Assembly: GCA_963776275.1 (NCBI GenBank)
Contig: CAVZMI010000029.1
Coordinates: forward strand, 1 to 64,000
Direction of reading: 5' to 3'
Length of the DNA stretch: 64,000 nt
Source: Ignavibacteriota bacterium
GTDB taxonomy: Bacteria; Bacteroidota; Ignavibacteria; UBA10030; CAVZMI01
The notes under the pieces are model-generated. The model did no database searches, was not told the DNA's origin, and saw nothing but the letters and a program-made list of their open reading frames with translations. This document shows, piece by piece, positions 1 through 64,000 of this stretch (positions are counted from its first letter, which is position 1; each line of letters starts with the position of its first letter). The position numbers and the translations under genes are program-made.

Positions 1-1
1 G

Positions 2-397
2 CGGCTCCACCGCGCCCCCGCCCGCCAGGGCATCCACCGTGGAGCTGGCCAGCCGGTAGAGCGTCTCGTCGGCGTCGCTCTCGGGCGCGCACTCGTCGAG
101 CAGCTCCGCGAAGTACCCCGTGTAGCCGAGCGCCTCGCCGCCCCCCGTCCACAGCGCCGATCCCAGCGGCTCGGCGTAGTTGAGGGAGACCAGCTCGCGG
201 TTCTCCTTCTCGAAGTACGTCAGCCCTGCGCGGGTCAACGGCTCGAGCGCCCCGCCAAAGCGCGACCGCATCCGGCGGGCGCCGGGCGCCACGCCGCGCT
301 TCTTGCCGCGATCGCGCGTCAGGAACACGACAATGCGATCGACCTCGCCGAGTTTGTAGGTGCGGAGGATGATCGCTTCGGTCGTGTAGAGCGGCAT
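2..397 (-). CDS. recO: DNA repair protein RecO (N-terminal part; runs off window)
   Basis: Manual translation from ATG at 397: MPLYTTEAIILRTYKLGEVDRIVVFLTRDRGKKRGVAPGARRMRSRFGGALEP, a typical RecO OB-fold N-terminus; follows era as in the conserved era-recO order. Confidence 0.93.
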   Translation of the reverse strand, partial: MPLYTTEAIILRTYKLGEVDRIVVFLTRDRGKKRGVAPGARRMRSRFGGALEPLTRAGLTYFEKENRELVSLNYAEPLGSALWTGGGEALGYTGYFAELLDECAPESDADETLYRLASSTVDALAGGGAVEP

Positions 398-479
398 CAC
401 AGGGGCGCACGGGCACCGGCGCGGGCGCGTCCCTCATTCTATCCTGCTTTGATCGCCCCAGTTACACCCGCCCCTAAGC

Positions 480-576
480 CCGGCGCTCACTTGTGTCGGC
501 GATGCGCCGGGAATGGAGCACGTGGGCTTCAGCCCGCGTGCCCGGGGCGAAGAACCCATCACAAGTGAGCCCCGGG
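480..576. repeat. Intergenic inverted repeat / REP-like hairpin
   Basis: gctcacttgtg (~485-495) vs cacaagtgagc (~560-570), enclosing the hairpin gcacgtgggcttcagcccgcgtgc. Confidence 0.45.
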
Positions 577-577
577 A

Positions 578-1468
578 TTAGTCGTCGTCCCGGACGCCCA
601 ACTCGTCCAGGAGCCGGGGGTCCTCGCGCCAGTTGGCGCTGGCCTTGACCCGGAGATCCAGGTAGACCCGCGCGTTGAAGAACGTCTCCAGTTCTTCGCG
701 CGCTTCCGTCCCGATCCGCTTGATCATCGCCCCGCCGCGGCCAATCACGATAGGCTTCTGGGACTCCCGCTCGACCAGGATCGTGCAGAACAGGCGCATT
801 ACGCCGCGGTCGTCCGCCTCCTCGAACCGATCGATCAGGACCGCCGACGAAAACGGCAGTTCGTCCCGCGTGTGCCGCAGCACCTTCTCCCGGACAATCT
901 CGGCCACGTAGAACCGTTCGGGCTGGTCGGTGAGATAGTCTTGCGGGTAGAGGGCCTCGCCCTCGGGCAGGTAACGCAGCAGCGCCTGCTCGAGCACCGC
1001 CTCATTCTCCCCGGTCAGGGCCGACACCGGCACGAGCTCCTTGAACGGCGCCAGGCGGCTCCACTGATCGAGGAGCGGCAGCAGCGCGGGCTTGGCGACC
1101 ACGTCGATCTTATTGAGCGCCAGCACAACCGGTACGGTGGCCCTGGTCAGCAGATCGGCGAGGTACCGATCTCCGCCCCCGACGGGCTCGGTGGCGTCGG
1201 CCACCGCGCACACCAGGTCGGCCTGGCTGAGGCTTTGCACGGCCACATCGACCATGCGGACATTCATCCGGTGCAGCGGCCGATGGATGCCGGGCGTGTC
1301 GATGAACACGATCTGGCCGCCCTCGCCGTTGCGCACGCCGACAATCCGGTTGCGGGTGGTCTGAGGCTTGTCCGAGACGATGGCCACCTTCTGCCCGACG
1401 AGGCGGTTCAGCAGCGTGGATTTTCCGGCGTTCGGCCGCCCGACCAGTGCGACAAACCCGGCCTTCAT
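578..1468 (-). CDS. era: GTPase Era
   Basis: True start MKAGFVALVGRPNAGKST at 1468; G1 GRPNAGKS, G2 PQTTR, G3 DTPG, G4 NKID, C-terminal KH domain (VIGRGG..IKRIG). Confidence 0.97.
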   Translation of the reverse strand: MKAGFVALVGRPNAGKSTLLNRLVGQKVAIVSDKPQTTRNRIVGVRNGEGGQIVFIDTPGIHRPLHRMNVRMVDVAVQSLSQADLVCAVADATEPVGGGDRYLADLLTRATVPVVLALNKIDVVAKPALLPLLDQWSRLAPFKELVPVSALTGENEAVLEQALLRYLPEGEALYPQDYLTDQPERFYVAEIVREKVLRHTRDELPFSSAVLIDRFEEADDRGVMRLFCTILVERESQKPIVIGRGGAMIKRIGTEAREELETFFNARVYLDLRVKASANWREDPRLLDELGVRDDD

Positions 1469-1760
1469 GAGACCGTGTGCTCCTGGGACTCGCCGGTCCC
1501 CTGCGCCGCCCCGTCGGCTGGTGCCGCCCTGCGCCTGACCCGCACGCGGTGGATACGCCGGCGCTCCGCGTCGAGGACCTCCACTGTGAGCACCCCGATG
1601 TCGAACACCTCCCCGACGGCGGGCACACGGCCCAGGCTGGCGAGCAGGTACCCGCCGAAGGTCTCGAAGCCCTCCCGCTCGATCTGCAGGCCGAGGCGAT
1701 CGGCGACCGTTTCGATGTCGGCGTTCCCGGTCACGACGAACGTCCGGTTGCCCTCGTAGC
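1465..1760 (-). pseudogene. C-terminal CorC/HlyC transporter-associated domain of a hemolysin/CBS-domain protein; 5' part missing at junction
   Basis: TFVVTGNADIETVADRLGLQIEREGFETFGGYLLASLGRVPAVGEVF..VEVLDAERRRIHRVRV; ATGA overlap with era; upstream sequence changes composition. Confidence 0.8.
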
Positions 1761-1974
1761 TCCCTTGGAGTTGTCGAACACGCCACCGCCGCCACCGAGT
1801 GATACCGGACGACGATAGAACTGCTGGGGACGAGTGGAAATTGGGCATATCTCCAATCAATGCATCACGATTTGCCGAGACGGCATTCGTCTTAAACATG
1901 GTGATACCGACCGCTACGGCGATACCAACGATGATCACTCCTAGAATGATCAACAGAAGTTGTTGTTGTCCCAT
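1761..1974 (-). pseudogene. Pilin-like protein (MGQQQLLLIILGVIIVGIAV family), frameshifted near 1835-1850 and truncated at junction
   Basis: Prepilin-like hydrophobic N-terminus; the QQFYRRPVSLGGGGG continuation lies in another frame; RBS aggagg at ~1983-1988. Confidence 0.7.
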
Positions 1975-2379
1975 AGTAATAACCTCCTAATGTGAATAAG
2001 AGAACTAGTAATTGTGAAATGTGATTTGTGAATTTCTTCGGAAATATTGAGGGTTAACCTCGTGAATTATACTTTTTTGTACTATAAATACACGCAACTG
2101 ATATGCCAATTTACTCAATGGGGGTAAATCCGCTAAAAACGATACTTTCTATGGAAGTGAAGGGAGAAACGGTAATAATTACTTTTTTTGAGGTGTTACC
2201 TTTACCGATTTACAGGATAGTGGTTCCCGAGGGGCTGAATCCGAAAAAAGACGTCGGGACTGCCCGCCTCGCCGAGCTCGCTACACTGAAGTACCTTCAG
2301 ACTATAGTCTTCAGCCGTATTTCTTAAATAAGAATGGATAGCAAGAAATCTTCGCCATCCATCATTCTTCACTCTACAA

Positions 2380-2737
2380 TCAAAATTCATAATTGACTGG
2401 TGGGCCCTGTAGGGCTCGAACACTACCCTTCCTTTCGGAAGGGTAGTACTGCTCGCACTACCTTCGGTAGTACTCGCCGCCTACGACCCGCATCGCAGGC
2501 AATATCCACATAAAAATTCATCATTCTGAATTCAAAATTCATAATTGACTAGTGGGCCCTGTAGGGCTCGAACACTACCCTTCCTTTCGGAAGGGTAGTA
2601 CTGCTCGCACTACCTTCGGTAGTACTCGCCGCCTACGACCCGCATCGCAGGCAATATCCACATAAAAATTCATCATTCTGAATTCAAAATTCATAATTGA
2701 CTAGTGGGCCCTGTAGGGCTCGAACCTACGACCCGCA
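2380..2737 (-). repeat. 152-bp tandem array of tRNA-Ile 3'-end copies; two copies carry a 59-nt double-hairpin insertion in the T-arm
   Basis: tgggccctgtagggctcgaa starts at 2401, 2553 and 2705 (period 152); insertions 2421-2479 and 2573-2631. Confidence 0.9.
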
Positions 2738-2753
2738 GATTATGAGTCTGCTG
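2702..2753 (-). tRNA. 3' fragment of tRNA-Ile2(CAT), anticodon arm to 3' end, no D-arm; prophage att core
   Basis: Minus strand GCAGA-CTCATAA-TCTGC GGGTC GTAGG-TTCGAGC-CCTAC AGGGCCC A; the 5' acceptor strand and D-arm are replaced by phage DNA. Confidence 0.85.
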
Positions 2754-2809
2754 ATATTGCGGAAAAAAGCTTAAAAAACATATCGAGAAGGCCACTTTTA
2801 TGCATGAGA

Positions 2810-2831
2810 TGCTACAAATCTGCTACCAACC
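2810..2831. promoter_or_regulatory. Putative tyrosine-integrase arm-type binding sites
   Basis: Direct repeat TGCTACAAATC / TGCTACCAACC about 60 bp inside the att core. Confidence 0.5.
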
Positions 2832-2865
2832 TATTCATATCCATTTACAACCATTCATATTGAAG

Positions 2866-3555
2866 CTAATAGCTTGTTACATTCTGCCACCTTTGCAACT
2901 TTCGCATCTCCCTCGATATCCTCTGAATCTTCTCAGCATATGCCCGTGGTTCCGGAAGGATCGTGTACTTCACAATCTCCCAACTCGCGCCATGTTTATT
3001 GAGACGATCGCGGATCCGGCCTTCGCCGGTATTGTAACTGGCAGTCGCAAAAAGCTCCATCAACTGCCTATCAGACTGCAACATTCTCCTGGCTCTGGGA
3101 TTTTTCGTCGTTAAAAGAATACGCTCGATGTCCTTCATGTATCTCGACATTGCATTGATACTCCAGATAGGATTGTATATCCCTGGACACCATTCTTCAT
3201 CCGTTGCACATTGAGGACTTATTATCAATGCACCATAGCGTGTGGCTGTCGGCCAGATAAATTGACAAAGCCCGGCAGCTCCCATCCTTTTTCTTATAGC
3301 AGTCACTGTATCGATGCCCTGTCGCTTCCAGCCGGCGTAGTCCGACGTCGCCCGTGGGTTAAATCCACTCTCCGAATAGATCTGCGCCAAACGATCATAG
3401 AACTTTGACCTATCCGAATATACCCTGTCTACAGCTGATAACAACTCTCCATCCCAAAGGAAACAATATTTTCCCTCGTATGTCGGGTCCTTAGAATAGC
3501 AAAGCAATGGCCACAGCCACAAGACCAGCAAAGATAGCAACCGCAATATTGCCAT
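2866..3555 (-). CDS. Lytic transglycosylase (SLT) endolysin with N-terminal signal/SAR-like segment
   Basis: AQIYSESGFNPRATS, GAAGLCQFIWPTA and ASYNTGEG motifs. Confidence 0.85.
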   Translation of the reverse strand: MAILRLLSLLVLWLWPLLCYSKDPTYEGKYCFLWDGELLSAVDRVYSDRSKFYDRLAQIYSESGFNPRATSDYAGWKRQGIDTVTAIRKRMGAAGLCQFIWPTATRYGALIISPQCATDEEWCPGIYNPIWSINAMSRYMKDIERILLTTKNPRARRMLQSDRQLMELFATASYNTGEGRIRDRLNKHGASWEIVKYTILPEPRAYAEKIQRISREMRKLQRWQNVTSY

Positions 3556-3802
3556 TATTTATCGACTCCTGAATACTGAGTTTTGGATATGCAAATTTTG
3601 TGAAAAGCAAAACAGCAGTCATACCAAATCCAAGTCTTAAAATTCCCCCGATAACTGCATGTGCATTGTCTTCTATCCATATCATATTCCCGACGATCGA
3701 TAAAATCAATACTGCAGCCAGAACCAATATTATCGACATCGCATGACGCTGAATATTGTACTTCATACGCTCCAAGAAGCTGTGATTAATTTGATCATCC
3801 AT
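3491..3802 (-). CDS. Putative holin (3 TM segments)
   Basis: Start MDDQIN at 3802 with RBS aggggg; hydrophobic segments; directly upstream of endolysin. Confidence 0.55.
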   Translation of the reverse strand: MDDQINHSFLERMKYNIQRHAMSIILVLAAVLILSIVGNMIWIEDNAHAVIGGILRLGFGMTAVLLFTKFAYPKLSIQESINNGNIAVAIFAGLVAVAIALLF

Positions 3803-3810
3803 AATTCCCC

Positions 3811-4938
3811 CTATAAGATTGAAACCTCTATGACAAGCGTTACTGAAAGATTCCAACATTGGCCATTGATTCCGGTTACCTGTACTTCGATACAATCAAA
3901 ATCGTTAAGTATAATCGGTGTCGGTGATATTTCCGATGGTTCGGTAGTTGCGTGAATAGTATTCCAATCAGATACATCTTCGCCGTTTAATATCACCTTG
4001 CAATCCGTATACGCTCCTTCATCCTCAGCATATAGAAGCATTGACCGTGCCTTAATCACCTTTTTTATCCCACCTGCCGGCACGCTGAAGATATGAGCTG
4101 GTATTTTGTTGTATTGAGGATTATCCGGATCTGGCAACTGGAAATTATCGCGCATTTCAAATGTGTGTTCATAGGTGAACGTGTTCACTTTCGGGCTGAA
4201 TATAGAAAAATAATTTGTCGCCCGCTTTTCTGTAACCGTCAACTCACCGCCTGATTTTTGCACATCGGCAAAGTATATCTGATCACTGGTGACAGCTCCC
4301 TGTGTCACAATAAACAGATAGGAATCCTGTTCAAATATTCTCCAATTTTCATTAGTTGAGGGAAGATATGCTTCGTCCGGGAAATGACCGCCGATCGCAA
4401 ACTGCACGGATTCTGTCTGACCACTGAATGCTTTTTTCAAAGTAAGATGTGTATCATTTTCAACACTATCGACCTGATAGATCCCATTATTTCCAAGCGC
4501 ACTATCCAGAATCACAAGATTTAGATTATGATCGATGTTTTCTGTGAATTTCGTTCCAATGCCAACGATCGAAGTACCATTTTGTAAGGTTATAGTCCCC
4601 GGTTCATAATATGTCGGTGCATACTGCGCCAAGATTTTGTAGGTCCCATCTGATTGTTCGGTCAGATCGATGGTTTGAGTTTCAGTTTCTCGTATTGATC
4701 GGACCTTACCCAATGCATCCTTCACCACAGCACTGAATGGTGCGATATTAATTTTAAGACCATCTATTGTTATTGAGCCTTCATCTGACCATCCGTCTGG
4801 TGTTTGAACAATAAGAAATCCATAGCTATTAATGAATCGTTCGAAAATGAATGAGAAGGATCTGAACAATAGTTCAAATCCCCACTTAAGCGTGAAAGGC
4901 GTGAACCATAATCCTTTTTTCGTCAATAGATTAGCCAT
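3811..4938 (-). CDS. Tail fibre/baseplate-associated protein
   Basis: PGTITLQNGTSIVGIGTKFTE motif typical of tail fibre proteins; position. Confidence 0.55.
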   Translation of the reverse strand: MANLLTKKGLWFTPFTLKWGFELLFRSFSFIFERFINSYGFLIVQTPDGWSDEGSITIDGLKINIAPFSAVVKDALGKVRSIRETETQTIDLTEQSDGTYKILAQYAPTYYEPGTITLQNGTSIVGIGTKFTENIDHNLNLVILDSALGNNGIYQVDSVENDTHLTLKKAFSGQTESVQFAIGGHFPDEAYLPSTNENWRIFEQDSYLFIVTQGAVTSDQIYFADVQKSGGELTVTEKRATNYFSIFSPKVNTFTYEHTFEMRDNFQLPDPDNPQYNKIPAHIFSVPAGGIKKVIKARSMLLYAEDEGAYTDCKVILNGEDVSDWNTIHATTEPSEISPTPIILNDFDCIEVQVTGINGQCWNLSVTLVIEVSIL

Positions 4939-5634
4939 TTACTCCTCCAGGTCGAAGAAACATCTCACATTATAAATTGCTGGAACAACCTCTTTTCGAA
5001 CGATCTTCTTTATTTCATTATTACTTCTATTCCCGGCGTTAATCATCGTAATATCAATCATATTATCCAGTCCAAGAAACGATAGGCTATAATCCTCATC
5101 ATATTCTTCTCCGACAAATCCTGGACTTGTCACATCCAATATCCACCCACACTCGAGTTCTTCATGACTTGTCATTGTGATATTATCCGTATTACACATC
5201 AAAGCTATATCCCAATACATACCCCATAATGTTCCGCGTATCATATGCATTATCAAAGTATCTGGCGATTCCATCCTCTCATCTTCTGGGTAATTTGGCC
5301 AAGCATAGTCCTCTTCTTCTTCCCGTCCACTGAGAAATATCTTATTTATATTGGCATACATTTGCCCGCTTTTGCCGGCATGATAAAAGTCCTTAAGTTT
5401 TTTTATTGCCTCTCTCAATTCTCTTAAAAGACTCTGAACTGCCGTATTGAGCACGGTCCGTAATTTTACATCATAAATTCCTCCAACCGAGAGAGTTATT
5501 CCACCCGTTGGCACTATATGAGATTCTTTTCTTGCCGATCCATTTCCGCTTAGTTCTATTCCACCAATATAAACCGGTGGATAATAGCTTCCGCCGAGGG
5601 CAACATTACCAACTATTTCTGTCCCAACAATCAT
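4939..5634 (-). CDS. Baseplate wedge (gpI-like) protein
   Basis: Likely start MIVGTE at 5634; position; C-terminal IKKIVRKEVVPA motif. Confidence 0.45.
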   Translation of the reverse strand: MIVGTEIVGNVALGGSYYPPVYIGGIELSGNGSARKESHIVPTGGITLSVGGIYDVKLRTVLNTAVQSLLRELREAIKKLKDFYHAGKSGQMYANINKIFLSGREEEEDYAWPNYPEDERMESPDTLIMHMIRGTLWGMYWDIALMCNTDNITMTSHEELECGWILDVTSPGFVGEEYDEDYSLSFLGLDNMIDITMINAGNRSNNEIKKIVRKEVVPAIYNVRCFFDLEE

Positions 5635-5645
5635 CGTCTTCCTTA

Positions 5646-8441
5646 TTAACTCCCTATTGTCAATTTGATTTCTGTCTCTGAAACAGCACGTCCCAGTTTC
5701 CATGGCGACGGTGTTGTCGTAATATTGCCATATCTATCAAGATAATATGTTTCATCAATTTCTAAGCCCGTATGAACAGCAGACACATCACTCATTAACG
5801 CAACACTTTCTTCTGCTCCCTCATCCCCGGATTCTTGGACTATACCCGTAGCCAAACTACGATCGTCCTGGAATACTTTTGCCATTAAAATTCCTGATTC
5901 GAGATAACAACTGGCAAAAATAGAATTTGTCAACGCGGCTATACCGGATGCTGATGTTGCCCGAGATGCATTGATAGATTCGCTTATGAATAATAAATTA
6001 TCATCAATTATTTTTATAAAATAATATTCATATGAATGAGAACCGGACGAAGAATTTGGATTTGTCATACCGACAACTACCACATCTTTCGCCATTTTAT
6101 CACAGGCAATACCCATTGGAACATATGGCGCACTCTTTATTAATGATTCCGAACCGATCATAAGCAAATACGATTCAGGGATTGTTAATATACAACCAAG
6201 CACTTTCGGACCTTCCGGACTTAACGCTGTTGTATTAAAAAATATTATAGATTTTCCTTGCTGAATATTTACACCTGAAATAGAAGTAGGCAAATTACTT
6301 CCTGCACTATCCAGTACCTTTGCAATACCAAATACCAAGCCTATGTTGCGAACAAATCCTGGAACGATATATTCCTTTGAATCAGAAGCAAGATAGTAGG
6401 CAATGGCCATAGAATCATCCGACATCTTGACGAGAACCGGATTGCTAATTGAGCTGCTCTTAAAAACATAATCACCTACAAGAGTCACAACCGTCCCGCT
6501 TACTTCGCCCAGCACCGCATGTCCATATCCACCCGAATTGGCTGATCCGACAGCAACAAACAAACCATTTGCAAGTACAATAACCGATTTACAGTTCACC
6601 GTCGAGCTTAATTGAGTGGGTGAAGCAAATGTTACTGTGCTTCCCGATATCGTCGCAACCAAACCATTGATAGTACTGGTTCCATATACAAGTATAAATG
6701 ATGAATCTGATAATTTATCGACATAACTATAAATGCTGCCAGCATTATATGAGGCGACGGTCCCGATAGTTACAACATCATTGACTACTGTACCCACCAT
6801 AGCCTTGACCATACCATCATCGTTGATAACAATAACGAATTTATTACCAGAGATCGATATTGCTTTAACCACGTATGAACCTGATAGACCGTCAAGTATG
6901 ATATTTCTTCTATTTGTCAGAATGTTGTTTGAAACATTATAAATAGTTGCATAACCAGGATTTACTACGGTAACTGCTTTTGTGGTTGAAAGAACAACCA
7001 GCGGATTATATACAGAGATATCATCATTTGATATATAAGAAATTACCGCGGATCCCTCCATTGTAATATTATTTCCCGATACAGTGCCGATTTGAGCTCT
7101 CGATTGATAGACGTCCTGCGGATTCCATGAAACAATAAAAGAAGATGATGTCAATTTAATTATATATGAATAATCCGTTTGGTTCTCATAGAATGTAACT
7201 GGAGTCTGAATTGTTATTGTCGAACCTGAAATATTTCCAACGACAACCATTCCATAATAACCACCGCCCGAATACGCAATGACAACCTTGGTCGCTGATA
7301 ATGCACAAATACTGTTATGTGCTACATTTGTTGGACCGAGAGATGTAGGCGTACCGGCAGATATTGTCGATCCACTTATTGTACAAACGACAGCTTTGAG
7401 AGTTGTATCAAAAAACAATACAACAAAGCTCGTTGAATTCAATAGAGTTAGTGCAGGCATCCATGCATTCCCCGAACTATTATATGTACCAACCGTTCCC
7501 CATGAAATTGTGCGTCCACTGATATCGCCAATGACAGCTTTACTACTATATTCACAAACCACTACTATCCGAGATGAAGTGATTACACAAACATGGATAT
7601 CATCTGCATCGAAAGATCCATATGGTAACTGAGCGCTGCCGATAGTCAGACTATTGTCCGATCCTACATCGATGACCCAACATTTTGTATAATGGGTGGT
7701 ATTTTCGCGAATGGTAAATACCAATTTTGTCGAAAGTAGGCTGACAAGGCTGATCGATGAATATGGCGTCGCTCCGGGAATACCGGTCGAACTCATCATT
7801 ACAATCTGGCGGCCATTGTCTACTATGTCATAGATCGCCAGATTGCATGCGTTGGTGGATGATACATAGACAACTGCCATTTTTGTCTCAGATAATGGGG
7901 CAGCAGCCATCCGTGTTATCGAGACCGATAGATCAATGGGCACCTCGGGTGTCGATAGATTTTGGATTATTTTCTGTGCCTTTGGTCCTCCATCATTGAT
8001 GATTTTTACAATATCGCCTGCAGTCAATGCTTCATCATAAATCACACTTCTTCCACCAATCGAATTCATAACCGTATTCAATGCTGAATTTATATCGTCC
8101 CGGTCCTTCTTCGACCAGGTAAGAATGGCCCGATATGTTGTATTCGCGATATTATGATCCTCAGCATCGGTATCTTGTTGACCTCTTAGAAGTCCGCTGA
8201 GTGTTGCTATACCATCGCTCCATGACATAGCTCCGACCCGGATATATTCTCTTTTTGTATCCAGATTAGGATGTGCATATTGTGCATTATAGACAAGGAT
8301 GTCATACATTCCCTCCGTAGCCGGATTTGGTATGTCGACTTGATTTGCACATACAACATCAATACTCGTCGCCTCGATGTCAAAAACACCGACCACATCA
8401 TAAACAGGGAAATTACGCTTAGGATCAAGATAGATTCTCAT
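5646..8441 (-). CDS. Receptor-binding/tail fibre protein with ~50-aa Ser/Thr-rich beta repeats
   Basis: N-terminal LLRGQQDTDAEDH anchor motif; repeated ISG.TIT.GT units; C-terminal TGL...YYL..G...LGRAVS. Confidence 0.65.
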   Translation of the reverse strand: MRIYLDPKRNFPVYDVVGVFDIEATSIDVVCANQVDIPNPATEGMYDILVYNAQYAHPNLDTKREYIRVGAMSWSDGIATLSGLLRGQQDTDAEDHNIANTTYRAILTWSKKDRDDINSALNTVMNSIGGRSVIYDEALTAGDIVKIINDGGPKAQKIIQNLSTPEVPIDLSVSITRMAAAPLSETKMAVVYVSSTNACNLAIYDIVDNGRQIVMMSSTGIPGATPYSSISLVSLLSTKLVFTIRENTTHYTKCWVIDVGSDNSLTIGSAQLPYGSFDADDIHVCVITSSRIVVVCEYSSKAVIGDISGRTISWGTVGTYNSSGNAWMPALTLLNSTSFVVLFFDTTLKAVVCTISGSTISAGTPTSLGPTNVAHNSICALSATKVVIAYSGGGYYGMVVVGNISGSTITIQTPVTFYENQTDYSYIIKLTSSSFIVSWNPQDVYQSRAQIGTVSGNNITMEGSAVISYISNDDISVYNPLVVLSTTKAVTVVNPGYATIYNVSNNILTNRRNIILDGLSGSYVVKAISISGNKFVIVINDDGMVKAMVGTVVNDVVTIGTVASYNAGSIYSYVDKLSDSSFILVYGTSTINGLVATISGSTVTFASPTQLSSTVNCKSVIVLANGLFVAVGSANSGGYGHAVLGEVSGTVVTLVGDYVFKSSSISNPVLVKMSDDSMAIAYYLASDSKEYIVPGFVRNIGLVFGIAKVLDSAGSNLPTSISGVNIQQGKSIIFFNTTALSPEGPKVLGCILTIPESYLLMIGSESLIKSAPYVPMGIACDKMAKDVVVVGMTNPNSSSGSHSYEYYFIKIIDDNLLFISESINASRATSASGIAALTNSIFASCYLESGILMAKVFQDDRSLATGIVQESGDEGAEESVALMSDVSAVHTGLEIDETYYLDRYGNITTTPSPWKLGRAVSETEIKLTIGS

Positions 8442-8453
8442 ATCTTCTACTCC

Positions 8454-8861
8454 TTAATTCCATTCGATGACTGGCTTGATAGCTACCTTATCGCCGGCGT
8501 ATTGAATCGGTACTGGATATGGTAACTTATCTGCATAAAATATTTTTGTAGGATCACTTGATAAAACAATAAAATATCCCCGGACAAAAATCTGTTGAAC
8601 TGGCTGCGTGAGTGTCCAGAGTTGCTCTGCATATTCTGAGGTAGTCTTACCATCTTCTGTCGAAATTATCCAATTCCCATGAACCAGCGTTTTTGCTTGA
8701 TAACCACAACCGGTCAACTCTGTGAATGAAGCAACCGTATCTGTTTTATCGATCGACGTTTTCTCGTTTGTAAATAATTTGATCAAAAGATCGGGTGAGG
8801 TAGATTTATTAAGTACTATCTCCGCTACATTCCGATCGCCTTCGCTTGGAAATACTATCAT
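8454..8861 (-). CDS. Phage tail-associated protein
   Basis: ORF track; FTELTGCGYQAKTL motif common in tail modules. Confidence 0.5.
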   Translation of the reverse strand: MIVFPSEGDRNVAEIVLNKSTSPDLLIKLFTNEKTSIDKTDTVASFTELTGCGYQAKTLVHGNWIISTEDGKTTSEYAEQLWTLTQPVQQIFVRGYFIVLSSDPTKIFYADKLPYPVPIQYAGDKVAIKPVIEWN

Positions 8862-8882
8862 GTTTTTCTCCCCAGTAAAAAT

Positions 8883-10244
8883 TTATATTGCCAAATTATT
8901 CAATACTACATCCATACTGTCCCCTGTCTCAATATTGATAATCTTTAGCCTTGCAAATCGTGGCAAGCTCTCGAATAATGGAATCGTTCCACTCCCGGCC
9001 GGATCCCCATCTTTGCTTGCCGTGACCGCATAATTCGATAGGTCAATATCCCTGAAGGCACTGATTTTCTTTATTTCAATCAAAATATCATCGTCTCTTA
9101 CGTCATCGGCTGAATTCCATGAACCATAATCTAAAAAGTCGGCTATAACATCAGCAGTCCTTGTGTATACGCTCTCCATTGTGTTCCCTGGTCGGATATA
9201 TGCTTTGAAGTTCACAAATATATCTGTCAGCACCATATTGACAACTGTTATCGTCTCAAAAGCCCGACAATTATCTTCGATGACTGACTGAATCGCATCA
9301 AGTTCTTCTTGGTCGAATGATAAACCAGATCGTGATGTAACAATAACTTTAATTCCTCCCGTATCTGTATCTTTTCGAGCGATTGCTCGTAGTACTTGGT
9401 CGTCGGCATCCATAGCCAGAGCCTCATAAAATGATTGTGTGCCCTGGTTCAGAATATCCAATATATTCCTTCTTCGTGTTCGCAACTGATCATCACTTTC
9501 TGTATCTAATCCGGTTCGCGGTTGTGTGGGAACTGGATTGATAATATTTGTCACTCCCGGTATCGGCGGACTTAATACACTAATTGTATTTGCAGCTGCA
9601 GCACCGGCCATACCTGCTATGGCAGCCACAGCCATACTTCTATTTCCAAGACTGATCGCTCGGGTCTGTGCCAGCAAAGCCGGATTATCCTTCCCCACAA
9701 CAATCCTATCGACCGTCGTATATCCTATACCGCTAACTGCCGATCGAACAACAGTTCCCTCTGGAATAACTGGCATCACATAGTATTTGCCTGATGATGG
9801 TGTACCGGTGACGGAAATAGTATTTTCATTATTTGAATTGATGGCAAACTCCGTACTCGATGAATCAATCAATACCCATGTTCCTATTTTAAACTGATTT
9901 TGTGTCCAATTTTTAGTAGTATCCGTTAGAAATCCGGATCCTACACTCGTCGATGTTCCAGACTCAACATCAGCATTCGCAACAAGTATTACAGTTGCAA
10001 TTATTGGACCCATACGTGTCATTCCTGAGTCTGTCGCCAATCTATCTAAATCTGAACCTTTTGCCGTATCCCACAAAAGACTCCTTTTTGTCTGAACAAG
10101 GTCAAACCATAACTCGGATATTGAGGCTGCAATCGCTGACAGTATTCCTCGCATAACTGAACCGCTGATAAAATTTGTCACTTTACTTTGCAGAGCGACA
10201 ACTAATTTTGTAAGATCGATGTTGATCTGATTTTGAGTTTTCAT
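8883..10244 (-). CDS. Baseplate J-like protein
   Basis: AKGSDLDRLA, GLDTESDDQLRTR motifs. Confidence 0.85.
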   Translation of the reverse strand: MKTQNQINIDLTKLVVALQSKVTNFISGSVMRGILSAIAASISELWFDLVQTKRSLLWDTAKGSDLDRLATDSGMTRMGPIIATVILVANADVESGTSTSVGSGFLTDTTKNWTQNQFKIGTWVLIDSSSTEFAINSNNENTISVTGTPSSGKYYVMPVIPEGTVVRSAVSGIGYTTVDRIVVGKDNPALLAQTRAISLGNRSMAVAAIAGMAGAAAANTISVLSPPIPGVTNIINPVPTQPRTGLDTESDDQLRTRRRNILDILNQGTQSFYEALAMDADDQVLRAIARKDTDTGGIKVIVTSRSGLSFDQEELDAIQSVIEDNCRAFETITVVNMVLTDIFVNFKAYIRPGNTMESVYTRTADVIADFLDYGSWNSADDVRDDDILIEIKKISAFRDIDLSNYAVTASKDGDPAGSGTIPLFESLPRFARLKIINIETGDSMDVVLNNLAI

Positions 10245-11083
10245 CAGCTATTTCCCCTCACAAAAACCGCCTGACCTATAATAGGTATGATCGTAACATC
10301 CGCCGAAAGCCCGGTTCCCTCTTTGTTAATCCGTGTTATTTCAACGTCTCTTACCCGAGGATCCTTTTTATAACTTTCAATAATTTTCATTTGCAAAAAA
10401 GATTCAATCGATTCCCTTACCCAATCCTCACCTACTTCAATATCGAGACCAAAATCTTCCTGATAGCTTATTTCTCCTTTTTGTGTCGTGGACAATATCT
10501 GCATCGATTGTTGAATCGTCTCCCTCGGTTCGAGAACTATAAAATCTCCCAATCCATCATCATCCAGCTCTTCGGTCAAATCATGGCCGAAAATATTTTC
10601 TCCGGTTTGATCGCCAAAAACCAAGATATCTTTCGTGATACGATCCGCTATTCTAACTGGAATGGGAATTAATATTGTGGATTGTTCATAAAATTCTTCC
10701 GTTGTAAGATTGTTATAAATAAGGATATCCTCCCACGCTATGCCGTATTTCATTTCTAATCCGCGTGGTGTATCAAGATCGGTGATCTCATGTGTTATGG
10801 TTATAATTACTTTTCCCATGCTTCCAGTCTCGAAATTCTGCGACCTGAATATCTCTTCAAGTTGATTTTTTGTAATACGTTCAAACATATGGATCGATCT
10901 CAATACCTGCAGCACGTTCATCGCTTTCTCTATCTCATACATAATTCTTGACCAATCCACCCGGGGATCGAGTTCGGGATCTTCTATAAAAGCAATTTGA
11001 TTCTCAATGACCGCATGCAAACTTTCATACTCATTCAACGCTGCGTCGACCTGAGCGTAATATTCTGATAATGTTAACGGCAT
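10244..11083 (-). CDS. Baseplate wedge gp25-like protein with LysM-like segment
   Basis: WEDILIYNNL LysM-like; T.KGEISYQEDFG and KDPRVRDV gp25 motifs. Confidence 0.75.
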   Translation of the reverse strand: MPLTLSEYYAQVDAALNEYESLHAVIENQIAFIEDPELDPRVDWSRIMYEIEKAMNVLQVLRSIHMFERITKNQLEEIFRSQNFETGSMGKVIITITHEITDLDTPRGLEMKYGIAWEDILIYNNLTTEEFYEQSTILIPIPVRIADRITKDILVFGDQTGENIFGHDLTEELDDDGLGDFIVLEPRETIQQSMQILSTTQKGEISYQEDFGLDIEVGEDWVRESIESFLQMKIIESYKKDPRVRDVEITRINKEGTGLSADVTIIPIIGQAVFVRGNS

Positions 11084-11084
11084 T

Positions 11085-11855
11085 TCATCCTCTTAAAAGA
11101 GCAAAATTACCATTCAGGACCTGTCCTACTGTGCCTGCTACTCCGTTAATCGCTTGTCCATAGATCGATCCCAAAATATTCAGGTTATCCACAACTCCTG
11201 ATAGTGTCTCTAACATGGCTATGGCATCTGTTATTTCCGAGGGTATATTGGCCGATAAATAATCGAGACCTTCATTCAAAATTGTAAACCCACCATCAAT
11301 GATCTGACTCGTGGCCAGCAATATCTTTAGATAAGAATCCTTTGAACCGCCATCGATTACGATTGGTTTCCCTATCGCTGTGAACGTAATTTGATACGTT
11401 GGTTCAAATGCATTCCGTCGAGCATCTATTCGGACCCTGAATGTATCGATATTGATACAATATTTCCGATCATAAATGAAATCATAATAATTCAGGGCAT
11501 AGATGTAATCCGGCTGATTTTTGTCAACCGGTCGCGATTGATGCGAGATCTCGAATACGTCCCAAAAATCAAGAAGCCTTGTATATCCATCCTTAAGGCC
11601 AATTCCATGTCGTCGTACCTTTAATCCAAATGTACCGCTCATCATCACAACCGGAAGCTTTGTTCCGAATCGGTCGACCAATGCCACATTGGGCACGGTC
11701 TGTGTTATTGCACTTCTGCCCCCAAAATCATAATCCAAAGTTCCAGGCTTTACAGACATAGGATAAACCAGGGTCTCTTCCCATTTGCCATTTTCAACAT
11801 TCACATTTTTCCGTACCAACTGAAATATTATGGCATCAGCCTTTTGAATTCTCAT
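11085..11855 (-). CDS. Tail tube initiator / baseplate protein
   Basis: R.AITQT...VDRFG...MSGTFG motif; position. Confidence 0.55.
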   Translation of the reverse strand: MRIQKADAIIFQLVRKNVNVENGKWEETLVYPMSVKPGTLDYDFGGRSAITQTVPNVALVDRFGTKLPVVMMSGTFGLKVRRHGIGLKDGYTRLLDFWDVFEISHQSRPVDKNQPDYIYALNYYDFIYDRKYCINIDTFRVRIDARRNAFEPTYQITFTAIGKPIVIDGGSKDSYLKILLATSQIIDGGFTILNEGLDYLSANIPSEITDAIAMLETLSGVVDNLNILGSIYGQAINGVAGTVGQVLNGNFALLRG

Positions 11856-12556
11856 CCTATCACTCCATTCATCTGTGAAGTTCCACTTCCGGCACCGGTA
11901 CCAGCTGCAGCTCCACCCATGACCGTATTATTTGTGAGATTTGTCGCATTACGCCATGACTCAAATTTTGTCTTTATACCATTAGAAAGTGCATCCACAA
12001 AATTTCTGACTATCGAATTTGCAAGATCGAAACCTGTTAGGCCACCCATTACATCATCAGCCAAACTCGTAAACTTTGTCGTCGTACCTCTTGAACTTAA
12101 TAGTATTGGTGCGTTGATAGCATTAAATGACCCGGGTGACGAGGGTGTCGCTGTCGATGTACCGGCGAACGTATCGCCTGCCATAGTGAACGAACTGATC
12201 CATTCATTGAATGCATCCTTTATTCTATTCTGAATCGACTGAGTCAATGTGGTCTCGCCGGCAGTTCCATATTTCGGATCTATAGAAAGTGAGAATGCAG
12301 TATCAAAAGCTCCTCCGGTCCCTGATCCGGTCCATGAACCCAAACCGGCTCCCGTCACCCCAACTCCACCAAATTTCACAGCACTTTGCCAATCACTCCA
12401 AGCCTGAGTCACGTCCTCACATATATGAGCGATGTAATCATCGAGATCTTTAGTGATTTGGCTTTCGCCTTTCGGCACCTCATTACCCGAATACTTGAAA
12501 TTTGAACCAAGCTCTGAAATTATTGCAGTTTTCAGCTCGGCACTCGTAGGAGTCAT
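11852..12556 (-). CDS. Gly-rich baseplate/spike-associated protein
   Basis: ORF track; position downstream of spike gene. Confidence 0.45.
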   Translation of the reverse strand: MTPTSAELKTAIISELGSNFKYSGNEVPKGESQITKDLDDYIAHICEDVTQAWSDWQSAVKFGGVGVTGAGLGSWTGSGTGGAFDTAFSLSIDPKYGTAGETTLTQSIQNRIKDAFNEWISSFTMAGDTFAGTSTATPSSPGSFNAINAPILLSSRGTTTKFTSLADDVMGGLTGFDLANSIVRNFVDALSNGIKTKFESWRNATNLTNNTVMGGAAAGTGAGSGTSQMNGVIG

Positions 12557-12557
12557 A

Positions 12558-13475
12558 TCAACCCGCCTTCACAGTTAATACACCAGGGAATGGTTTCCCC
12601 GTAAAGAGGCATGCCGGCGTCGCTGTCTGATCCGTCAAAACCTTCCCGGTTTGACCATTCATACATATCTTGGTTGCGTCAATTTTTGCATCTCCTTCAA
12701 CTTTTATCTCAATATCTTTTTTTCCCGTTACCGAGATTTTATCCTTAGTCAATTCAATAACATTCTCATTTTTGTCATGCAACCTGATTTTTTCGGCATC
12801 CTTTGTACCATCTATTATAATAGTCTGGATTGTGCTTCCTTCCGTATCGATTTGGTTCAATTGCACATTGCCGGTCACATTCAGCGATAATGTGCCTCCG
12901 GCCCCTTCCTGTCCCTTAAGAGTAATCGATATATTTCCTGTCCCTCCATCGTTTTTCTTCTGATCATCTTTTTTCTTTGCTTCAATCAAAAGATTGATGC
13001 CACCCTTTCCATCGTTCTCGAATTCATAGATGTAATTGTCGTTCTCATATCTTTCCGGTTGGCGGTCAAGATTTTGCGGATCGAATCTTAAAAATTTATG
13101 TTGAGTAATTATGGACATCGGTTCAATGGCGCCTTCAATGAGCGGATTATGTACGTCTCCACCAAGATAACTCACCTTCAGTCGGTCTCCGGTCGATAAA
13201 ACTTTAATTGTGCCGTCCGATTGGTTCTCGTAAATGTATGGTCGTGGAAATTTCTTTTTCCCCTCTTTTGTATTCGATACTTCCAGCATAAATTGGATCT
13301 CGCTCAGAGTATGAAGTACTCCCGAATGCTCAACGAACAACTGAATTGTATCGGGTTTACCCTTTTCCATGAGTAAAATACCTATCATCGGATAAAATAT
13401 CGCGTTATCCTGTCCGGGAAATGGACCGTATTTGTATTCGCTCACAAATCCAAGTTGTTCCACTCTCTGAATCAT
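12558..13475 (-). CDS. Baseplate central spike (gpV/gp5-like)
   Basis: GDRLKVSYLGGDVHNPLIEG OB-fold motif; C-terminal beta-helix-like repeats; CLFTGKP tip. Confidence 0.65.
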   Translation of the reverse strand: MIQRVEQLGFVSEYKYGPFPGQDNAIFYPMIGILLMEKGKPDTIQLFVEHSGVLHTLSEIQFMLEVSNTKEGKKKFPRPYIYENQSDGTIKVLSTGDRLKVSYLGGDVHNPLIEGAIEPMSIITQHKFLRFDPQNLDRQPERYENDNYIYEFENDGKGGINLLIEAKKKDDQKKNDGGTGNISITLKGQEGAGGTLSLNVTGNVQLNQIDTEGSTIQTIIIDGTKDAEKIRLHDKNENVIELTKDKISVTGKKDIEIKVEGDAKIDATKICMNGQTGKVLTDQTATPACLFTGKPFPGVLTVKAG

Positions 13476-15262
13476 TCAGTTATTCCTGGTCTTTCTTGAT
13501 TAATTTTCCCCAGTATTGTTTCTGTCTGGACCTTATAAACATCATTATCTACTCCTGCCCTTTTATCGAAATTTGCTTGCTTGGCATAATCCTGAATCTG
13601 TTGCGGATGATGTCCCCTGTTCAGACTCAAGGTTGTATCCCATCCCCTTAAAAATTGCCAGTTTTGATCCACAGTAAGAACTTGGAATTCCATCCCCGCT
13701 TCATATTCTTGGATCTTATCTTCGGTCACCAAACCTCTGCATTTCTCATCTTTGAGCACTACCTTTGAGCCAACAAACACATTCCGCCCCCATATCTTGA
13801 TCTTTCCGCTCTCCATGATATGATTGTATCTGTTCCAACGCCAGACCCGGTCACGTTTCACCGATGTAATACATTTCTGAACACTTTTTGCTCCGAGATC
13901 GGGATCCGACGTTTTGACCATATCGATCACATTACTATAGGAACCATCAACCGTTTTTTTAAGCAGATTTCTGTTGAATGAAATTCCAAATCCGAGATAA
14001 TCTTTCTGCAAATCCTCATCGGTTACCTCGCTCAATAGAAATGGTTCTGTAGTACGCGGTGCCATTTTGGTTGATGCTAAAAATTCACGGAGTCCGAAAT
14101 TCTTCATTTGTCCGACATCGACCAAAGGATAATTAAAACCCTCTTCTCCCAATTCGCTTGCTGATATCAAATCTCTATCGCCAAAAACTCTATATAGTGT
14201 AAACATTTCTTCATCGGAAACACCCAGTCCGACTTCCAAATATTCCTCCTCACCGATTTCATGTATCTCATTCGTCACCGGACATGTCAGCTGCTCCCAT
14301 GTCGGTAGAGTTATACCATGTCTTACTCCGTCCGATTGACTCTCATCCGATTCAACACCTCTGAGCAATTCTTTCACACTTATACCATCACTATCAATTT
14401 CCCAATCATGGTCATAGGGTTTTGGCCTAAGAAATAGACATGGCCGTGCAATATCCGTATCGTTCAGCAAGGTCTTTGCCGGCAATGTGTCAATCCAAAG
14501 ATCATAAAATGGTTCATCGATGATCGCTTGCATATAATTGATGATCGATCCGGCATATTTGTTCATGTTATAATCCAACACCTTATCCTCGGCATAAGCC
14601 AACAATTTCGACCGGAAGAAATCCAATGGTTCTTTCACACCGCCCAGATCATCTACCCGTAGCCTCATCGCCGGCATATTGGCCAAAATCCATTGTATTA
14701 CACGAGGAACATACGAATCGGCAAAAATATTATCTTCTTTAGTTCCCCCGCGATAAAGGTCCATAAACTGTAATCGTAAAGCATTTTTCCCAAACGCTTT
14801 GACCACATCCGGATCGGTTGCCAATGTTGGAGCTTTTACAATATTGTCGGTGATAAATAGTTTTGTCGCATCGCGGCCGCGTACTGCAATCCCACGTTGG
14901 ACATGATTATTCTCCATCCATTTCGTTTTATATACGTTATCAACGAAGCCGACCATAATATCTTGTTGAAATAAAAAACTTGTATCCGGATCAGGAGCTT
15001 CAACCGCAATGAGCACCATATCCATTGGTCTAATGCTTCGATAGACAAACGACTCGAAATTATCCTTTGTAATCACCATGCCGCCAATTTCTGTCACGGG
15101 ATTCGGTGCCGGCGTCAACATGACTTCCCATGTCCCGGCTTCGGCCGATAACGATTTCCGCGTATGAAATCTCACCAGGAAAGAACTCAAGTCTCTCCAA
15201 TCTTCTTTTGGAGCGCTGTAATTGATAAATATTCCTCTTGTAGCTCTTATATTATCTAACAT
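13472..15262 (-). CDS. Baseplate hub protein
   Basis: VGFVDNV..GRDATKLF motif; position after tape measure. Confidence 0.65.
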   Translation of the reverse strand: MLDNIRATRGIFINYSAPKEDWRDLSSFLVRFHTRKSLSAEAGTWEVMLTPAPNPVTEIGGMVITKDNFESFVYRSIRPMDMVLIAVEAPDPDTSFLFQQDIMVGFVDNVYKTKWMENNHVQRGIAVRGRDATKLFITDNIVKAPTLATDPDVVKAFGKNALRLQFMDLYRGGTKEDNIFADSYVPRVIQWILANMPAMRLRVDDLGGVKEPLDFFRSKLLAYAEDKVLDYNMNKYAGSIINYMQAIIDEPFYDLWIDTLPAKTLLNDTDIARPCLFLRPKPYDHDWEIDSDGISVKELLRGVESDESQSDGVRHGITLPTWEQLTCPVTNEIHEIGEEEYLEVGLGVSDEEMFTLYRVFGDRDLISASELGEEGFNYPLVDVGQMKNFGLREFLASTKMAPRTTEPFLLSEVTDEDLQKDYLGFGISFNRNLLKKTVDGSYSNVIDMVKTSDPDLGAKSVQKCITSVKRDRVWRWNRYNHIMESGKIKIWGRNVFVGSKVVLKDEKCRGLVTEDKIQEYEAGMEFQVLTVDQNWQFLRGWDTTLSLNRGHHPQQIQDYAKQANFDKRAGVDNDVYKVQTETILGKINQERPGITE

Positions 15263-15263
15263 C

Positions 15264-18200
15264 TTAATTCTTTCTTGGAGACATTGTACCTCTTGGTGAT
15301 TGCGGAATTTGGTGAGCTTCTGGCTTGTTTTCCGTTGTTACTTCGACCTTTACATTGAACACTTGACCGGCATCAATCTCTATTCGTGCTTCATTTCCCT
15401 GGTTGCCATTGACATGCACCACTGGTTCTGAATCTCTGAACGATATTCGAAGTGAATCCGGAGTTTGAAGGTCTTCTGTTTTATTTTTCGACTTTTTAAG
15501 TTTTGATTTATCAGAAGTTAAAAATTGACTTTCTGATATTGGATTTGTAATACTTCTCAACCATGCAGGTTGTTCCTCAACCGGATTCGCAAGACTACCC
15601 ATACCGGTATATATAGGTTCCTGAATCTTCTTATCACGAACAGAAGCAGTAGTTGTGGGATATATGATTTTTGCCTTTTCATCGGGGATTTTATTTAATT
15701 GTAACCAGGGTGGTAATGGCTGCTCTTCATTTTTCCCACGAATAGAACCGGTGGTTACGGAATAGTCAGTCTTTGTCTTTTCATCGGGAACTTTATTTAA
15801 TTGTAACCAGGGTGGTAATGGCTGCTCTTCATTTTTCCCACGAATAGAACCGGTGGTTACGGAATAGTCAGTCTTTGTCTTTTCATCGGGAACTTTATTT
15901 AATTGTAACCAGGGTGGTAATGGCTGCTCTTCATTTTTCCCACGAATAGAACCGGTGGTTACGGAATAGTCAGTCTTTGTCTTTTCATCGGGAACTTTAC
16001 TCTTTTGTAAACGGAATGGTAAAGGTTGTTCATTCGCAAGACTTCCTTTATTTTTCAGAGAAGCAGATAACTTTTTTAATTCTTCATCTGATATGGGCTT
16101 AACAATAGATGCATTAAGTTGTGGACTCATATCCGGATTATATTTATTCTTCAATTCTTGTAATGCTTCTTTTTCAGTTTTCCAACCCGGATAGGATTTT
16201 TTCATCATTTCATCGTATGCTTTTGGGTTTGTTTCTTTCAAAATCTCCAACATACTATCCCGTGTAGTACTGAGAATAGCCTTCATCTGATCCTGGATGC
16301 CGGTTGTTGCAACAACCGCATTCAGCCATTTCTCATGTTCTGTCGCCAAATTTTCCATGTAACCTTGAATCTTTCGGCCAGCTTCCACACCCGACTCGGC
16401 TCTTGTAGCCGCAGCTTTCTCACCAAGTGGCACATTTCCCGTTAAAATACTCTCTCCTAAATGTTTCTTAACAGACTCCTTATACTCCGGAGAGTCTTTT
16501 TCGAACTTCTTTGATGCGAATTCTCGTGCTTGGCGAAGATTTTTGAGTATCTCATCCCTTCCCCCTTCTTTTTTCATCTTCTCCATAAATTTTTCTACAA
16601 GCTCAGGGTTCATATCTTTTAAACTACTCAATGAGAATATTATTTTCTCTTCTTCACCCTTTGAAATACCCTTTAAGTAGGATTCCAAATTATCTCCGCC
16701 CCATAATCCCTTTCTCTCTCGCATTTTTGTTTGCATAAAACTGTCTTCCGGATGAGCTTTACGCAAAGAGCTGAATAAAAATGCTTCTTCCGCTTCACTT
16801 TTCGGTGTAAATAAACCGGACATCATCTGTCCAACTTGCCGTCTCTTTCCCTCATCCTCGCTTGCCCATTTCGCAATATCTTTTCCCATGACACTCGGCA
16901 TTTGAATCATTGTCCACGCTGCCTTACCAGTATCCTCCTTCGAAAAAAGAACGCGTGACGCTTGTTCAAAATAAGTGGGGAAAGATTTTAAGAATTCACC
17001 GACTTGTGCCTGACTGATATTGAGCTTATCCATCACCAATTTTACTTTGCGCGTTTCGTCGGATGTAAATTCCTCTCCCGCAAACCGACTCACCCGGCTC
17101 AGTCCCATAACCGTCTGTGCATCGACTCTCGTTTCACGTTGGAAGGCAATTAATCCATGCAGCACTGAATTCTGGAGATCTCGAGGTAAGTCTTTACCAC
17201 GTGATTCAATCATGGTCAATGCCATCTGCCTCAATTCGTCCGGCATCACTCCATATTTACTGCTCATACCGGCAAATCGTTTCCCAGCTTCTTCGCCGGT
17301 ACCTGCAAATCCTCTGGCGGCAAGCGTGTATTCCAGGCTTTGCACTGGTGCAAACGCCTGAACATTCTGTTGTCCCTTAGTGAAAAATGTATTGAAAAGC
17401 TTTTTCTGTGCTTCTTTATCTGCGGTCAAATATGTACCGACAGCCGAGCCGATTTGTTCGGAAATCATACTACCAATATAACTTCCGGCCATGGCCCCTG
17501 AAACTGCTCCAACTCCAAACGTACCCGCTCCACCAACAATACCACCAACTATTCCACCGGCTACTGAACCGAATGTACCTGATCCTCTTTTCCACATTGT
17601 CTGAGTCTCATAGATATCTCGTTCCATCATTGCATTAGCCATGGCCTGCGGTGATGTAAGGTCGAACATTGTTCTACGCGCATGGTACAGATCTGCTACC
17701 ATGTTCATACCCTGACCAATCGCATTGATCGCTGGCCCGATATAAGCTGGTAGCATGCGGCCGCCTCTCTCGGCCTTATCCCCAATACCCTTCATTGATT
17801 CTTCTATAGTCTGCGATTCACCACGTATCTTCTTGAGTGCTTGATAATTTCTATTTAGATATTCTTCTGTTCGCTCCAGCTCCGCGGCCTGCTTCTTCGG
17901 CGACATCGACATGAAATTATCTAACAGATCTTCAATGTCTTTCATCGTCGATGACTCAAGTTTCCGGGCATCGCCCAATGCTCTTTTACCAAACTCTTTT
18001 GTGAATTCTTTTGTGAGCTTTAACTGTTCCGGATCCTTGATCTGTTTGAGACCTGCAAGTTGTGTTTGATAAAGTTGGTAAGAAGGCATATCGACCAACG
18101 TCGACGGCAATTCTGGTATGGCTTTACCGGTGGTGATAGGTCTCGGTACGTGTTTTTGAAGCGGTCGATATCCCGATGGTTCCGGACCTTGGGTTGTTGG

Positions 18201-18449
18201 CGGTTCTTTCCCTGGTTCTACTGCCTGGGGTGGTAATCCAACTGGAGGTGGCAATCCTAAAGCGGTTGGTGGGGCTTCCGTTGGGGCCGGTGGTCTTCCA
18301 CCGCCCTTCCCGATCTGCAATGCTTCTTGTTCCAACGAGCGCACTTCATTGCGTACCTGCGTCGATAGACGCTGTACGCCTTCCGACACATTCCCCGGAT
18401 CCCAATGCGCTTTTATCCCTATTTTTACTTCGTTATCAACACCACCCAT
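15264..18449 (-). CDS. Tape measure protein
   Basis: 1061 aa, helical, Gly/Ala-rich TM-like stretch; follows tail chaperones. Confidence 0.75.
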   Translation of the reverse strand: MGGVDNEVKIGIKAHWDPGNVSEGVQRLSTQVRNEVRSLEQEALQIGKGGGRPPAPTEAPPTALGLPPPVGLPPQAVEPGKEPPTTQGPEPSGYRPLQKHVPRPITTGKAIPELPSTLVDMPSYQLYQTQLAGLKQIKDPEQLKLTKEFTKEFGKRALGDARKLESSTMKDIEDLLDNFMSMSPKKQAAELERTEEYLNRNYQALKKIRGESQTIEESMKGIGDKAERGGRMLPAYIGPAINAIGQGMNMVADLYHARRTMFDLTSPQAMANAMMERDIYETQTMWKRGSGTFGSVAGGIVGGIVGGAGTFGVGAVSGAMAGSYIGSMISEQIGSAVGTYLTADKEAQKKLFNTFFTKGQQNVQAFAPVQSLEYTLAARGFAGTGEEAGKRFAGMSSKYGVMPDELRQMALTMIESRGKDLPRDLQNSVLHGLIAFQRETRVDAQTVMGLSRVSRFAGEEFTSDETRKVKLVMDKLNISQAQVGEFLKSFPTYFEQASRVLFSKEDTGKAAWTMIQMPSVMGKDIAKWASEDEGKRRQVGQMMSGLFTPKSEAEEAFLFSSLRKAHPEDSFMQTKMRERKGLWGGDNLESYLKGISKGEEEKIIFSLSSLKDMNPELVEKFMEKMKKEGGRDEILKNLRQAREFASKKFEKDSPEYKESVKKHLGESILTGNVPLGEKAAATRAESGVEAGRKIQGYMENLATEHEKWLNAVVATTGIQDQMKAILSTTRDSMLEILKETNPKAYDEMMKKSYPGWKTEKEALQELKNKYNPDMSPQLNASIVKPISDEELKKLSASLKNKGSLANEQPLPFRLQKSKVPDEKTKTDYSVTTGSIRGKNEEQPLPPWLQLNKVPDEKTKTDYSVTTGSIRGKNEEQPLPPWLQLNKVPDEKTKTDYSVTTGSIRGKNEEQPLPPWLQLNKIPDEKAKIIYPTTTASVRDKKIQEPIYTGMGSLANPVEEQPAWLRSITNPISESQFLTSDKSKLKKSKNKTEDLQTPDSLRISFRDSEPVVHVNGNQGNEARIEIDAGQVFNVKVEVTTENKPEAHQIPQSPRGTMSPRKN
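15676..16010 (-). repeat. 102-bp (34-aa) tandem repeat, ~3 copies, in tape measure C-terminus
   Basis: tgctcttcatttttcccacg at 15721, 15823 and 15925; unit EEQPLPPWLQLNKVPDEKTKTDYSVTTGSIRGKN. Confidence 0.95.
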
Positions 18450-18452
18450 TTA

Positions 18453-18818
18453 TCACTCCAGGAATTTATTCAGTGATTCAGCGATTCTCTCTTTCTCCCG
18501 ATCATTCTCCTCTGGATTTAATTCTCTCTTTTTGAGGAACTTGTTCGTCTCCGTGTCCCAACTCTCAAAATCTACGATATATTGTATAGCCTGCTCCTCA
18601 ACCGCATCCTCCAGTATTTGAGTTAACGTCGCATCCAGATATCGTGGATCGTTACTTGAATAATTGTATTTCCTTTTCCACCAAGTGATGATCGTTTTAC
18701 ACCGCTTCACGTACTTCTGGAAATTACGCGACCGGATCCTTGCCGCATCATCCTTCAGATTTATCAGCTTTAGTAGGTTCTGCTGTCCCTTCAGAATCTC
18801 CGGTGCGAAAAAATCCAC
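18453..18818 (-). CDS. Tail assembly chaperone, C-terminal (T) frame
   Basis: WWKRKYNYSSNDPRYLDAT motif; overlaps upstream chaperone ORF. Confidence 0.65.
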   Translation of the reverse strand: MDFFAPEILKGQQNLLKLINLKDDAARIRSRNFQKYVKRCKTIITWWKRKYNYSSNDPRYLDATLTQILEDAVEEQAIQYIVDFESWDTETNKFLKKRELNPEENDREKERIAESLNKFLE

Positions 18819-19158
18819 GCGCCTTTGCGAACTCTGCGGTCAATGCATCGAATTGTTCAACGCTCAGTTTATCAAGCGAAAAACCTTTCGGTTGATCGAT
18901 GAGTGATGCTTTCAGGGTATAATATTCTTCTGAGCGCATAAGGTGCACGGCCGCCGTCTCAGCCAGATTGCGTTCGTACGGATCTGCAGAATCTCGATGA
19001 GTTCTGATAATAGCCTGCAGTTTGGCAAGTTCCTGAAATCCGCCAAGAAATCTTGCAATTTCTTTTTCTCTCTCATAAAAGAGAGATGCGGCAGGCATCT
19101 CTTTGAAGGCGGTGAACTTTCCCAATCCTTTGACTTCAAATTCTACTTGATTTTGCAT
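18748..19158 (-). CDS. Tail assembly chaperone (G frame)
   Basis: Between tube and tape measure; TTT TTT CGC slippery site near 3' end. Confidence 0.65.
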   Translation of the reverse strand: MQNQVEFEVKGLGKFTAFKEMPAASLFYEREKEIARFLGGFQELAKLQAIIRTHRDSADPYERNLAETAAVHLMRSEEYYTLKASLIDQPKGFSLDKLSVEQFDALTAEFAKARGFFRTGDSEGTAEPTKADKSEG

Positions 19159-19179
19159 GGGGGGTCCTTATTATAGTTT

Positions 19180-19701
19180 TTATAGTGATTGCCATCTTAC
19201 ATTCCGATGGATTTGGCCTACATGTGTCTTTGAAATTCCAAACATGTTTGCAATTTCAGGTTGAGAATATTTCCCTTTCAATTCCCGTATTTTTAAAACT
19301 TGTTCTTCTGATAGTTTTGCTTGGGGATGCCTCGTCCCTTCTAAGAGTGTCCCATCTCTCTTCTTGTCCGCATTATAATTTTTCTTTTTTGTACCCCAGG
19401 AAAGATTTTTCAGAGAATCATCAGCTTTGCCATTGGGACCGTGACAAGTCTCCATATTAGGAGGTGGGGGACCCACGAAGGATAGGAGAACAAGCCTGCA
19501 GACACGTTCATTTCTATGTTCTTTTGGTCCCTTATATAAAACCAAATAATTGTAACCTTTAGTATCTTTGCCCGGTCTAAGTTTTCTCATACGGATAGTA
19601 TCACTTCGCTTGTCGCTCATCCTTCTCTTCATGGAAAAGATTTCACCTTTATCGGAGGCAAAATAATCTGGATATCCCGGGATGGGTCTGATCTCGGCCA
19701 T
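19180..19701 (-). CDS. NUMOD4-HNH homing endonuclease
   Basis: IRPIPGYPDYFASDKGEI (NUMOD4); RLVLLSFVG..CHGPNG..NLSWGT..N (HNH); C-terminal HTH. Confidence 0.9.
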   Translation of the reverse strand: MAEIRPIPGYPDYFASDKGEIFSMKRRMSDKRSDTIRMRKLRPGKDTKGYNYLVLYKGPKEHRNERVCRLVLLSFVGPPPPNMETCHGPNGKADDSLKNLSWGTKKKNYNADKKRDGTLLEGTRHPQAKLSEEQVLKIRELKGKYSQPEIANMFGISKTHVGQIHRNVRWQSL

Positions 19702-19726
19702 TGGCTCCTCGTAGATGATATTAATA

Positions 19727-19753
19727 CCCGGCTCGCGCTGAAAACGAGCCGGG
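19727..19753 (-). terminator. Stem-loop after tail tube gene
   Basis: cccggctcg-9nt-cgagccggg. Confidence 0.5.
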
Positions 19754-19773
19754 CATTCTGATGTGTGGTAAAA

Positions 19774-20325
19774 TTAAGAGACGGTAGCGGGGTAATTAAC
19801 ACTGCCCCCAGCCAACTTCTTCCAATCCATTCCCGTCAATCTCTGACGGAAGTTGACCTCCACGTCAAGCACTTTCTGTTGATTCACCTGTGTCGTCGAA
19901 CCTTGGTTGATGATTCGAACACCGAGGAACGCATTTAGGATTGTTGGAACGCCATTGACGGTCATTGGATGATCATCACCCGTCACTTCGAGGATCGTCA
20001 ACTCAGAGAGACTTCGTATGCTTTCCCAAGTTGGCATGGCATCGTTTGCGGCGAGATTGAAGACTACCTGGATACGACCGGTTCCAACCTCAGTCCTTCC
20101 ATAATTTGTTTCCTGCACGAATGTCGTATTGATCTCATCTGCCTGAGTCGTCGGTGTCGCCATAGACCAGTTAAAATTCGATCCTCTGGCTACAATATTA
20201 TTAGCCTGAATCTTTTGACCTGGTTCAAGTTCTCCTTGTATCAAGATCACCTTCAGAGCGGTCCCGTTGTAACCATGAGCATACGCTCTCGGGTCATTTA
20301 CTGCTGTTACGGCTGCTTTTGCCAT
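19774..20325 (-). CDS. Tail tube protein
   Basis: 183 aa, directly downstream of sheath. Confidence 0.7.
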   Translation of the reverse strand: MAKAAVTAVNDPRAYAHGYNGTALKVILIQGELEPGQKIQANNIVARGSNFNWSMATPTTQADEINTTFVQETNYGRTEVGTGRIQVVFNLAANDAMPTWESIRSLSELTILEVTGDDHPMTVNGVPTILNAFLGVRIINQGSTTQVNQQKVLDVEVNFRQRLTGMDWKKLAGGSVNYPATVS

Positions 20326-20400
20326 GTCCTTATCTCCCCCAAAATGTATATGAATGCTTTAAATCGTTTTTTTACCTCGTACTGCAAAATCGCATGCCCC

Positions 20401-22107
20401 TTAATTGACAACGATGGTATTGGTGATTCCGATGAAGTCTGTCGGACTATCGAGAGCCACAGATCGATCGATCTTCCAGGCATTGCCTTCTTTGTATATC
20501 CGATCGATTTTGTAATCGGTGATATACTTATAATCGTTCTTTAGCTTCTCACCGAATCCGATGGCTGCTACACTAACCGTCTGTTGTGTCACACCATCTT
20601 CGCCGGCCAAGGCATCCATTGTTTCCAGGATTCCGCGGAGATCGAAATCTGCAAGATCCCGAAGTGTGATAAGATATGTCTTCTTGGTCTGGGTGTTGAA
20701 CGATACAGAATGATCCTGATATGTTGTGACACCCTGTGAAACTGTCCAACCCACTTTTGACATTTGAATCATTACGATTCCGGCTCTCACGAATTTTTCA
20801 TATGCTGCATCCTCTTTGAAGTATGCACATTCTACCGTCAAAGCCAATACTACATCATTGGTCTGATTGTGGATGATATCGTTCGAAAGTCGGATACCGA
20901 ATAATTCACCGGCATAACTCAGACTTGCCGGCAAATCATCAAGTCCTACACCGGCCAGCTGTACATCATCAGAATTCAATGTTAGTGCTCGATGAACAAG
21001 TGATGTTGTTTCTGAGTCAGACAGTAGATAATCACCCGCGTCCACACCGGTTATGATGGCTACCGGTTTGTTGAGTGATCGCATTGAATTGGCAAGATCC
21101 CTGAATGCTGCATGATTAGCTGCATCCGATGTCGCTAAGCCCAAAACGCGCAAATATATCTTGTTGACGAGGGCAAATTCCTCATTCCAGCGATGGAAGT
21201 TGTCGGCGATTGACTGCCAATCTTCAGCCTGAGCTGCAGGTGATGTTGCTTGCGTCGCATCTGTAACCGTACCAAGATATTTTGCAGCAAGTGTAGTCGG
21301 TGGTACCACTTCCTCAACTACCTCCTGGAGCTCAACGATCTGTGAATTTGCATAAAAAGCTCTGAGAAGAGTGGTCGTTGTTATTGCACTGGACACTTCT
21401 TGCTTCTCGGTATCCGGTTGAAATACTCGCGCATATGCCGCTTTCGTCAGATCTGTTCCGAGAGCTTCATCAAGTGTAATACGATTATTATCTGTATCCA
21501 ATGCCGTAATTACTTTACTGATCGGGCCGGCACTGTTTGCATTATCAGTTATTAAAATCGTATCCCCGATCTTGTACTTTGTCCCGATTTTGACAACACT
21601 GATGATTGTATCGTCGTCGGCGGCATCAGCAGAAAGAAATGCAAGATTTTTCGGCGGAATCAATGTATGGATACTCTCTGCAATCGTCAGTTGCACATCG
21701 TTTTCCTGAGCTCCCCAATCTTTTGATTTCAATGAGAACGATGTATCTGTCGAATTTTTTACGGCTACATCTGATAGTTTTGTCAGAGGATTTACCCCAA
21801 GACAAAACACGGTTCCCGCTCCGCCTTTCTTCGCGTACCGGAAGAACGTAACCAATTCTGAATCTTCGCCGAAAGCGTTGATCACTTCCTGTGTATCGCT
21901 GAAACCTTTAATCAAATCTGACCCGCTTTTATTCGGCACAGTGTCTTCCTCACCTATCCCCTCATTAAAAGGGAGACCCTTCACCTGTTTCCCGATCACC
22001 ACACCGCAATTGAATACCGGCATTGCGCTCCCACCCGCATTAATTACTTTGGTGACACAATACGCGCCGGGTACGAAAAAAGTCTTACCACCAAGAAATA
22101 ATGACAT
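20401..22107 (-). CDS. Contractile tail sheath protein
   Basis: FVPGAYC N-terminus; SKDWGAQEN; VSQGVTTYQ; C-terminal PTDFIGIT. Confidence 0.88.
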   Translation of the reverse strand: MSLFLGGKTFFVPGAYCVTKVINAGGSAMPVFNCGVVIGKQVKGLPFNEGIGEEDTVPNKSGSDLIKGFSDTQEVINAFGEDSELVTFFRYAKKGGAGTVFCLGVNPLTKLSDVAVKNSTDTSFSLKSKDWGAQENDVQLTIAESIHTLIPPKNLAFLSADAADDDTIISVVKIGTKYKIGDTILITDNANSAGPISKVITALDTDNNRITLDEALGTDLTKAAYARVFQPDTEKQEVSSAITTTTLLRAFYANSQIVELQEVVEEVVPPTTLAAKYLGTVTDATQATSPAAQAEDWQSIADNFHRWNEEFALVNKIYLRVLGLATSDAANHAAFRDLANSMRSLNKPVAIITGVDAGDYLLSDSETTSLVHRALTLNSDDVQLAGVGLDDLPASLSYAGELFGIRLSNDIIHNQTNDVVLALTVECAYFKEDAAYEKFVRAGIVMIQMSKVGWTVSQGVTTYQDHSVSFNTQTKKTYLITLRDLADFDLRGILETMDALAGEDGVTQQTVSVAAIGFGEKLKNDYKYITDYKIDRIYKEGNAWKIDRSVALDSPTDFIGITNTIVVN

Positions 22108-22138
22108 GATATTTACTCCTCTCTAATAATTGTGATAT

Positions 22139-22657
22139 TTATATATGAGCCCATCTTTGTTTTGATTGAATTCTACTTATTTGTTGCTGTAATACTCCAT
22201 ATGTTTCTGCAATTTTTCGTTGTGAAAGTTTCCCATGGAGCTTTCTGATTTCTAAAACTTGTTCTTCGGTTAATTTTGCTTGATGATGTTTTGAGCCAAT
22301 CAATGCAGTGCCATCTCGCAATTTATCTTCGTTGCAATTTTTTGAATGTGTGCCATAATATAGATTTGCAAGTGAATTGTTTTTCTTACCATTGGAACCA
22401 TGGCAGCCTTCATGGTTCGGTGGGCAGGGACCAACGAAAGTAAGAAGTACCAAACGATGAACATAAAATTTTGGATATTTACCATCAATACTAAGATGGA
22501 CCATATAATATCCTTTTCCAGCTTTCCAAGGCTTTAATTTTCTCAATCTTGGAAAAGTATCTTTTTTATTTGCCGGGAATGGTTTCATGGAAAATATATC
22601 ACCCACATCAGATGCATAATAATCTGAGTATCCCGGTATTTCTCTCATCTCAGCCAT
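22139..22657 (-). CDS. NUMOD4-HNH homing endonuclease
   Basis: Start MAEMREIPGY at 22657 (TAATG coupling); VHRLVLLTFVG..CHGSNG..NLYYGTHSKN. Confidence 0.9.
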   Translation of the reverse strand: MAEMREIPGYSDYYASDVGDIFSMKPFPANKKDTFPRLRKLKPWKAGKGYYMVHLSIDGKYPKFYVHRLVLLTFVGPCPPNHEGCHGSNGKKNNSLANLYYGTHSKNCNEDKLRDGTALIGSKHHQAKLTEEQVLEIRKLHGKLSQRKIAETYGVLQQQISRIQSKQRWAHI

Positions 22658-22959
22658 TAAATCGCTCCCCCGGCGGTCACAAACTGCGTCGTGAAAGTAT
22701 CTCTGCATATAATTTGTTTTCCATCAACATCACCGGATATTTCACAATAATATTGTTTATCCTTTTCGGAGAAAATAGTTGAATAGTCATAATAATAAAC
22801 GCCAGTGGATTCCTTAGTCAATCCCGAAACTGTTTTTATTTTTTTAAAGTTTTTATCGTAAATAACCAGTTTCGTGTTTGAGGGATCAACAATGTTATCT
22901 TCTAAATCCTTGAAGACGGCACGAATTCTTATGATACTTCCACTTAAACAATAGATCAT
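22657..22959 (-). CDS. Ig-like virion protein
   Basis: GSIIRIRAVFKD..VDP..KESTGVYYYDY motif. Confidence 0.5.
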   Translation of the reverse strand: MIYCLSGSIIRIRAVFKDLEDNIVDPSNTKLVIYDKNFKKIKTVSGLTKESTGVYYYDYSTIFSEKDKQYYCEISGDVDGKQIICRDTFTTQFVTAGGAI

Positions 22960-23180
22960 TTTACTCCGAGTGTTAATTCATGAACGTTAATTGTTAAAGT
23001 AGATTTACTAACAGTGATTGAACTGTTCAACTTTCCATTTAATGGATTAATAATAAAAACATTCGCATTTGCGATCTTCAATGTCATATCTGTTTTTGCA
23101 AGCAAGAATTGAAAAATAGCCTTACATTGTCGTTCGATACTTTCACTTGTGTCGAGAATTAAATAGAACCAGCTATTCAT
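22956..23180 (-). CDS. Hypothetical virion protein
   Basis: MNSWFYLILDTS resembles the N-terminus of 24411..25097. Confidence 0.35.
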   Translation of the reverse strand: MNSWFYLILDTSESIERQCKAIFQFLLAKTDMTLKIANANVFIINPLNGKLNSSITVSKSTLTINVHELTLGVK

Positions 23181-23584
23181 GTGCGTCTGCTCCATCCTGC
23201 TGAATTGTGTCCAAAAACGTCAATCGGATATACCTTGTCCCCGTTCATCAATTCTTGATCTTCAACATTGAAGTTAACATCTTGTGAAGCATTAATTGAA
23301 CCACCATTGCCTACCAAAAGTCCTACTCCTACCTGACCGTTCCCGTCTGCTCGAGCTTCCCACTGATCGCAATTCTCATTCGAACGGAAAACAACAGTTG
23401 AAATATCCATTCCAATAACTGCCGATATTTTATTTCGTGTGTATGATTGTATAACAATTATCGGTATTCCGGCAATCTCAAAAAATCCTTGAACAATCTT
23501 TTCCAATCCATAGCCAGAAAATCTCTGTAAAAAATTCCCTGATCTTAATCTTCCGCTCGGATTTCTTCGCCAAAGATTATTCAT
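23177..23584 (-). CDS. Hypothetical virion protein
   Basis: ORF track; translationally coupled. Confidence 0.45.
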   Translation of the reverse strand: MNNLWRRNPSGRLRSGNFLQRFSGYGLEKIVQGFFEIAGIPIIVIQSYTRNKISAVIGMDISTVVFRSNENCDQWEARADGNGQVGVGLLVGNGGSINASQDVNFNVEDQELMNGDKVYPIDVFGHNSAGWSRRT

Positions 23585-24426
23585 CCGCTTGCCACTTCCA
23601 AAATGAGTTCAGGCAGGCCCGTCGCTGTGCTATCGGCCACAACCTGTAAAATTAAAGCACTATCTGAATAAACAACTGGCATACCGGTTTTTAACATATC
23701 ATGAATGTCACCATCATTTGCCGCACGTACTCTACCGGAAGTCCAAAGAGGTCGAAGTATCAATACATTGAAAGTCCCGGCAGTCATTGCGGTGCTGCCA
23801 TTGGTTACAATAACCGATTCTATTTTCTGTATACCAACATCTCCGGATGCTAATGCTATTTGGAACATCTTGCCCAATGTAAGTGCATTTGCAGCTTGAG
23901 CAGCCGAAATGATAGATGTATGTCCGGTTGCTCCTTCGGAATTCGTGTATGTAACCTGAACTTGCCAGTTCGTACCTGTTACAAAAGCAGTTACGACTTC
24001 AATCCATATTTCATTTCCCTTCCCAAAAATAGTTCCACTTCCGGGATAATCAGGGCAACGTTGAGAGATTACTGGTTGGGCAGAAAGGTTTGTTGTTCCG
24101 CCTGCATAAGAATATGCTCCTGCTTTGAAAAGCATATCATAAATTGATAGACGACTGGCAACCGAGTTACCAAACTCTACTTTTGATAGATACCCAACAC
24201 CGGATGTAAAGAGAATAATTGGACATCCTGCTGTTGCATCTGTTGGGACCACTCCATTGGCGGTAGATGTTCCTGCGAGAATACCGGCTCCTGGATTACC
24301 CGCCAAGTCAAAAACACTGAACGGGATAACTGCCACACTTGTTCTTGAGGCGGTTTTATTTATCGTTATCCGTTGTTTTACAGATGCAATGTACTGATCG
24401 AGTGATGTAATCATACTGTACTCCAT
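23581..24426 (-). CDS. Hypothetical virion protein
   Basis: ORF track, 281 aa; VTYTNSEG..G motif. Confidence 0.5.
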   Translation of the reverse strand: MEYSMITSLDQYIASVKQRITINKTASRTSVAVIPFSVFDLAGNPGAGILAGTSTANGVVPTDATAGCPIILFTSGVGYLSKVEFGNSVASRLSIYDMLFKAGAYSYAGGTTNLSAQPVISQRCPDYPGSGTIFGKGNEIWIEVVTAFVTGTNWQVQVTYTNSEGATGHTSIISAAQAANALTLGKMFQIALASGDVGIQKIESVIVTNGSTAMTAGTFNVLILRPLWTSGRVRAANDGDIHDMLKTGMPVVYSDSALILQVVADSTATGLPELILEVASG

Positions 24427-25097
24427 AGACCAGCTTGGTCTTTAGTGAATACTTTTATAATTTTCTGCCCATCACCACTGGAGGCGGCTTCCAGATCCGC
24501 ACCGTCGATTGTGCAATTGATATTCGTTGTAGCCGGATAATTCCCCGCCGCGCCATTCATGTTGGTGGAACCATTTGCCGTTCCAATTAGGATCCCTGCA
24601 CTGTGGATGCTATCGATTGCAGGTACGACTTTAACTTTGTATTCATCAAAAATAGAATCGCATTGGAAGCTAAACGAACAAGTCCGTTTCCCTGCTATTT
24701 TGGAGATTGTTGTTACATCCGGCCCTACGCTAATTGTTGAAACCGGTACCGTCATATCAAGAGTAATGGAATCGGTTGCCTGAGAAGATTCATTATACAC
24801 ATTATCACGGATCTTCAGGTACAATGTTTTCGAACCATCACCTGCAGAAAGCTTAACTTGCTTCGTTGCGTTAAACGAGATCCAGATCGATGAGCCTTCT
24901 GTCGACTGTATATTGGTATCATAAGACGGATCAACATTTCCCCAGATCTTCATCTGGTACCCGGTTGTATCTCCATCACTGGTGCTTATCGCACACGACA
25001 CTAATTGTACACTGGTATAAGCCGCTCCACCTTCAATAATTATTGAAGGCGATGCTGGCCCCGATGTATCTAAGGTTAAATTAAAATAACTGGACAT
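24411..25097 (-). CDS. Ig-like virion protein
   Basis: LTLDTSGP..GDGSKTLYLKIRD..DG.KIIKVF.KD.AG.WS. Confidence 0.55.
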   Translation of the reverse strand: MSSYFNLTLDTSGPASPSIIIEGGAAYTSVQLVSCAISTSDGDTTGYQMKIWGNVDPSYDTNIQSTEGSSIWISFNATKQVKLSAGDGSKTLYLKIRDNVYNESSQATDSITLDMTVPVSTISVGPDVTTISKIAGKRTCSFSFQCDSIFDEYKVKVVPAIDSIHSAGILIGTANGSTNMNGAAGNYPATTNINCTIDGADLEAASSGDGQKIIKVFTKDQAGLWSTV

Positions 25098-25120
25098 TGA
25101 CTACTCCTTCGTATCTTCCC

Positions 25121-25477
25121 TTACTTTGTTATCCGCTTCATTGCTGAACTGTAAATCTGCTCCCACTCACCGAGCGTCTTAATCTGACTCTGATCTCCAT
25201 GCTCTTGGAGGAAGATTTCCAACCGACTCTGGATCCCACGCGAATAGTTTTTTGACCGGCAGAAAGTCACAACATTGACCTTCGCCACTTCTTCATCTTT
25301 TGTCTTTTTCGTTATTTTCGCCGGCACCTTTCTGGATTTATTCGTTGTATCCACTTTGCTCGTATCGACATTAACTGATGATCCTGATACTCCCGGCACT
25401 AAAGGATCAGGGACTATTTGATTCGATGTTTTTTCATCAATTGCCGATTGATCGGTATTCGTTCCTTCTCTTTCCAT
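25121..25477 (-). CDS. Hypothetical protein upstream of sheath module
   Basis: ORF track; RBS aggagg. Confidence 0.5.
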   Translation of the reverse strand: MEREGTNTDQSAIDEKTSNQIVPDPLVPGVSGSSVNVDTSKVDTTNKSRKVPAKITKKTKDEEVAKVNVVTFCRSKNYSRGIQSRLEIFLQEHGDQSQIKTLGEWEQIYSSAMKRITK

Positions 25478-25478
25478 T

Positions 25479-26454
25479 TCATCCTCCTGCTAAATAAGTT
25501 GTGTCGACATACAACCACTCCCTTTTACCCTGTCCTCCAACTTGTAGTTGTTGCTCTATCACAAGTGCCACTGTCATCAAACCTTGTACACCTGCAGCAC
25601 CCTCATACTTTCCTTCGCCATCGCCACTCATAATAAATCTTGCATCCCAGACCATACCGTTACCAGCTCTCATGATGTACCGTCTCATGATGGGTCTCAT
25701 CACGCGCATAATATCAGTGAACTTATCCCGCCGTGCCGGATTCCCAATACAGACCCATTCAACTTGGAAGGCATCTATATCGCTCTCACCTTTTACTATT
25801 TGATCATTATACTCTGCAATGAAACTTGAAAAATATCGTTCCGCTATCTGTCCAGGTAATCGGCTGACAACGACAAAAAAATCTTCATCTTTAACCGCAG
25901 AATAATTTTTCATAACTCGAAGATTCTTAGGGATCTCCGGTTTTTGACCTTGCAGTGAACGAACGGCATCGATGGCTTTCTCCACTGCCCTGACAATCAG
26001 CGATTTTCCATCCACCGCATATATCTTGATCTGCGCTTCCGGGATGATACTAAGATCGATTGTGGATGAGGGTTTGTTCCACTTTTTATCTCTTATCATA
26101 GCTCGATAGAAATATTCTTTTCCGTTTTCTACTGAATAATCGACAATCCATGTATGCGCATTATCGAGATCTCTGAAAACAAATATTCCCAGATCTGCTA
26201 ATTGCCCATCACTCAATTCATCATCAAAATATTCCTCGATGTTTTCATTCGAAGGGTTTGCTCCCTGTTTCTTGAAAATATAGACCTGCCATACTTCAGG
26301 AAGATTTGTTGGCAATGTCCAATTCAGTTGGATTTCTCCACCATGTGGATCAGAGTTCGCTGTAAATGATTCCAGCGGATCTGTATCATCTCTTGTAACC
26401 ACGAGATAAAATATGAAGTGAAAAATTTTAGGGCGGCTCCTCAACTGGAGCCAT
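25479..26454 (-). CDS. Tail terminator/neck protein with N-terminal FN3-like domain (probable 1-nt indel near 26432)
   Basis: ORF 25479..26444; ATG at 26454 (MAPVEEPP) joins this frame if one C of CCC is removed. Confidence 0.55.
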
Positions 26455-26459
26455 GAGAG

Positions 26460-26499
26460 AAGTTATTCTCAAAATAGGTAATTATTACCGTGATAATGG
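26460..26499 (-). promoter_or_regulatory. Putative activator-dependent late promoter (copy 1)
   Basis: CCATTATCACGGTAATAATTACC-11 nt-TAACTT. Confidence 0.65.
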
Positions 26500-26566
26500 G
26501 AATTTAAACGAAAAATTTTCTTGACATTAATGTATAATATTATGAGATTCACGCATTATACTACTA

Positions 26567-26920
26567 ATGGAGCCTACCATGAAACCACGAATCACGTCTG
26601 TATTAATTGCATTTCTCTCGCTATTTTTTCTTATAGCTCAATTAGATGCCGGTCAATGCAAAGCCATAACAAAGAAGGGAACCCAATGTAAACGAGAAGC
26701 GGTTTCCGGTTCTGACTATTGCTGGCAACATGGGGGCTCAAAAAAGAACAATTCATCAGTTTCCTCAAAATCCACCGATCAGTCTCCTGCGACTAAACAA
26801 TCTAAAAAAGAGACAACCATCGGTACTACGGCAACCGGCAAATCCTTATATCAAGGACCGCGTGGAGGTGTATATCATTATAGTAAAAGTGGAAAAAAGG
26901 TATATCATAAAAGAAGGTAG
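26567..26920 (+). CDS. Small secreted protein (DUF5763-like Cys/His motif + PBCV basic adaptor-like tail); moron
   Basis: Signal peptide; CKAITKKGTQCKR..YCWQH; GPRGGVYHYSKSGKKVY. Confidence 0.7.
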   Translation: MEPTMKPRITSVLIAFLSLFFLIAQLDAGQCKAITKKGTQCKREAVSGSDYCWQHGGSKKNNSSVSSKSTDQSPATKQSKKETTIGTTATGKSLYQGPRGGVYHYSKSGKKVYHKRR

Positions 26921-26928
26921 GCTAATTT

Positions 26929-27153
26929 ATGAAACTATCTAAAGATATTCGTGATTTACTACTCTGTTTGTTAATTGCGATTTCTGTAATATTCATATTT
27001 CAAACTTGCAGTAAGGATAGTAATCCAACCTCATCCGGGGATTGTCCAAACGGAAGAAGTGGAGCGGTTTGCAACGATGGGACAACAAGTTCGGCGACGG
27101 GGAGTGGTGCTTGCTCAAAACATGGAGGTGTTAATCACTGGCTATGTAAATAA
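26929..27153 (+). CDS. Small DUF3761-like secreted/lipoprotein; moron
   Basis: GAVCNDGTTSSATGSGACSKHGGV..W. Confidence 0.7.
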   Translation: MKLSKDIRDLLLCLLIAISVIFIFQTCSKDSNPTSSGDCPNGRSGAVCNDGTTSSATGSGACSKHGGVNHWLCK

Positions 27154-27183
27154 ATATAAAATCCTCTCCATCCTTTCATCTTT

Positions 27184-28062
27184 TTATTCCGCAGCAAGTC
27201 CGGCTTTCTGGAAGGCGTCTTTGACGGCTTTTGCCAGCATCCCATAGAATTCTGTTTTCACTGAATTAATCGCCTTTTCAGCAATATGCGATGCCTGGAT
27301 CCCGGGATGTATCCACGCTTGGGGATCGGAGTTCTCGGATATTGTCCTGAATGATGAATACCGAGATCCGGAACCCGGACCAGCCTTGAATCTTACAATA
27401 TTCTCAAAAGGTGATGTTTTCCATGTGTACCGTACTGATCCTGTTGGCTCCCCGCCGCGAGGATATAGAGTCTGGCTCCCAGGTTTCCCCGCTCCCGATC
27501 GGGCCAGATCTCCTGTGACCGGAAAGACTTTCGATCGTCTGCCCAGATCTCCCATCCCCTTCAGCCGGCCGCCCCAGTCATATGAGCGCTGATCGCCCCG
27601 GGCCGTGTTTCTTATTATTGTGGTAATCCTACTTTCTCTCAAACCCCGGGCGCCCTCATACACTCCGGCTTCTTTGAGTTCGGATGTCGAATGTTCAAAA
27701 GGTATATGGATATATCTTTTTCCATCTTTCCCTACTTTTACCTTTGCACTCGTGCTCAACATTTTCTTGAGATCGAATGGTTGAACACCTTCCTCCAGAT
27801 ATTTCGCTGCAACATGTCTATTGACCACGAAAAATTGTAGTGGATCATGCTCGAATGGATATTCAATTCCTTCATCGATCTTTTGAATGTAGCCCCCGGG
27901 TCTTTTGAGGGCTGTCGCCGCTTCTTTGTGCCACGCCTGCACTAAAACCCCATAGCCGAAAGCCTCGACCTCACGCTCCAACTGCTCCTTCAATCCTTCA
28001 ATTGCACTAACCAGATTTTCGAAAGGGGTGATATCGATAAAATATGAGAGTCGGATATCCAT
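27184..28062 (-). CDS. Neck/tail-completion protein (SPO1/Twort-like)
   Basis: PFDLK..L; GKRYIHIPF.H; FRTISENSDPQAWIHPG. Confidence 0.7.
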   Translation of the reverse strand: MDIRLSYFIDITPFENLVSAIEGLKEQLEREVEAFGYGVLVQAWHKEAATALKRPGGYIQKIDEGIEYPFEHDPLQFFVVNRHVAAKYLEEGVQPFDLKKMLSTSAKVKVGKDGKRYIHIPFEHSTSELKEAGVYEGARGLRESRITTIIRNTARGDQRSYDWGGRLKGMGDLGRRSKVFPVTGDLARSGAGKPGSQTLYPRGGEPTGSVRYTWKTSPFENIVRFKAGPGSGSRYSSFRTISENSDPQAWIHPGIQASHIAEKAINSVKTEFYGMLAKAVKDAFQKAGLAAE

Positions 28063-28086
28063 TATTAATATTTCTATGTGAATAAC

Positions 28087-28115
28087 TTGCTTTTTAAAAT
28101 GAATATAGCTATACT
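28087..28115 (+). promoter_or_regulatory. Sigma70-type promoter for RHH-tnpB, leaderless start
   Basis: TTGCTT-17 nt-TATACT, then 6 nt to ATG at 28122. Confidence 0.65.
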
Positions 28116-28121
28116 ATCTAT

Positions 28122-28253
28122 ATGAGAATCTTCCAAATTTATCTGACCAAACCTCAGATTGCGGCACTTAAAAAGCTCTCAGAGAAACTCGATCTAAGCA
28201 TTGCCGAGCTCGTGCGTCGTGCCATTGATATGTTCTTGGAACAACAAAAATGA
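28122..28253 (+). CDS. Ribbon-helix-helix (CopG-like) protein, 43 aa (not in ORF track)
   Basis: MRIFQIYLTKPQIAALKKLSEKLDLSIAELVRRAIDMFLEQQK; ATGA overlap with tnpB. Confidence 0.8.
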   Translation: MRIFQIYLTKPQIAALKKLSEKLDLSIAELVRRAIDMFLEQQK

Positions 28254-29389
28254 GACGCACATTTCAATATCGAGTTCAACTTTCTAAAACTAATGAAGCG
28301 AATTGTCTCAGATGGTTAGAGCAATGCCGAATTCTCTACAACCTTGCTCTTGAACAACGTATTACCATCTATCGACAAAGCAGAAAATCCCTTTCTTGTT
28401 ACGATCAAATAAAACAGTTGCCCGAACTCAAAAAAGAGTTTTCCGATTTCAAACAGGTTGATTCTCAATGTTTGCAGGATGTTCTTGAACGACTCGATAA
28501 AGCATTTAAAGGATTCTTTCGGCATGTCAAACAGGGTAAAGCTGGATTTCCACGCTTCAAGTCTTTTGGAAGATATGATTCCTTCACGTTGAAACAATGC
28601 AGTTGGAAACTCAATATTAGAAATCTTACCATCAAAAATATCGGAGTTCTCAGCCTTCGTCTCTCCCGGCCGATCGAAGGCCGTATCAAGACCATTACAA
28701 TTCGTCGAACTCCAACCGGCAAATGGTTCGCCTGTTTCTCCTGTGATGAGGTTCCCGTTCGAAGCTTTCCGATAACCACGGCCGAAGTGGGTATCGATGT
28801 TGGTAGCAGAACATTTTGTACAGACTCCGATGGATTCAGTATTCCCAATCCAAAATATTTGAAACAGGGGCAAGCTGATCTCCGACGCAAGCAGCGTCGC
28901 CTTGCCAGGCGTGTCAGAGGCTCGCAACGCAGGAAGAAAGCACGGATGCTTGTAGCTAAGGCCCACGAGAAAGTAGCCAATCAGCGGAAAGATTTTCTTC
29001 ATAAGTTGGCGAACGACTATATAAGAAAATACAAAACGATCCATATTGAGGATCTCAATATTCAAGAAATGGTAAAAGGAATTAAAGGCAATACGAAATA
29101 CATCGGCAAATCCGTGGCCGATGCCGGATGGGGTGAATTCTTTCGAATGCTCTCGTACAAAGCGGAAGAAGCTGGTCGAGTCATTGTTAGAGTTCCCTCG
29201 AAGGATACGACAACCACCTGTTCCCGATGCGGCGTTGCTGTTCCAAAATCTCTTACCATTCGTATTCATCGATGTCCCTCTTGTAATCTTAAAATCGGCC
29301 GTGACCTAAATGCGGCTCTGAATCTTTTAAGGGTCGGGCAGACCCTTCAGGCGTCAACGTGGGCTGATGTAAGGCCGTGCGTTGCCTGA
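28250..29389 (+). CDS. tnpB: RNA-guided endonuclease TnpB (IS200/IS605 family), RuvC D-E-D intact; no tnpA nearby
   Basis: GFPRFKS; VGIDVG; IHIEDL; CSRCG..CPSC zinc finger; RDLNAALN. Confidence 0.95.
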   Translation: MRRTFQYRVQLSKTNEANCLRWLEQCRILYNLALEQRITIYRQSRKSLSCYDQIKQLPELKKEFSDFKQVDSQCLQDVLERLDKAFKGFFRHVKQGKAGFPRFKSFGRYDSFTLKQCSWKLNIRNLTIKNIGVLSLRLSRPIEGRIKTITIRRTPTGKWFACFSCDEVPVRSFPITTAEVGIDVGSRTFCTDSDGFSIPNPKYLKQGQADLRRKQRRLARRVRGSQRRKKARMLVAKAHEKVANQRKDFLHKLANDYIRKYKTIHIEDLNIQEMVKGIKGNTKYIGKSVADAGWGEFFRMLSYKAEEAGRVIVRVPSKDTTTTCSRCGVAVPKSLTIRIHRCPSCNLKIGRDLNAALNLLRVGQTLQASTWADVRPCVA

Positions 29390-29445
29390 GAATCTCGGCG
29401 TTTTTAAAAGCATGGGAATGTCAAAGCCTCTCATATTTCATAGCC
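29329..29445 (+). ncRNA. TnpB omegaRNA (5' limit uncertain); right end TGTCAA at 29419-29424, guide from ~29425
   Basis: Hairpins aagggtc..gaccctt and tcaggc..gcctga, then GAATCTC..GGGAATGTCAA, typical of IS605 right ends overlapping the tnpB 3' end. Confidence 0.75.
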
Positions 29446-29447
29446 GA

Positions 29448-30281
29448 TCATAAATCGTTGTCCAAGAATCTGTCGTTCGTTTCAAATACATCTTGTTTGG
29501 TGTCTACTGTGTCGATCGGATTTGTCAACTTATTGAAAAATGCACGCTTCACCGTCATAACCATTTTCGGAAGATCATTTTCTTCCGTAGCCCGGGCTTT
29601 CGCCAGTTCTTCCCAAACGATGTAGTTTGGTGAGCACAAAAATTCGACGGCATAATCTGCACCCACGGCCGGCGCCTTACTGTCCTCTGTCTCTAACCAT
29701 TCGACTTCTATATCCGAGACCACAGGCATATCCGCCGACGCCGAAATCTGTACTGTCCCATCCGACAATATTACGGTAGTAGGTTCGGTTCCATTGACCT
29801 TAATTTTATAGTCAGTCCCATATATGTATCGGAGTTCGAATTTCTCGGCGTTCACACTCACGAGAGACAAAATGCTCTTTACGTCAAAGGCAAAGATCAC
29901 ATCTTTTTTCCCTCTGGTAAGAACATCGAAATCTCTGATGGGCTTGTTCTTGATAACAATAATATCGCCTTTGAATATGCGATCGTAAATTGTCAGCCGC
30001 TTAAATTCACCTTCGACCCATTCCACTGGAGGTATCGAGAACCGCGCACCACCCTCATAAATCTTCCCCGCTGGCCGCGTAATGATATGATAGCTTACAG
30101 AAGTTCGGATCAATCTTACCTGGACCGGGTCATCATATTTGTATCCATGAATTGCATCGGCATCCGCCATAGTTAATCCATGCCTGAGTTCAGGCGACAA
30201 TTTGGATTGATACCATAGGCATTCGACTCCGAATTGTCGGATCAATTTCTGTACTTTGCTATTCGATAATATTTTTCTCAT
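29448..30281 (-). CDS. Head-closure/neck protein
   Basis: LIRQFGVECLWYQS; C-terminal ENDLPKMV; position. Confidence 0.6.
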   Translation of the reverse strand: MRKILSNSKVQKLIRQFGVECLWYQSKLSPELRHGLTMADADAIHGYKYDDPVQVRLIRTSVSYHIITRPAGKIYEGGARFSIPPVEWVEGEFKRLTIYDRIFKGDIIVIKNKPIRDFDVLTRGKKDVIFAFDVKSILSLVSVNAEKFELRYIYGTDYKIKVNGTEPTTVILSDGTVQISASADMPVVSDIEVEWLETEDSKAPAVGADYAVEFLCSPNYIVWEELAKARATEENDLPKMVMTVKRAFFNKLTNPIDTVDTKQDVFETNDRFLDNDL

Positions 30282-30289
30282 CGCCGGTC

Positions 30290-31390
30290 CTATACTACAG
30301 TTATTTCGTAACCGATACCATATTCCCTCTTCATTTCCTCAGTCCACTTCGTTTCATCCTCGCGCAAATCTTTGAGCAGTCGATCAATACCCGATGACTC
30401 CGAACTGCTCACTCCATCCATCGACAAACTCTGAGAAATCAAGCGTACCTTCGCATCAATCTTAGGCAATATTTCAATAAGTGCGTTCCGGCCGATTGCT
30501 CTGCGAATTGCTTCTTTCTTTGCATCATCTAATGTCGGGAAATCCAGACCATGCGTATACTCGATCCGGAATAGTTGCGGGACACGACTGTATATCCCTC
30601 CCTGCATAATTGTTAGCCCGAGACCATTCATCGCACCAATCAGTATTGAATACAGGGAGCCGGACATGGCTGTCGGCAAGAATTCTATTATACCCATCTT
30701 CTTGTCTATTACCAGCTGGTCAGCAATATTCGGGATAAGCTCAGCTTGCTGACTGCCGTATACCAACTTGAAGGAATCAACACTAATGAGCGGCCGGCAA
30801 TCTACCTGCTGCAGCCAGAATTCTGTCTTGAAATCCTGCAAATAGTAATCGCGTTTTATTGAGTCTTTGGACTTAAAAAATTTCATCTTTATTCTATTTT
30901 CAAGCTCTCCCTGTGAAGCGAGAAGCGTATTTCTCATACTATCCCGATCTTCTTTTACATATGATTCGACGGCATCCTTATAATCGTCATCCAACTTCGC
31001 ATCTGCGGCTATGTATTGACTTAGGAATATCGATACCGGCATAATTTCTGCCCGAACGCCATTTGTATCTCCAACAGTAATTAATCTGATATCCTGAGGC
31101 ACATTCGATTGATCAATAAGAACGTTGATTTCTTCGTTTTGGACATTCCAGTAAATGCGATAATAACCAGGTCTCGTATTTTGAGAGAATATTACATCGA
31201 TGTAGTATTGATTTTTATCTTCTGCATCATCGAATGTAGCTTCCTTGTCTTTGATCTCTTCACTCTGATCATCGAGGGCCACGGCTCCATCCTCGCCGTA
31301 AATGCTTGCGGTGACAGTAAGGTCTGCCACCGCCGCATTCGCATCTTCGAGATAGAATCTATTCGTACCTTGAAGAGCCAATGTTTTCAT
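30290..31390 (-). CDS. Head-tail adaptor with N-terminal Ig-like extension
   Basis: PQLFRIEYTHG; SQSLSMDGVSSS motifs of SPO1-like adaptors. Confidence 0.65.
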   Translation of the reverse strand: MKTLALQGTNRFYLEDANAAVADLTVTASIYGEDGAVALDDQSEEIKDKEATFDDAEDKNQYYIDVIFSQNTRPGYYRIYWNVQNEEINVLIDQSNVPQDIRLITVGDTNGVRAEIMPVSIFLSQYIAADAKLDDDYKDAVESYVKEDRDSMRNTLLASQGELENRIKMKFFKSKDSIKRDYYLQDFKTEFWLQQVDCRPLISVDSFKLVYGSQQAELIPNIADQLVIDKKMGIIEFLPTAMSGSLYSILIGAMNGLGLTIMQGGIYSRVPQLFRIEYTHGLDFPTLDDAKKEAIRRAIGRNALIEILPKIDAKVRLISQSLSMDGVSSSESSGIDRLLKDLREDETKWTEEMKREYGIGYEITVV

Positions 31391-31393
31391 CTA

Positions 31394-31621
31394 TTATGAT
31401 CCTTTATTTTTCTCGTCAATATACCGATTTGCGATATCCATGGTATCTTGGTCTGTGCAGATAATCTGATGCTTTGACCAATCCAGCTTCGGGCCGGCAA
31501 AATATACTTCTTTCAATTTCAATTTTCTCAATTCGGCCAAATCGAACGAAGTGTATGGTGCATCATAGAAATACAAATTGAAAGATTGACCTTCGAATTT
31601 TATAGCTTCTTTGTTTTTCAT
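31394..31621 (-). CDS. Hypothetical protein
   Basis: ORF track; RBS aggatt. Confidence 0.4.
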   Translation of the reverse strand: MKNKEAIKFEGQSFNLYFYDAPYTSFDLAELRKLKLKEVYFAGPKLDWSKHQIICTDQDTMDIANRYIDEKNKGS

Positions 31622-31634
31622 ATCCTAATCCTTA

Positions 31635-33746
31635 TTATGATGTCGGAGCTTTTATCAATCCGTGGGCTCCACCTAATGCATGGAGATCGTTGATTAAGGC
31701 CATAAGCGCTTGATTGAATTCTGTCTGTGTAGATTCATCGGTCAATACGTCTCTATTGAGTGTCCCGGTCGGTAATCCCCAGCCAGCCTTTGATGCGCCA
31801 ATCAGTTTGTCCCAGTTTGCAGTAAATATACCTCCCGTATTGGCAAGCATTATATAGCTGGCATATATTTCTCCCCATGAAGCACCACTTCCAGCTACAC
31901 ACAATCCAGTACCACTCGCCTTTCCAATCCGAGGATATGAGCTCGAACGATCAAAAAACAATTGATCTGGTACAAACATTGAATTTCCATTATTAGTATC
32001 AATGCCAAAAATCTTGTTGCCGTCCATATCCGTCACATCAAACCATCTCTTAACCATTAAAGAAACCGCAGATCCGACAGCTTTCAAATATACTACTGGA
32101 TCCGCCATATCTGAACCCAAAAGAGCGATGAAATTCTTAAATATTGCTTGGTCGGACCTAATGTTTTTTGATAGAATCTCAAACACGTTATTCCATACTC
32201 CCATTTTTTGCATGAGAATTGAAGCTCTCCATGTATCTGCCGCTGCGGCAAGATGCGTCCCGTCTCCATTCCAGCCGAGTCGAACAAGTTCCTCATAACT
32301 CTTACATGAAGGGAAACTATCATGGTAAAACAAATCATGAGTATCCGCATGCGCTTTAAGAATAGCATTGGATTCTTTTGTCACGGCATTATTATCTTCT
32401 GACCAAACCGGAGAAGTACCTATCAAACACCAATCCATATTGGGACAGGCAGTCAAAAATTTCTGATAAGTACTTTCGAGGGCATCTGCCCATCCCTCGA
32501 TAGGATCCTTCCACTCCATATACATGAGATCAAAATTCATTTCAGAAAAATAAGTCTGGAAGAAATCAGGATCTATTGCGTCCCATTGAGTAAGATCAGC
32601 ACCCGAGCCAGCCGAAATGCTTAATTCTACTCCGGAATTTTTTGTAGATCTGATGTAACCACGTAACGATCTCACTATACCGGTGAGACCTACAATTCTT
32701 ACTTGATGCTGACCTGTCTCTTCGTATGGTATTGTAATAGTTTTGAGTTCTATGTCACCGTCTGCATCCACATTCGTGTAATCCTCGATATCTTCCCATG
32801 TTCCTTGACCTTGACCCGAAACAGTTTTGGTTTGCAGTTTAAACGTACCGGCATCGGGTTCTTGTATGTAAAATATTACAATTTCATCAGCATATTCCCC
32901 CCCACCATCGATGACAGTTCCTCCTTCGGGAATATAATAATATCCTCCAGACGAAGGATCGTCCGTCTTCCATTCAGCTCCATTTTCTGCACAATTTTGT
33001 GGAGTGGCTCCTTCCAACTTACCATAGGCCTTTTGAACTAAATTATTTATGTAATTCGGAAGACGATTTCCTATTGAATCTCCCCAGACTGCTACTCTCA
33101 GCTGAGATGGAACCGGCGGATCTTCCGGATCTCCTGCTGCTTCCTTTTCACGTGCTATTTCCATCGCATGCAATTTTTGCCAGACGTTTCTGAATTGCGG
33201 GATCGGTGGAGTAGATACATTGGCCACTTCATCTTCCAGTGTTCCTATGTCTGTAGTGTGCTCGCCGACTGTTGTCTGTAAGCTTCCTATATCTGTAGTA
33301 TGTCCACCGACTGTACTCTGCAAAGTTCCTATATCCTCACCCTGTGCGGCAACCGTCTCTTCTATGCCTTCTAACTCTACGCCTCCCAGATTTTCAATCT
33401 GGCTGGTATGTGTGTCGACTGTCTCCTGCAAAGTTTTAAGCGCTGCTATGGATGGCGATGAAATAAGTAAGTATCTTTTGCCCTTCGTGCGGTGTGGGCT
33501 GGCGGTTGTAATATCACTTCCTCGTTGCCCGAAAGTTAAAACTTTCCCGACTTTCACCGATATCACCCCATCCTCAATCTCAGGATCAAGAAAGGGAGAA
33601 TGGATATACTCTTCATTGATGATCCAGTACGGAAAAGGCGCCGCCGGCAGCCCTGATGCATCGAGCACCTCGCATATAGTAGCACTCTGAGTAATCCCGC
33701 TCTTCAAATATGCGGCCGCTAATTCCTTTTTATTTTTAAGTGCCAT
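31635..33746 (-). CDS. Fibre-like virion protein with coiled-coil repeats and SGNH hydrolase domain
   Basis: Start MALKNK at 33746 (RBS gaggtg); HTTDIG.LQTTVG repeats; WGDSIG and DGTHL; C-terminal ALINDL..HGLI. Confidence 0.7.
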   Translation of the reverse strand: MALKNKKELAAAYLKSGITQSATICEVLDASGLPAAPFPYWIINEEYIHSPFLDPEIEDGVISVKVGKVLTFGQRGSDITTASPHRTKGKRYLLISSPSIAALKTLQETVDTHTSQIENLGGVELEGIEETVAAQGEDIGTLQSTVGGHTTDIGSLQTTVGEHTTDIGTLEDEVANVSTPPIPQFRNVWQKLHAMEIAREKEAAGDPEDPPVPSQLRVAVWGDSIGNRLPNYINNLVQKAYGKLEGATPQNCAENGAEWKTDDPSSGGYYYIPEGGTVIDGGGEYADEIVIFYIQEPDAGTFKLQTKTVSGQGQGTWEDIEDYTNVDADGDIELKTITIPYEETGQHQVRIVGLTGIVRSLRGYIRSTKNSGVELSISAGSGADLTQWDAIDPDFFQTYFSEMNFDLMYMEWKDPIEGWADALESTYQKFLTACPNMDWCLIGTSPVWSEDNNAVTKESNAILKAHADTHDLFYHDSFPSCKSYEELVRLGWNGDGTHLAAAADTWRASILMQKMGVWNNVFEILSKNIRSDQAIFKNFIALLGSDMADPVVYLKAVGSAVSLMVKRWFDVTDMDGNKIFGIDTNNGNSMFVPDQLFFDRSSSYPRIGKASGTGLCVAGSGASWGEIYASYIMLANTGGIFTANWDKLIGASKAGWGLPTGTLNRDVLTDESTQTEFNQALMALINDLHALGGAHGLIKAPTS

Positions 33747-33862
33747 CTCACACCTCGTCTCAACAATAGTTAAAAAAATAAACTGAAAAATTAGAAACAG
33801 GCGACTTCTCCTCCCCCACAACCAACTCTCTAAAAGAAACCGCCTGTTCCAGCACTGATGAT

Positions 33863-34351
33863 TTATTTCCGGCTTCTTCGTGCCATTTTTCCGTGTTCCT
33901 TAAGCTCCGATTTTTTCACATAGTTTTCAGCAAGATTCAATTTTAACTCTCCGATTTCTTTCATAATCTCTTCCTTGCTATCGATCATCACCGTCTTCAC
34001 TTCGTCGAAGCGGTTCACATAATTTTTTTCTATATTGTCTACTATCCCCGAGACAATATTAACTCTATCAGTGAGTTCTTTAAATCTATCCCTCTCGAAT
34101 TGGCATCCTGCCGATATTGTTGCGACCAGTTTTTCACATTCCCTCATCCTATCCCAGAGTCCTTGAGCATCGCCCAAAGTCTTCTTTAAATTTTCCAATT
34201 CAGTATTGATTGAAGCAACTGAGGTTACCGCAGTTTCGAGATCGGAAATTTTCTTGAGTGTTATTTTCGCAGCAAGAACAAATACTGCCGACATTAGCAG
34301 CATAAATATTCCAAGAATGACACTAAATGCATTCATCTCCATCGGATCCAC
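33863..34351 (-). CDS. Membrane-anchored coiled-coil protein
   Basis: One N-terminal TM segment, helical remainder. Confidence 0.55.
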   Translation of the reverse strand: MDPMEMNAFSVILGIFMLLMSAVFVLAAKITLKKISDLETAVTSVASINTELENLKKTLGDAQGLWDRMRECEKLVATISAGCQFERDRFKELTDRVNIVSGIVDNIEKNYVNRFDEVKTVMIDSKEEIMKEIGELKLNLAENYVKKSELKEHGKMARRSRK

Positions 34352-34370
34352 CTTTCTCTACTTATTGGGT

Positions 34371-34802
34371 TTATGCTGATGGTTGAGGGAATTTTCCGCT
34401 GTCTACAATTATGCGGACAATATCTTCCTTCTTCTTAATCTTGGGTGGAAGTACGATATCGAGACTTGTCGCGAGCTGTTTGAGTTCATCGACTTCCTTG
34501 CTCCCCAATTCTGATATCTGCCGCTGTTTGATTTCTTCTGCGGTGATATCGGTCGTCTGTGGGATATCATCAGGTTCACCATGTTCCTGAGTTAAATTGG
34601 TGTCTATCGTACCACCTTCGATGCCCGTCGGCGCCACTATTTCACCCTTCGCCACGACTTCAGTATAACCTTTCACCCTGAGTAATTTCTCGGCCATTTT
34701 GTCGCTAACTTCGGCATTTCCCAGTGCATCGAACGTCACCGGTCCAAGCGATGTTCTGGTTGTCGATTTTTTCTGAAAACTGCAATGTATGATGCGTCCC
34801 AT
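34371..34802 (-). CDS. Small head-associated protein with C-terminal HeH/Rho-N-like motif
   Basis: VTFDALGNAEV; VDELKQLA..L.I..KKEDIVRII. Confidence 0.55.
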   Translation of the reverse strand: MGRIIHCSFQKKSTTRTSLGPVTFDALGNAEVSDKMAEKLLRVKGYTEVVAKGEIVAPTGIEGGTIDTNLTQEHGEPDDIPQTTDITAEEIKQRQISELGSKEVDELKQLATSLDIVLPPKIKKKEDIVRIIVDSGKFPQPSA

Positions 34803-34818
34803 GTTCTATCCTTTCATT

Positions 34819-34859
34819 AAAAAGGGGTGAATGGGATTCCTTATCACCCACTCACCCCT
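34819..34859 (-). terminator. Intrinsic terminator after major capsid gene
   Basis: aggggtgagtggg..cccattcacccct followed by TTTT on minus strand. Confidence 0.65.
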
Positions 34860-34890
34860 CTCCCAATTAAGAAAAGTTTATTTGTTATGG

Positions 34891-36405
34891 TTAGCTGCGG
34901 ACAATGCTTCCGACATTCCTTAATACAACAATCTTCTTCGGATTGTACACGAGCAGCGCACCATACACACGCTGAATCCATCGGATTGCATCAGCTGTCG
35001 GGCCGAGGGGGAATAATGCGGCATCGAGCAGCTGGTGATATGCCAGTACCTGATCCGTATCCCAATCGACCAGGAACATATAACCAGTATCCGGAATATA
35101 CGTTCCATCATCATAGAATGCGGAGCCTGCCGGCGCAGTGAATAGATAGCGATATGCTGTCGGACTGGAATCCGTATGCAACCGTCGATATACTTCGAAG
35201 GCCGTAGCCGTCAATCCCGATCCGGATCCGCCATCGACGACCGTGAACTTCATTTTTTCACCGTCTTCGACCGTGATGTTTTGAATATGAGCATCTTCCG
35301 ATGGCGTTGACTTATGGCCGAACCTGTTTACAGCCACAATGCACCAATCATAGACTCCACCATCCAACCGCGAAGATGCATCGGAAACGGGCTCCGTATT
35401 TATTACCGGTGTTTCACCTCCAACACTTGGCGTGATTGTCGGGACTGCGGGTGGTGTCGAACCCAGGGCCACAAAAGCATTATTATCACGATTCCGTCGC
35501 GGATATTTCCGTGGATTTAAGAAAATATCTTTACGAATTGGAGCTTCACCATCGTCATGAATAATGAGATTTGCTTTCAGTCCTTCGATCTCTGCATCGC
35601 GTTCACTTTTTATGCCGCCACCGACAACATAACGTTTGTCCTTCAGCAAAGTTGCTTTGTACTGATTCTTCGCAAACGGTGAAAGATAACAACGAACATT
35701 GCCCGTAAAACCTGTGATGTTTTCCAGGACCTGAATACCCTGGTTGAAATCTTCCAGCCGTGGCTGATAACCACGCAGATCTTGGATATGACCTGTCGAT
35801 TCACTCAATCCGGCCTGAATGACAGCTGACAGCAATCCATTGTATTCTGTGGAAACCAATGTCTTGTCCCCGAAATAAGAAAGGATATCGAGCTTTCGTT
35901 TGATGGCCAACATTTTTGATCTGATTTCACGTTCACGCGCCGGCGCCAGCGGTCGAACTGCGAGCATTGGATTCGAAACCTGACCTACAGAACCGACGTA
36001 CTTGATCAATTCATATCGCCGGCTGTAGTAATCGTCTTCCGACGCCGGAAGTCCACCTTCACCAAACGTAAATGCTTCCCCGATCCCATCGACCGTGGAA
36101 TACTCTTCGACCGTGGATTCGGCTTTCTTTTTGTCCTTCAGTAGATCATTGATTAGTGTGGTTGATTCCTCGGTGTACGTTAGATTCTTGAGGTTCGGCT
36201 CAAGACTCTCGATACGCAGCGCCCCACCACCCGTCTGCGTGTCGGGACCGGTACCATAACCGGCTTCTAACGCTTTACGAAGTTCGGCCAGTGGATTTTG
36301 AGCCTTAATGATGTCGGCAAAACCGACAACCTCGCCTAAACCCTCCGCGCCTCTCCCGGATCCTGCGACATCTTCAATATCACCAGGATAAAATAATTCG
36401 TCCAT
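34891..36405 (-). CDS. Major capsid protein (SPO1/Twort-like HK97 fold)
   Basis: KALEAGYGTGPDTQTGGGALRIESLE..L.Y; STVEEY; YGALLVYNPKK.VV..NV. Confidence 0.9.
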   Translation of the reverse strand: MDELFYPGDIEDVAGSGRGAEGLGEVVGFADIIKAQNPLAELRKALEAGYGTGPDTQTGGGALRIESLEPNLKNLTYTEESTTLINDLLKDKKKAESTVEEYSTVDGIGEAFTFGEGGLPASEDDYYSRRYELIKYVGSVGQVSNPMLAVRPLAPAREREIRSKMLAIKRKLDILSYFGDKTLVSTEYNGLLSAVIQAGLSESTGHIQDLRGYQPRLEDFNQGIQVLENITGFTGNVRCYLSPFAKNQYKATLLKDKRYVVGGGIKSERDAEIEGLKANLIIHDDGEAPIRKDIFLNPRKYPRRNRDNNAFVALGSTPPAVPTITPSVGGETPVINTEPVSDASSRLDGGVYDWCIVAVNRFGHKSTPSEDAHIQNITVEDGEKMKFTVVDGGSGSGLTATAFEVYRRLHTDSSPTAYRYLFTAPAGSAFYDDGTYIPDTGYMFLVDWDTDQVLAYHQLLDAALFPLGPTADAIRWIQRVYGALLVYNPKKIVVLRNVGSIVRS

Positions 36406-36477
36406 AACTACTCCCCTGACTTATGTGATAGAAAAAGTTAATTCGTCTCCACCCGCCCCTCGCGGGATATGAAATAC

Positions 36478-37974
36478 TTAGCTCGTTGTGAGGTGTGCTA
36501 CCAGCTCATCCTGAATCGATTTCGATAACGCAACGATCCCCCTCTCCCGCATCATTGTCTGTGCAGCGAAATATTCGCGGCTCTTTTGTATATCTTTCTC
36601 CGCAGCACCACGATCCACCAAATAATTCTCAACCCGGATCGATGACAATGATTTCAGAAGCGCAATACCTTTCGGTGCACCATCATCGGTGTCCGCGCCT
36701 TCTGTATTCACCGAGCCTTTGTCAATGAGGCTGATCCCAGCCTGGCTCTTTTTCAAGCCGACTTCAACCCGCGCTACCTGCTCATTGGTTGCATCAATCC
36801 CTTCTTCGAGCGTCGATACGCGGATATCTATACTCTTGAGAATATTCGTAATCTCCGAGAGCCCCACGGCAATCGAGCCGATTGATTTCGCAAGTTCCAT
36901 CTGTCCTTCCCGGACCATAGCTGCCACCGATGATGTGACCTTACCCACTATGCCGATGAACTTCGCGGCATCGATCTCTTTGCTCTCGTCCATTATCGCG
37001 ATCGATTTCTTGATCTCGGCATCGGCCGACGCCACTTCGACCGAACGTTGTTCCAGGTTCGTCACGAAAATCGTGAGACCATCAACCGATTTTTTAAAAT
37101 TCTCGATGGCCGCTCCCAGACTCTTCTCGACGGCCGTGTTGCAATCGGCACGTGCCTGGGACTTTTCTGCGAAATGCTCTTCCACTGCCTTCAGAGCATC
37201 GGCATGATTCTTCCCTTGCTTACGGAAGGCTTCATATGCTTCTTGGCGTGAACTAAATTTTCCCATTTTAGATTTCTCCCCTGACTTTGAATGTTTATTT
37301 GAATTTGCACCTTCTAAACTTTCTTTTCGAAGAGCCCCACCCCCTGTTTGTGAATCCGGATTAGTTCCGTACCCGGCTTCCATCGATTTCACGAGAGCCA
37401 AATTCGATTTTTGCGCTTGCTCCATATATGTGGTTACTTCCTGCGGATTCGGTGTTACGACAACATTGATGACCTTACCCGCATAATCCCCATTTTTTAA
37501 TCTCTTTGTATATTTTCCCTCAATGGAAAAACCAATGGTGCGTTGATTGTTTGGGAATTTTGTATTGTGCTCTCGGAGGGCTTTGATCAACTTGACAACT
37601 TTCTGGGCATTGTCCATCTGCGGGAAGAGAGCCCCAATAAGATGCTCTTCACTGTCATTGATGCGATAACGTTTTAAAGGAGCTCCGATGATATTGTCGG
37701 GATCCGGACGAACGACGGTCGTTACTGTTCCGGATTTTGTAATCGTAGTCTCGATCGGATCATGTTCATATTTCACAAAACCATTCTTGTCAAAATAGGA
37801 CCAGTCCATTTCTGGGATGATGGGTCTTTCACCCGATACATCTCTCACACGATTGAGCATCCGACCTTTGATGATATAATCATCATCCGGTACATGAATG
37901 CCCAGCTCTGACTTTTGCAGAGGCATATCGAAATCGAAAAATGCAGCTATTTTGAAGCTGTCACCTATTTTCAT
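36478..37974 (-). CDS. Prohead protease fused to scaffold-like helical C-terminus
   Basis: RD..GE..MDWSYF...G..KYEH; IGFSIEG; V.NVVVT.NP. Confidence 0.85.
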   Translation of the reverse strand: MKIGDSFKIAAFFDFDMPLQKSELGIHVPDDDYIIKGRMLNRVRDVSGERPIIPEMDWSYFDKNGFVKYEHDPIETTITKSGTVTTVVRPDPDNIIGAPLKRYRINDSEEHLIGALFPQMDNAQKVVKLIKALREHNTKFPNNQRTIGFSIEGKYTKRLKNGDYAGKVINVVVTPNPQEVTTYMEQAQKSNLALVKSMEAGYGTNPDSQTGGGALRKESLEGANSNKHSKSGEKSKMGKFSSRQEAYEAFRKQGKNHADALKAVEEHFAEKSQARADCNTAVEKSLGAAIENFKKSVDGLTIFVTNLEQRSVEVASADAEIKKSIAIMDESKEIDAAKFIGIVGKVTSSVAAMVREGQMELAKSIGSIAVGLSEITNILKSIDIRVSTLEEGIDATNEQVARVEVGLKKSQAGISLIDKGSVNTEGADTDDGAPKGIALLKSLSSIRVENYLVDRGAAEKDIQKSREYFAAQTMMRERGIVALSKSIQDELVAHLTTS

Positions 37975-38011
37975 CCGAAAATCTGCTCCATTTATGAAAT
38001 TGTGTAATCGA

Positions 38012-38051
38012 AATGTATTTATTTGTCCGGTAATTATTACCGCGATAATGG
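38012..38051 (-). promoter_or_regulatory. Putative activator-dependent late promoter (copy 2)
   Basis: CCATTATCGCGGTAATAATTACC-11 nt-TACATT. Confidence 0.65.
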
Positions 38052-38363
38052 CTTTTTTGAAGATATCACTCTTCGGGGATGATGATCGTAATAATGCTTG
38101 ATATCATTGGCGATGGTCTTCGTCGATACTCCCAGACGGTGTGCTATCTCATTCTGATTCTCACCGTTGAAGAGTTCTTGAACCACACGCCGGCGATGAT
38201 GGAGGATATATGGCCTGAAACAAACTACTCCTTTCCGAATGTTAAGAACCTTCGAGAGTCTTACTAAGAAATGGTATCTTTTCTCTGGATCGGTGATTAT
38301 TGTACTAATCACTTCTTCGACACTCTCGCACGATTCCAGCGTATCATCGGAGTACTTCGGCAT
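38037..38363 (-). CDS. Mor/C-like transcription activator (HTH)
   Basis: RRRVVQELFNGENQNEIAHRLGVSTKTI. Confidence 0.7.
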   Translation of the reverse strand: MPKYSDDTLESCESVEEVISTIITDPEKRYHFLVRLSKVLNIRKGVVCFRPYILHHRRRVVQELFNGENQNEIAHRLGVSTKTIANDIKHYYDHHPRRVISSKKPLSR

Positions 38364-38376
38364 ATCTTCCTTTCAA

Positions 38377-38428
38377 GAAATAAAAATACCTCGCCGCGAA
38401 TATCTGTTCTATTATTCGCAACGAGGTT
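38377..38428 (-). terminator. Long hairpin with U-tract upstream of Mor-like gene
   Basis: acctcgttgcgaata..tattcgcggcgaggt followed by atttttattt. Confidence 0.55.
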
Positions 38429-38518
38429 CACTCGTTGACTCCGTTGAAGCTGTTCAGTATTTGATTACTATTGGATCAATCCATTCTTATCCATTCTGTT
38501 GATTGCTGTTGACTTTTT

Positions 38519-38944
38519 TCAATCGAGATATCCGATACCTGGGATATATAATCGATCTTCTCCCTTTTCATCCTGTATCTGGTGCGGATTATCGGCACCA
38601 AGCCCATATTCATTTGATCGTATATCTAAATACATTTGTGCCGCTGCCCAATTCAAAAGATCTGTCCCATAATCATAACGCTTCTTTATTTCTTCATCAG
38701 CTCCGAACACATCTTCCCCACCGCACATATCGACATATTCACGATATGGACGTGGTGCGTGTACTTTAAGTACTGATGCCAAATTCCACCAATAAGGACC
38801 GTAATTTTTCCAGAAATCGGGTAACTGTTTTTTAAGAGTCTCGATCAGTTTCGGTGTAACACGCTGTAAAAATCCTGATTCCGTATCATTCTTCAATACT
38901 TCCAGGGCCTCTTCCTCTACAACTTGTTTTTCGAACATGCTCAC
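38519..38944 (-). CDS. Hypothetical protein
   Basis: ORF track; RBS gaggtg. Confidence 0.55.
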   Translation of the reverse strand: MSMFEKQVVEEEALEVLKNDTESGFLQRVTPKLIETLKKQLPDFWKNYGPYWWNLASVLKVHAPRPYREYVDMCGGEDVFGADEEIKKRYDYGTDLLNWAAAQMYLDIRSNEYGLGADNPHQIQDEKGEDRLYIPGIGYLD

Positions 38945-38963
38945 CTCAATGTTATTTCAATTG

Positions 38964-41900
38964 TCATTCCTGGTCTTCTGTATTCTCTTCTTCTGGAACT
39001 TCTTCTTCCGTTGATGGCCATTGCCACCCGAATACCTCGTTCGCAAAATTAACTTCTTTTGGCATGGGTGGTTTATAATGACGATTTCTCCCTGCCCATA
39101 TCTTTCTATATTCTGTCCGCTCTTTCTGAGCAATGTCCAAAATATCCTTCATCCATCGCCTAATATCTAATGGCCAATAAATATCATCCTTCGAGTATGT
39201 CGGTGGAAGATTTTCTGTTTGCCCTGTTCTACGATTATACTCCTCTTTTGGTTCAAAATCACTCCTTGCAGCAATTTTTACTCCTCCGGTTTTATGATCA
39301 ATGACCGGTATGTCATCAACATCATTTTCTTCAAGTATTTTGAATATATTTTCTTTCTTATTCGTGATCGTATCAGGTTGAAGTAATCTAACCTGCCTCC
39401 AATTTTTTATGCTGTCGTAAAGCTTCCTCTCAACTTCATCACTATGCACCGCTGGAGTTGATATCCCACTCTTGAAGAATGATTTGAATTCATTAAAACC
39501 AACATTGCTTATCTCTCCGGGTGATGGATTGGCATGATCGTATTCTCTTTGCTCGCCCTCAATAATTTTTTCTATTTTCACACGCCGATTGACCGGATCA
39601 ACAGAAACGAATCGATATAATCCATGCTTCTCCCAATTACCTCCGTTTCGAGTAAAATATCTACCTACTGGTACTACAATTCGCCGATCGGCGTCGACAT
39701 ATGCCGGTTCATCCGATTCCAGAAGGCCTTTATATTCAAATTGCTCATTGTTCTGTAGTAGTTGTCTTGTATAGGTTATACGTTCCTGTAGCTGCTTGCC
39801 GAGTTCATCAGACTTTTCTTCCGGCTTCATCTTTTTATACTGGATCAAGAGATTCTGATATTGATTGAATGCAGACAATCCTCTCTTTTGCATTTCCTCT
39901 CGGTTCTTCTCAATCTGTGTTTTATTCTCTGCATCTACTTTTAGGCGCTCGGCTTCGGGATCATCGGAAAGCATCACCTGTAGTTCCTGCGGTGAAAAGC
40001 TTCTTCCGGAATTCTCATTCTTCGCTTCATCTGCTGTACCATTCCACAGATCCCATTGCCAGCCTTTCTTTCGATTGATCGCGTCAAAGAAAAATCCGTC
40101 AAATGTCCCATGTGTCATATAATAATTTATATCGACCATTTCCCTCTTGTTCCCTTGCCGAACTCCTCGACCGTTGCGCTGTTCGATCGCTGCCGGCGTC
40201 CATGGTAAGGTAAGATGATTAACGGCGCTTGTTTCTACCTGGAAATTCATACCTTCGGCCATTGTACTGTTGCCAATAACAACTTTGTATTTTCCACTGT
40301 TGTATTCTTCCGACATATGCTGTCTGTTCGATGAACTCCCGGCGGTATCAGCGTTGATTATGAGGATATCTTTCTCTGGAATACCGGCCTTAATTAATTC
40401 ATTTTTGAGTTCTTTTTGTATCGCCTTAAATTCCGCAAATATCAATTGCTTTTCACCCGTCTTATAAATTCTTAAAGTATCTTCCACGCTTTCTTTCATC
40501 TTCGGACTTACACCCTCTTCTTCTACCTCTTTGCTGGTCAATTCTGGACGGTGTTCGCTTCCTTCCTCCATCAACAGTTTAATAGAAATTGCTGCCTTCT
40601 GCATATCTGAGAGAATCGAAAAAATATGATCACCACTTTCCTTCCGTTCTTCTTCGGTCATTGCCAACAACTCTCGAGCACGTTCTCTAAGATCATTATA
40701 TACTCTTTTTTGTAATGTTGTCATGTTGCTTGTGTTAAAATGCGGATCCGGTTGAGGGACCTTCAATCCTACATCCTGAGCTCGGCGCATGTCGGTATAT
40801 CGCATGAAGATTGTTCGTAATTCTGGTAAGGCTTTGAAACCGGTCAAAGCTGGCCGCGGTTTTATCTCTCCACTGATATCTGCAATATCCAGAGTCTCTA
40901 CATTACCGAAAGTATCGAAGAAGTCTTGCATGTTAAAAATATTTCGGCGATCGTATTCTTCAGGAGCAATATATTGAAGCATGTTATATGCTTCCAATGG
41001 ATTATTCACTGTCGGTGTTGCCGTCAAGAAAAATACATTCTTTCCATTATTCTTTTCTCGAATGAACTGCGACGCAACATACATTCGCATCGATCGCTGT
41101 ACGTCCGGCTGTGTCATTGCCCATTTAATCGGCCGCCCGACAAGGCCAAAAAGATTCCGATAACTATGAGCTTCATCGGCGAACAACGCATCCACACCCA
41201 ACTGGTCAAAATATATGGTTTCTACTTTCTCGTGGCCGGCTTTTACTCGACCCATGATTGCCCGTTCTATATTAGCTTTGGCGACTTCCACATCCCGGGC
41301 TGTGGCTTCCGCATTTGAACGTATGATGTGTCGATGCACTACATCGTCCAGAGTCCGTTGCAATATCTCCGGACTGAATGACATCATGTCAAATTTATCC
41401 CGAGTAATCAGAACAATATCATAATCATTCTGAGCGACCTGTTGTAATTTTCGTTGAACTTCCTCAAATGTATCTTCATTCCATTGGATTTTGCCTTTTA
41501 CATCAAGTTGTAATGTTTCATTTTTATCCTTTTTCTCATGCATCCCTATGATCATGATCTTCCGTTTTTTATTTCCGGAAAAGACATTGATCTCACTCAC
41601 CCAATTCGCCAGGACGCTTTTCGGTACTACGATCATCGGTTTCTTCGCTATTCCCCTTTCCTTCAAAAGATAGGCCGTGGCAATCGCGGCAAAAGTCTTG
41701 CCCAATCCGGTCCCATAAGCCAGGATGCCTCGTCCCACATCAAGCATTCTCCGGATAGCTGAATAATGGTATCGATTCAATGAAAATCCATCGTCCATTT
41801 TATCGATCGGGATGGGAGTATCGTCATACTCCTCTTTCACATAGTTGTTAAACTTTCGATTATAGGTATTCTCGAACTCTTGCCTTTTCGGATGAACTGC

Positions 41901-42431
41901 TAACCAGCTCCGGAAACGTTCTTTGAATTCTTCGATCGCTTCCTCACGGTCTTTATTCTGGACTCCGTGCTCCAATCCTAAATTATTGAGATGCCGGATT
42001 AAATCACCGTAGAAATTGTATTCACTTGGAACAGTGCCTTTCGAATGAGTTAGATCTACTTCGTAAATGTTCGTCGTTTCATCATACAATAAGGGTTTAT
42101 TCCCCCGACTGATCATAAACTCATTCAGTACTTCAAGGGGGATCCATCGCGAACGGAGATTGAGCGGCATCTCCTCAATCGTCCGGAATTTTACCTTTGA
42201 TTGCATTGTTGTTATTTGATTTTCGAGTTTCTGAATTTTGAGTTCATTCTCTCGATCGTCACCTCCCATCAATCGACCTATTTCATTTTTCCATCGGTCG
42301 ATTTTATCATACACCGTTCCGGAAAGCAGCCTTTCCATTGGCATGTCGTAATATAGCGGGATCAACAGCTCTTTTCGATCTTTCAGATCTATTATGTGCT
42401 CGCATGAGTGCGGTATCATAATCTGCGTCAA
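38964..42431 (-). CDS. DarB-like SNF2/SF2 helicase (N-terminus missing or in another frame)
   Basis: LLSGTVYDK; GTGLGKT; DEAH; LTATP..N.P.E; QRNGRGVRQGN. Confidence 0.85.
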   Translation of the reverse strand: MTQIMIPHSCEHIIDLKDRKELLIPLYYDMPMERLLSGTVYDKIDRWKNEIGRLMGGDDRENELKIQKLENQITTMQSKVKFRTIEEMPLNLRSRWIPLEVLNEFMISRGNKPLLYDETTNIYEVDLTHSKGTVPSEYNFYGDLIRHLNNLGLEHGVQNKDREEAIEEFKERFRSWLAVHPKRQEFENTYNRKFNNYVKEEYDDTPIPIDKMDDGFSLNRYHYSAIRRMLDVGRGILAYGTGLGKTFAAIATAYLLKERGIAKKPMIVVPKSVLANWVSEINVFSGNKKRKIMIIGMHEKKDKNETLQLDVKGKIQWNEDTFEEVQRKLQQVAQNDYDIVLITRDKFDMMSFSPEILQRTLDDVVHRHIIRSNAEATARDVEVAKANIERAIMGRVKAGHEKVETIYFDQLGVDALFADEAHSYRNLFGLVGRPIKWAMTQPDVQRSMRMYVASQFIREKNNGKNVFFLTATPTVNNPLEAYNMLQYIAPEEYDRRNIFNMQDFFDTFGNVETLDIADISGEIKPRPALTGFKALPELRTIFMRYTDMRRAQDVGLKVPQPDPHFNTSNMTTLQKRVYNDLRERARELLAMTEEERKESGDHIFSILSDMQKAAISIKLLMEEGSEHRPELTSKEVEEEGVSPKMKESVEDTLRIYKTGEKQLIFAEFKAIQKELKNELIKAGIPEKDILIINADTAGSSSNRQHMSEEYNSGKYKVVIGNSTMAEGMNFQVETSAVNHLTLPWTPAAIEQRNGRGVRQGNKREMVDINYYMTHGTFDGFFFDAINRKKGWQWDLWNGTADEAKNENSGRSFSPQELQVMLSDDPEAERLKVDAENKTQIEKNREEMQKRGLSAFNQYQNLLIQYKKMKPEEKSDELGKQLQERITYTRQLLQNNEQFEYKGLLESDEPAYVDADRRIVVPVGRYFTRNGGNWEKHGLYRFVSVDPVNRRVKIEKIIEGEQREYDHANPSPGEISNVGFNEFKSFFKSGISTPAVHSDEVERKLYDSIKNWRQVRLLQPDTITNKKENIFKILEENDVDDIPVIDHKTGGVKIAARSDFEPKEEYNRRTGQTENLPPTYSKDDIYWPLDIRRWMKDILDIAQKERTEYRKIWAGRNRHYKPPMPKEVNFANEVFGWQWPSTEEEVPEEENTEDQE

Positions 42432-43356
42432 CCAGTACCAATCTTACTTTATATCCATTCTGTTTCAATTCATGATATAATTTTTCAGCCTTCCCGGGAT
42501 TCGATAGCGCTCCATCGATCACCACATTCTGTTTATTTTTTATTGCTTCTGAAATGAGCTGCTTACTCATATGCGAACTTTCTTCATGGGCAATACTGGC
42601 CGCTTCATAATCATCGGCTGCACGGAGAATTTGGTATTCTGGTATAAATTCCTTTGCCTCATCGGCATCGACCCATACATGAGATCGATTCGATTTCAAA
42701 TCACCGTACAATGTTCTAAGGATCGTACTCTTTCCGGTCCCGCCTCCACCTGCCAGAACGATCGCCTCACGCTTTCCTTCAGGCAAATCTTTCGGCACCT
42801 CTGCTGTTTGTATATTGAGAAATGCTGAATGTAGTTCGCTTCGTTCTGGTTCCCATTGTCCATCATGGAAATATCGCCGCTCAGTGCTTATATCCTTAAC
42901 CTGCGATAGAAACTCCTCATCGAGATCCTCCGGCGTAATAGTCTCAAAATCACGATAGATATATTGCTTTAATCGATCAACATATTTCCTATTCTCTTCT
43001 TCTTCCGGTACCGGAGCTTCGCTGGCCGACGTTCTGGATATCGCGAAATGTTTTCCAAGTCTCGATTTAACAGCCAACATATGATCGGCTATGTCTGTAA
43101 CCTTTACCCTCAAACCACGATATTTGACTTCATCACCAACCTTTATATCCTTCTGCCACTGTTCAAGCTTGTGGGATTGAAGCTCTTGTTTCTGAGACTG
43201 ATGTTGGTCGGTCGGTTTTTGATTTCCTTTCTTCTGTTTCTCATAATCGTCATCGTTCAACCAACGTCCCTGATCTGTGGAGAACCTGCGTCGATCAGTG
43301 GGGCCAAACATCCGGACCTCGCCTTCTGTCGGCTTTTCCACTGACTTCCTAAACAT
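42307..43356 (-). CDS. Zeta-toxin-like P-loop kinase with N-terminal PTEG..FGP.D..RW tag and KOW-like domain
   Basis: AGGGGTGKST; VDADEAK; HEESS; VVIDG; GY.V.L..V..D...A..RA..R. Confidence 0.8.
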   Translation of the reverse strand: MFRKSVEKPTEGEVRMFGPTDRRRFSTDQGRWLNDDDYEKQKKGNQKPTDQHQSQKQELQSHKLEQWQKDIKVGDEVKYRGLRVKVTDIADHMLAVKSRLGKHFAISRTSASEAPVPEEEENRKYVDRLKQYIYRDFETITPEDLDEEFLSQVKDISTERRYFHDGQWEPERSELHSAFLNIQTAEVPKDLPEGKREAIVLAGGGGTGKSTILRTLYGDLKSNRSHVWVDADEAKEFIPEYQILRAADDYEAASIAHEESSHMSKQLISEAIKNKQNVVIDGALSNPGKAEKLYHELKQNGYKVRLVLVDADYDTALMRAHNRSERSKRAVDPAILRHANGKAAFRNGV

Positions 43357-46300
43357 AACGATCGCCTTTTTCCCGATCGCTCTTGAAAAACCGTATCAGT
43401 TGGCGTATGCTTTTTTTTAAGCCGCCCTTTTCATTCGCTAATTCAAAACCATACTGCCTTGCAATATTTTCCATTTTACGATATACATCAAACGCCCCGA
43501 ATTGTTCTTTTGCCGATTCCTGCTCATCGGCTGTCAGCTGCTCCTCTCCGGACCGATAGGGCTTATTCTCAAGCAGAGTTCGTTCAGCGATTGCCACCAC
43601 ATCCTGATACTGTTCTGCCTTCTTCTGTTCTTCAGATTTGATTGATCCGAAAATATCATCCTGATTCTGATCAAGTGTTTTAAGCGCATCAGAGAATCGG
43701 CGTATTTTTAGTGCGAATTGGTTTATCGATTTATTCCGGTTTTCTTCATCAAACCGTGGATTCATTGCTTGATGATATGCTATCATGCCGACAACAGTTA
43801 ACGGATCCCGGAAAAGGTTCTCTTCTTTCTTCTCTGTGGAAAGTAGATCTTCCTGCCTCATTCGATGGATGAGTGTGTCAGGATTCATCGCTTGAGGATC
43901 GTCATTTAAGAATTCCACGTTTCCGGCCCGGATATTCATCAATGATTTCGTCCCAGAACCGAGGTTGTCATAGGATTTTACCACACGGCCGAGGAAGGAT
44001 TGAATATCCGCATATCCGGGGACCCGGCCTTCCGCCACTGCTCGCTGATTGTCTGCCAGGACCGAAGCCAACTTTCGTACCAATCTATGTGTTTTGTCAT
44101 CCCGACCAGCAATATCCTCAATGAAGTCTTTCTTTAGTTGCGCCAGCATCGCGATATTGACAAGTCTTGCTTGTACCGATGGATGGCTCTCAACTGCTTC
44201 ACGGGCTAATCCGGAATCCTTCAAAATCTCTTGATAGAGTTGTGGATTGTTTCTGACAAACGTTCCCACGTTATTTTCATCGATCGACCGGTTACCTATA
44301 CCTTCAAGATTAATACGAAAATCATATGGCGTGCGTTGTGCATTTTGGAATGCCCGGGCTTCCTCGACCTCGGTCTGCGGTAGAGCTGCACTCTTCTGAC
44401 CAAATGCCGCAAGTCGACGTGCATCTTCATACGTATGCATCGGCGTCAATATCCGAACCAGCATATCGTTTTCTGTTAGTTTTTCTGTCGGAGTACCAAG
44501 TTTCTTCGCCTTATCGAGTATCATCCCGAAATACTTTTCACGCTGCACGCCTTGTGTACCTTTAATGCCGGCACTGCGGCCATTTCCTTGGATGATATAG
44601 ACTTTCCCATCTCTGGAAAATGCCACTGGTGCACCGCGGGTAGCATCCGCATTGTCCGTTACCACGTCGTCGTTAATATCGGAAGCAATCTTTTGCATTT
44701 GAGTTACCGCGTGCACGTCACTCCTTTTTCTTGCCTGCAGTTCAACGGGATGCTCTGCGTTCTCTTGACCTTCGACATTATGAGATTCAACTACCGAATC
44801 CATAGGTACAAAAGCATATACCACATGATAACTATTCCCACTGCTATCTCTAATCTTGAATGGCTCTTCGACCACAGCTTTTGCGTTCTCGGGAATTTCC
44901 GAGGTATCTCCCCATTCAAATTTACCTTTGGCCCCGCTTGTACGCGCTTCACCTATTTTTTCTCTGAGCTTTTCGCGTAAATAATCATTCCGGCGCTGAC
45001 GGATGAAGCTCTCTGCTGTATCCATGTAATCGGATATCTGTCTGGCTGCTGGCTTTTCCTTCAGAACGCCGCTTTGCGATAGAGTATTGAAAGCATCGAT
45101 CTCTCGCCCTCGCTGATCATCCGCTACTTTCATTCGCTCAGCCAAGGATTGTATGGTTGCTTTCCATTCCGGTCGACCATATGCTTCTGCGAGCTGTTCG
45201 TCAATCCCCTCTCCACTATTATCTATGAAAGAATCGAAAACATCTTTATACATGCCAGCATCAATCGGCTTACGTCCTGTTTTTTCTTTTTCGATCCTGG
45301 CTTTCGCCGTATCGACGTCCATATTCCTGATCTGCTCTTCCCTTAGTTTTCCTGTAAGTCCGACGACCAACCTCTTCATTTTCTTTGAACCATCATCGAG
45401 CTTACTATCATCGACGTTACGGCGTGTATTCTTTTTTAGGATTATATTCGTTCTCCGGTTTCCATCTATTACACCGATTTCATGACCATGCTTATAAACC
45501 GTAATGCCAGTAGCAATTTTACCGAGACGTATATCTGTATATCGGGCACCCACTGCCGGCTCCAATCTCTTCCATACTTCATCATTGATTATCCGGATGG
45601 TCCCGGGCTTCAAGAGATCTGCTTGAGTAATACCTTCTTCCATTCTGATGGCACCAAGTTCTTTCTCGCCCTTTTGTACCGTAGCATTTCCATCTTCATC
45701 CAGGATTAAGTTTCCCTGATATTTATCGAGATCGTACTGATTGATTTTAACTTCATCATTTCCCTTCCTCAGGACAATATCATCGCCATCGATGTCAACC
45801 AACTCCTGTGTTTCGCCTTTGTATATCAAATGAATAGGCCGGTCATTAGCCGAAACTGTATACGTCTTTTTCTCCGGAAGCCATGTTCGGTTTAAAGTAT
45901 AATGAATCTTAAACCAACCTTCTTGTTCCCATTCAACATCCTTTTGAAAATTGAAATCGTCAAGCTGATTCCAGTCTTTGGAGAGATGCTCTTTGAATTC
46001 CTTATATTCCGGTGTTTCTATCTGTTCATTGTGTATCCGGGTCACTTCTTCCTGATATTTTTCCCCGACTGATTTTGGATGGGGTTCGAATTGCAATACT
46101 CTCTCCTGCTGCCGCTTTTTCTTTTCATCAAGAGCATTCTGTTGATAAATCTCCGTCATTTTTCCATGTTGTATATCTCCAGTTTCTTGTGAAATAGTTT
46201 TTTCCGATTGCTTCTTGGCTGCGACCTTACTTTCTGCGTCATGATTGTACTCGGTTGTCTTCAATGTACCTGTCGATCCATCTTCTTTTTTGAAAGCAAC

Positions 46301-47134
46301 AATATCATCTGCATAATTTACAACCTGCACCTTTTCACCCTTCCATGGTATTTCCTGTCCGACTCGAAATTCTCGAGCTGCAGGCTTTGGAGTTCCTTCG
46401 TTTTGAACTTTATCCGTCTTCTTTTGCTGACGGCGTTCAAGCTCTTTCTTTTCCTCGTCCGCGTTCATCCACCTCATCGCACCATCCGGAGTCCGCATGA
46501 GCTTACGAATATCATTCGGCCCAAATTGCTTCGTCGTGCCCTCGGTGGGTTGCGATTCCGGATTGAGGTTTAACTTAAATTTTCCAGCATTGAAACTGAT
46601 ACCGACCTTATTCGGTCTTTGGGTGATAGATCTCGGGGTATTGGTTTGAATACGCTTCCGAAGTTCTATAAAGAAATTACCTACTTCCTCGATGGCCCGG
46701 GTTTCCCGCTGATAATCAATTGCTGGCCGCAATAGACTCTTCCGGCATACCTTTCTCCCAGCACCGTTTTCAATTAAGGCCATTTGATCACCGCATTCGA
46801 TCACCGTGCCCTCTGTTGTCTTCGCTCCCTTTTGTAACCAGCTTCCCGATATTTCCAGAATCTTTCCCTGTATATCACTCATGATAATACAATCATTCTC
46901 ACTCTTGAAAAAGTAAACTTTTCCATGTTCGCGAGATGGAGCCGACCCCAGAAAATTATCTATAGTCTTATCCACAAGTAAATAAGGTTTCCCATTGATA
47001 ACACCGACTTCATAACTCTTAAGTATCAATGGAATTGAATTCTCTATCGGCTCGATCAAGAGCTCAATCCCGCGTGATAGGGTATAACCTTGCACCGTCT
47101 CGGCAAAATATTTCTTTGTGTCACTCTCCATCAT
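43349..47134 (-). CDS. Large polyvalent protein with DdrB-like ParB domain
   Basis: VESH..N..HP.ELQ.R.R; GAP; IQGNGRSAGI. Confidence 0.7.
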   Translation of the reverse strand: MMESDTKKYFAETVQGYTLSRGIELLIEPIENSIPLILKSYEVGVINGKPYLLVDKTIDNFLGSAPSREHGKVYFFKSENDCIIMSDIQGKILEISGSWLQKGAKTTEGTVIECGDQMALIENGAGRKVCRKSLLRPAIDYQRETRAIEEVGNFFIELRKRIQTNTPRSITQRPNKVGISFNAGKFKLNLNPESQPTEGTTKQFGPNDIRKLMRTPDGAMRWMNADEEKKELERRQQKKTDKVQNEGTPKPAAREFRVGQEIPWKGEKVQVVNYADDIVAFKKEDGSTGTLKTTEYNHDAESKVAAKKQSEKTISQETGDIQHGKMTEIYQQNALDEKKKRQQERVLQFEPHPKSVGEKYQEEVTRIHNEQIETPEYKEFKEHLSKDWNQLDDFNFQKDVEWEQEGWFKIHYTLNRTWLPEKKTYTVSANDRPIHLIYKGETQELVDIDGDDIVLRKGNDEVKINQYDLDKYQGNLILDEDGNATVQKGEKELGAIRMEEGITQADLLKPGTIRIINDEVWKRLEPAVGARYTDIRLGKIATGITVYKHGHEIGVIDGNRRTNIILKKNTRRNVDDSKLDDGSKKMKRLVVGLTGKLREEQIRNMDVDTAKARIEKEKTGRKPIDAGMYKDVFDSFIDNSGEGIDEQLAEAYGRPEWKATIQSLAERMKVADDQRGREIDAFNTLSQSGVLKEKPAARQISDYMDTAESFIRQRRNDYLREKLREKIGEARTSGAKGKFEWGDTSEIPENAKAVVEEPFKIRDSSGNSYHVVYAFVPMDSVVESHNVEGQENAEHPVELQARKRSDVHAVTQMQKIASDINDDVVTDNADATRGAPVAFSRDGKVYIIQGNGRSAGIKGTQGVQREKYFGMILDKAKKLGTPTEKLTENDMLVRILTPMHTYEDARRLAAFGQKSAALPQTEVEEARAFQNAQRTPYDFRINLEGIGNRSIDENNVGTFVRNNPQLYQEILKDSGLAREAVESHPSVQARLVNIAMLAQLKKDFIEDIAGRDDKTHRLVRKLASVLADNQRAVAEGRVPGYADIQSFLGRVVKSYDNLGSGTKSLMNIRAGNVEFLNDDPQAMNPDTLIHRMRQEDLLSTEKKEENLFRDPLTVVGMIAYHQAMNPRFDEENRNKSINQFALKIRRFSDALKTLDQNQDDIFGSIKSEEQKKAEQYQDVVAIAERTLLENKPYRSGEEQLTADEQESAKEQFGAFDVYRKMENIARQYGFELANEKGGLKKSIRQLIRFFKSDREKGDRYV

Positions 47135-47303
47135 ACCTTCTTCACCTCTCGCGGTTTCTTCTTGAGTATTGCATACCCGTAAATTGTTTTTTTATTTCTA
47201 ATACGACAACACAGCCATCTCACCTGTTGACTCTCCCGAACATCTACATATTGAAAAAACGAATCAATATCTTTTGGAGGATATATTCTTCGTGTATTGT
47301 CCA

Positions 47304-47564
47304 TCACCGCCTCATAAATCTCCTCAATTCTTCCTCTTGTCGTACCATTATTAACTGGAGGGAATCAACTTGTTCCGGTTTGATATCTACTTTACTTTCC
47401 AGCCCCTTCCCCGACAATATTCTATATTTTCCAGTAAGGCTGACAAACCTGTATACCACTTTTGGTTCTGCCGACAACTCCCGTAATTTATAACCGAAAA
47501 CTACACCTATGGCGAATAAGACAATCGCTGAGATTACGATCAGTAATCCCCGCTTTGTTGTCAT
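47304..47564 (-). CDS. Small membrane protein
   Basis: MTTKRGLLIVISAIVLFAIGVVFG TM segment. Confidence 0.5.
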   Translation of the reverse strand: MTTKRGLLIVISAIVLFAIGVVFGYKLRELSAEPKVVYRFVSLTGKYRILSGKGLESKVDIKPEQVDSLQLIMVRQEEELRRFMRR

Positions 47565-47866
47565 AATTCTATACCGTGTTGTTTTAGCGCGGTGAGTTTT
47601 GTGATGATGTCGCTGTTGTACCATTTCTCCCATGCTTTCTCGTCCATGGCCTTCATCCGGATGTTGCCGTTTTCAATATATTGATTCAGAGGATTCAGTC
47701 GAACATAACGACAACGGCAATTTTTCACTACTAATCCATCTACCAAATAAGAATGATCGTTGGCAACCTCTATGTTGTAAACAAGATTATTGTCTTCAAA
47801 ACATTTGTTTTCTACTATCCTGAGAAGCTTATATTTACACTTTGGATTGAAATTGACCTTTTTCAT
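47561..47866 (-). CDS. C-terminal intein half + MuF C-extein (different frame)
   Basis: VYNIEVANDHSYLVDGLVVKN|CRC; ATG at 47866. Confidence 0.75.
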   Translation of the reverse strand: MKKVNFNPKCKYKLLRIVENKCFEDNNLVYNIEVANDHSYLVDGLVVKNCRCRYVRLNPLNQYIENGNIRMKAMDEKAWEKWYNSDIITKLTALKQHGIEL

Positions 47867-48743
47867 TACGGAGTTTTTCCCCTTTCTCTGAAGCATGCTC
47901 ATCATCATGGCATTCGCGGCATAGTACTTCCAAATTGTCCATCTCATTATTATGTCGATCCCTATCTTTATGATGGACATGTAAACTAAATACTGAGCCA
48001 CAACGTTCACATTCCTTTTTCTTTCCATAAATGCCAAAAGCATATTTCCGGTATGATTTACGTCCGTCTTTAAATCTCGGTGCCTGAATTTTCACCTTCC
48101 CATAATTAGGATTCAAAGAGCCTATTTTTGAATCTGATATTTTTTTAATCGAAGGATTAGAACCTTTATTTTTACCGCTATTCCACGAAGGCTTGCCTTT
48201 TAACCATTGACCCCAAGAACCATCCTGCACCTTCTTTTTGATAGCGAGATGTGCTTTTTCAATTATTCGTTTTCTTTCTTCGGGATCTTTGTATCTCTCG
48301 TAGAGTGCTTCACTTTTATTTCTCCATTTCAAGCCGTAATTATTCATCCATCGTCTCACTGTGTCAGGACTCACGCCATATTGTTTTGACATTTGCAAAA
48401 TTGACATGTGATGGATATTATGTTTCTCAGATAATTCTTCCGCGGTAGGTTTATATTTTGCTTCTAATTCAACAACCATATCGCCTGGAATAATTTCATC
48501 TATTTTCGCCCAATAAAATTTTTCATTCCGTTTTATTAATATTTCGTGTTTAGAGGTCGATTTTAATTCAATTCCATTATCCGTCGTGAGCCGATTAAAC
48601 TTTCCAATATATTCACGCACATTCTTTCCAATTACTTTTTGATGCTTTCCTCGATGCGTAAAAACTTCATCGCCCTCTTGGATATCTTTTATTTTCTTCC
48701 TCTCTCCATTTGATAGGCTAATTATTGCATCTCCATAAAAACA
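47720..48743 (-). mobile_element. Intein with embedded HNH endonuclease, frame-broken
   Basis: PLHPY|CFYGDA (block A), TSKH (block B), HHKDRDRHNN..NL..LC..CH (HNH), VVKN|C; 1024 nt. Confidence 0.85.
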
Positions 48744-49706
48744 ATATGGGTGAAGAGGTATGACAGGCATTGACAGTTCGTGATGTGCTCTTTGAACTAA
48801 TCCCGGATTTCCGTTTTCATCGATTACTTTTTTATACGGTGATGAACTCCGGCCAATATTGTCCTTCCCCGTCCACACGACGTTAGTCCATAGCCATGAT
48901 CGCCGTTGATATTCCTTGCTCTCTGGATCAAAGTTGCCATAAGTCATATCCTCGGCAGGCTCTATCACTGGAAATATTTTGCCATCAATAAGCCGACTAC
49001 ATTGTGGACAGCAATTGATCAGAGACATTCCTATTACCCAATCACTGGGTGGTACCTGTGCCAGATATCCATTGTTGAAAGCAGCATTCGTTTCGGTGAT
49101 CGCGACTCTCTTCCAATCCCTGTTCAGTTCGTGCTCATCATCAAAGAATTCTGTTTCCAATGCCCGTCGAAAATCCCGGACACTGCCACGATTCTTAAGA
49201 TTATCATATAAGAGTTCTTGTATCCTACTCACGGTCCGACCGGTAGCGTTTGTCAAATTCTTCGCACCGTTCGAAACGCTCCATTCCAAAGCTTTTGTCT
49301 CGCGGACTGTTAGTTTGTAATCTCTTGCTGCATCCCGAATTCGTGCTGGAAGTTTTTCTATATCGAGTATTTTTCGAGGCGGTACTGGCGGAAGAGTCTC
49401 ACTCTTCTCAATCAATTTGCCGATGATGAATCCCCTTACTAACCATGTCTCTATCTCCGGCATTTTCCCATAAAAATATTTCCGGATGAATGAATCGATA
49501 TCCTGAAGATCTTGAAGTGTGGGTATCGCACCCTCCTTCAATCTTCCTGCCAGATATTTATTCAGCGATTCATAGAATTTCTCAATTTCGAAAGAAGAAT
49601 GGAATTGCTTCTCAAGTATTCCTAATTCTTCAAGGTGTTGTATGCCTCCTGGCTGAGTTTGAAGCTTCTGGAATACATCTCTTGATATTTTAAGAGGTGC
49701 TGTCAT
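47835..49706 (-). CDS. MuF-like minor head protein N-extein + N-intein + HNH
   Basis: LNRDWKRVAITETNAAFNNG; CCPQC; W.GKDNIGR; PLHPYC. Confidence 0.85.
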   Translation of the reverse strand: MTAPLKISRDVFQKLQTQPGGIQHLEELGILEKQFHSSFEIEKFYESLNKYLAGRLKEGAIPTLQDLQDIDSFIRKYFYGKMPEIETWLVRGFIIGKLIEKSETLPPVPPRKILDIEKLPARIRDAARDYKLTVRETKALEWSVSNGAKNLTNATGRTVSRIQELLYDNLKNRGSVRDFRRALETEFFDDEHELNRDWKRVAITETNAAFNNGYLAQVPPSDWVIGMSLINCCPQCSRLIDGKIFPVIEPAEDMTYGNFDPESKEYQRRSWLWTNVVWTGKDNIGRSSSPYKKVIDENGNPGLVQRAHHELSMPVIPLHPYCFYGDAIISLSNGERKKIKDIQEGDEVFTHRGKHQKVIGKNVREYIGKFNRLTTDNGIELKSTSKHEILIKRNEKFYWAKIDEIIPGDMVVELEAKYKPTAEELSEKHNIHHMSILQMSKQYGVSPDTVRRWMNNYGLKWRNKSEALYERYKDPEERKRIIEKAHLAIKKKVQDGSWGQWLKGKPSWNSGKNKGSNPSIKKISDSKIGSLNPNYGKVKIQAPRFKDGRKSYRKYAFGIYGKKKECERCGSVFSLHVHHKDRDRHNNEMDNLEVLCRECHDDEHASEKGEKLRNEKGQFQSKV

Positions 49707-50056
49707 TCGACGGAACCATGATTCTTGTCATTCCAATATTGCATCCATGCTTCAACCATCCGTTCCACCATTTCTTTTGGTAGGCCTGTTGAGTTTGTCA
49801 CCCTATCGATCGCCTCGTCTTTGGTACCATTGATCGTCTGTGGTGCTATAGGTACATTGATACGGAAGGGTTGTCCAAAAACACAGCTGTTATAGACATT
49901 ACCAGCTATGCCCCGCTGCCCGGATTTATGCATTTTGAGAATCTGCATTTCCTGCGAGAATATATCTTTCTTTTTCTGTCGATCCTGTGCGTGAATAGAC
50001 TGCTCTGATTCGATGCCGAATACGCTTTTGCCGAATGCTTCGATCTTCAATTTCAT
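49703..50056 (-). CDS. Hypothetical protein
   Basis: ORF track; coupled. Confidence 0.5.
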   Translation of the reverse strand: MKLKIEAFGKSVFGIESEQSIHAQDRQKKKDIFSQEMQILKMHKSGQRGIAGNVYNSCVFGQPFRINVPIAPQTINGTKDEAIDRVTNSTGLPKEMVERMVEAWMQYWNDKNHGSVE

Positions 50057-50472
50057 AAACCTTCTCCTGTTATTTGTCCTTCAAAATTCTTCTTTATTTT
50101 TTGTGCTTCTATGAGTTGAATCCTCAAATATTTATTTACTTCTTCAAGATCGAGTTCTACTGCCAGCTGATTCTTCAGTTCCTGCAGGTATTGCCATCGC
50201 TCCGGGTGTTCTTTTCTGACCCATACTTGGTACTCTATCTCCGTCATGCTTGATAAGTGTTTGTACTTATGACAACAGATGCACAAACATATTCCGTTCA
50301 GTAAGTTCCATCGTAGTCTCAGATTCCCCCGGGTGACAATGTGATCTGCTTCAAAATCCTTTTCCTCTCCTTCTTGACCGCAGCGTTCACAAACGCACGG
50401 TGCGCGAATGATTCTCCGCCATAGATCGTCGTTCGATTCATGAAGCTTATCACGATCGTACTCCGTCGTCAC
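50053..50472 (-). CDS. NinG-like/HNH endonuclease
   Basis: CERCG; ADHIVTRG..LRW...NG..LC..CH. Confidence 0.75.
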   Translation of the reverse strand: MTTEYDRDKLHESNDDLWRRIIRAPCVCERCGQEGEEKDFEADHIVTRGNLRLRWNLLNGICLCICCHKYKHLSSMTEIEYQVWVRKEHPERWQYLQELKNQLAVELDLEEVNKYLRIQLIEAQKIKKNFEGQITGEGL

Positions 50473-51026
50473 TTACTCAATCCTCTGTAAATCAATGTGG
50501 CTGCCACAACACCAGCACCAAACCAAATTTCTTTCTTCTCATACCAGGGTATCTCCTGCAGCAATGGTATGATCTCTTTGATTTGGACCTGCTTCAATCG
50601 TATTTCACAGCTATCTCGCGTATGCATCATTAACTTCGTGATAGGATCGGCTTTTATACTCCAATGTGTGATGATCCTGGCACCTTCGGTCTCCGCCGTA
50701 TCGATGTAATGCTCTTCAAATGGCTGAGCCAGATCTCGGATAATCATTTTTAGACTGTCAAGGTTATCTTTAAGGCTACCGGCTGCCGTCATCAAACTAT
50801 CTATCCTTGCCTGCTCTACTTTTGTCGCTTTTACCGGTTGTGCTTTCTTAGTTTCGGACTTCGGTGGAAGCTGAATCGGTGGCAAATTTATTCTCAGAGT
50901 ATCCATCTGATGTGGTAACATAGCAATACGATTTCGCTCATGACTTACACCTGTAAAAAACCCTCCACCAAATAATAATGCGATTATTATTATTGCCAAC
51001 AAAAACCATTTAATCGTGTCCTTCAT
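50469..51026 (-). CDS. Membrane protein, spanin-like
   Basis: N-terminal TM; C-terminal PWYEKKEIWFGAGVV. Confidence 0.45.
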   Translation of the reverse strand: MKDTIKWFLLAIIIIALLFGGGFFTGVSHERNRIAMLPHQMDTLRINLPPIQLPPKSETKKAQPVKATKVEQARIDSLMTAAGSLKDNLDSLKMIIRDLAQPFEEHYIDTAETEGARIITHWSIKADPITKLMMHTRDSCEIRLKQVQIKEIIPLLQEIPWYEKKEIWFGAGVVAATLIYRGLSK

Positions 51027-51190
51027 TGTTAACTCTCCTTATGATATTCACCATGGATGGCGGTGGGTAAACAAAATCGTGTCGTCTGCAAGTGACCAAT
51101 ATCTGTGATTGATTCTTTCTTCTTTCAAGCCGTAGGTCATAGAATATTTCACCTTCCGTCTCATAGATGCTTTCGATTATCGCATGACAA

Positions 51191-51490
51191 TTAAACTCCA
51201 AACAAAACACCCTGTCCCTGCTCTGCGGTGACTCCTGTTCTTTGTATATCACCGTTGTCCCCCTCCATTGAATTCCCCTGCTCCCGCTTACACTCAATAC
51301 TTGCTGCCAGTTTCCTGTTTATACATCGTGTTCGGTGATGTATGTAGCAATGAGCAAGCCGCATTCCATCAACCGCTAAATTTTCAAATCCATCTATAGT
51401 CTTGAAAAAGTTCAAGGATTCTATTGGACAGCTGCATTCCGATTCTGAAGTTGATATCTTGCGACTTTTTCTGTGATAAATTCTTTCCAT
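51191..51490 (-). CDS. Hypothetical protein
   Basis: ORF track; overlaps 51010..51297. Confidence 0.35.
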   Translation of the reverse strand: MERIYHRKSRKISTSESECSCPIESLNFFKTIDGFENLAVDGMRLAHCYIHHRTRCINRKLAASIECKREQGNSMEGDNGDIQRTGVTAEQGQGVLFGV

Positions 51491-53200
51491 TTATTCCGGC
51501 TCTCCATACTGCTCGATGAGCTGACGATCCTTTTCACTCAGTTCATTTCCTCCCTGTCCCTCTCCTGGACCGGCTGGCTGCTGCTGCATTGCCTGTTGCT
51601 GCTGCGCTGCTTCTTCCTGTTGCTTCTGCTGTGCTATCATCCGGATAAATGATTGTACTGCTGTGCTATCGATTGCCGGCATGTCATAAATATTCATATC
51701 TCCGAGCATCAGCCTCGCCGGTTCTTCCCCGTTCTCCTTCCGGATGCTGTTGATCGATGTATCGATCGATATCCGCTGTTTATTAACACTCATCTTCGCC
51801 TTCATATCCTCATCGGCAAGGCCTTTAAAATCGATCTTCACTGGTAATCTGGTGATTTCTTCAAATACTGTCACTCCCGATGTGGTAAGGGTGTTCAAAG
51901 TGTTTTCAGCGTGGTTTAAGAAAGTTTTCAATCCGTTGTCTCTGGATTCTTTCCATACGCCATCTTTATTCTCTTCATTGAGCCTGCTGCCCTTCATCGC
52001 ATCCTGAAAACTTGCAATCCCCAGTTCGTTAGGGTTCGTTCCGGAGAGAGCGCATACAATGCTGACAAAGAGTGTAAGTCCGGTATAGAATTCCAGTTCC
52101 TTCGGTGATGAATGGATGTTCACCCATTTCACATCACCCTTCTCCGGAACTCCAATGATAGGTAGACGCCGCTGGTTCCCTACACCTGTCATTGTCGCCC
52201 ATAGAATCTTCTTGAGTTTTTCCAGCTGCAGTGGATTCGACATTCCCCCGGTCATCGCCAGCACCCCCATCGGTGTTCTGTTCGTAGAGAAGTTCGAAGC
52301 ATTATATACGATCGCATTCAAGATAATCGTCGCAATCCGGATTGACTGTTCCATGACCGAATATCCTCGGCGCCATTTTGTATATTCGGTACGTAAGAAG
52401 AAATGAGATTTTATAAGATGATCACGTGTCACAGCCTGCCACCTTTCATCCCCTCTGATCATCACGTATTCTTTATCCGGTAGCTCGATATCTTTATTAT
52501 CTTTCCTGTCGACCAAATCCAATAGATCTTCGTCAACACGCGGCAAGGGGTAATGTCTGACTTTCGGTATGATCGGTCTCCATAGGGATGGATCTTCGAG
52601 CTGCAAACCGATTGGATTATTTAGCGCATCACGGTGGATCCGGATAGTAATATCATCTACGTCAAAAAAATCGTTGTACATCTGACCTAAAAACTTCGCC
52701 AAACTCGGCCTGGTCTCGCCGGCAGGGAAGAATAGTTTCTGCTGGAATCTTGATTCCCATTGCTCTAATTCCTTCTTCTGATCTTCAGTGGGATCAAAGC
52801 TTGGATTCTTCCATATTAGGCTAAAGCCTGTATCCCTACCGTATTTCCGTGAACTTGATAGCTCAGCAAAATCTGTCAGCTGCAGCCGTCGCAGGTTTTT
52901 AATCATTGCAGGTATTTCCGTCTCCCCTGCCCTACGGAGATAGCGATATGGAATGTCACGGCCGGTAGCGATGTCAATCCATTTGTACTTTTCATCTTCG
53001 CTTGTCGTCAGTAGAAGGCTTTCATAGAGCAACGCCGTCAATTTTTCGCCTTCTTTTTTTACCATCTGTAGTTCCGACATATCCTTCTCATACTGCTCTC
53101 TGAGTTTAGGATCCTTGTCGATTTCTTCGACAATCGCCGGATTTGATTTTACCAGGCTGTCTACTAAATTCCCCGCTACTTGGTCATCGAGTTCCAACAT
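51491..53200 (-). CDS. Portal protein
   Basis: Start MLELDD at 53200 (RBS aagggggg); GYS.ME; N..NF....TP.G.L; ICALSG..P.ELG; SRDNGLK..L. Confidence 0.88.
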   Translation of the reverse strand: MLELDDQVAGNLVDSLVKSNPAIVEEIDKDPKLREQYEKDMSELQMVKKEGEKLTALLYESLLLTTSEDEKYKWIDIATGRDIPYRYLRRAGETEIPAMIKNLRRLQLTDFAELSSSRKYGRDTGFSLIWKNPSFDPTEDQKKELEQWESRFQQKLFFPAGETRPSLAKFLGQMYNDFFDVDDITIRIHRDALNNPIGLQLEDPSLWRPIIPKVRHYPLPRVDEDLLDLVDRKDNKDIELPDKEYVMIRGDERWQAVTRDHLIKSHFFLRTEYTKWRRGYSVMEQSIRIATIILNAIVYNASNFSTNRTPMGVLAMTGGMSNPLQLEKLKKILWATMTGVGNQRRLPIIGVPEKGDVKWVNIHSSPKELEFYTGLTLFVSIVCALSGTNPNELGIASFQDAMKGSRLNEENKDGVWKESRDNGLKTFLNHAENTLNTLTTSGVTVFEEITRLPVKIDFKGLADEDMKAKMSVNKQRISIDTSINSIRKENGEEPARLMLGDMNIYDMPAIDSTAVQSFIRMIAQQKQQEEAAQQQQAMQQQPAGPGEGQGGNELSEKDRQLIEQYGEPE

Positions 53201-53260
53201 AGCCCACATCCCCCCTTTACAACTCTGAAAATTCAAATTTACATTGTGACACAAAGTCTT

Positions 53261-53776
53261 TTATGCTGTTAAATATTTTCTTCTGCGGCCAAGTTGTATA
53301 TTGCTGATTGCTGTCGGCGATATCATGAATCTATCCGCAATTTCGCGCTGGGTTATTTTCCCTCTCAAGTTTCTTATCTCCAGCACTTGCTCGTCTGTCA
53401 GTTTAGCTTCGGGATGTTTTTCACCTTCCAAAAATGTTCCATCCCTAATTCGATCCTCTTTCTGATTTTTCGATTTCGTGCCCCACGATAAATTAGCAAT
53501 AGAATTATCATTTTTGCCGTTTGGTCCATGACAGCCCTCCATTCCGGGAGGACATGAACCAACAAATGTGAGAAGCACAAGCCGATGGACTCGTAAATTT
53601 GGCTTATTCAAACCAAAATGTGCTATATTATATCCACGGCGATCTTTCCGTGGTTTCAGCTTTCTAATTCCGCGTTTATTTACTTTCGCGCCACCTATCG
53701 GCCTATTACTCCAAATATTTCCATCTGTATCGGCATAGTAATTTGGGTATCCGGGTATCGGTCTCATCTCAGCCAT
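53261..53776 (-). CDS. NUMOD4-HNH homing endonuclease
   Basis: MAEMRPIPGYPNYYAD..GNI; VHRLVLLTFVG..CHGPNG..NLSWGT..N. Confidence 0.9.
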   Translation of the reverse strand: MAEMRPIPGYPNYYADTDGNIWSNRPIGGAKVNKRGIRKLKPRKDRRGYNIAHFGLNKPNLRVHRLVLLTFVGSCPPGMEGCHGPNGKNDNSIANLSWGTKSKNQKEDRIRDGTFLEGEKHPEAKLTDEQVLEIRNLRGKITQREIADRFMISPTAISNIQLGRRRKYLTA

Positions 53777-54444
53777 TATAAATCCACTCTCTCGCCCAGA
53801 TCAACACCCGTTTCATCCGGGGCGGCTTTCGTTTCATCCGGCTGCGTCTCACGCAATATTCTTTGTTTCTGCTCATCCACTGTCAATTCAGATTTCGATA
53901 AATGTGTGGGAGGTTTTCCAATTGGTGCTGGTCGAGTATGTGTAAATCTCCGCTGGTGATCATAAGCAGCAGGTGTTGTTGGTGTCTCTTCCTGGACACC
54001 ATTCTTTTCTTTCTCCTCCATGATCTCTTTCAGGATGTCCTCAATCACAGCCACCGGGACTTCCAATTTACCCGACATCTCTTCTACAGAATAAGTTTTT
54101 GCATCTCCGAGCAATCGCTGCACTTGCCATCGTTGGAACTGCGCTGTGTACACGCTCGTTTCCAGCCAAATGTTCTTTTTGTTGAATAATTTCATCAGTT
54201 TTTCCGCGGAACGGGCAATCCATTTCCACGGACAGATCCCAAGCCATTCCCCGAATGTTAGTCTATTGCTGTCTGCCATCTGCAACACTCCGAGGCATTG
54301 CTTCATTATCTTCTCGGATAGTGCATTTGTCCGGCTCCACCAGTTTAGTGCTTCCGATGCAGACTGATACATCTTCTCTTTTCTATTTCGTTCACGTTCT
54401 ACCCTCCGATGAAGCTCTGCAATTTTCTTTTTCTGTGTGCTCAT
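53776..54444 (-). CDS. Hypothetical protein with HTH-like segment
   Basis: ORF track; SVEEMSGKLEVPVAVIE. Confidence 0.5.
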   Translation of the reverse strand: MSTQKKKIAELHRRVERERNRKEKMYQSASEALNWWSRTNALSEKIMKQCLGVLQMADSNRLTFGEWLGICPWKWIARSAEKLMKLFNKKNIWLETSVYTAQFQRWQVQRLLGDAKTYSVEEMSGKLEVPVAVIEDILKEIMEEKEKNGVQEETPTTPAAYDHQRRFTHTRPAPIGKPPTHLSKSELTVDEQKQRILRETQPDETKAAPDETGVDLGERVDL

Positions 54445-54483
54445 CTTTGCTATTCTCCCCTGGGAAATAAGACTGTAGTTTCC

Positions 54484-54735
54484 TCAATCTACTATTGTCG
54501 AATTGAAATGTTCGTCTGGATTGCTTACAACAAAAGCCCGATCAATCCAGTATTTTTCATCCAGCAAAAAATCACCCATTTTTTGTTCACTCGTTTTATC
54601 CCTAAATGCTGTATCAGAAAATCCAAGCTTACCACATAATTCTGTCACGGTTTTCTCGTCGTATCCTCCTGATTCAATTATTCTCCTTGCTTCCCGAACA
54701 TTTGCAAGTATCTGTGAAAGCTTTTTAGTCTCCAC
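54484..54735 (-). CDS. Hypothetical protein
   Basis: ORF track; RBS aggag. Confidence 0.5.
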   Translation of the reverse strand: METKKLSQILANVREARRIIESGGYDEKTVTELCGKLGFSDTAFRDKTSEQKMGDFLLDEKYWIDRAFVVSNPDEHFNSTIVD

Positions 54736-54770
54736 TATGTTGCTCCTTTCATCACATGAGAAATAAAGTT

Positions 54771-55007
54771 TTAACTGATTGGTCTTAGTGGTGTGTAGTT
54801 CCCGAAATGTGATGCATGCAACGGATGCACTCCGCGATGTGCATGGCTACGGCGTATTCGATTACCGCGACGTAGAGCATTCTTCTTGCGATAATTTTGT
54901 TTCGGCTGTAGTCCCGGGTTCATTGACTTTACAATCCCACCGACAAAACCGGCCATCACTTTCATTGGGCCTGGCTTCGCATGAATCGATTCGGATTTCT
55001 CTGCCAT
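54771..55007 (-). CDS. Hypothetical basic protein
   Basis: ORF track. Confidence 0.45.
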   Translation of the reverse strand: MAEKSESIHAKPGPMKVMAGFVGGIVKSMNPGLQPKQNYRKKNALRRGNRIRRSHAHRGVHPLHASHFGNYTPLRPIS

Positions 55008-55029
55008 GTTTTGCCTTTCATTATGTTTA

Positions 55030-55326
55030 TTAAATGTGTGATTCTTTAATCTTTCCAGTATCTATGTCCAACGATAATCTTTGTTGTTGTTCGAGTATTG
55101 CCATTTCGAAATCGCCTAAATAATGCATCGCGAAATCACCCAACTCTACAACTTGGTCAATTGGTAAATTCAATTCTTTTGATATGATCTGTAGGAAAGC
55201 TGCTTTGGTAGGATCCTTTTTCTTCTCTTCTTCGAGGCGCTGTCGAATCAAAATATATCGTCTTGATAACTCTATGAGTTTGTCATCATCCTCGAAAATA
55301 TTTTCGGGGCCGGTTATCGACGGCAT
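55030..55326 (-). CDS. Hypothetical protein
   Basis: ORF track. Confidence 0.45.
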   Translation of the reverse strand: MPSITGPENIFEDDDKLIELSRRYILIRQRLEEEKKKDPTKAAFLQIISKELNLPIDQVVELGDFAMHYLGDFEMAILEQQQRLSLDIDTGKIKESHI

Positions 55327-55354
55327 ATGGACGGCTCGCTGAATGGATAGACAT

Positions 55355-55384
55355 AAAAAAAGGCATACACTTTTTGTGCTGCCT
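55355..55384 (-). terminator. Intrinsic terminator
   Basis: aggca..tgcct followed by T-run on minus strand. Confidence 0.5.
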
Positions 55385-55465
55385 CATTCAGTTTGGTTCG
55401 TTTCCACCATTCACTATACGAACCGATTCCGTTTCGTCTATTGTTGTGTTATCTCTTCTGGTCTA

Positions 55466-55885
55466 TTATTCTCCGTTAGTGTTAGACTGTTTTACTTCAC
55501 ATTCTTTGTTACATAAAGTTGTACAAATATATGAAATCTGATCTCCCATGTCAAGTGGTTTTTTGTCTTTTATCACTTCACCTGTATAAATTCCACCCTC
55601 CTCTTTGATCAGCTGCTCCTTCTCCGGATCGAAGCCCGATTCGATCAGTTCCTTAAACAGCCGGCAATCAATCCTTTCCAGTTCCTCCTGCAACTTCTGG
55701 ATGTTCTGGGGCGTCGGTTCGCATCCGAATTGTTCTAAAATCACCCTACATTTTCGAGGTCTATTCTTCAATTCTGCTGGCGCTCTCCAAGCAAGATATT
55801 TCGCAATCTGCGCCGCTCTTCTATGTCTTACTATCTGATCCATTCCCTCATCCTTCAAATGGTCAATAAAAGTAAATTCCCTCAA
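55466..55885 (-). CDS. Hypothetical protein
   Basis: ORF track. Confidence 0.45.
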   Translation of the reverse strand: MREFTFIDHLKDEGMDQIVRHRRAAQIAKYLAWRAPAELKNRPRKCRVILEQFGCEPTPQNIQKLQEELERIDCRLFKELIESGFDPEKEQLIKEEGGIYTGEVIKDKKPLDMGDQISYICTTLCNKECEVKQSNTNGE

Positions 55886-55956
55886 TAATTGACGAATCTC
55901 TTTTTTTATTACCCAGCATACAACCGCCCTGGAATCTCCTGACTAACTCCATGTTA

Positions 55957-56196
55957 TCAAACCAGCACCATTGAAGAAGTAGACAGAACCCCTCCTGCCA
56001 ACTTCCAACTCCCTTGCTCCCATGTAGGTATGAAACCGGCCGAGATTGCCTTCTGAATAATTAGATCCCTTTTCTCTTTCAAGATTCGCACCTCGAACTC
56101 GGCTTCAATCCCCGGTTTGAGATCATCGAGCACGATGTCTTTGATCTGATTATCGATGTGATTCAACTGGTTTTCTATTTCTCTCACCCTATCCAT
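55957..56196 (-). CDS. Hypothetical protein
   Basis: Likely start MDRVRE with RBS ggggag. Confidence 0.45.
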   Translation of the reverse strand: MDRVREIENQLNHIDNQIKDIVLDDLKPGIEAEFEVRILKEKRDLIIQKAISAGFIPTWEQGSWKLAGGVLSTSSMVLV

Positions 56197-56220
56197 TGGC
56201 TCCCCCTCTTGTGCCAATAG

Positions 56221-56249
56221 ATAATATCACATAATATGATAAATGTCAA
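56221..56249 (-). promoter_or_regulatory. Sigma70-type promoter
   Basis: TTGACA-17 nt-TATTAT. Confidence 0.65.
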
Positions 56250-56527
56250 GTATTATCTGACATTAGTTTCGTTCTATCGAGAATATTAAATACCTCTTCA
56301 TTAAGTGGAGATACCTCATCAAACGTAACAGTTCTCTTTTCGTTGTATTTTTCATAGGACGGACAACCTGACCAGCCTTTGATGGTTAATCGCCGTTGCC
56401 CATTGGGTTTAGCAATTCCTCTCTCATCGGTAAACGAATAGTGCTCAATTTCAAATACTATTGGTTTCTTTACTGTTGTCTGTCCTTCCTCTTGTATCTC
56501 CTCAATCGTTATTCGACATTTAGGCAT
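56246..56527 (-). CDS. Hypothetical protein
   Basis: ORF track. Confidence 0.45.
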   Translation of the reverse strand: MPKCRITIEEIQEEGQTTVKKPIVFEIEHYSFTDERGIAKPNGQRRLTIKGWSGCPSYEKYNEKRTVTFDEVSPLNEEVFNILDRTKLMSDNT

Positions 56528-56711
56528 TTTTCTTTTCCTCCTCGTACTTCTGACACATCCACATTCTCAGGTATGGCGATAGTTTAAGGTGTAAGCCTGC
56601 TGCCCTCTGTTCGAACTCCGTCACCATTTCCTCTGGTAGCCCTATCTGTACCATTTGTAACTTCTTCCCTGCATCATCTTCCCCGGTCTTTTTACGCTGT
56701 TTGGTCGCCAT
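56520..56711 (-). CDS. Small RHH-like DNA-binding protein
   Basis: MVQIGLPEEMVTEFEQRAAGLHLKLSPYLRMW. Confidence 0.55.
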   Translation of the reverse strand: MATKQRKKTGEDDAGKKLQMVQIGLPEEMVTEFEQRAAGLHLKLSPYLRMWMCQKYEEEKKNA

Positions 56712-57848
56712 GGTTTATCTCTTCGTCTTTTATTAGTGGATTCGGTACAGTCCATCTGTTTGAGTAATTTGGACATTGTAGCGTCACTGTATCATTATTG
56801 TTAATTGAAATCACTTCGCCTTCACCATCACATTCTAAACAATACTTCTCTTCACCTAAATGCTCCAGAATATCACGTTGATTTATTGTACTTGTACTCA
56901 TTCGGATATTGACCTCTGAACTGTTGTTTCCATCGATTCATCGAGCTCAAACGTATGTGTATTAATACAACCCATTCCTCCAATGTTTCTCTTTACTTTT
57001 TCTTCTTCTTTCTCGGTAGGTTTTGTGCTGAACATCCTCACACCTATTATATCGCACTCTGCACATGAAACGGCAACCGTCACCCATTTCTTTTCACTCA
57101 TTTCTCGATCCCCCGGTTATTGCTTTCCAATGTAAGACAATACAATATAATACTCAAGTCAAGTTATCAGCTCTTCCCGGGCTGCCTGCCGACGTGCAAG
57201 AATCTTGCTGAATTTCTGGTTTTCCTGCTCTGTTTCCTCAATCGCCGAGTTAATGGCACTCACTACTCTCTCGATCAGGATCCCGGGTTCCTGTGTAGGG
57301 GCTTTTTGAATAGCACCTTCGGCCAGTAAGTATACACGGTTCTTATCCATATTATTCCTCTTGCTGCTTTCGACCCTGTTCTTCCCGTTCACGTTGTTGT
57401 CGTCTTATCTCACGCGCTGGTTCCTCTTGTGGAAGTTTCTCCCTATCCCTTGTGGAGAGTTTTTCCTTAATGGTTTTCATCCAAATCCTATATATCAATG
57501 ATCCCGCCTTCCTTATAATACGGGCATCAATCTTCTTTTCTTCTCTATTTGTTAGTTCAATTCGTTCTATTATCGCATCCTTCTTCTTGTTCATGCTTTC
57601 TTCTCCACCTGCTCAACTTGACTCTTTTTATCTATGTGTTGATAACAATCTATATTTTTGTGATAAGATGACCTTATCACTCTGGACTATTATCTCCATT
57701 GGTGAAAATTCAAGTACTGGAATTCCATTGCGTATAAAAATTCCTCGCCCATCTGGATATAAGAATAATAGGTCATCTCCTCTGAGATCTTTTGAGGTAA
57801 GAATATTTATACCAAAGATCATCATACTTTCTGTTCTATTTTCCCTTC

Positions 57849-58610
57849 TTAGGTTAACCATATCGGATCAGTCTCAACTTCCTTTTCGATCTCTCTTACA
57901 ATTTGACAATCACCCAGTAGCGGTTCTCCGTCACTTCCGGTCCCGATCCTATTTCCCGATACCTCATATATTGGTCTCTGAAAACAACCTGATAACGTTA
58001 CACAAGCTGACCCGGTATGACTTGGCATTATAACTCGCACCTTTCTCCCTCTCTCGATCGCTTCATACACCGATATTCCTTCTTCGTCTTTTTTGAAAAG
58101 ATAGTTATGAGAACGACCGGATTCTGGTGGTAATCCAAATCGTATGTAAATTATATTACCGTTTGTCCCGTTTCGATTCCAATATTTGAATTCCAAGCTG
58201 CTCGCTATCTGATACAACTGTTTCGGTTCAATACGTTTATTGTGCAGCAATGGCGCCTTCTTCAATATATTCATGGATTTATAATCATTCTCTTCTTTTA
58301 TTTCGATCAGTCCACAGTACTTGGGGACATCTGGGATTATGCCTGCTGGGGCCACAAAAAAATATCTGTTCGGCCTTCTATTATCCACTGGGAAAACTTT
58401 CTCTCCCTGCAGCACTGAATGTTTCCACGCCTTCTGTTTGAATTCACGAAGATAGTCGGCCTTCGAAATCTTTATCTCAAATTCCCATACAATCAGATTG
58501 GGCCGTATAAGCAATAGATCTGCTTCCCATCCATAGAGTAAACTATTGGGTGTGATGATCCCTGCTGATAGCCGGTTCCTGAGTATCTGTTGGATGTCAG
58601 CTTCCCTCAT
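57849..58610 (-). CDS. MmcB-like PD-(D/E)XK nuclease with extra C-terminal domain
   Basis: WEADLL..WEFEIKISKADY..E; PNRYFFVAP..CGLI; C-terminal YIRFG.PP..GRS.N..E.G.SVY. Confidence 0.7.
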   Translation of the reverse strand: MREADIQQILRNRLSAGIITPNSLLYGWEADLLLIRPNLIVWEFEIKISKADYLREFKQKAWKHSVLQGEKVFPVDNRRPNRYFFVAPAGIIPDVPKYCGLIEIKEENDYKSMNILKKAPLLHNKRIEPKQLYQIASSLEFKYWNRNGTNGNIIYIRFGLPPESGRSHNYLFKKDEEGISVYEAIERGRKVRVIMPSHTGSACVTLSGCFQRPIYEVSGNRIGTGSDGEPLLGDCQIVREIEKEVETDPIWLT

Positions 58611-58918
58611 TCCTGATTTGTCCCCTCGATTATTATACTGTCTACAGTTCGAGTGGCTAATGCATCCAATGCCGCGTACAAACGTTCAATAGCCTTTCCA
58701 ATATCCTCGCAGGCGAATTTTGATCTTTGGAAAAACTCGAGCCGATCGATGGCAGCTTCTATTACGTTCTCTACCAGTGCACCATTCGGCTCTTTCCAGT
58801 CTCCTCCGCGGCCGAGCGGACCATCTTGCCAAATGATGGCATATCCTGTCCCGTAAGTTAAACCTCCGGCCGGATTACCGGCTTCATCGATCCGATGTTC
58901 TGACTTCATCTTGTTCAT
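58607..58918 (-). CDS. Tad1/Acb2-like anti-defence sponge protein
   Basis: I.WQDGP..NG..E.VI....DRL.FFQ.S.F.C....A...L..AL..L..RT..EGT. Confidence 0.65.
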   Translation of the reverse strand: MNKMKSEHRIDEAGNPAGGLTYGTGYAIIWQDGPLGRGGDWKEPNGALVENVIEAAIDRLEFFQRSKFACEDIGKAIERLYAALDALATRTVDSIIIEGTNQE

Positions 58919-59040
58919 CTTTCTTTTTCCCTTTTTTCTTATCGAACGTGATATCTCGCCATGGCCATGGATTACAGTGCCGATCCATATTCTCCCAAAT
59001 CTTTTCTATTGTATATTCTTCCATAACTCCTTCTTAAATA

Positions 59041-59331
59041 TTAATTATCCTTTTTACCTATTTTAACAAGTTCGATACGATGTGCGAAGAAATCCACTTT
59101 AATAATTTTAGGGATAAGACGAACTATACAATATCGCTTCTTTCCTTCTTGTTGTGTTCTATCCATCCATCTAACACGATATTTTTTCCCATTGATTAAC
59201 CAAAACCCTTTGTCATGAATATCTCTCTTACCTATGGAAAGTGGATCGTCAAATTGAAATACAAGTTCATCTCCATCTTTCTTAAGTATCTCAAAGTTTT
59301 TCATACGCATTGCTTCGCGTATCCTTTCCAT
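59041..59331 (-). CDS. Hypothetical protein
   Basis: Likely start MERIRE with RBS aggagg. Confidence 0.4.
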   Translation of the reverse strand: MERIREAMRMKNFEILKKDGDELVFQFDDPLSIGKRDIHDKGFWLINGKKYRVRWMDRTQQEGKKRYCIVRLIPKIIKVDFFAHRIELVKIGKKDN

Positions 59332-59605
59332 CACTCCTCCTCTGCTTTTACCGCCCACCCTTCGTTCATCCATTTCGAAGCTGCTTCATCTCCCATGATA
59401 CCAAATAGATGCGAAACCAAACGATCCTGTAATTCCTGATAACCGATTGCATCTTCATCACCATAAAATAATTTCCGGAGAGTAAGTTTTATCAGCTCTT
59501 CACTCTCTTTACTGATCTCTGCATTCTTCTTATTGCACCATAGTGCCGCAGTACGGACAGACTTTTATTGTCCCGTCACAAATGTGTTCTAACATGTTTC
59601 TGTTG

Positions 59606-59893
59606 TCATTTAACTTTTTTAAGAGGCTCACTCACTCTCGCTATAAAAAACTCTACGCTGATTTTATTCTTGTTGAAAGTGCAATTTTCAACAAACACTT
59701 CTACTTTTTGGTTAATGCTTTTCGCGCTTGCTTTTAATGCGATAGACATATTTGTAATACTTTTCCCCAGTGTTTCTGCTCCTATATATCCACCGCCCTC
59801 TTTCAGTGTTATTGCCATATTCAATTTTTGTGTCTCTGGAATAATCGCCGTTGCTTCAACTTGTATTTCCTCTTTACACTTAGGACATTTCAT
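59606..59893 (-). CDS. Hypothetical protein (CxxC)
   Basis: MKCPKCKEEI. Confidence 0.45.
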   Translation of the reverse strand: MKCPKCKEEIQVEATAIIPETQKLNMAITLKEGGGYIGAETLGKSITNMSIALKASAKSINQKVEVFVENCTFNKNKISVEFFIARVSEPLKKVK

Positions 59894-60196
59894 CGTTCGT
59901 TCGCCTTTCAAATTAGATTAAATGCAACAGAACCAAGCAATCAAACTGACCGAATCAGTTAAGTGCAAAATTCATTGTCAAATGCAACACCGGTAATACC
60001 ATAATATATCTCTCCGGCGTTCAATCGTTACCAACCAAATCATTTTATCTTCGTTGTCCAGTTTTACGGGATACCAAGCAAACCATCTATGCCAAGGTAA
60101 TTCTTCTCTATATTTCCATTCCATAAATCCTCCGCGTTGCATTTGTTTGTTAAAATTATTTTGAAAGTTTATCTATCGGCAGTTTAGTGCCATTCG

Positions 60197-60460
60197 TTAT
60201 ATCCCTTTCTTTTCTCTGGCTTGTCGGATTTTCTCTCCTTCTTCCCTGAGACTCATTACGATCGCACCTTTTTTAACGGCTACAATTCGCTTATTTTCCG
60301 TCACATCATAGTGCGGCATGAATCGATGATCCTGAAACCAATTTATCTTTAATCCGATTGACTGTGCGAATTCATGCAATTCTTCTATGGTATCTGCTAT
60401 AAGATGATACCAGATCTTTCCTCTCCACATAACTTTTTTACTACCAATGAATACGCTCAT
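60197..60460 (-). CDS. DUF4031-like protein
   Basis: WYHLIADT.EELHEFA..IG....WFQ....PHYD. Confidence 0.75.
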   Translation of the reverse strand: MSVFIGSKKVMWRGKIWYHLIADTIEELHEFAQSIGLKINWFQDHRFMPHYDVTENKRIVAVKKGAIVMSLREEGEKIRQAREKKGI

Positions 60461-60732
60461 TTCTTTTGTTTTGTATCAACGTATGTAGAAGAAATCCCCT
60501 TCGGATAGTCTCCATGTATGTGTGCCTTCTTTTCTATCTGTCTTATAAATAAAAACAAAGTATCAATCCTCTTATTTATATGATCGATCCGCCACATTGC
60601 TAATCCACCAAAGAAAACGATCAGAGATATGCCAAATATGATAAAACCATTGGTCAAATCTTCAGCTATTATTACTTCGATCAGACCGATAATGACGCCG
60701 ATCATTCCGATTAAAATGAAAATCGCTGGCAT
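60457..60732 (-). CDS. Small 2-TM membrane protein
   Basis: Hydrophobic segments. Confidence 0.5.
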   Translation of the reverse strand: MPAIFILIGMIGVIIGLIEVIIAEDLTNGFIIFGISLIVFFGGLAMWRIDHINKRIDTLFLFIRQIEKKAHIHGDYPKGISSTYVDTKQKK

Positions 60733-61033
60733 GTTCTTTTCTCCCCTGAATATGTGATTGTGAATTTATTCCTTGTTGATCCTTTCCCCGTACATTCAAT
60801 CCCCCGATGAACCCCTCATTCTCATAAAACTTTTTCGATTTCGCTCTTACTACCAAATGCAGTACTTTTTTGAGCTGACTTATCTGAAGCCCACACTTAT
60901 TTCGTTGCGTCGGGTTCAGTTGCTCCAATAGGTCGATCTCATACTCGATATTCCGGATGAGCCACTCGAATCGTCCGGAAATCAGATTGTACTCAACTTC
61001 TTTCCTCGAAAAATTTATTTCCTTGAAAGACAT
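60662..61033 (-). CDS. Hypothetical protein
   Basis: ORF track. Confidence 0.4.
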   Translation of the reverse strand: MSFKEINFSRKEVEYNLISGRFEWLIRNIEYEIDLLEQLNPTQRNKCGLQISQLKKVLHLVVRAKSKKFYENEGFIGGLNVRGKDQQGINSQSHIQGRKEHASDFHFNRNDRRHYRSDRSNNS

Positions 61034-61426
61034 TTATGATAAATCCTTTATCGTTCTTACCAGATCCACCTGTACACGCTGCATCTCGATCAGATTCTTT
61101 GCCGTCTCATTGATCGCCTTGGCTTGATCGATGTATTTGGGGTCCTCCTGAATCTTCTTTATAGTATCCATGAGCGTTGTTCCCAAACCCTTCATTGGAA
61201 GATTGTCTTCCATGGCATTGTAAAGTGCCAGAGCATTTTTCTTATCCGGCCTCGGCTCTACAGGTAAAAATTCTCGCCGTAAGTCCTCACCATTGACTCG
61301 AATCACTCGCTTGTCCGTTGTAATTTTGAAAAGATTCCTCTCCTCCTGCTCGATGCTCTGGATGATGTAATTAATTCCCTTGTAGAGATATGTACCACCG
61401 ATCATTTTATAGAATGCCCTATTCAT
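61034..61426 (-). CDS. Hypothetical phage protein (partner of HNH)
   Basis: QAKAINETAKNLIE motif; coupled to upstream HNH. Confidence 0.5.
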   Translation of the reverse strand: MNRAFYKMIGGTYLYKGINYIIQSIEQEERNLFKITTDKRVIRVNGEDLRREFLPVEPRPDKKNALALYNAMEDNLPMKGLGTTLMDTIKKIQEDPKYIDQAKAINETAKNLIEMQRVQVDLVRTIKDLS

Positions 61427-62142
61427 GCCGATTCTTTTAATAATTGATTGAGTTGTAATTGCTTTCGTTTCGCATCCAGAAGATCTGGCTTTTTCAACAA
61501 TCTCTCATAGAGCTTCTTATCATAACTGCCTTTACCACCTCTATTGCTGGCTAAACATTTCGCGATAAATCCATCCGTCATCCTTGTATTGGCCGCGTGC
61601 TGTATATGTGTGATACATTCCAGATTGCTCGGTCTACAGTTCATCGTATTCCCATCGCGAAATACTATGATGTGGTCTTTGGGTATACGACCATATGTTT
61701 TCTTCCAGACATAAACATGATACATGATCCATTTTGCTTTTTTGATCCGAATCCATTTATATTCCCGGATCTTTCCCGTTTTTTTATCTGTGTCTATTCG
61801 TATCCTGATGCATCCATTGTATTTCGTGTTCGCCGGCTGGTGACCTTTCTTGAACTCTGTTGCCCGACTGTAATGGACACCCTTACGACTCTTGTTCCAT
61901 GTTTTATGTCCCTTTTGGAATTCCGTTGACGGAGATCTACGAACACCTTTTGTAAATTGACTCATATTAAACTTTTTCTTTATGCAGAGGAGATGCTGCA
62001 TGCGATATATTGCTCTCGGGTGTCTCCCCAAGACAGCGGCAATTTCTGCCGCTGTCTTCTTACTGTGAAGATAGAGGTATCGAAATCTTTTTATTTCGGT
62101 TGCAGTCCATGGTCTCCTGAATCCCGGTGGTCTCTTCTTCAT
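61423..62142 (-). CDS. HNH endonuclease-like protein with FKKG repeats
   Basis: EFQKGH, EFKKGHQPAN; H..VW....G.IP..H...FRDGN..NC...NL. Confidence 0.75.
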   Translation of the reverse strand: MKKRPPGFRRPWTATEIKRFRYLYLHSKKTAAEIAAVLGRHPRAIYRMQHLLCIKKKFNMSQFTKGVRRSPSTEFQKGHKTWNKSRKGVHYSRATEFKKGHQPANTKYNGCIRIRIDTDKKTGKIREYKWIRIKKAKWIMYHVYVWKKTYGRIPKDHIIVFRDGNTMNCRPSNLECITHIQHAANTRMTDGFIAKCLASNRGGKGSYDKKLYERLLKKPDLLDAKRKQLQLNQLLKESA

Positions 62143-62233
62143 TTCTTCGCTTTCTTCAATACATCATGCCGAATAAACGCCTGCAGGGAACTGTGCTCCT
62201 CCAGGCGCTGACGGTCATTCGTTGATGGTGCGG

Positions 62234-62491
62234 TTAACCGATGTGGGCAACCTGGTTTGAAGGATTATCCTGTATATAAGCCTCCAATTTCGCCGGATCC
62301 GTGAATACAAAGATCGACGTAAGATCAAAAGGCTCGCCCATATCCGGAAATACCTTCACATTGACAGTTGCCTGTCCTTCATTGATTGGAGTCCATACAT
62401 ACGTCACGATAGCTGGTTGCTCGTCGTGACCGTTGAAGTTGACTCCTTTGACGGTAACGATTGTACCGCATTTGATTGATTCCTCGCCCAT
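62234..62491 (-). CDS. Hypothetical SH3-like phage protein
   Basis: QPAIVTYVW...VNVKVFPD. Confidence 0.5.
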   Translation of the reverse strand: MGEESIKCGTIVTVKGVNFNGHDEQPAIVTYVWTPINEGQATVNVKVFPDMGEPFDLTSIFVFTDPAKLEAYIQDNPSNQVAHIG

Positions 62492-62552
62492 AGCTTATCC
62501 TTTCTTTTCTGAGTTATTGGAATCCGATCCGTTATTCGGTTCGGTATAATAA

Positions 62553-63999
62553 TCACTTCTTCTTTGTGGGTTTACTCTTCCGCGCCGGCTTTTTCGTAAC
62601 GACCTTTTTCTTCTTCGCAGTAAGCGCTAAACGGATCTTGCCTACGTCAATTCTCTTCTCCTTTGCTACTTTGAGAAGATTGTTGAAATCTCCTATTTCA
62701 CAACATCCCACATTCAGAGCCTCGGTATAAATCACCATGATCATCGTCTTTCTCTTATTCTCCTTATAATGCTTCATGAGGGCTTTACGGTAATCACGGC
62801 CGCCATATTTTGCTTTCGGCGCTTCTATCCCGATCGCATCGCACATCCGCTTGGCTGAGTCGAAACTCAGTGCATCGACCATATGCTCACCGATCGCATC
62901 GAGCATGGTCTGATCGATTTTGAGATTTGAATCATAAACCGCTTTGAAAATTGCATTCCGGACTTTTAACTCCTGTAGAGTTTTCTTTCTCTCTGCAGCC
63001 TGCTTCTTCCGCCAACCTCCATCATCACTGCTGCGTTGAAATGGCCGGCAAGTTTTGCATTTGGAATCGGTGCATATTCTCTTTAAATGCCCGATACCAT
63101 CTCCTTCGACGATGAGTCCGGTTATTGCATTTTCGCAACCCTTTAATGGATTGCGATATCCTGAAGCCTCGATCACTCCCTTGCCTCTACTGGAATAATT
63201 CGTCGAGATCTCGACGAATATTTCATTGCGGCGCTTGAGCTCTTCGCGCTTGATATCCCAGATAGGCTCCCATCTTCGCATGGTAGCATGGGGCATCGAG
63301 ACAGCGATCGTTTTTCGAGTCTCCAAAAAGGTCCGGATCGGCGCCAGTACGCTTTGGACAAACGGCACAGGCCACGGATTCTACTTTCGTTTTGAACTCA
63401 CCTTTCTTTGACCATGGGGCAGCCGACAGCGAAAGCATGATATTATTTTCGATCCATCTGGCGAGTTCCCGTTCATCACTGATATAATCATCGAAACATG
63501 CTTTCAATGTGGTCTTTTGATCCCTTTCATTAAGCGGAGCAATCAACATAGCTTGACCGAGATTGATTTTTTGGGATCGTAATGCGTTCTTTCCCGAATC
63601 GATCAATGAGTTCAATTTCATGCGTTTTGCAACATAAGATTTCTGTTTCCCGATCTGGCCGGCGATTTTTTCAATGGTGATGCCTTTGGATAACTTCATG
63701 AGTTTGGCATATTCCGCGGCCTCATCGAGCGGATCCAAACCCTCCCGCTGAGTATTGTCGATCAGTGAATATTCAACAGCTTCCTCATCGTTCATTACTT
63801 TCACGATTGCCGGCATCTCAGTCAATCCGCAGCGTTGCGCAGCCATGAAACGGCGCTGTCCGGTTATGATCTCGAAGATATCTTCTCCATTTTTCGCCGG
63901 ACGCACTGTGATTGGATGCTGTATTCCTTTCGCCTCTATTGAGGCTGTCAATTCCAACAATTTTACTTCATCGATTTCCTTCCGACCATTCAGCGGTGA
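62553..63999 (-). CDS. ParB/Spo0J-like protein (5' end outside window; 1-nt frameshift at ~63258)
   Basis: SI...GIQHPITVRP..EIITGQRRF.A; DNTQREGLDP.DEA; HTH; CxxC; frames join as AYL-DIKREE if one G is removed from GGG. Confidence 0.8.
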
Positions 64000-64000
64000 G

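What the first reader, a model, noticed from the sequence alone, without database searches (positions are those of the whole stretch)
28035..29447. Orphan TnpB whose guide is a recoded, inverted copy of the neighbouring neck gene start: candidate RNA-guided homing / phage-competition nuclease
Seen: after the omegaRNA right end (TGTCAA, 29419-29424) the predicted guide reads AGC CTC TCA TAT TTC ATA G (29425-29443). The gene on the other side of the cassette (27184..28062, minus) begins ATG GAT ATC CGA CTC TCA TAT TTT ATC G. Positions 28035-28053 match the guide at 15/19 nt, with 11 contiguous. Two mismatches are synonymous third positions (TTC/TTT, ATA/ATC) and two fall in the TAM-proximal codon (AGC/CGA). 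The RuvC D-E-D triad is intact and no tnpA is present. Known: in IS200/IS605 elements the guide is simply the right flank and matches the empty donor site in the same orientation. Inference: this guide was captured from an allele of the conserved neck gene, and the resident allele escapes through seed mismatches. TnpB would then cut related co-infecting phages next to its own locus, like intronless homing endonucleases. An alternative is mismatch-tolerant binding that regulates the resident neck gene.
Basis: partly seen in the sequence, partly recalled or inferred. Interest (0 to 1): 0.88.

Follow-up and report, generated by a model that had tools for sequence, protein, structure and literature searches.

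The report
Flipped TnpB element in phage gene
A transposon-type RNA-guided nuclease (TnpB) sits inside the start of a phage virion gene, turned around together with a few bases of its original insertion site, so the gene still works and the guide RNA is aimed at the uninterrupted version of that gene in related phages.

Summary
In detail: 29425-29443 matches the minus-strand start of the neighbouring gene at 15 of 19 bases. On its own this is only mildly unusual.

A cassette-free relative (L006, metagenome contig, flanking proteins 83-89% identical) explains it. In L006 the gene start reads TCGGATAT followed directly by AGCCTATCATATTTT. On the window's plus strand, TCGGATAT (28051-28058), the element (28059-29424) and AGCCTCTCATATTTC (29425-29439) follow each other in that order. 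This is a standard IS200/IS605-type insertion with no target duplication.

The whole block, however, lies inverted inside the gene. Direct copies of both flanks remain outside it. The new ATG comes from the element's left end.

So the guide is the ordinary right flank, which equals the vacant site. It was not captured and recoded. The resident allele lacks the adjacent motif and guide positions 1-3, so it should be immune.

TnpB keeps D-E-D, is under purifying selection (dN/dS 0.13 against a second copy), and has a conserved omegaRNA that ends at 29424.

The most likely role is RNA-guided homing into, or exclusion of, cassette-free relatives. This is untested: the TAM is only inferred, and both known vacant alleles carry a seed mismatch.

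The parts
27184..28062 (-). It resembles SPO1 gp7.1 and its function is unverified. Its first 4 codons are new; from codon 5 on it is native.
   Evidence: ORF. No Pfam family. PHROG families of unknown function. tblastn hits SPO1 gp7.1 and relatives at 25-28% identity. Relatives P0002 (86%) and L006 (85%) start MIGY(N/S)LSYFID, against MDIRLSYFID here.
28035..28053 (-). Resident near-target of the guide (15/19). It has mismatches at guide positions 1, 3, 15 and 18, and the adjacent 5' motif is changed.
28039..28050 (-). Direct (native) copy of the 12-mer CTCTCATATTTT, which forms codons 5-8 of the resident gene.
   Evidence: Aligns with L006 1431-1442 within the 85%-identical block.
28051..28058 (+). 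Flipped TAM-side flank TCGGATAT. It is an inverted copy of ancestral codons 2-4 and is now read on the minus strand as part of codons 2-4 (D-I-R) of the rebuilt gene.
   Evidence: 8/8 identical to L006 1420-1427, which directly abuts the target in L006. Chance at a fixed position is 3.7e-5.
28059..29424 (+). The element proper: left end, RHH gene, tnpB, and omegaRNA / right end finishing in GGGAATGTCAA.
   Evidence: Absent from L006. The right boundary is set by the end of homology with copy 2 and with viral and genomic relatives.
28059..28121 (+). AT-rich left end with no significant hairpin. The reverse complement of its first bases supplies the new ATG (28062-28060) of the virion gene.
   Evidence: Sequence. 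DNA fold z-score is +0.87, with 167 of 200 shuffles folding at least as well.
28122..28253 (+). 43-aa ribbon-helix-helix (CopG/Arc-like) gene. Its stop overlaps the tnpB ATG, and it occupies the place that tnpA holds in the canonical relative L016.
   Evidence: Pfam RHH_1 E 3.6e-7. PHROG repressor families. L016 has Y1 TnpA in the same position.
28250..29389 (+). tnpB (379 aa), resembling ISDra2 TnpB, with an intact RuvC D183/E267/D352.
   Evidence: Pfam. PDB 8EXA/8BF8/8H1J at E about 1e-55 with aligned catalytic motifs. 76% aa identity to copy 2. dN/dS 0.13 over 375 codons.
29290..29424 (+). omegaRNA scaffold. The 5' limit is approximate.
   Evidence: Conserved blocks and 16 predicted pairs, 7 of them with compensatory changes, in 7 sequences. 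Similarity stops at TCAA/TCAC. No Rfam family matches.
29425..29439 (+). Guide core AGCCTCTCATATTTC. It is the flipped target-side flank, an inverted copy of ancestral codons 5-9. The transcribed guide probably runs 1-4 nt further into 29440-29443.
   Evidence: 13/15 to L006 1428-1442, differing only at third codon positions. Chance is 1.2e-5. A guide length of about 16 nt is taken from ISDra2 (passages read).
29440..29451 (-). Relict of the ancestral gene start, ATGATCGGCTAT. It still overlaps the stop of the upstream gene and now opens only a 6-codon frame.
   Evidence: Aligns with L006 1416-1427, where the same ATGA overlap starts the gene.
29448..30281 (-). Upstream virion-module gene (277 aa). 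In relatives it is translationally coupled to the next gene.
   Evidence: 88% aa identity to L006 583-1419. Stop and start are adjacent or overlapping in L004, L006, L007 and L008.

Best explanation
This is a TnpA-less IS200/IS605-family element made of left end, RHH gene, tnpB and omegaRNA.

It once inserted in the canonical way, 3' of ...GGATAT and 5' of AGCCTC..., between codons 4 and 5 of the virion gene and in the gene's sense orientation.

The element was then fixed in the opposite orientation, together with 8 nt of its left flank and 15 nt of its right flank. The route was either an inversion with staggered breaks or the reverse-orientation insertion of a donor fragment into an intact allele.

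Direct copies of the flanks stayed outside the block. As a result the gene regained a start: an ATG from the element's left end, then the flipped 8-mer, then native codons.

Because the flipped block keeps the order motif | element | target, the omegaRNA guide is the sequence of the uninterrupted ('vacant') gene start.

Inferred function: in a cell that also holds a cassette-free relative, TnpB-omegaRNA cuts that relative about 15-21 bp into the target. Repair from the cassette-bearing genome then copies the cassette in, or the rival is simply destroyed. The resident allele is safe because the junction replaced the adjacent motif and guide positions 1-3. The RHH protein probably represses the cassette's own promoter.

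Shown: the anatomy, the ancestry of the flanks, the intact and constrained TnpB, and the omegaRNA end. Inferred: the TAM, cleavage, homing, and how the flip arose.
For: (1) L006 lacks the cassette and is syntenic. The upstream, central and downstream proteins are 88%, 85% and 83% identical. Its DNA aligns to window minus strand 30281-29444 and 28052-27499.

(2) The plus strand reads 28051-28058, then the element, then 29425-29439. This equals L006 1420-1427 and 1428-1442, which are contiguous in L006, at 8/8 and 13/15. Chance values are 3.7e-5 and 1.2e-5. The two guide differences are at third codon positions.

(3) Every base at both junctions is accounted for: the relict ATGATCGGCTAT, the flipped 15-mer, the element, the flipped 8-mer and the native 12-mer. 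AGC occurs only inside the block.

(4) The right end at 29424 is fixed in three ways. Homology with copy 2 runs exactly from 28250 to 29424. Viral relatives and three copies in genome G135 all end in GTCAA or TCAC. There is covariation in 7 of 16 pairs.

(5) TnpB matches ISDra2 TnpB at E about 1e-55 with D-E-D present. dN/dS is 0.13 against copy 2.

(6) The only two TnpB genes in the assembly lie on this phage contig. Neither guide has a target of 15/16 or better anywhere else in the assembly.

(7) Established knowledge, from passages read: the guide is about 16 nt of right-flank DNA, the TAM equals the TnpA target motif, the cut is staggered at 15-21 bp, and vacant sites are cleaved and refilled by recombination.
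Against: - No cleavage, RNA or population data exist. No sequencing run was listed.
- The TAM is inferred only from the junction (...GATAT). ISDra2 uses TTGAT. In the 60%-identical G135 elements, 2 of 3 copies have TTAC outside the left end. If this TnpB needs such a motif, the vacant allele would not be cut.
- Both known cassette-free alleles carry a mismatch in the TAM-proximal part. L006 has one at position 6 and another at 15. P0002 has Asn for Ser at codon 5, which implies a mismatch at position 2 (protein only). No perfect target was found.
- The left end has no significant hairpin, and the sense-oriented intermediate would have interrupted the gene.
- Only one genome shows this arrangement. 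Of the 12 right ends validly examined, no other has its best guide match at the far border of its own cassette.
- dS between the copies is near saturation (pS 0.61), so dN/dS is rough.
Confidence: 0.55

Rival explanations
1. Historical scar. The anatomy is as described, but the cassette is now an immobile remnant. The guide matches the vacant site only because that is where the element landed. TnpB no longer cuts anything relevant, and the arrangement persists because removing it would damage the gene.
For: There is no TnpA on the contig. The left end has no hairpin. No perfect target exists among the two known vacant alleles. Only one genome has this arrangement.
Against: The ORF is intact at 379 aa with D-E-D. 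dN/dS is 0.13 against copy 2. The omegaRNA terminal stem is kept. The RHH gene is translationally coupled and intact. A dead cassette of 1.4 kb inside a virion operon would be expected to decay or be lost.
Confidence: 0.3
2. The guide binds the resident gene start despite mismatches and regulates it, in the manner of TldR.
For: The 15/19 similarity lies at the gene's 5' end. Domesticated TnpB repressors, some phage-encoded, are known (PMC10705468, search listing and start of abstract only).
Against: The catalytic triad is intact, unlike nuclease-dead repressors. Mismatches fall at guide positions 1 and 3, and the adjacent motif is shifted. The similarity is fully explained as a rearrangement scar. 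The guide and the mRNA have the same sense, so no RNA-RNA pairing is possible.
Confidence: 0.05
3. Chance similarity or a mis-assembly of the metagenome-assembled contig.
For: 13/16 matches are common genome-wide, at 28 sites. No reads could be laid on the region.
Against: The two flank matches to L006 sit at fixed, adjoining positions with a joint chance far below 1e-8. The repeats at the junctions are 8-15 nt, which I take from general knowledge to be shorter than typical assembly k-mers. The gene frame is exactly restored. The relict start still overlaps the upstream stop.
Confidence: 0.04

Closest known systems
IS200/IS605-family TnpB-omegaRNA elements (ISDra2; Geobacillus ISGst), which cut the vacant 'donor joint' and are restored by recombination
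   Same: ISDra2-like TnpB with an intact RuvC. The omegaRNA overlaps the 3' end of tnpB. The guide is the DNA just beyond the right end. The 5' flank and 3' flank are contiguous in the vacant site, and there is no target duplication.
   Different: There is no TnpA; an RHH gene sits in its place. The left end has no hairpin. The element and both short flanks lie inverted inside the target gene, which is thereby repaired. The vacant site can therefore exist only in other genomes, not in a sister chromosome after excision.
Free-standing homing endonucleases of T-even phages (Seg, Mob): intronless homing and marker exclusion
   Same: A nuclease gene wedged between conserved virion genes. The predicted target lies in the neighbouring conserved gene of nuclease-free relatives. 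The resident allele is protected by sequence differences at the target (concept as described in PMC13565253, passages read).
   Different: Recognition would be by an RNA guide plus a short motif, not by protein. Immunity comes from a rearrangement junction rather than from point substitutions. No co-infection data exist.
IStrons (IS605/IS607 fused to group I introns)
   Same: They solve the same problem: a TnpB element inside a gene without killing it (PMC10690162, search listing and start of abstract only).
   Different: There is no intron here: no Rfam match in 27800-29700. The gene is rescued at the DNA level by inversion and a new start codon, not by splicing. The element is antisense to the gene.
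TldR, nuclease-dead TnpB-derived RNA-guided repressors (some prophage-encoded)
   Same: A TnpB-family protein without a transposase in a phage context, with a guide related to a nearby gene.
   Different: The catalytic D-E-D is present. There is no matching target in the same genome.

Membership tests
IS200/IS605-family TnpB-omegaRNA element | TnpB with the RuvC D-E-D triad and a C-terminal zinc-ribbon/TNB domain | tested here: met
   Pfam OrfB_IS605 at 1.5e-26 and Cas12f1-like_TNB at 2.3e-21. Alignment to ISDra2 TnpB structures with GIDVG, IEDL and RDLN in register. Positions are D183, E267 and D352. The ISDra2 residue numbers D191/E278/D361 are recalled, not taken from a call.
IS200/IS605-family TnpB-omegaRNA element | omegaRNA scaffold overlapping the 3' end of tnpB and ending at the right end | tested here: met
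   The alignment of 9 sequences loses all similarity after TCAA/TCAC. There are 16 consensus pairs in 7 sequences, 7 of them with compensatory changes. Rfam has no matching family. No RNA data were available.
IS200/IS605-family TnpB-omegaRNA element | The guide is the right-flank DNA, contiguous with the left flank (TAM) in the vacant site, with no target-site duplication | tested here: met
   28051-28058 and 29425-29439 equal L006 1420-1442, which is contiguous there. This holds on the element's own strand, which is inverted relative to the gene.
IS200/IS605-family TnpB-omegaRNA element | Y1 (HUH) TnpA transposase in the element | tested here: not met
   The cassette holds only RHH and TnpB. 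The 9 Y1_Tnp matches in the assembly are all on other contigs. TnpB-only elements are recognised members of the family (passage read).
IS200/IS605-family TnpB-omegaRNA element | Subterminal hairpins at the left and right ends | tested here: inconclusive
   The left end 28051-28125 folds no better than shuffles (z +0.87). The G135 relatives have a perfect 9-bp left-end hairpin. The right-end region is structured as omegaRNA.
Free-standing homing endonuclease (intronless homing) | Nuclease gene inserted between conserved genes and absent from close relatives | tested here: met
   L006 has the two virion genes overlapping by ATGA with no cassette. L004, L007 and L008 also have them adjacent.
Free-standing homing endonuclease (intronless homing) | Cuts the nuclease-free allele near its own locus, while the resident allele is resistant | not testable with these tools
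   Sequence only. The guide matches L006 at 16/19 with its first 5 bases perfect and the same 8-nt 5' flank. It matches the resident at 15/19 with mismatches at positions 1 and 3 and a changed flank. No cleavage data exist.
Free-standing homing endonuclease (intronless homing) | Biased inheritance or co-conversion in mixed infection | not testable with these tools
   Only one cassette-bearing genome and one cassette-free DNA sequence are available.
TldR (nuclease-dead TnpB repressor) | Loss of RuvC catalytic residues, and a guide matching a promoter or 5' region in the same genome | tested here: not met
   D-E-D is present. The best off-self match is 14/16.
IStron | Group I intron fused to the element, co-oriented with the host gene | tested here: not met
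   No Rfam match at E up to 1 in 27800-29700. The element is antisense to the gene.

The most novel reading that the evidence does not exclude
The flip was made by TnpB's own staggered cut. The target-side flank carried with the element is 15 nt, which is the non-target-strand cut distance reported for ISDra2 TnpB. The next 6 bases of the target, ATCGAT, are a palindrome, which would give self-complementary overhangs. On this reading, TnpB elements that land in essential phage genes can re-orient together with their motif and target. They would thereby turn into gene-compatible, free-standing RNA-guided homing endonucleases that drive through phage populations and exclude cassette-free relatives, an RNA-guided counterpart of Seg/Mob intronless homing.
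Probability: 0.2. Interest if true: 0.8.

Novelty: new variant of a known kind. Interest (0 to 1): 0.6.

Why it matters
TnpB homing has been shown for vacant sites left by excision in the same cell. Its use against homologous sites in co-infecting phages has only been discussed as a possibility (PMC13565253, passage read).

This locus is a natural arrangement in which the second use is the only one left. The element cannot excise, because it has no TnpA. Its guide matches nothing in its own genome. The only place the target can exist is a cassette-free relative.

The locus also shows a DNA-level way for such an element to live inside an essential gene: inversion together with its flanks, plus a donated start codon. 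IStrons solve the same problem by splicing.

If cleavage is confirmed, it would link transposon-type and phage-type homing. It would also give a compact nuclease whose TAM and target are defined by nature.

Tried and rejected
Searches for more relatives of the virion gene.
- IMG/VR gave no relative.
- INPHARED phages gave 51 records, all below 60% identity.
- The host family gave 0 of 2 other genomes.
- GTDB genome contigs gave 2 loci at 47% and 28%.
- JGI metagenomes gave 9 loci, of which only L006 is close.

Sequencing runs. None was listed for 26500-31000 and no RNA holder was listed.

Rfam. No match.

Structure of the virion protein. AlphaFold from 10 sequences gave pLDDT 54. This is too poor for a fold search, so none was run. 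The 'neck' label stays unverified.

Vacant site of copy 2. A search with its DUF5131 neighbour found nothing closer than 53%, so its boundaries and TAM stay open. A GATAT lies 12 nt before the DUF5131 stop, but using it as the boundary would fuse DUF5131 and the RecU-like frame. I do not rely on it.

Left-end homology with the canonical relative L016. MAFFT did not align the two left ends convincingly. A shared 11-mer just before the first gene is noted only in passing.

Guide scan of other cassettes. 13 right ends were scanned. For L022 the script took a motif occurrence inside tnpB, so that row is invalid. L024 (a duplicate of L023) and L026 (no right end recognised) were left out.

Promoter and terminator scan. 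Nothing above shuffles.

Rejected ideas.
- A same-orientation flank on the gene's strand. Joining the present flanks gives a 6-codon frame, not the L006 gene start.
- Direct-orientation descent of the new start from the old one. This needs a 4-nt deletion, a 1-nt insertion and substitutions, whereas the inverted-block reading needs none.
- Target-primed reverse transcription. The strands at the junction do not fit.
- RNA-RNA pairing with the mRNA. The two have the same sense.

Paper supplements were not requested.
Full report
**What is there.**
The stretch 28063-29447 lies between two minus-strand virion-module genes, 29448-30281 and 27184-28062. On the plus strand it carries two genes:
- a 43-aa ribbon-helix-helix gene at 28122-28253 (Pfam RHH_1, E 3.6e-7);
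- a 379-aa tnpB at 28250-29389 (OrfB_IS605, Cas12f1-like TNB, HTH).

TnpB aligns over almost its whole length with the solved ISDra2 TnpB (8EXA, 8BF8, 8H1J; E about 1e-55). The three RuvC motifs are in register, which places the catalytic residues at D183, E267 and D352.

The assembly holds only two tnpB genes, both on this 93-kb contig. All nine Y1-transposase matches are on other contigs. The 'orphan TnpB' statement therefore holds.

**The observation.**
The 19 nt after TGTCAA match the reverse complement of 28035-28053 at 15/19 with 11 contiguous. This is the only such site on the contig apart from the guide itself.

On its own the match is modest evidence. For the 16-nt guide, the 3.70-Mb assembly contains 28 sites at 13/16 and 3 sites at 14/16. 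Among 12 validly examined right ends (this cassette, copy 2 and 10 ends in viral loci), the usual best off-self match in 5-9.5 kb is 11-12/16, and one other reaches 13/16. What stands out is that the match sits at the other border of the same cassette.

**Where the omegaRNA ends.**
A second copy lies outside the window at contig positions 73232-74392. It is 74% identical in DNA and 76% in protein. Its homology with the window runs exactly from the tnpB ATG (28250) to ...GGAATGTCAA (29424), after which the sequences are unrelated.

Three further lines agree:
- Viral-contig relatives (33-62% protein identity, 12 loci) share the same 3' blocks and lose all similarity after TCAA or TCAC.
- So do three copies in genome G135, which are 60% identical in protein.
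- A consensus fold of 7 sequences has 16 pairs, 7 with compensatory changes, and the window keeps the terminal stem.

Rfam has no matching family.

**The cassette-free relative.**
A protein search found one close relative of the virion gene, P0002 (86% identity, protein only). All others were at or below 47%.

One JGI metagenome contig, L006 (4,866 nt), encodes an 85%-identical protein. It is syntenic on both sides: the upstream gene is 88% identical and the downstream gene 83%.

L006 has no cassette. The stop of the upstream gene overlaps the start of the virion gene (ATGA). The gene begins ATGATCGGATAT, followed by AGCCTATCATATTTT and then ATCGAT. More distant relatives (L004, L007, L008) also have the two genes abutting.

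A global alignment places L006 586-1423 on window minus strand 30281-29444 (82.6% identity). It places L006 1429-1982 on 28052-27499 (85.4% identity).

**The anatomy this reveals.**
On the window's minus strand, the sense strand of the gene, the order is:
1. the upstream gene's end, with the old start still attached (ATGATCGGCTAT, 29451-29440);
2. GAAATATGAGAGGCT, the reverse complement of the guide's first 15 nt;
3. the reverse complement of the element;
4. ATATCCGA;
5. CTCTCATATTTT, then ATCGAT and the rest of the gene.

On the plus strand, the element's own strand, the same bases read TCGGATAT (28051-28058), then the element (28059-29424), then AGCCTCTCATATTTC (29425-29439). In L006, TCGGATAT and AGCCTATCATATTTT are directly adjacent at 1420-1442.

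The matches are 8/8 and 13/15, at positions that leave no freedom of choice. Random position pairs in the contig reach these values with frequencies 3.7e-5 and 1.2e-5 (2,000,000 trials). The two differences in the 15-mer are at third codon positions, as expected for a copy of a coding allele.

On its own strand, then, the element shows the textbook IS200/IS605 signature: 5' flank | left end ... right end | 3' flank, with no target duplication, and the guide equal to the right flank. This matches the passages of Karvelis et al. 2021 read and the preprint of Meers et al. read.

The unusual feature is that the block of 8 nt, element and 15 nt is inverted relative to the gene it interrupted. Direct copies of the 8-mer (as TCGGCTAT, 7/8) and of the last 12 nt of the 15-mer (CTCTCATATTTT, 11/12) remain outside the block. 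AGC is found only inside it. No base at either junction is left unexplained.

The new reading frame is built from three sources:
- the ATG and the following G come from the reverse complement of the element's first four bases;
- the rest of codons 2-4 (D-I-R) come from the flipped 8-mer;
- the native frame runs from codon 5 (L-S-Y-F-I-D...) and is identical to P0002 and L006.

CGA is the flipped TCG. ATAG is the flipped relict CTAT.

**How the flip arose (inferred, unresolved).**
Inverted duplications at both ends of an inverted segment are the recognised signature of inversion through two staggered breaks. I cite Ranz et al. 2007 (PMC1885836) from its search listing only; the three search terms occur in its abstract.

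The same picture would result if a donor fragment (8 nt, element, 15 nt) from a sense-oriented insertion had been ligated in reverse into an intact allele, replacing AGC. The two flank copies differ at 2 of 20 positions. This fits either two alleles or later drift.

The first junction has a 2-nt microhomology (AT) and the second has none.

Two coincidences may implicate TnpB's own staggered cut. I rate this only as the bolder reading.
- The target-side flank is 15 nt, which is the non-target-strand cut distance reported for ISDra2 TnpB.
- The following six bases, ATCGAT, are a palindrome.

The sense-oriented intermediate would have interrupted the gene. An in-frame GTG 16 codons upstream inside the right end could in principle have allowed expression, but that is speculation.

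**Function.**
Shown by sequence:
- TnpB is intact and constrained. dN/dS is 0.13 over 375 codons against copy 2, with dS near saturation.
- The omegaRNA is intact.
- The RHH gene is intact and its stop overlaps the tnpB start. It sits exactly where the canonical relative L016 has a Y1 tnpA.
- Neither guide has a target of 15/16 or better in the assembly other than its own DNA.
- The resident allele differs from the guide at positions 1, 3, 15 and 18, and its 5' neighbour is ...ATATC instead of ...GATAT. The relict start is followed by unrelated sequence.

The only place a motif-plus-target can exist is therefore a cassette-free relative. I infer that the cassette works as an RNA-guided homing or exclusion nuclease in mixed infections, or between a prophage and a superinfecting relative. 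A distant relative of the virion gene lies in a 1.19-Mb Ignavibacteriota contig, so the group may be temperate.

Unlike a plain insertion, the product of homing would be viable, because the block carries its own repair of the gene. The review PMC13565253 treats this 'non-restorative' use of TnpB against co-infecting phages as theoretical (passages read). My two searches for TnpB in phages listed no paper that describes such a case. I saw titles and starts of abstracts, plus passages of two papers.

**Against this reading.**
- The TAM is inferred from the junction alone. ISDra2 uses TTGAT. In the G135 elements, 2 of 3 copies have TTAC just outside a left end that carries a perfect 9-bp hairpin.
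- The window's left end has no significant hairpin.
- Both known vacant alleles have a mismatch in the TAM-proximal half. L006 has one at position 6. P0002 has Asn at codon 5, which implies position 2 (protein only). That TnpB needs a roughly 12-nt matched seed is recalled, not taken from a call.
- No perfect target, no RNA data and no second cassette-bearing genome were found.
- The contig comes from a metagenome assembly and I could not check reads.

These points keep the functional claim near even odds. I hold the structural reading with high confidence.

**Comparison and novelty.**
The element works like, and by four of six tested features is, an IS200/IS605-family TnpB-only element. Its predicted behaviour is that of a free-standing phage homing endonuclease.
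- It is not a TldR, because the triad is intact.
- It is not an IStron, because it has no intron and is antisense to the gene.

Three things are new: the inverted block that keeps motif, element and target together; the rescue of the host gene by a start codon donated by the left end; and the resulting restriction of the guide's target to other genomes.

I rate it a new variant of a known kind.

Paper supplements were not requested; TAM tables in the supplements of the TnpB papers might bear on the inferred motif.

Noticed in passing
contig positions 73232-74392 (outside the window; locus L002 1501-2661, minus strand): A second TnpB cassette on the same phage contig, 76% identical in protein. 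It lies between a DUF5131 (Gp37/Gp68) gene and a RecU-like gene and is co-oriented with them. In place of the RHH gene it has an unrelated 68-aa ORF with no Pfam match. The last A of its right end completes an ATG in the RecU-like frame. Its vacant site and TAM could not be determined.
   Followed up: partly
window 26445-27183: About 740 bp with two plus-strand ORFs lie between the virion gene and the next minus-strand gene: 26567-26920, and 26929-27153 (a DUF3761-like small Cys-rich protein with a signal or lipoprotein-like N-terminus). L006 has only about 50 bp here. This is a second opposite-strand insertion (a moron) in the same operon.
   Followed up: partly
window 27437-27496 (residues about 187-205 of the virion protein): The resident protein has an insertion of about 16 residues rich in Gly, Pro and Ser (292 aa against 277 aa in P0002 and L006). 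The insertion lies in a region that varies among all relatives.
   Followed up: no
window 28316-29269, minus strand: A 317-aa ATG-initiated ORF lies antisense to tnpB, on the strand that late virion transcripts would have to cross. Copy 2 has no long antisense ORF (the longest is 105 aa), so it is probably spurious. A cyanophage preprint (10.64898/2026.02.14.705889, passages read) reports a translated reverse-strand ORF in another tnpB.
   Followed up: partly
L016 2615-4134 and about 5020-5110: A viral contig carries a canonical IS605 (Y1 tnpA overlapping tnpB, 50% identical to the window's TnpB) right after a portal-like gene. About 1 kb downstream there is a solitary tnpB-3'-end/omegaRNA remnant ending in the same GGAGAGTGTCAA, possibly a stand-alone guide locus. 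The 11-mer GCTATACTATC just upstream of its tnpA is also found just upstream of the window's RHH gene.
   Followed up: partly
L015 3125 and 3237; L017 952-1077; L021 2856-3053: L015 has two right-end-like termini 112 nt apart. L017 has a 41-aa zinc-ribbon ORF whose end overlaps the tnpB start. L021 has a 65-aa ORF with an RHH-like N-terminus upstream of tnpB, but no Pfam hit. Small DNA-binding genes in the tnpA position may be a recurring feature of phage-borne TnpB cassettes.
   Followed up: partly
G135 loci L028, L033, L035: A genome of the same order holds three TnpB-only elements, about 87% identical in DNA to each other and 60% identical in protein to the window's TnpB. They have a perfect 9-bp left-end hairpin and right ends in GTGTCAA. 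In 2 of 3 copies, TTAC lies just outside the left end. One copy has an in-frame TGA.
   Followed up: partly
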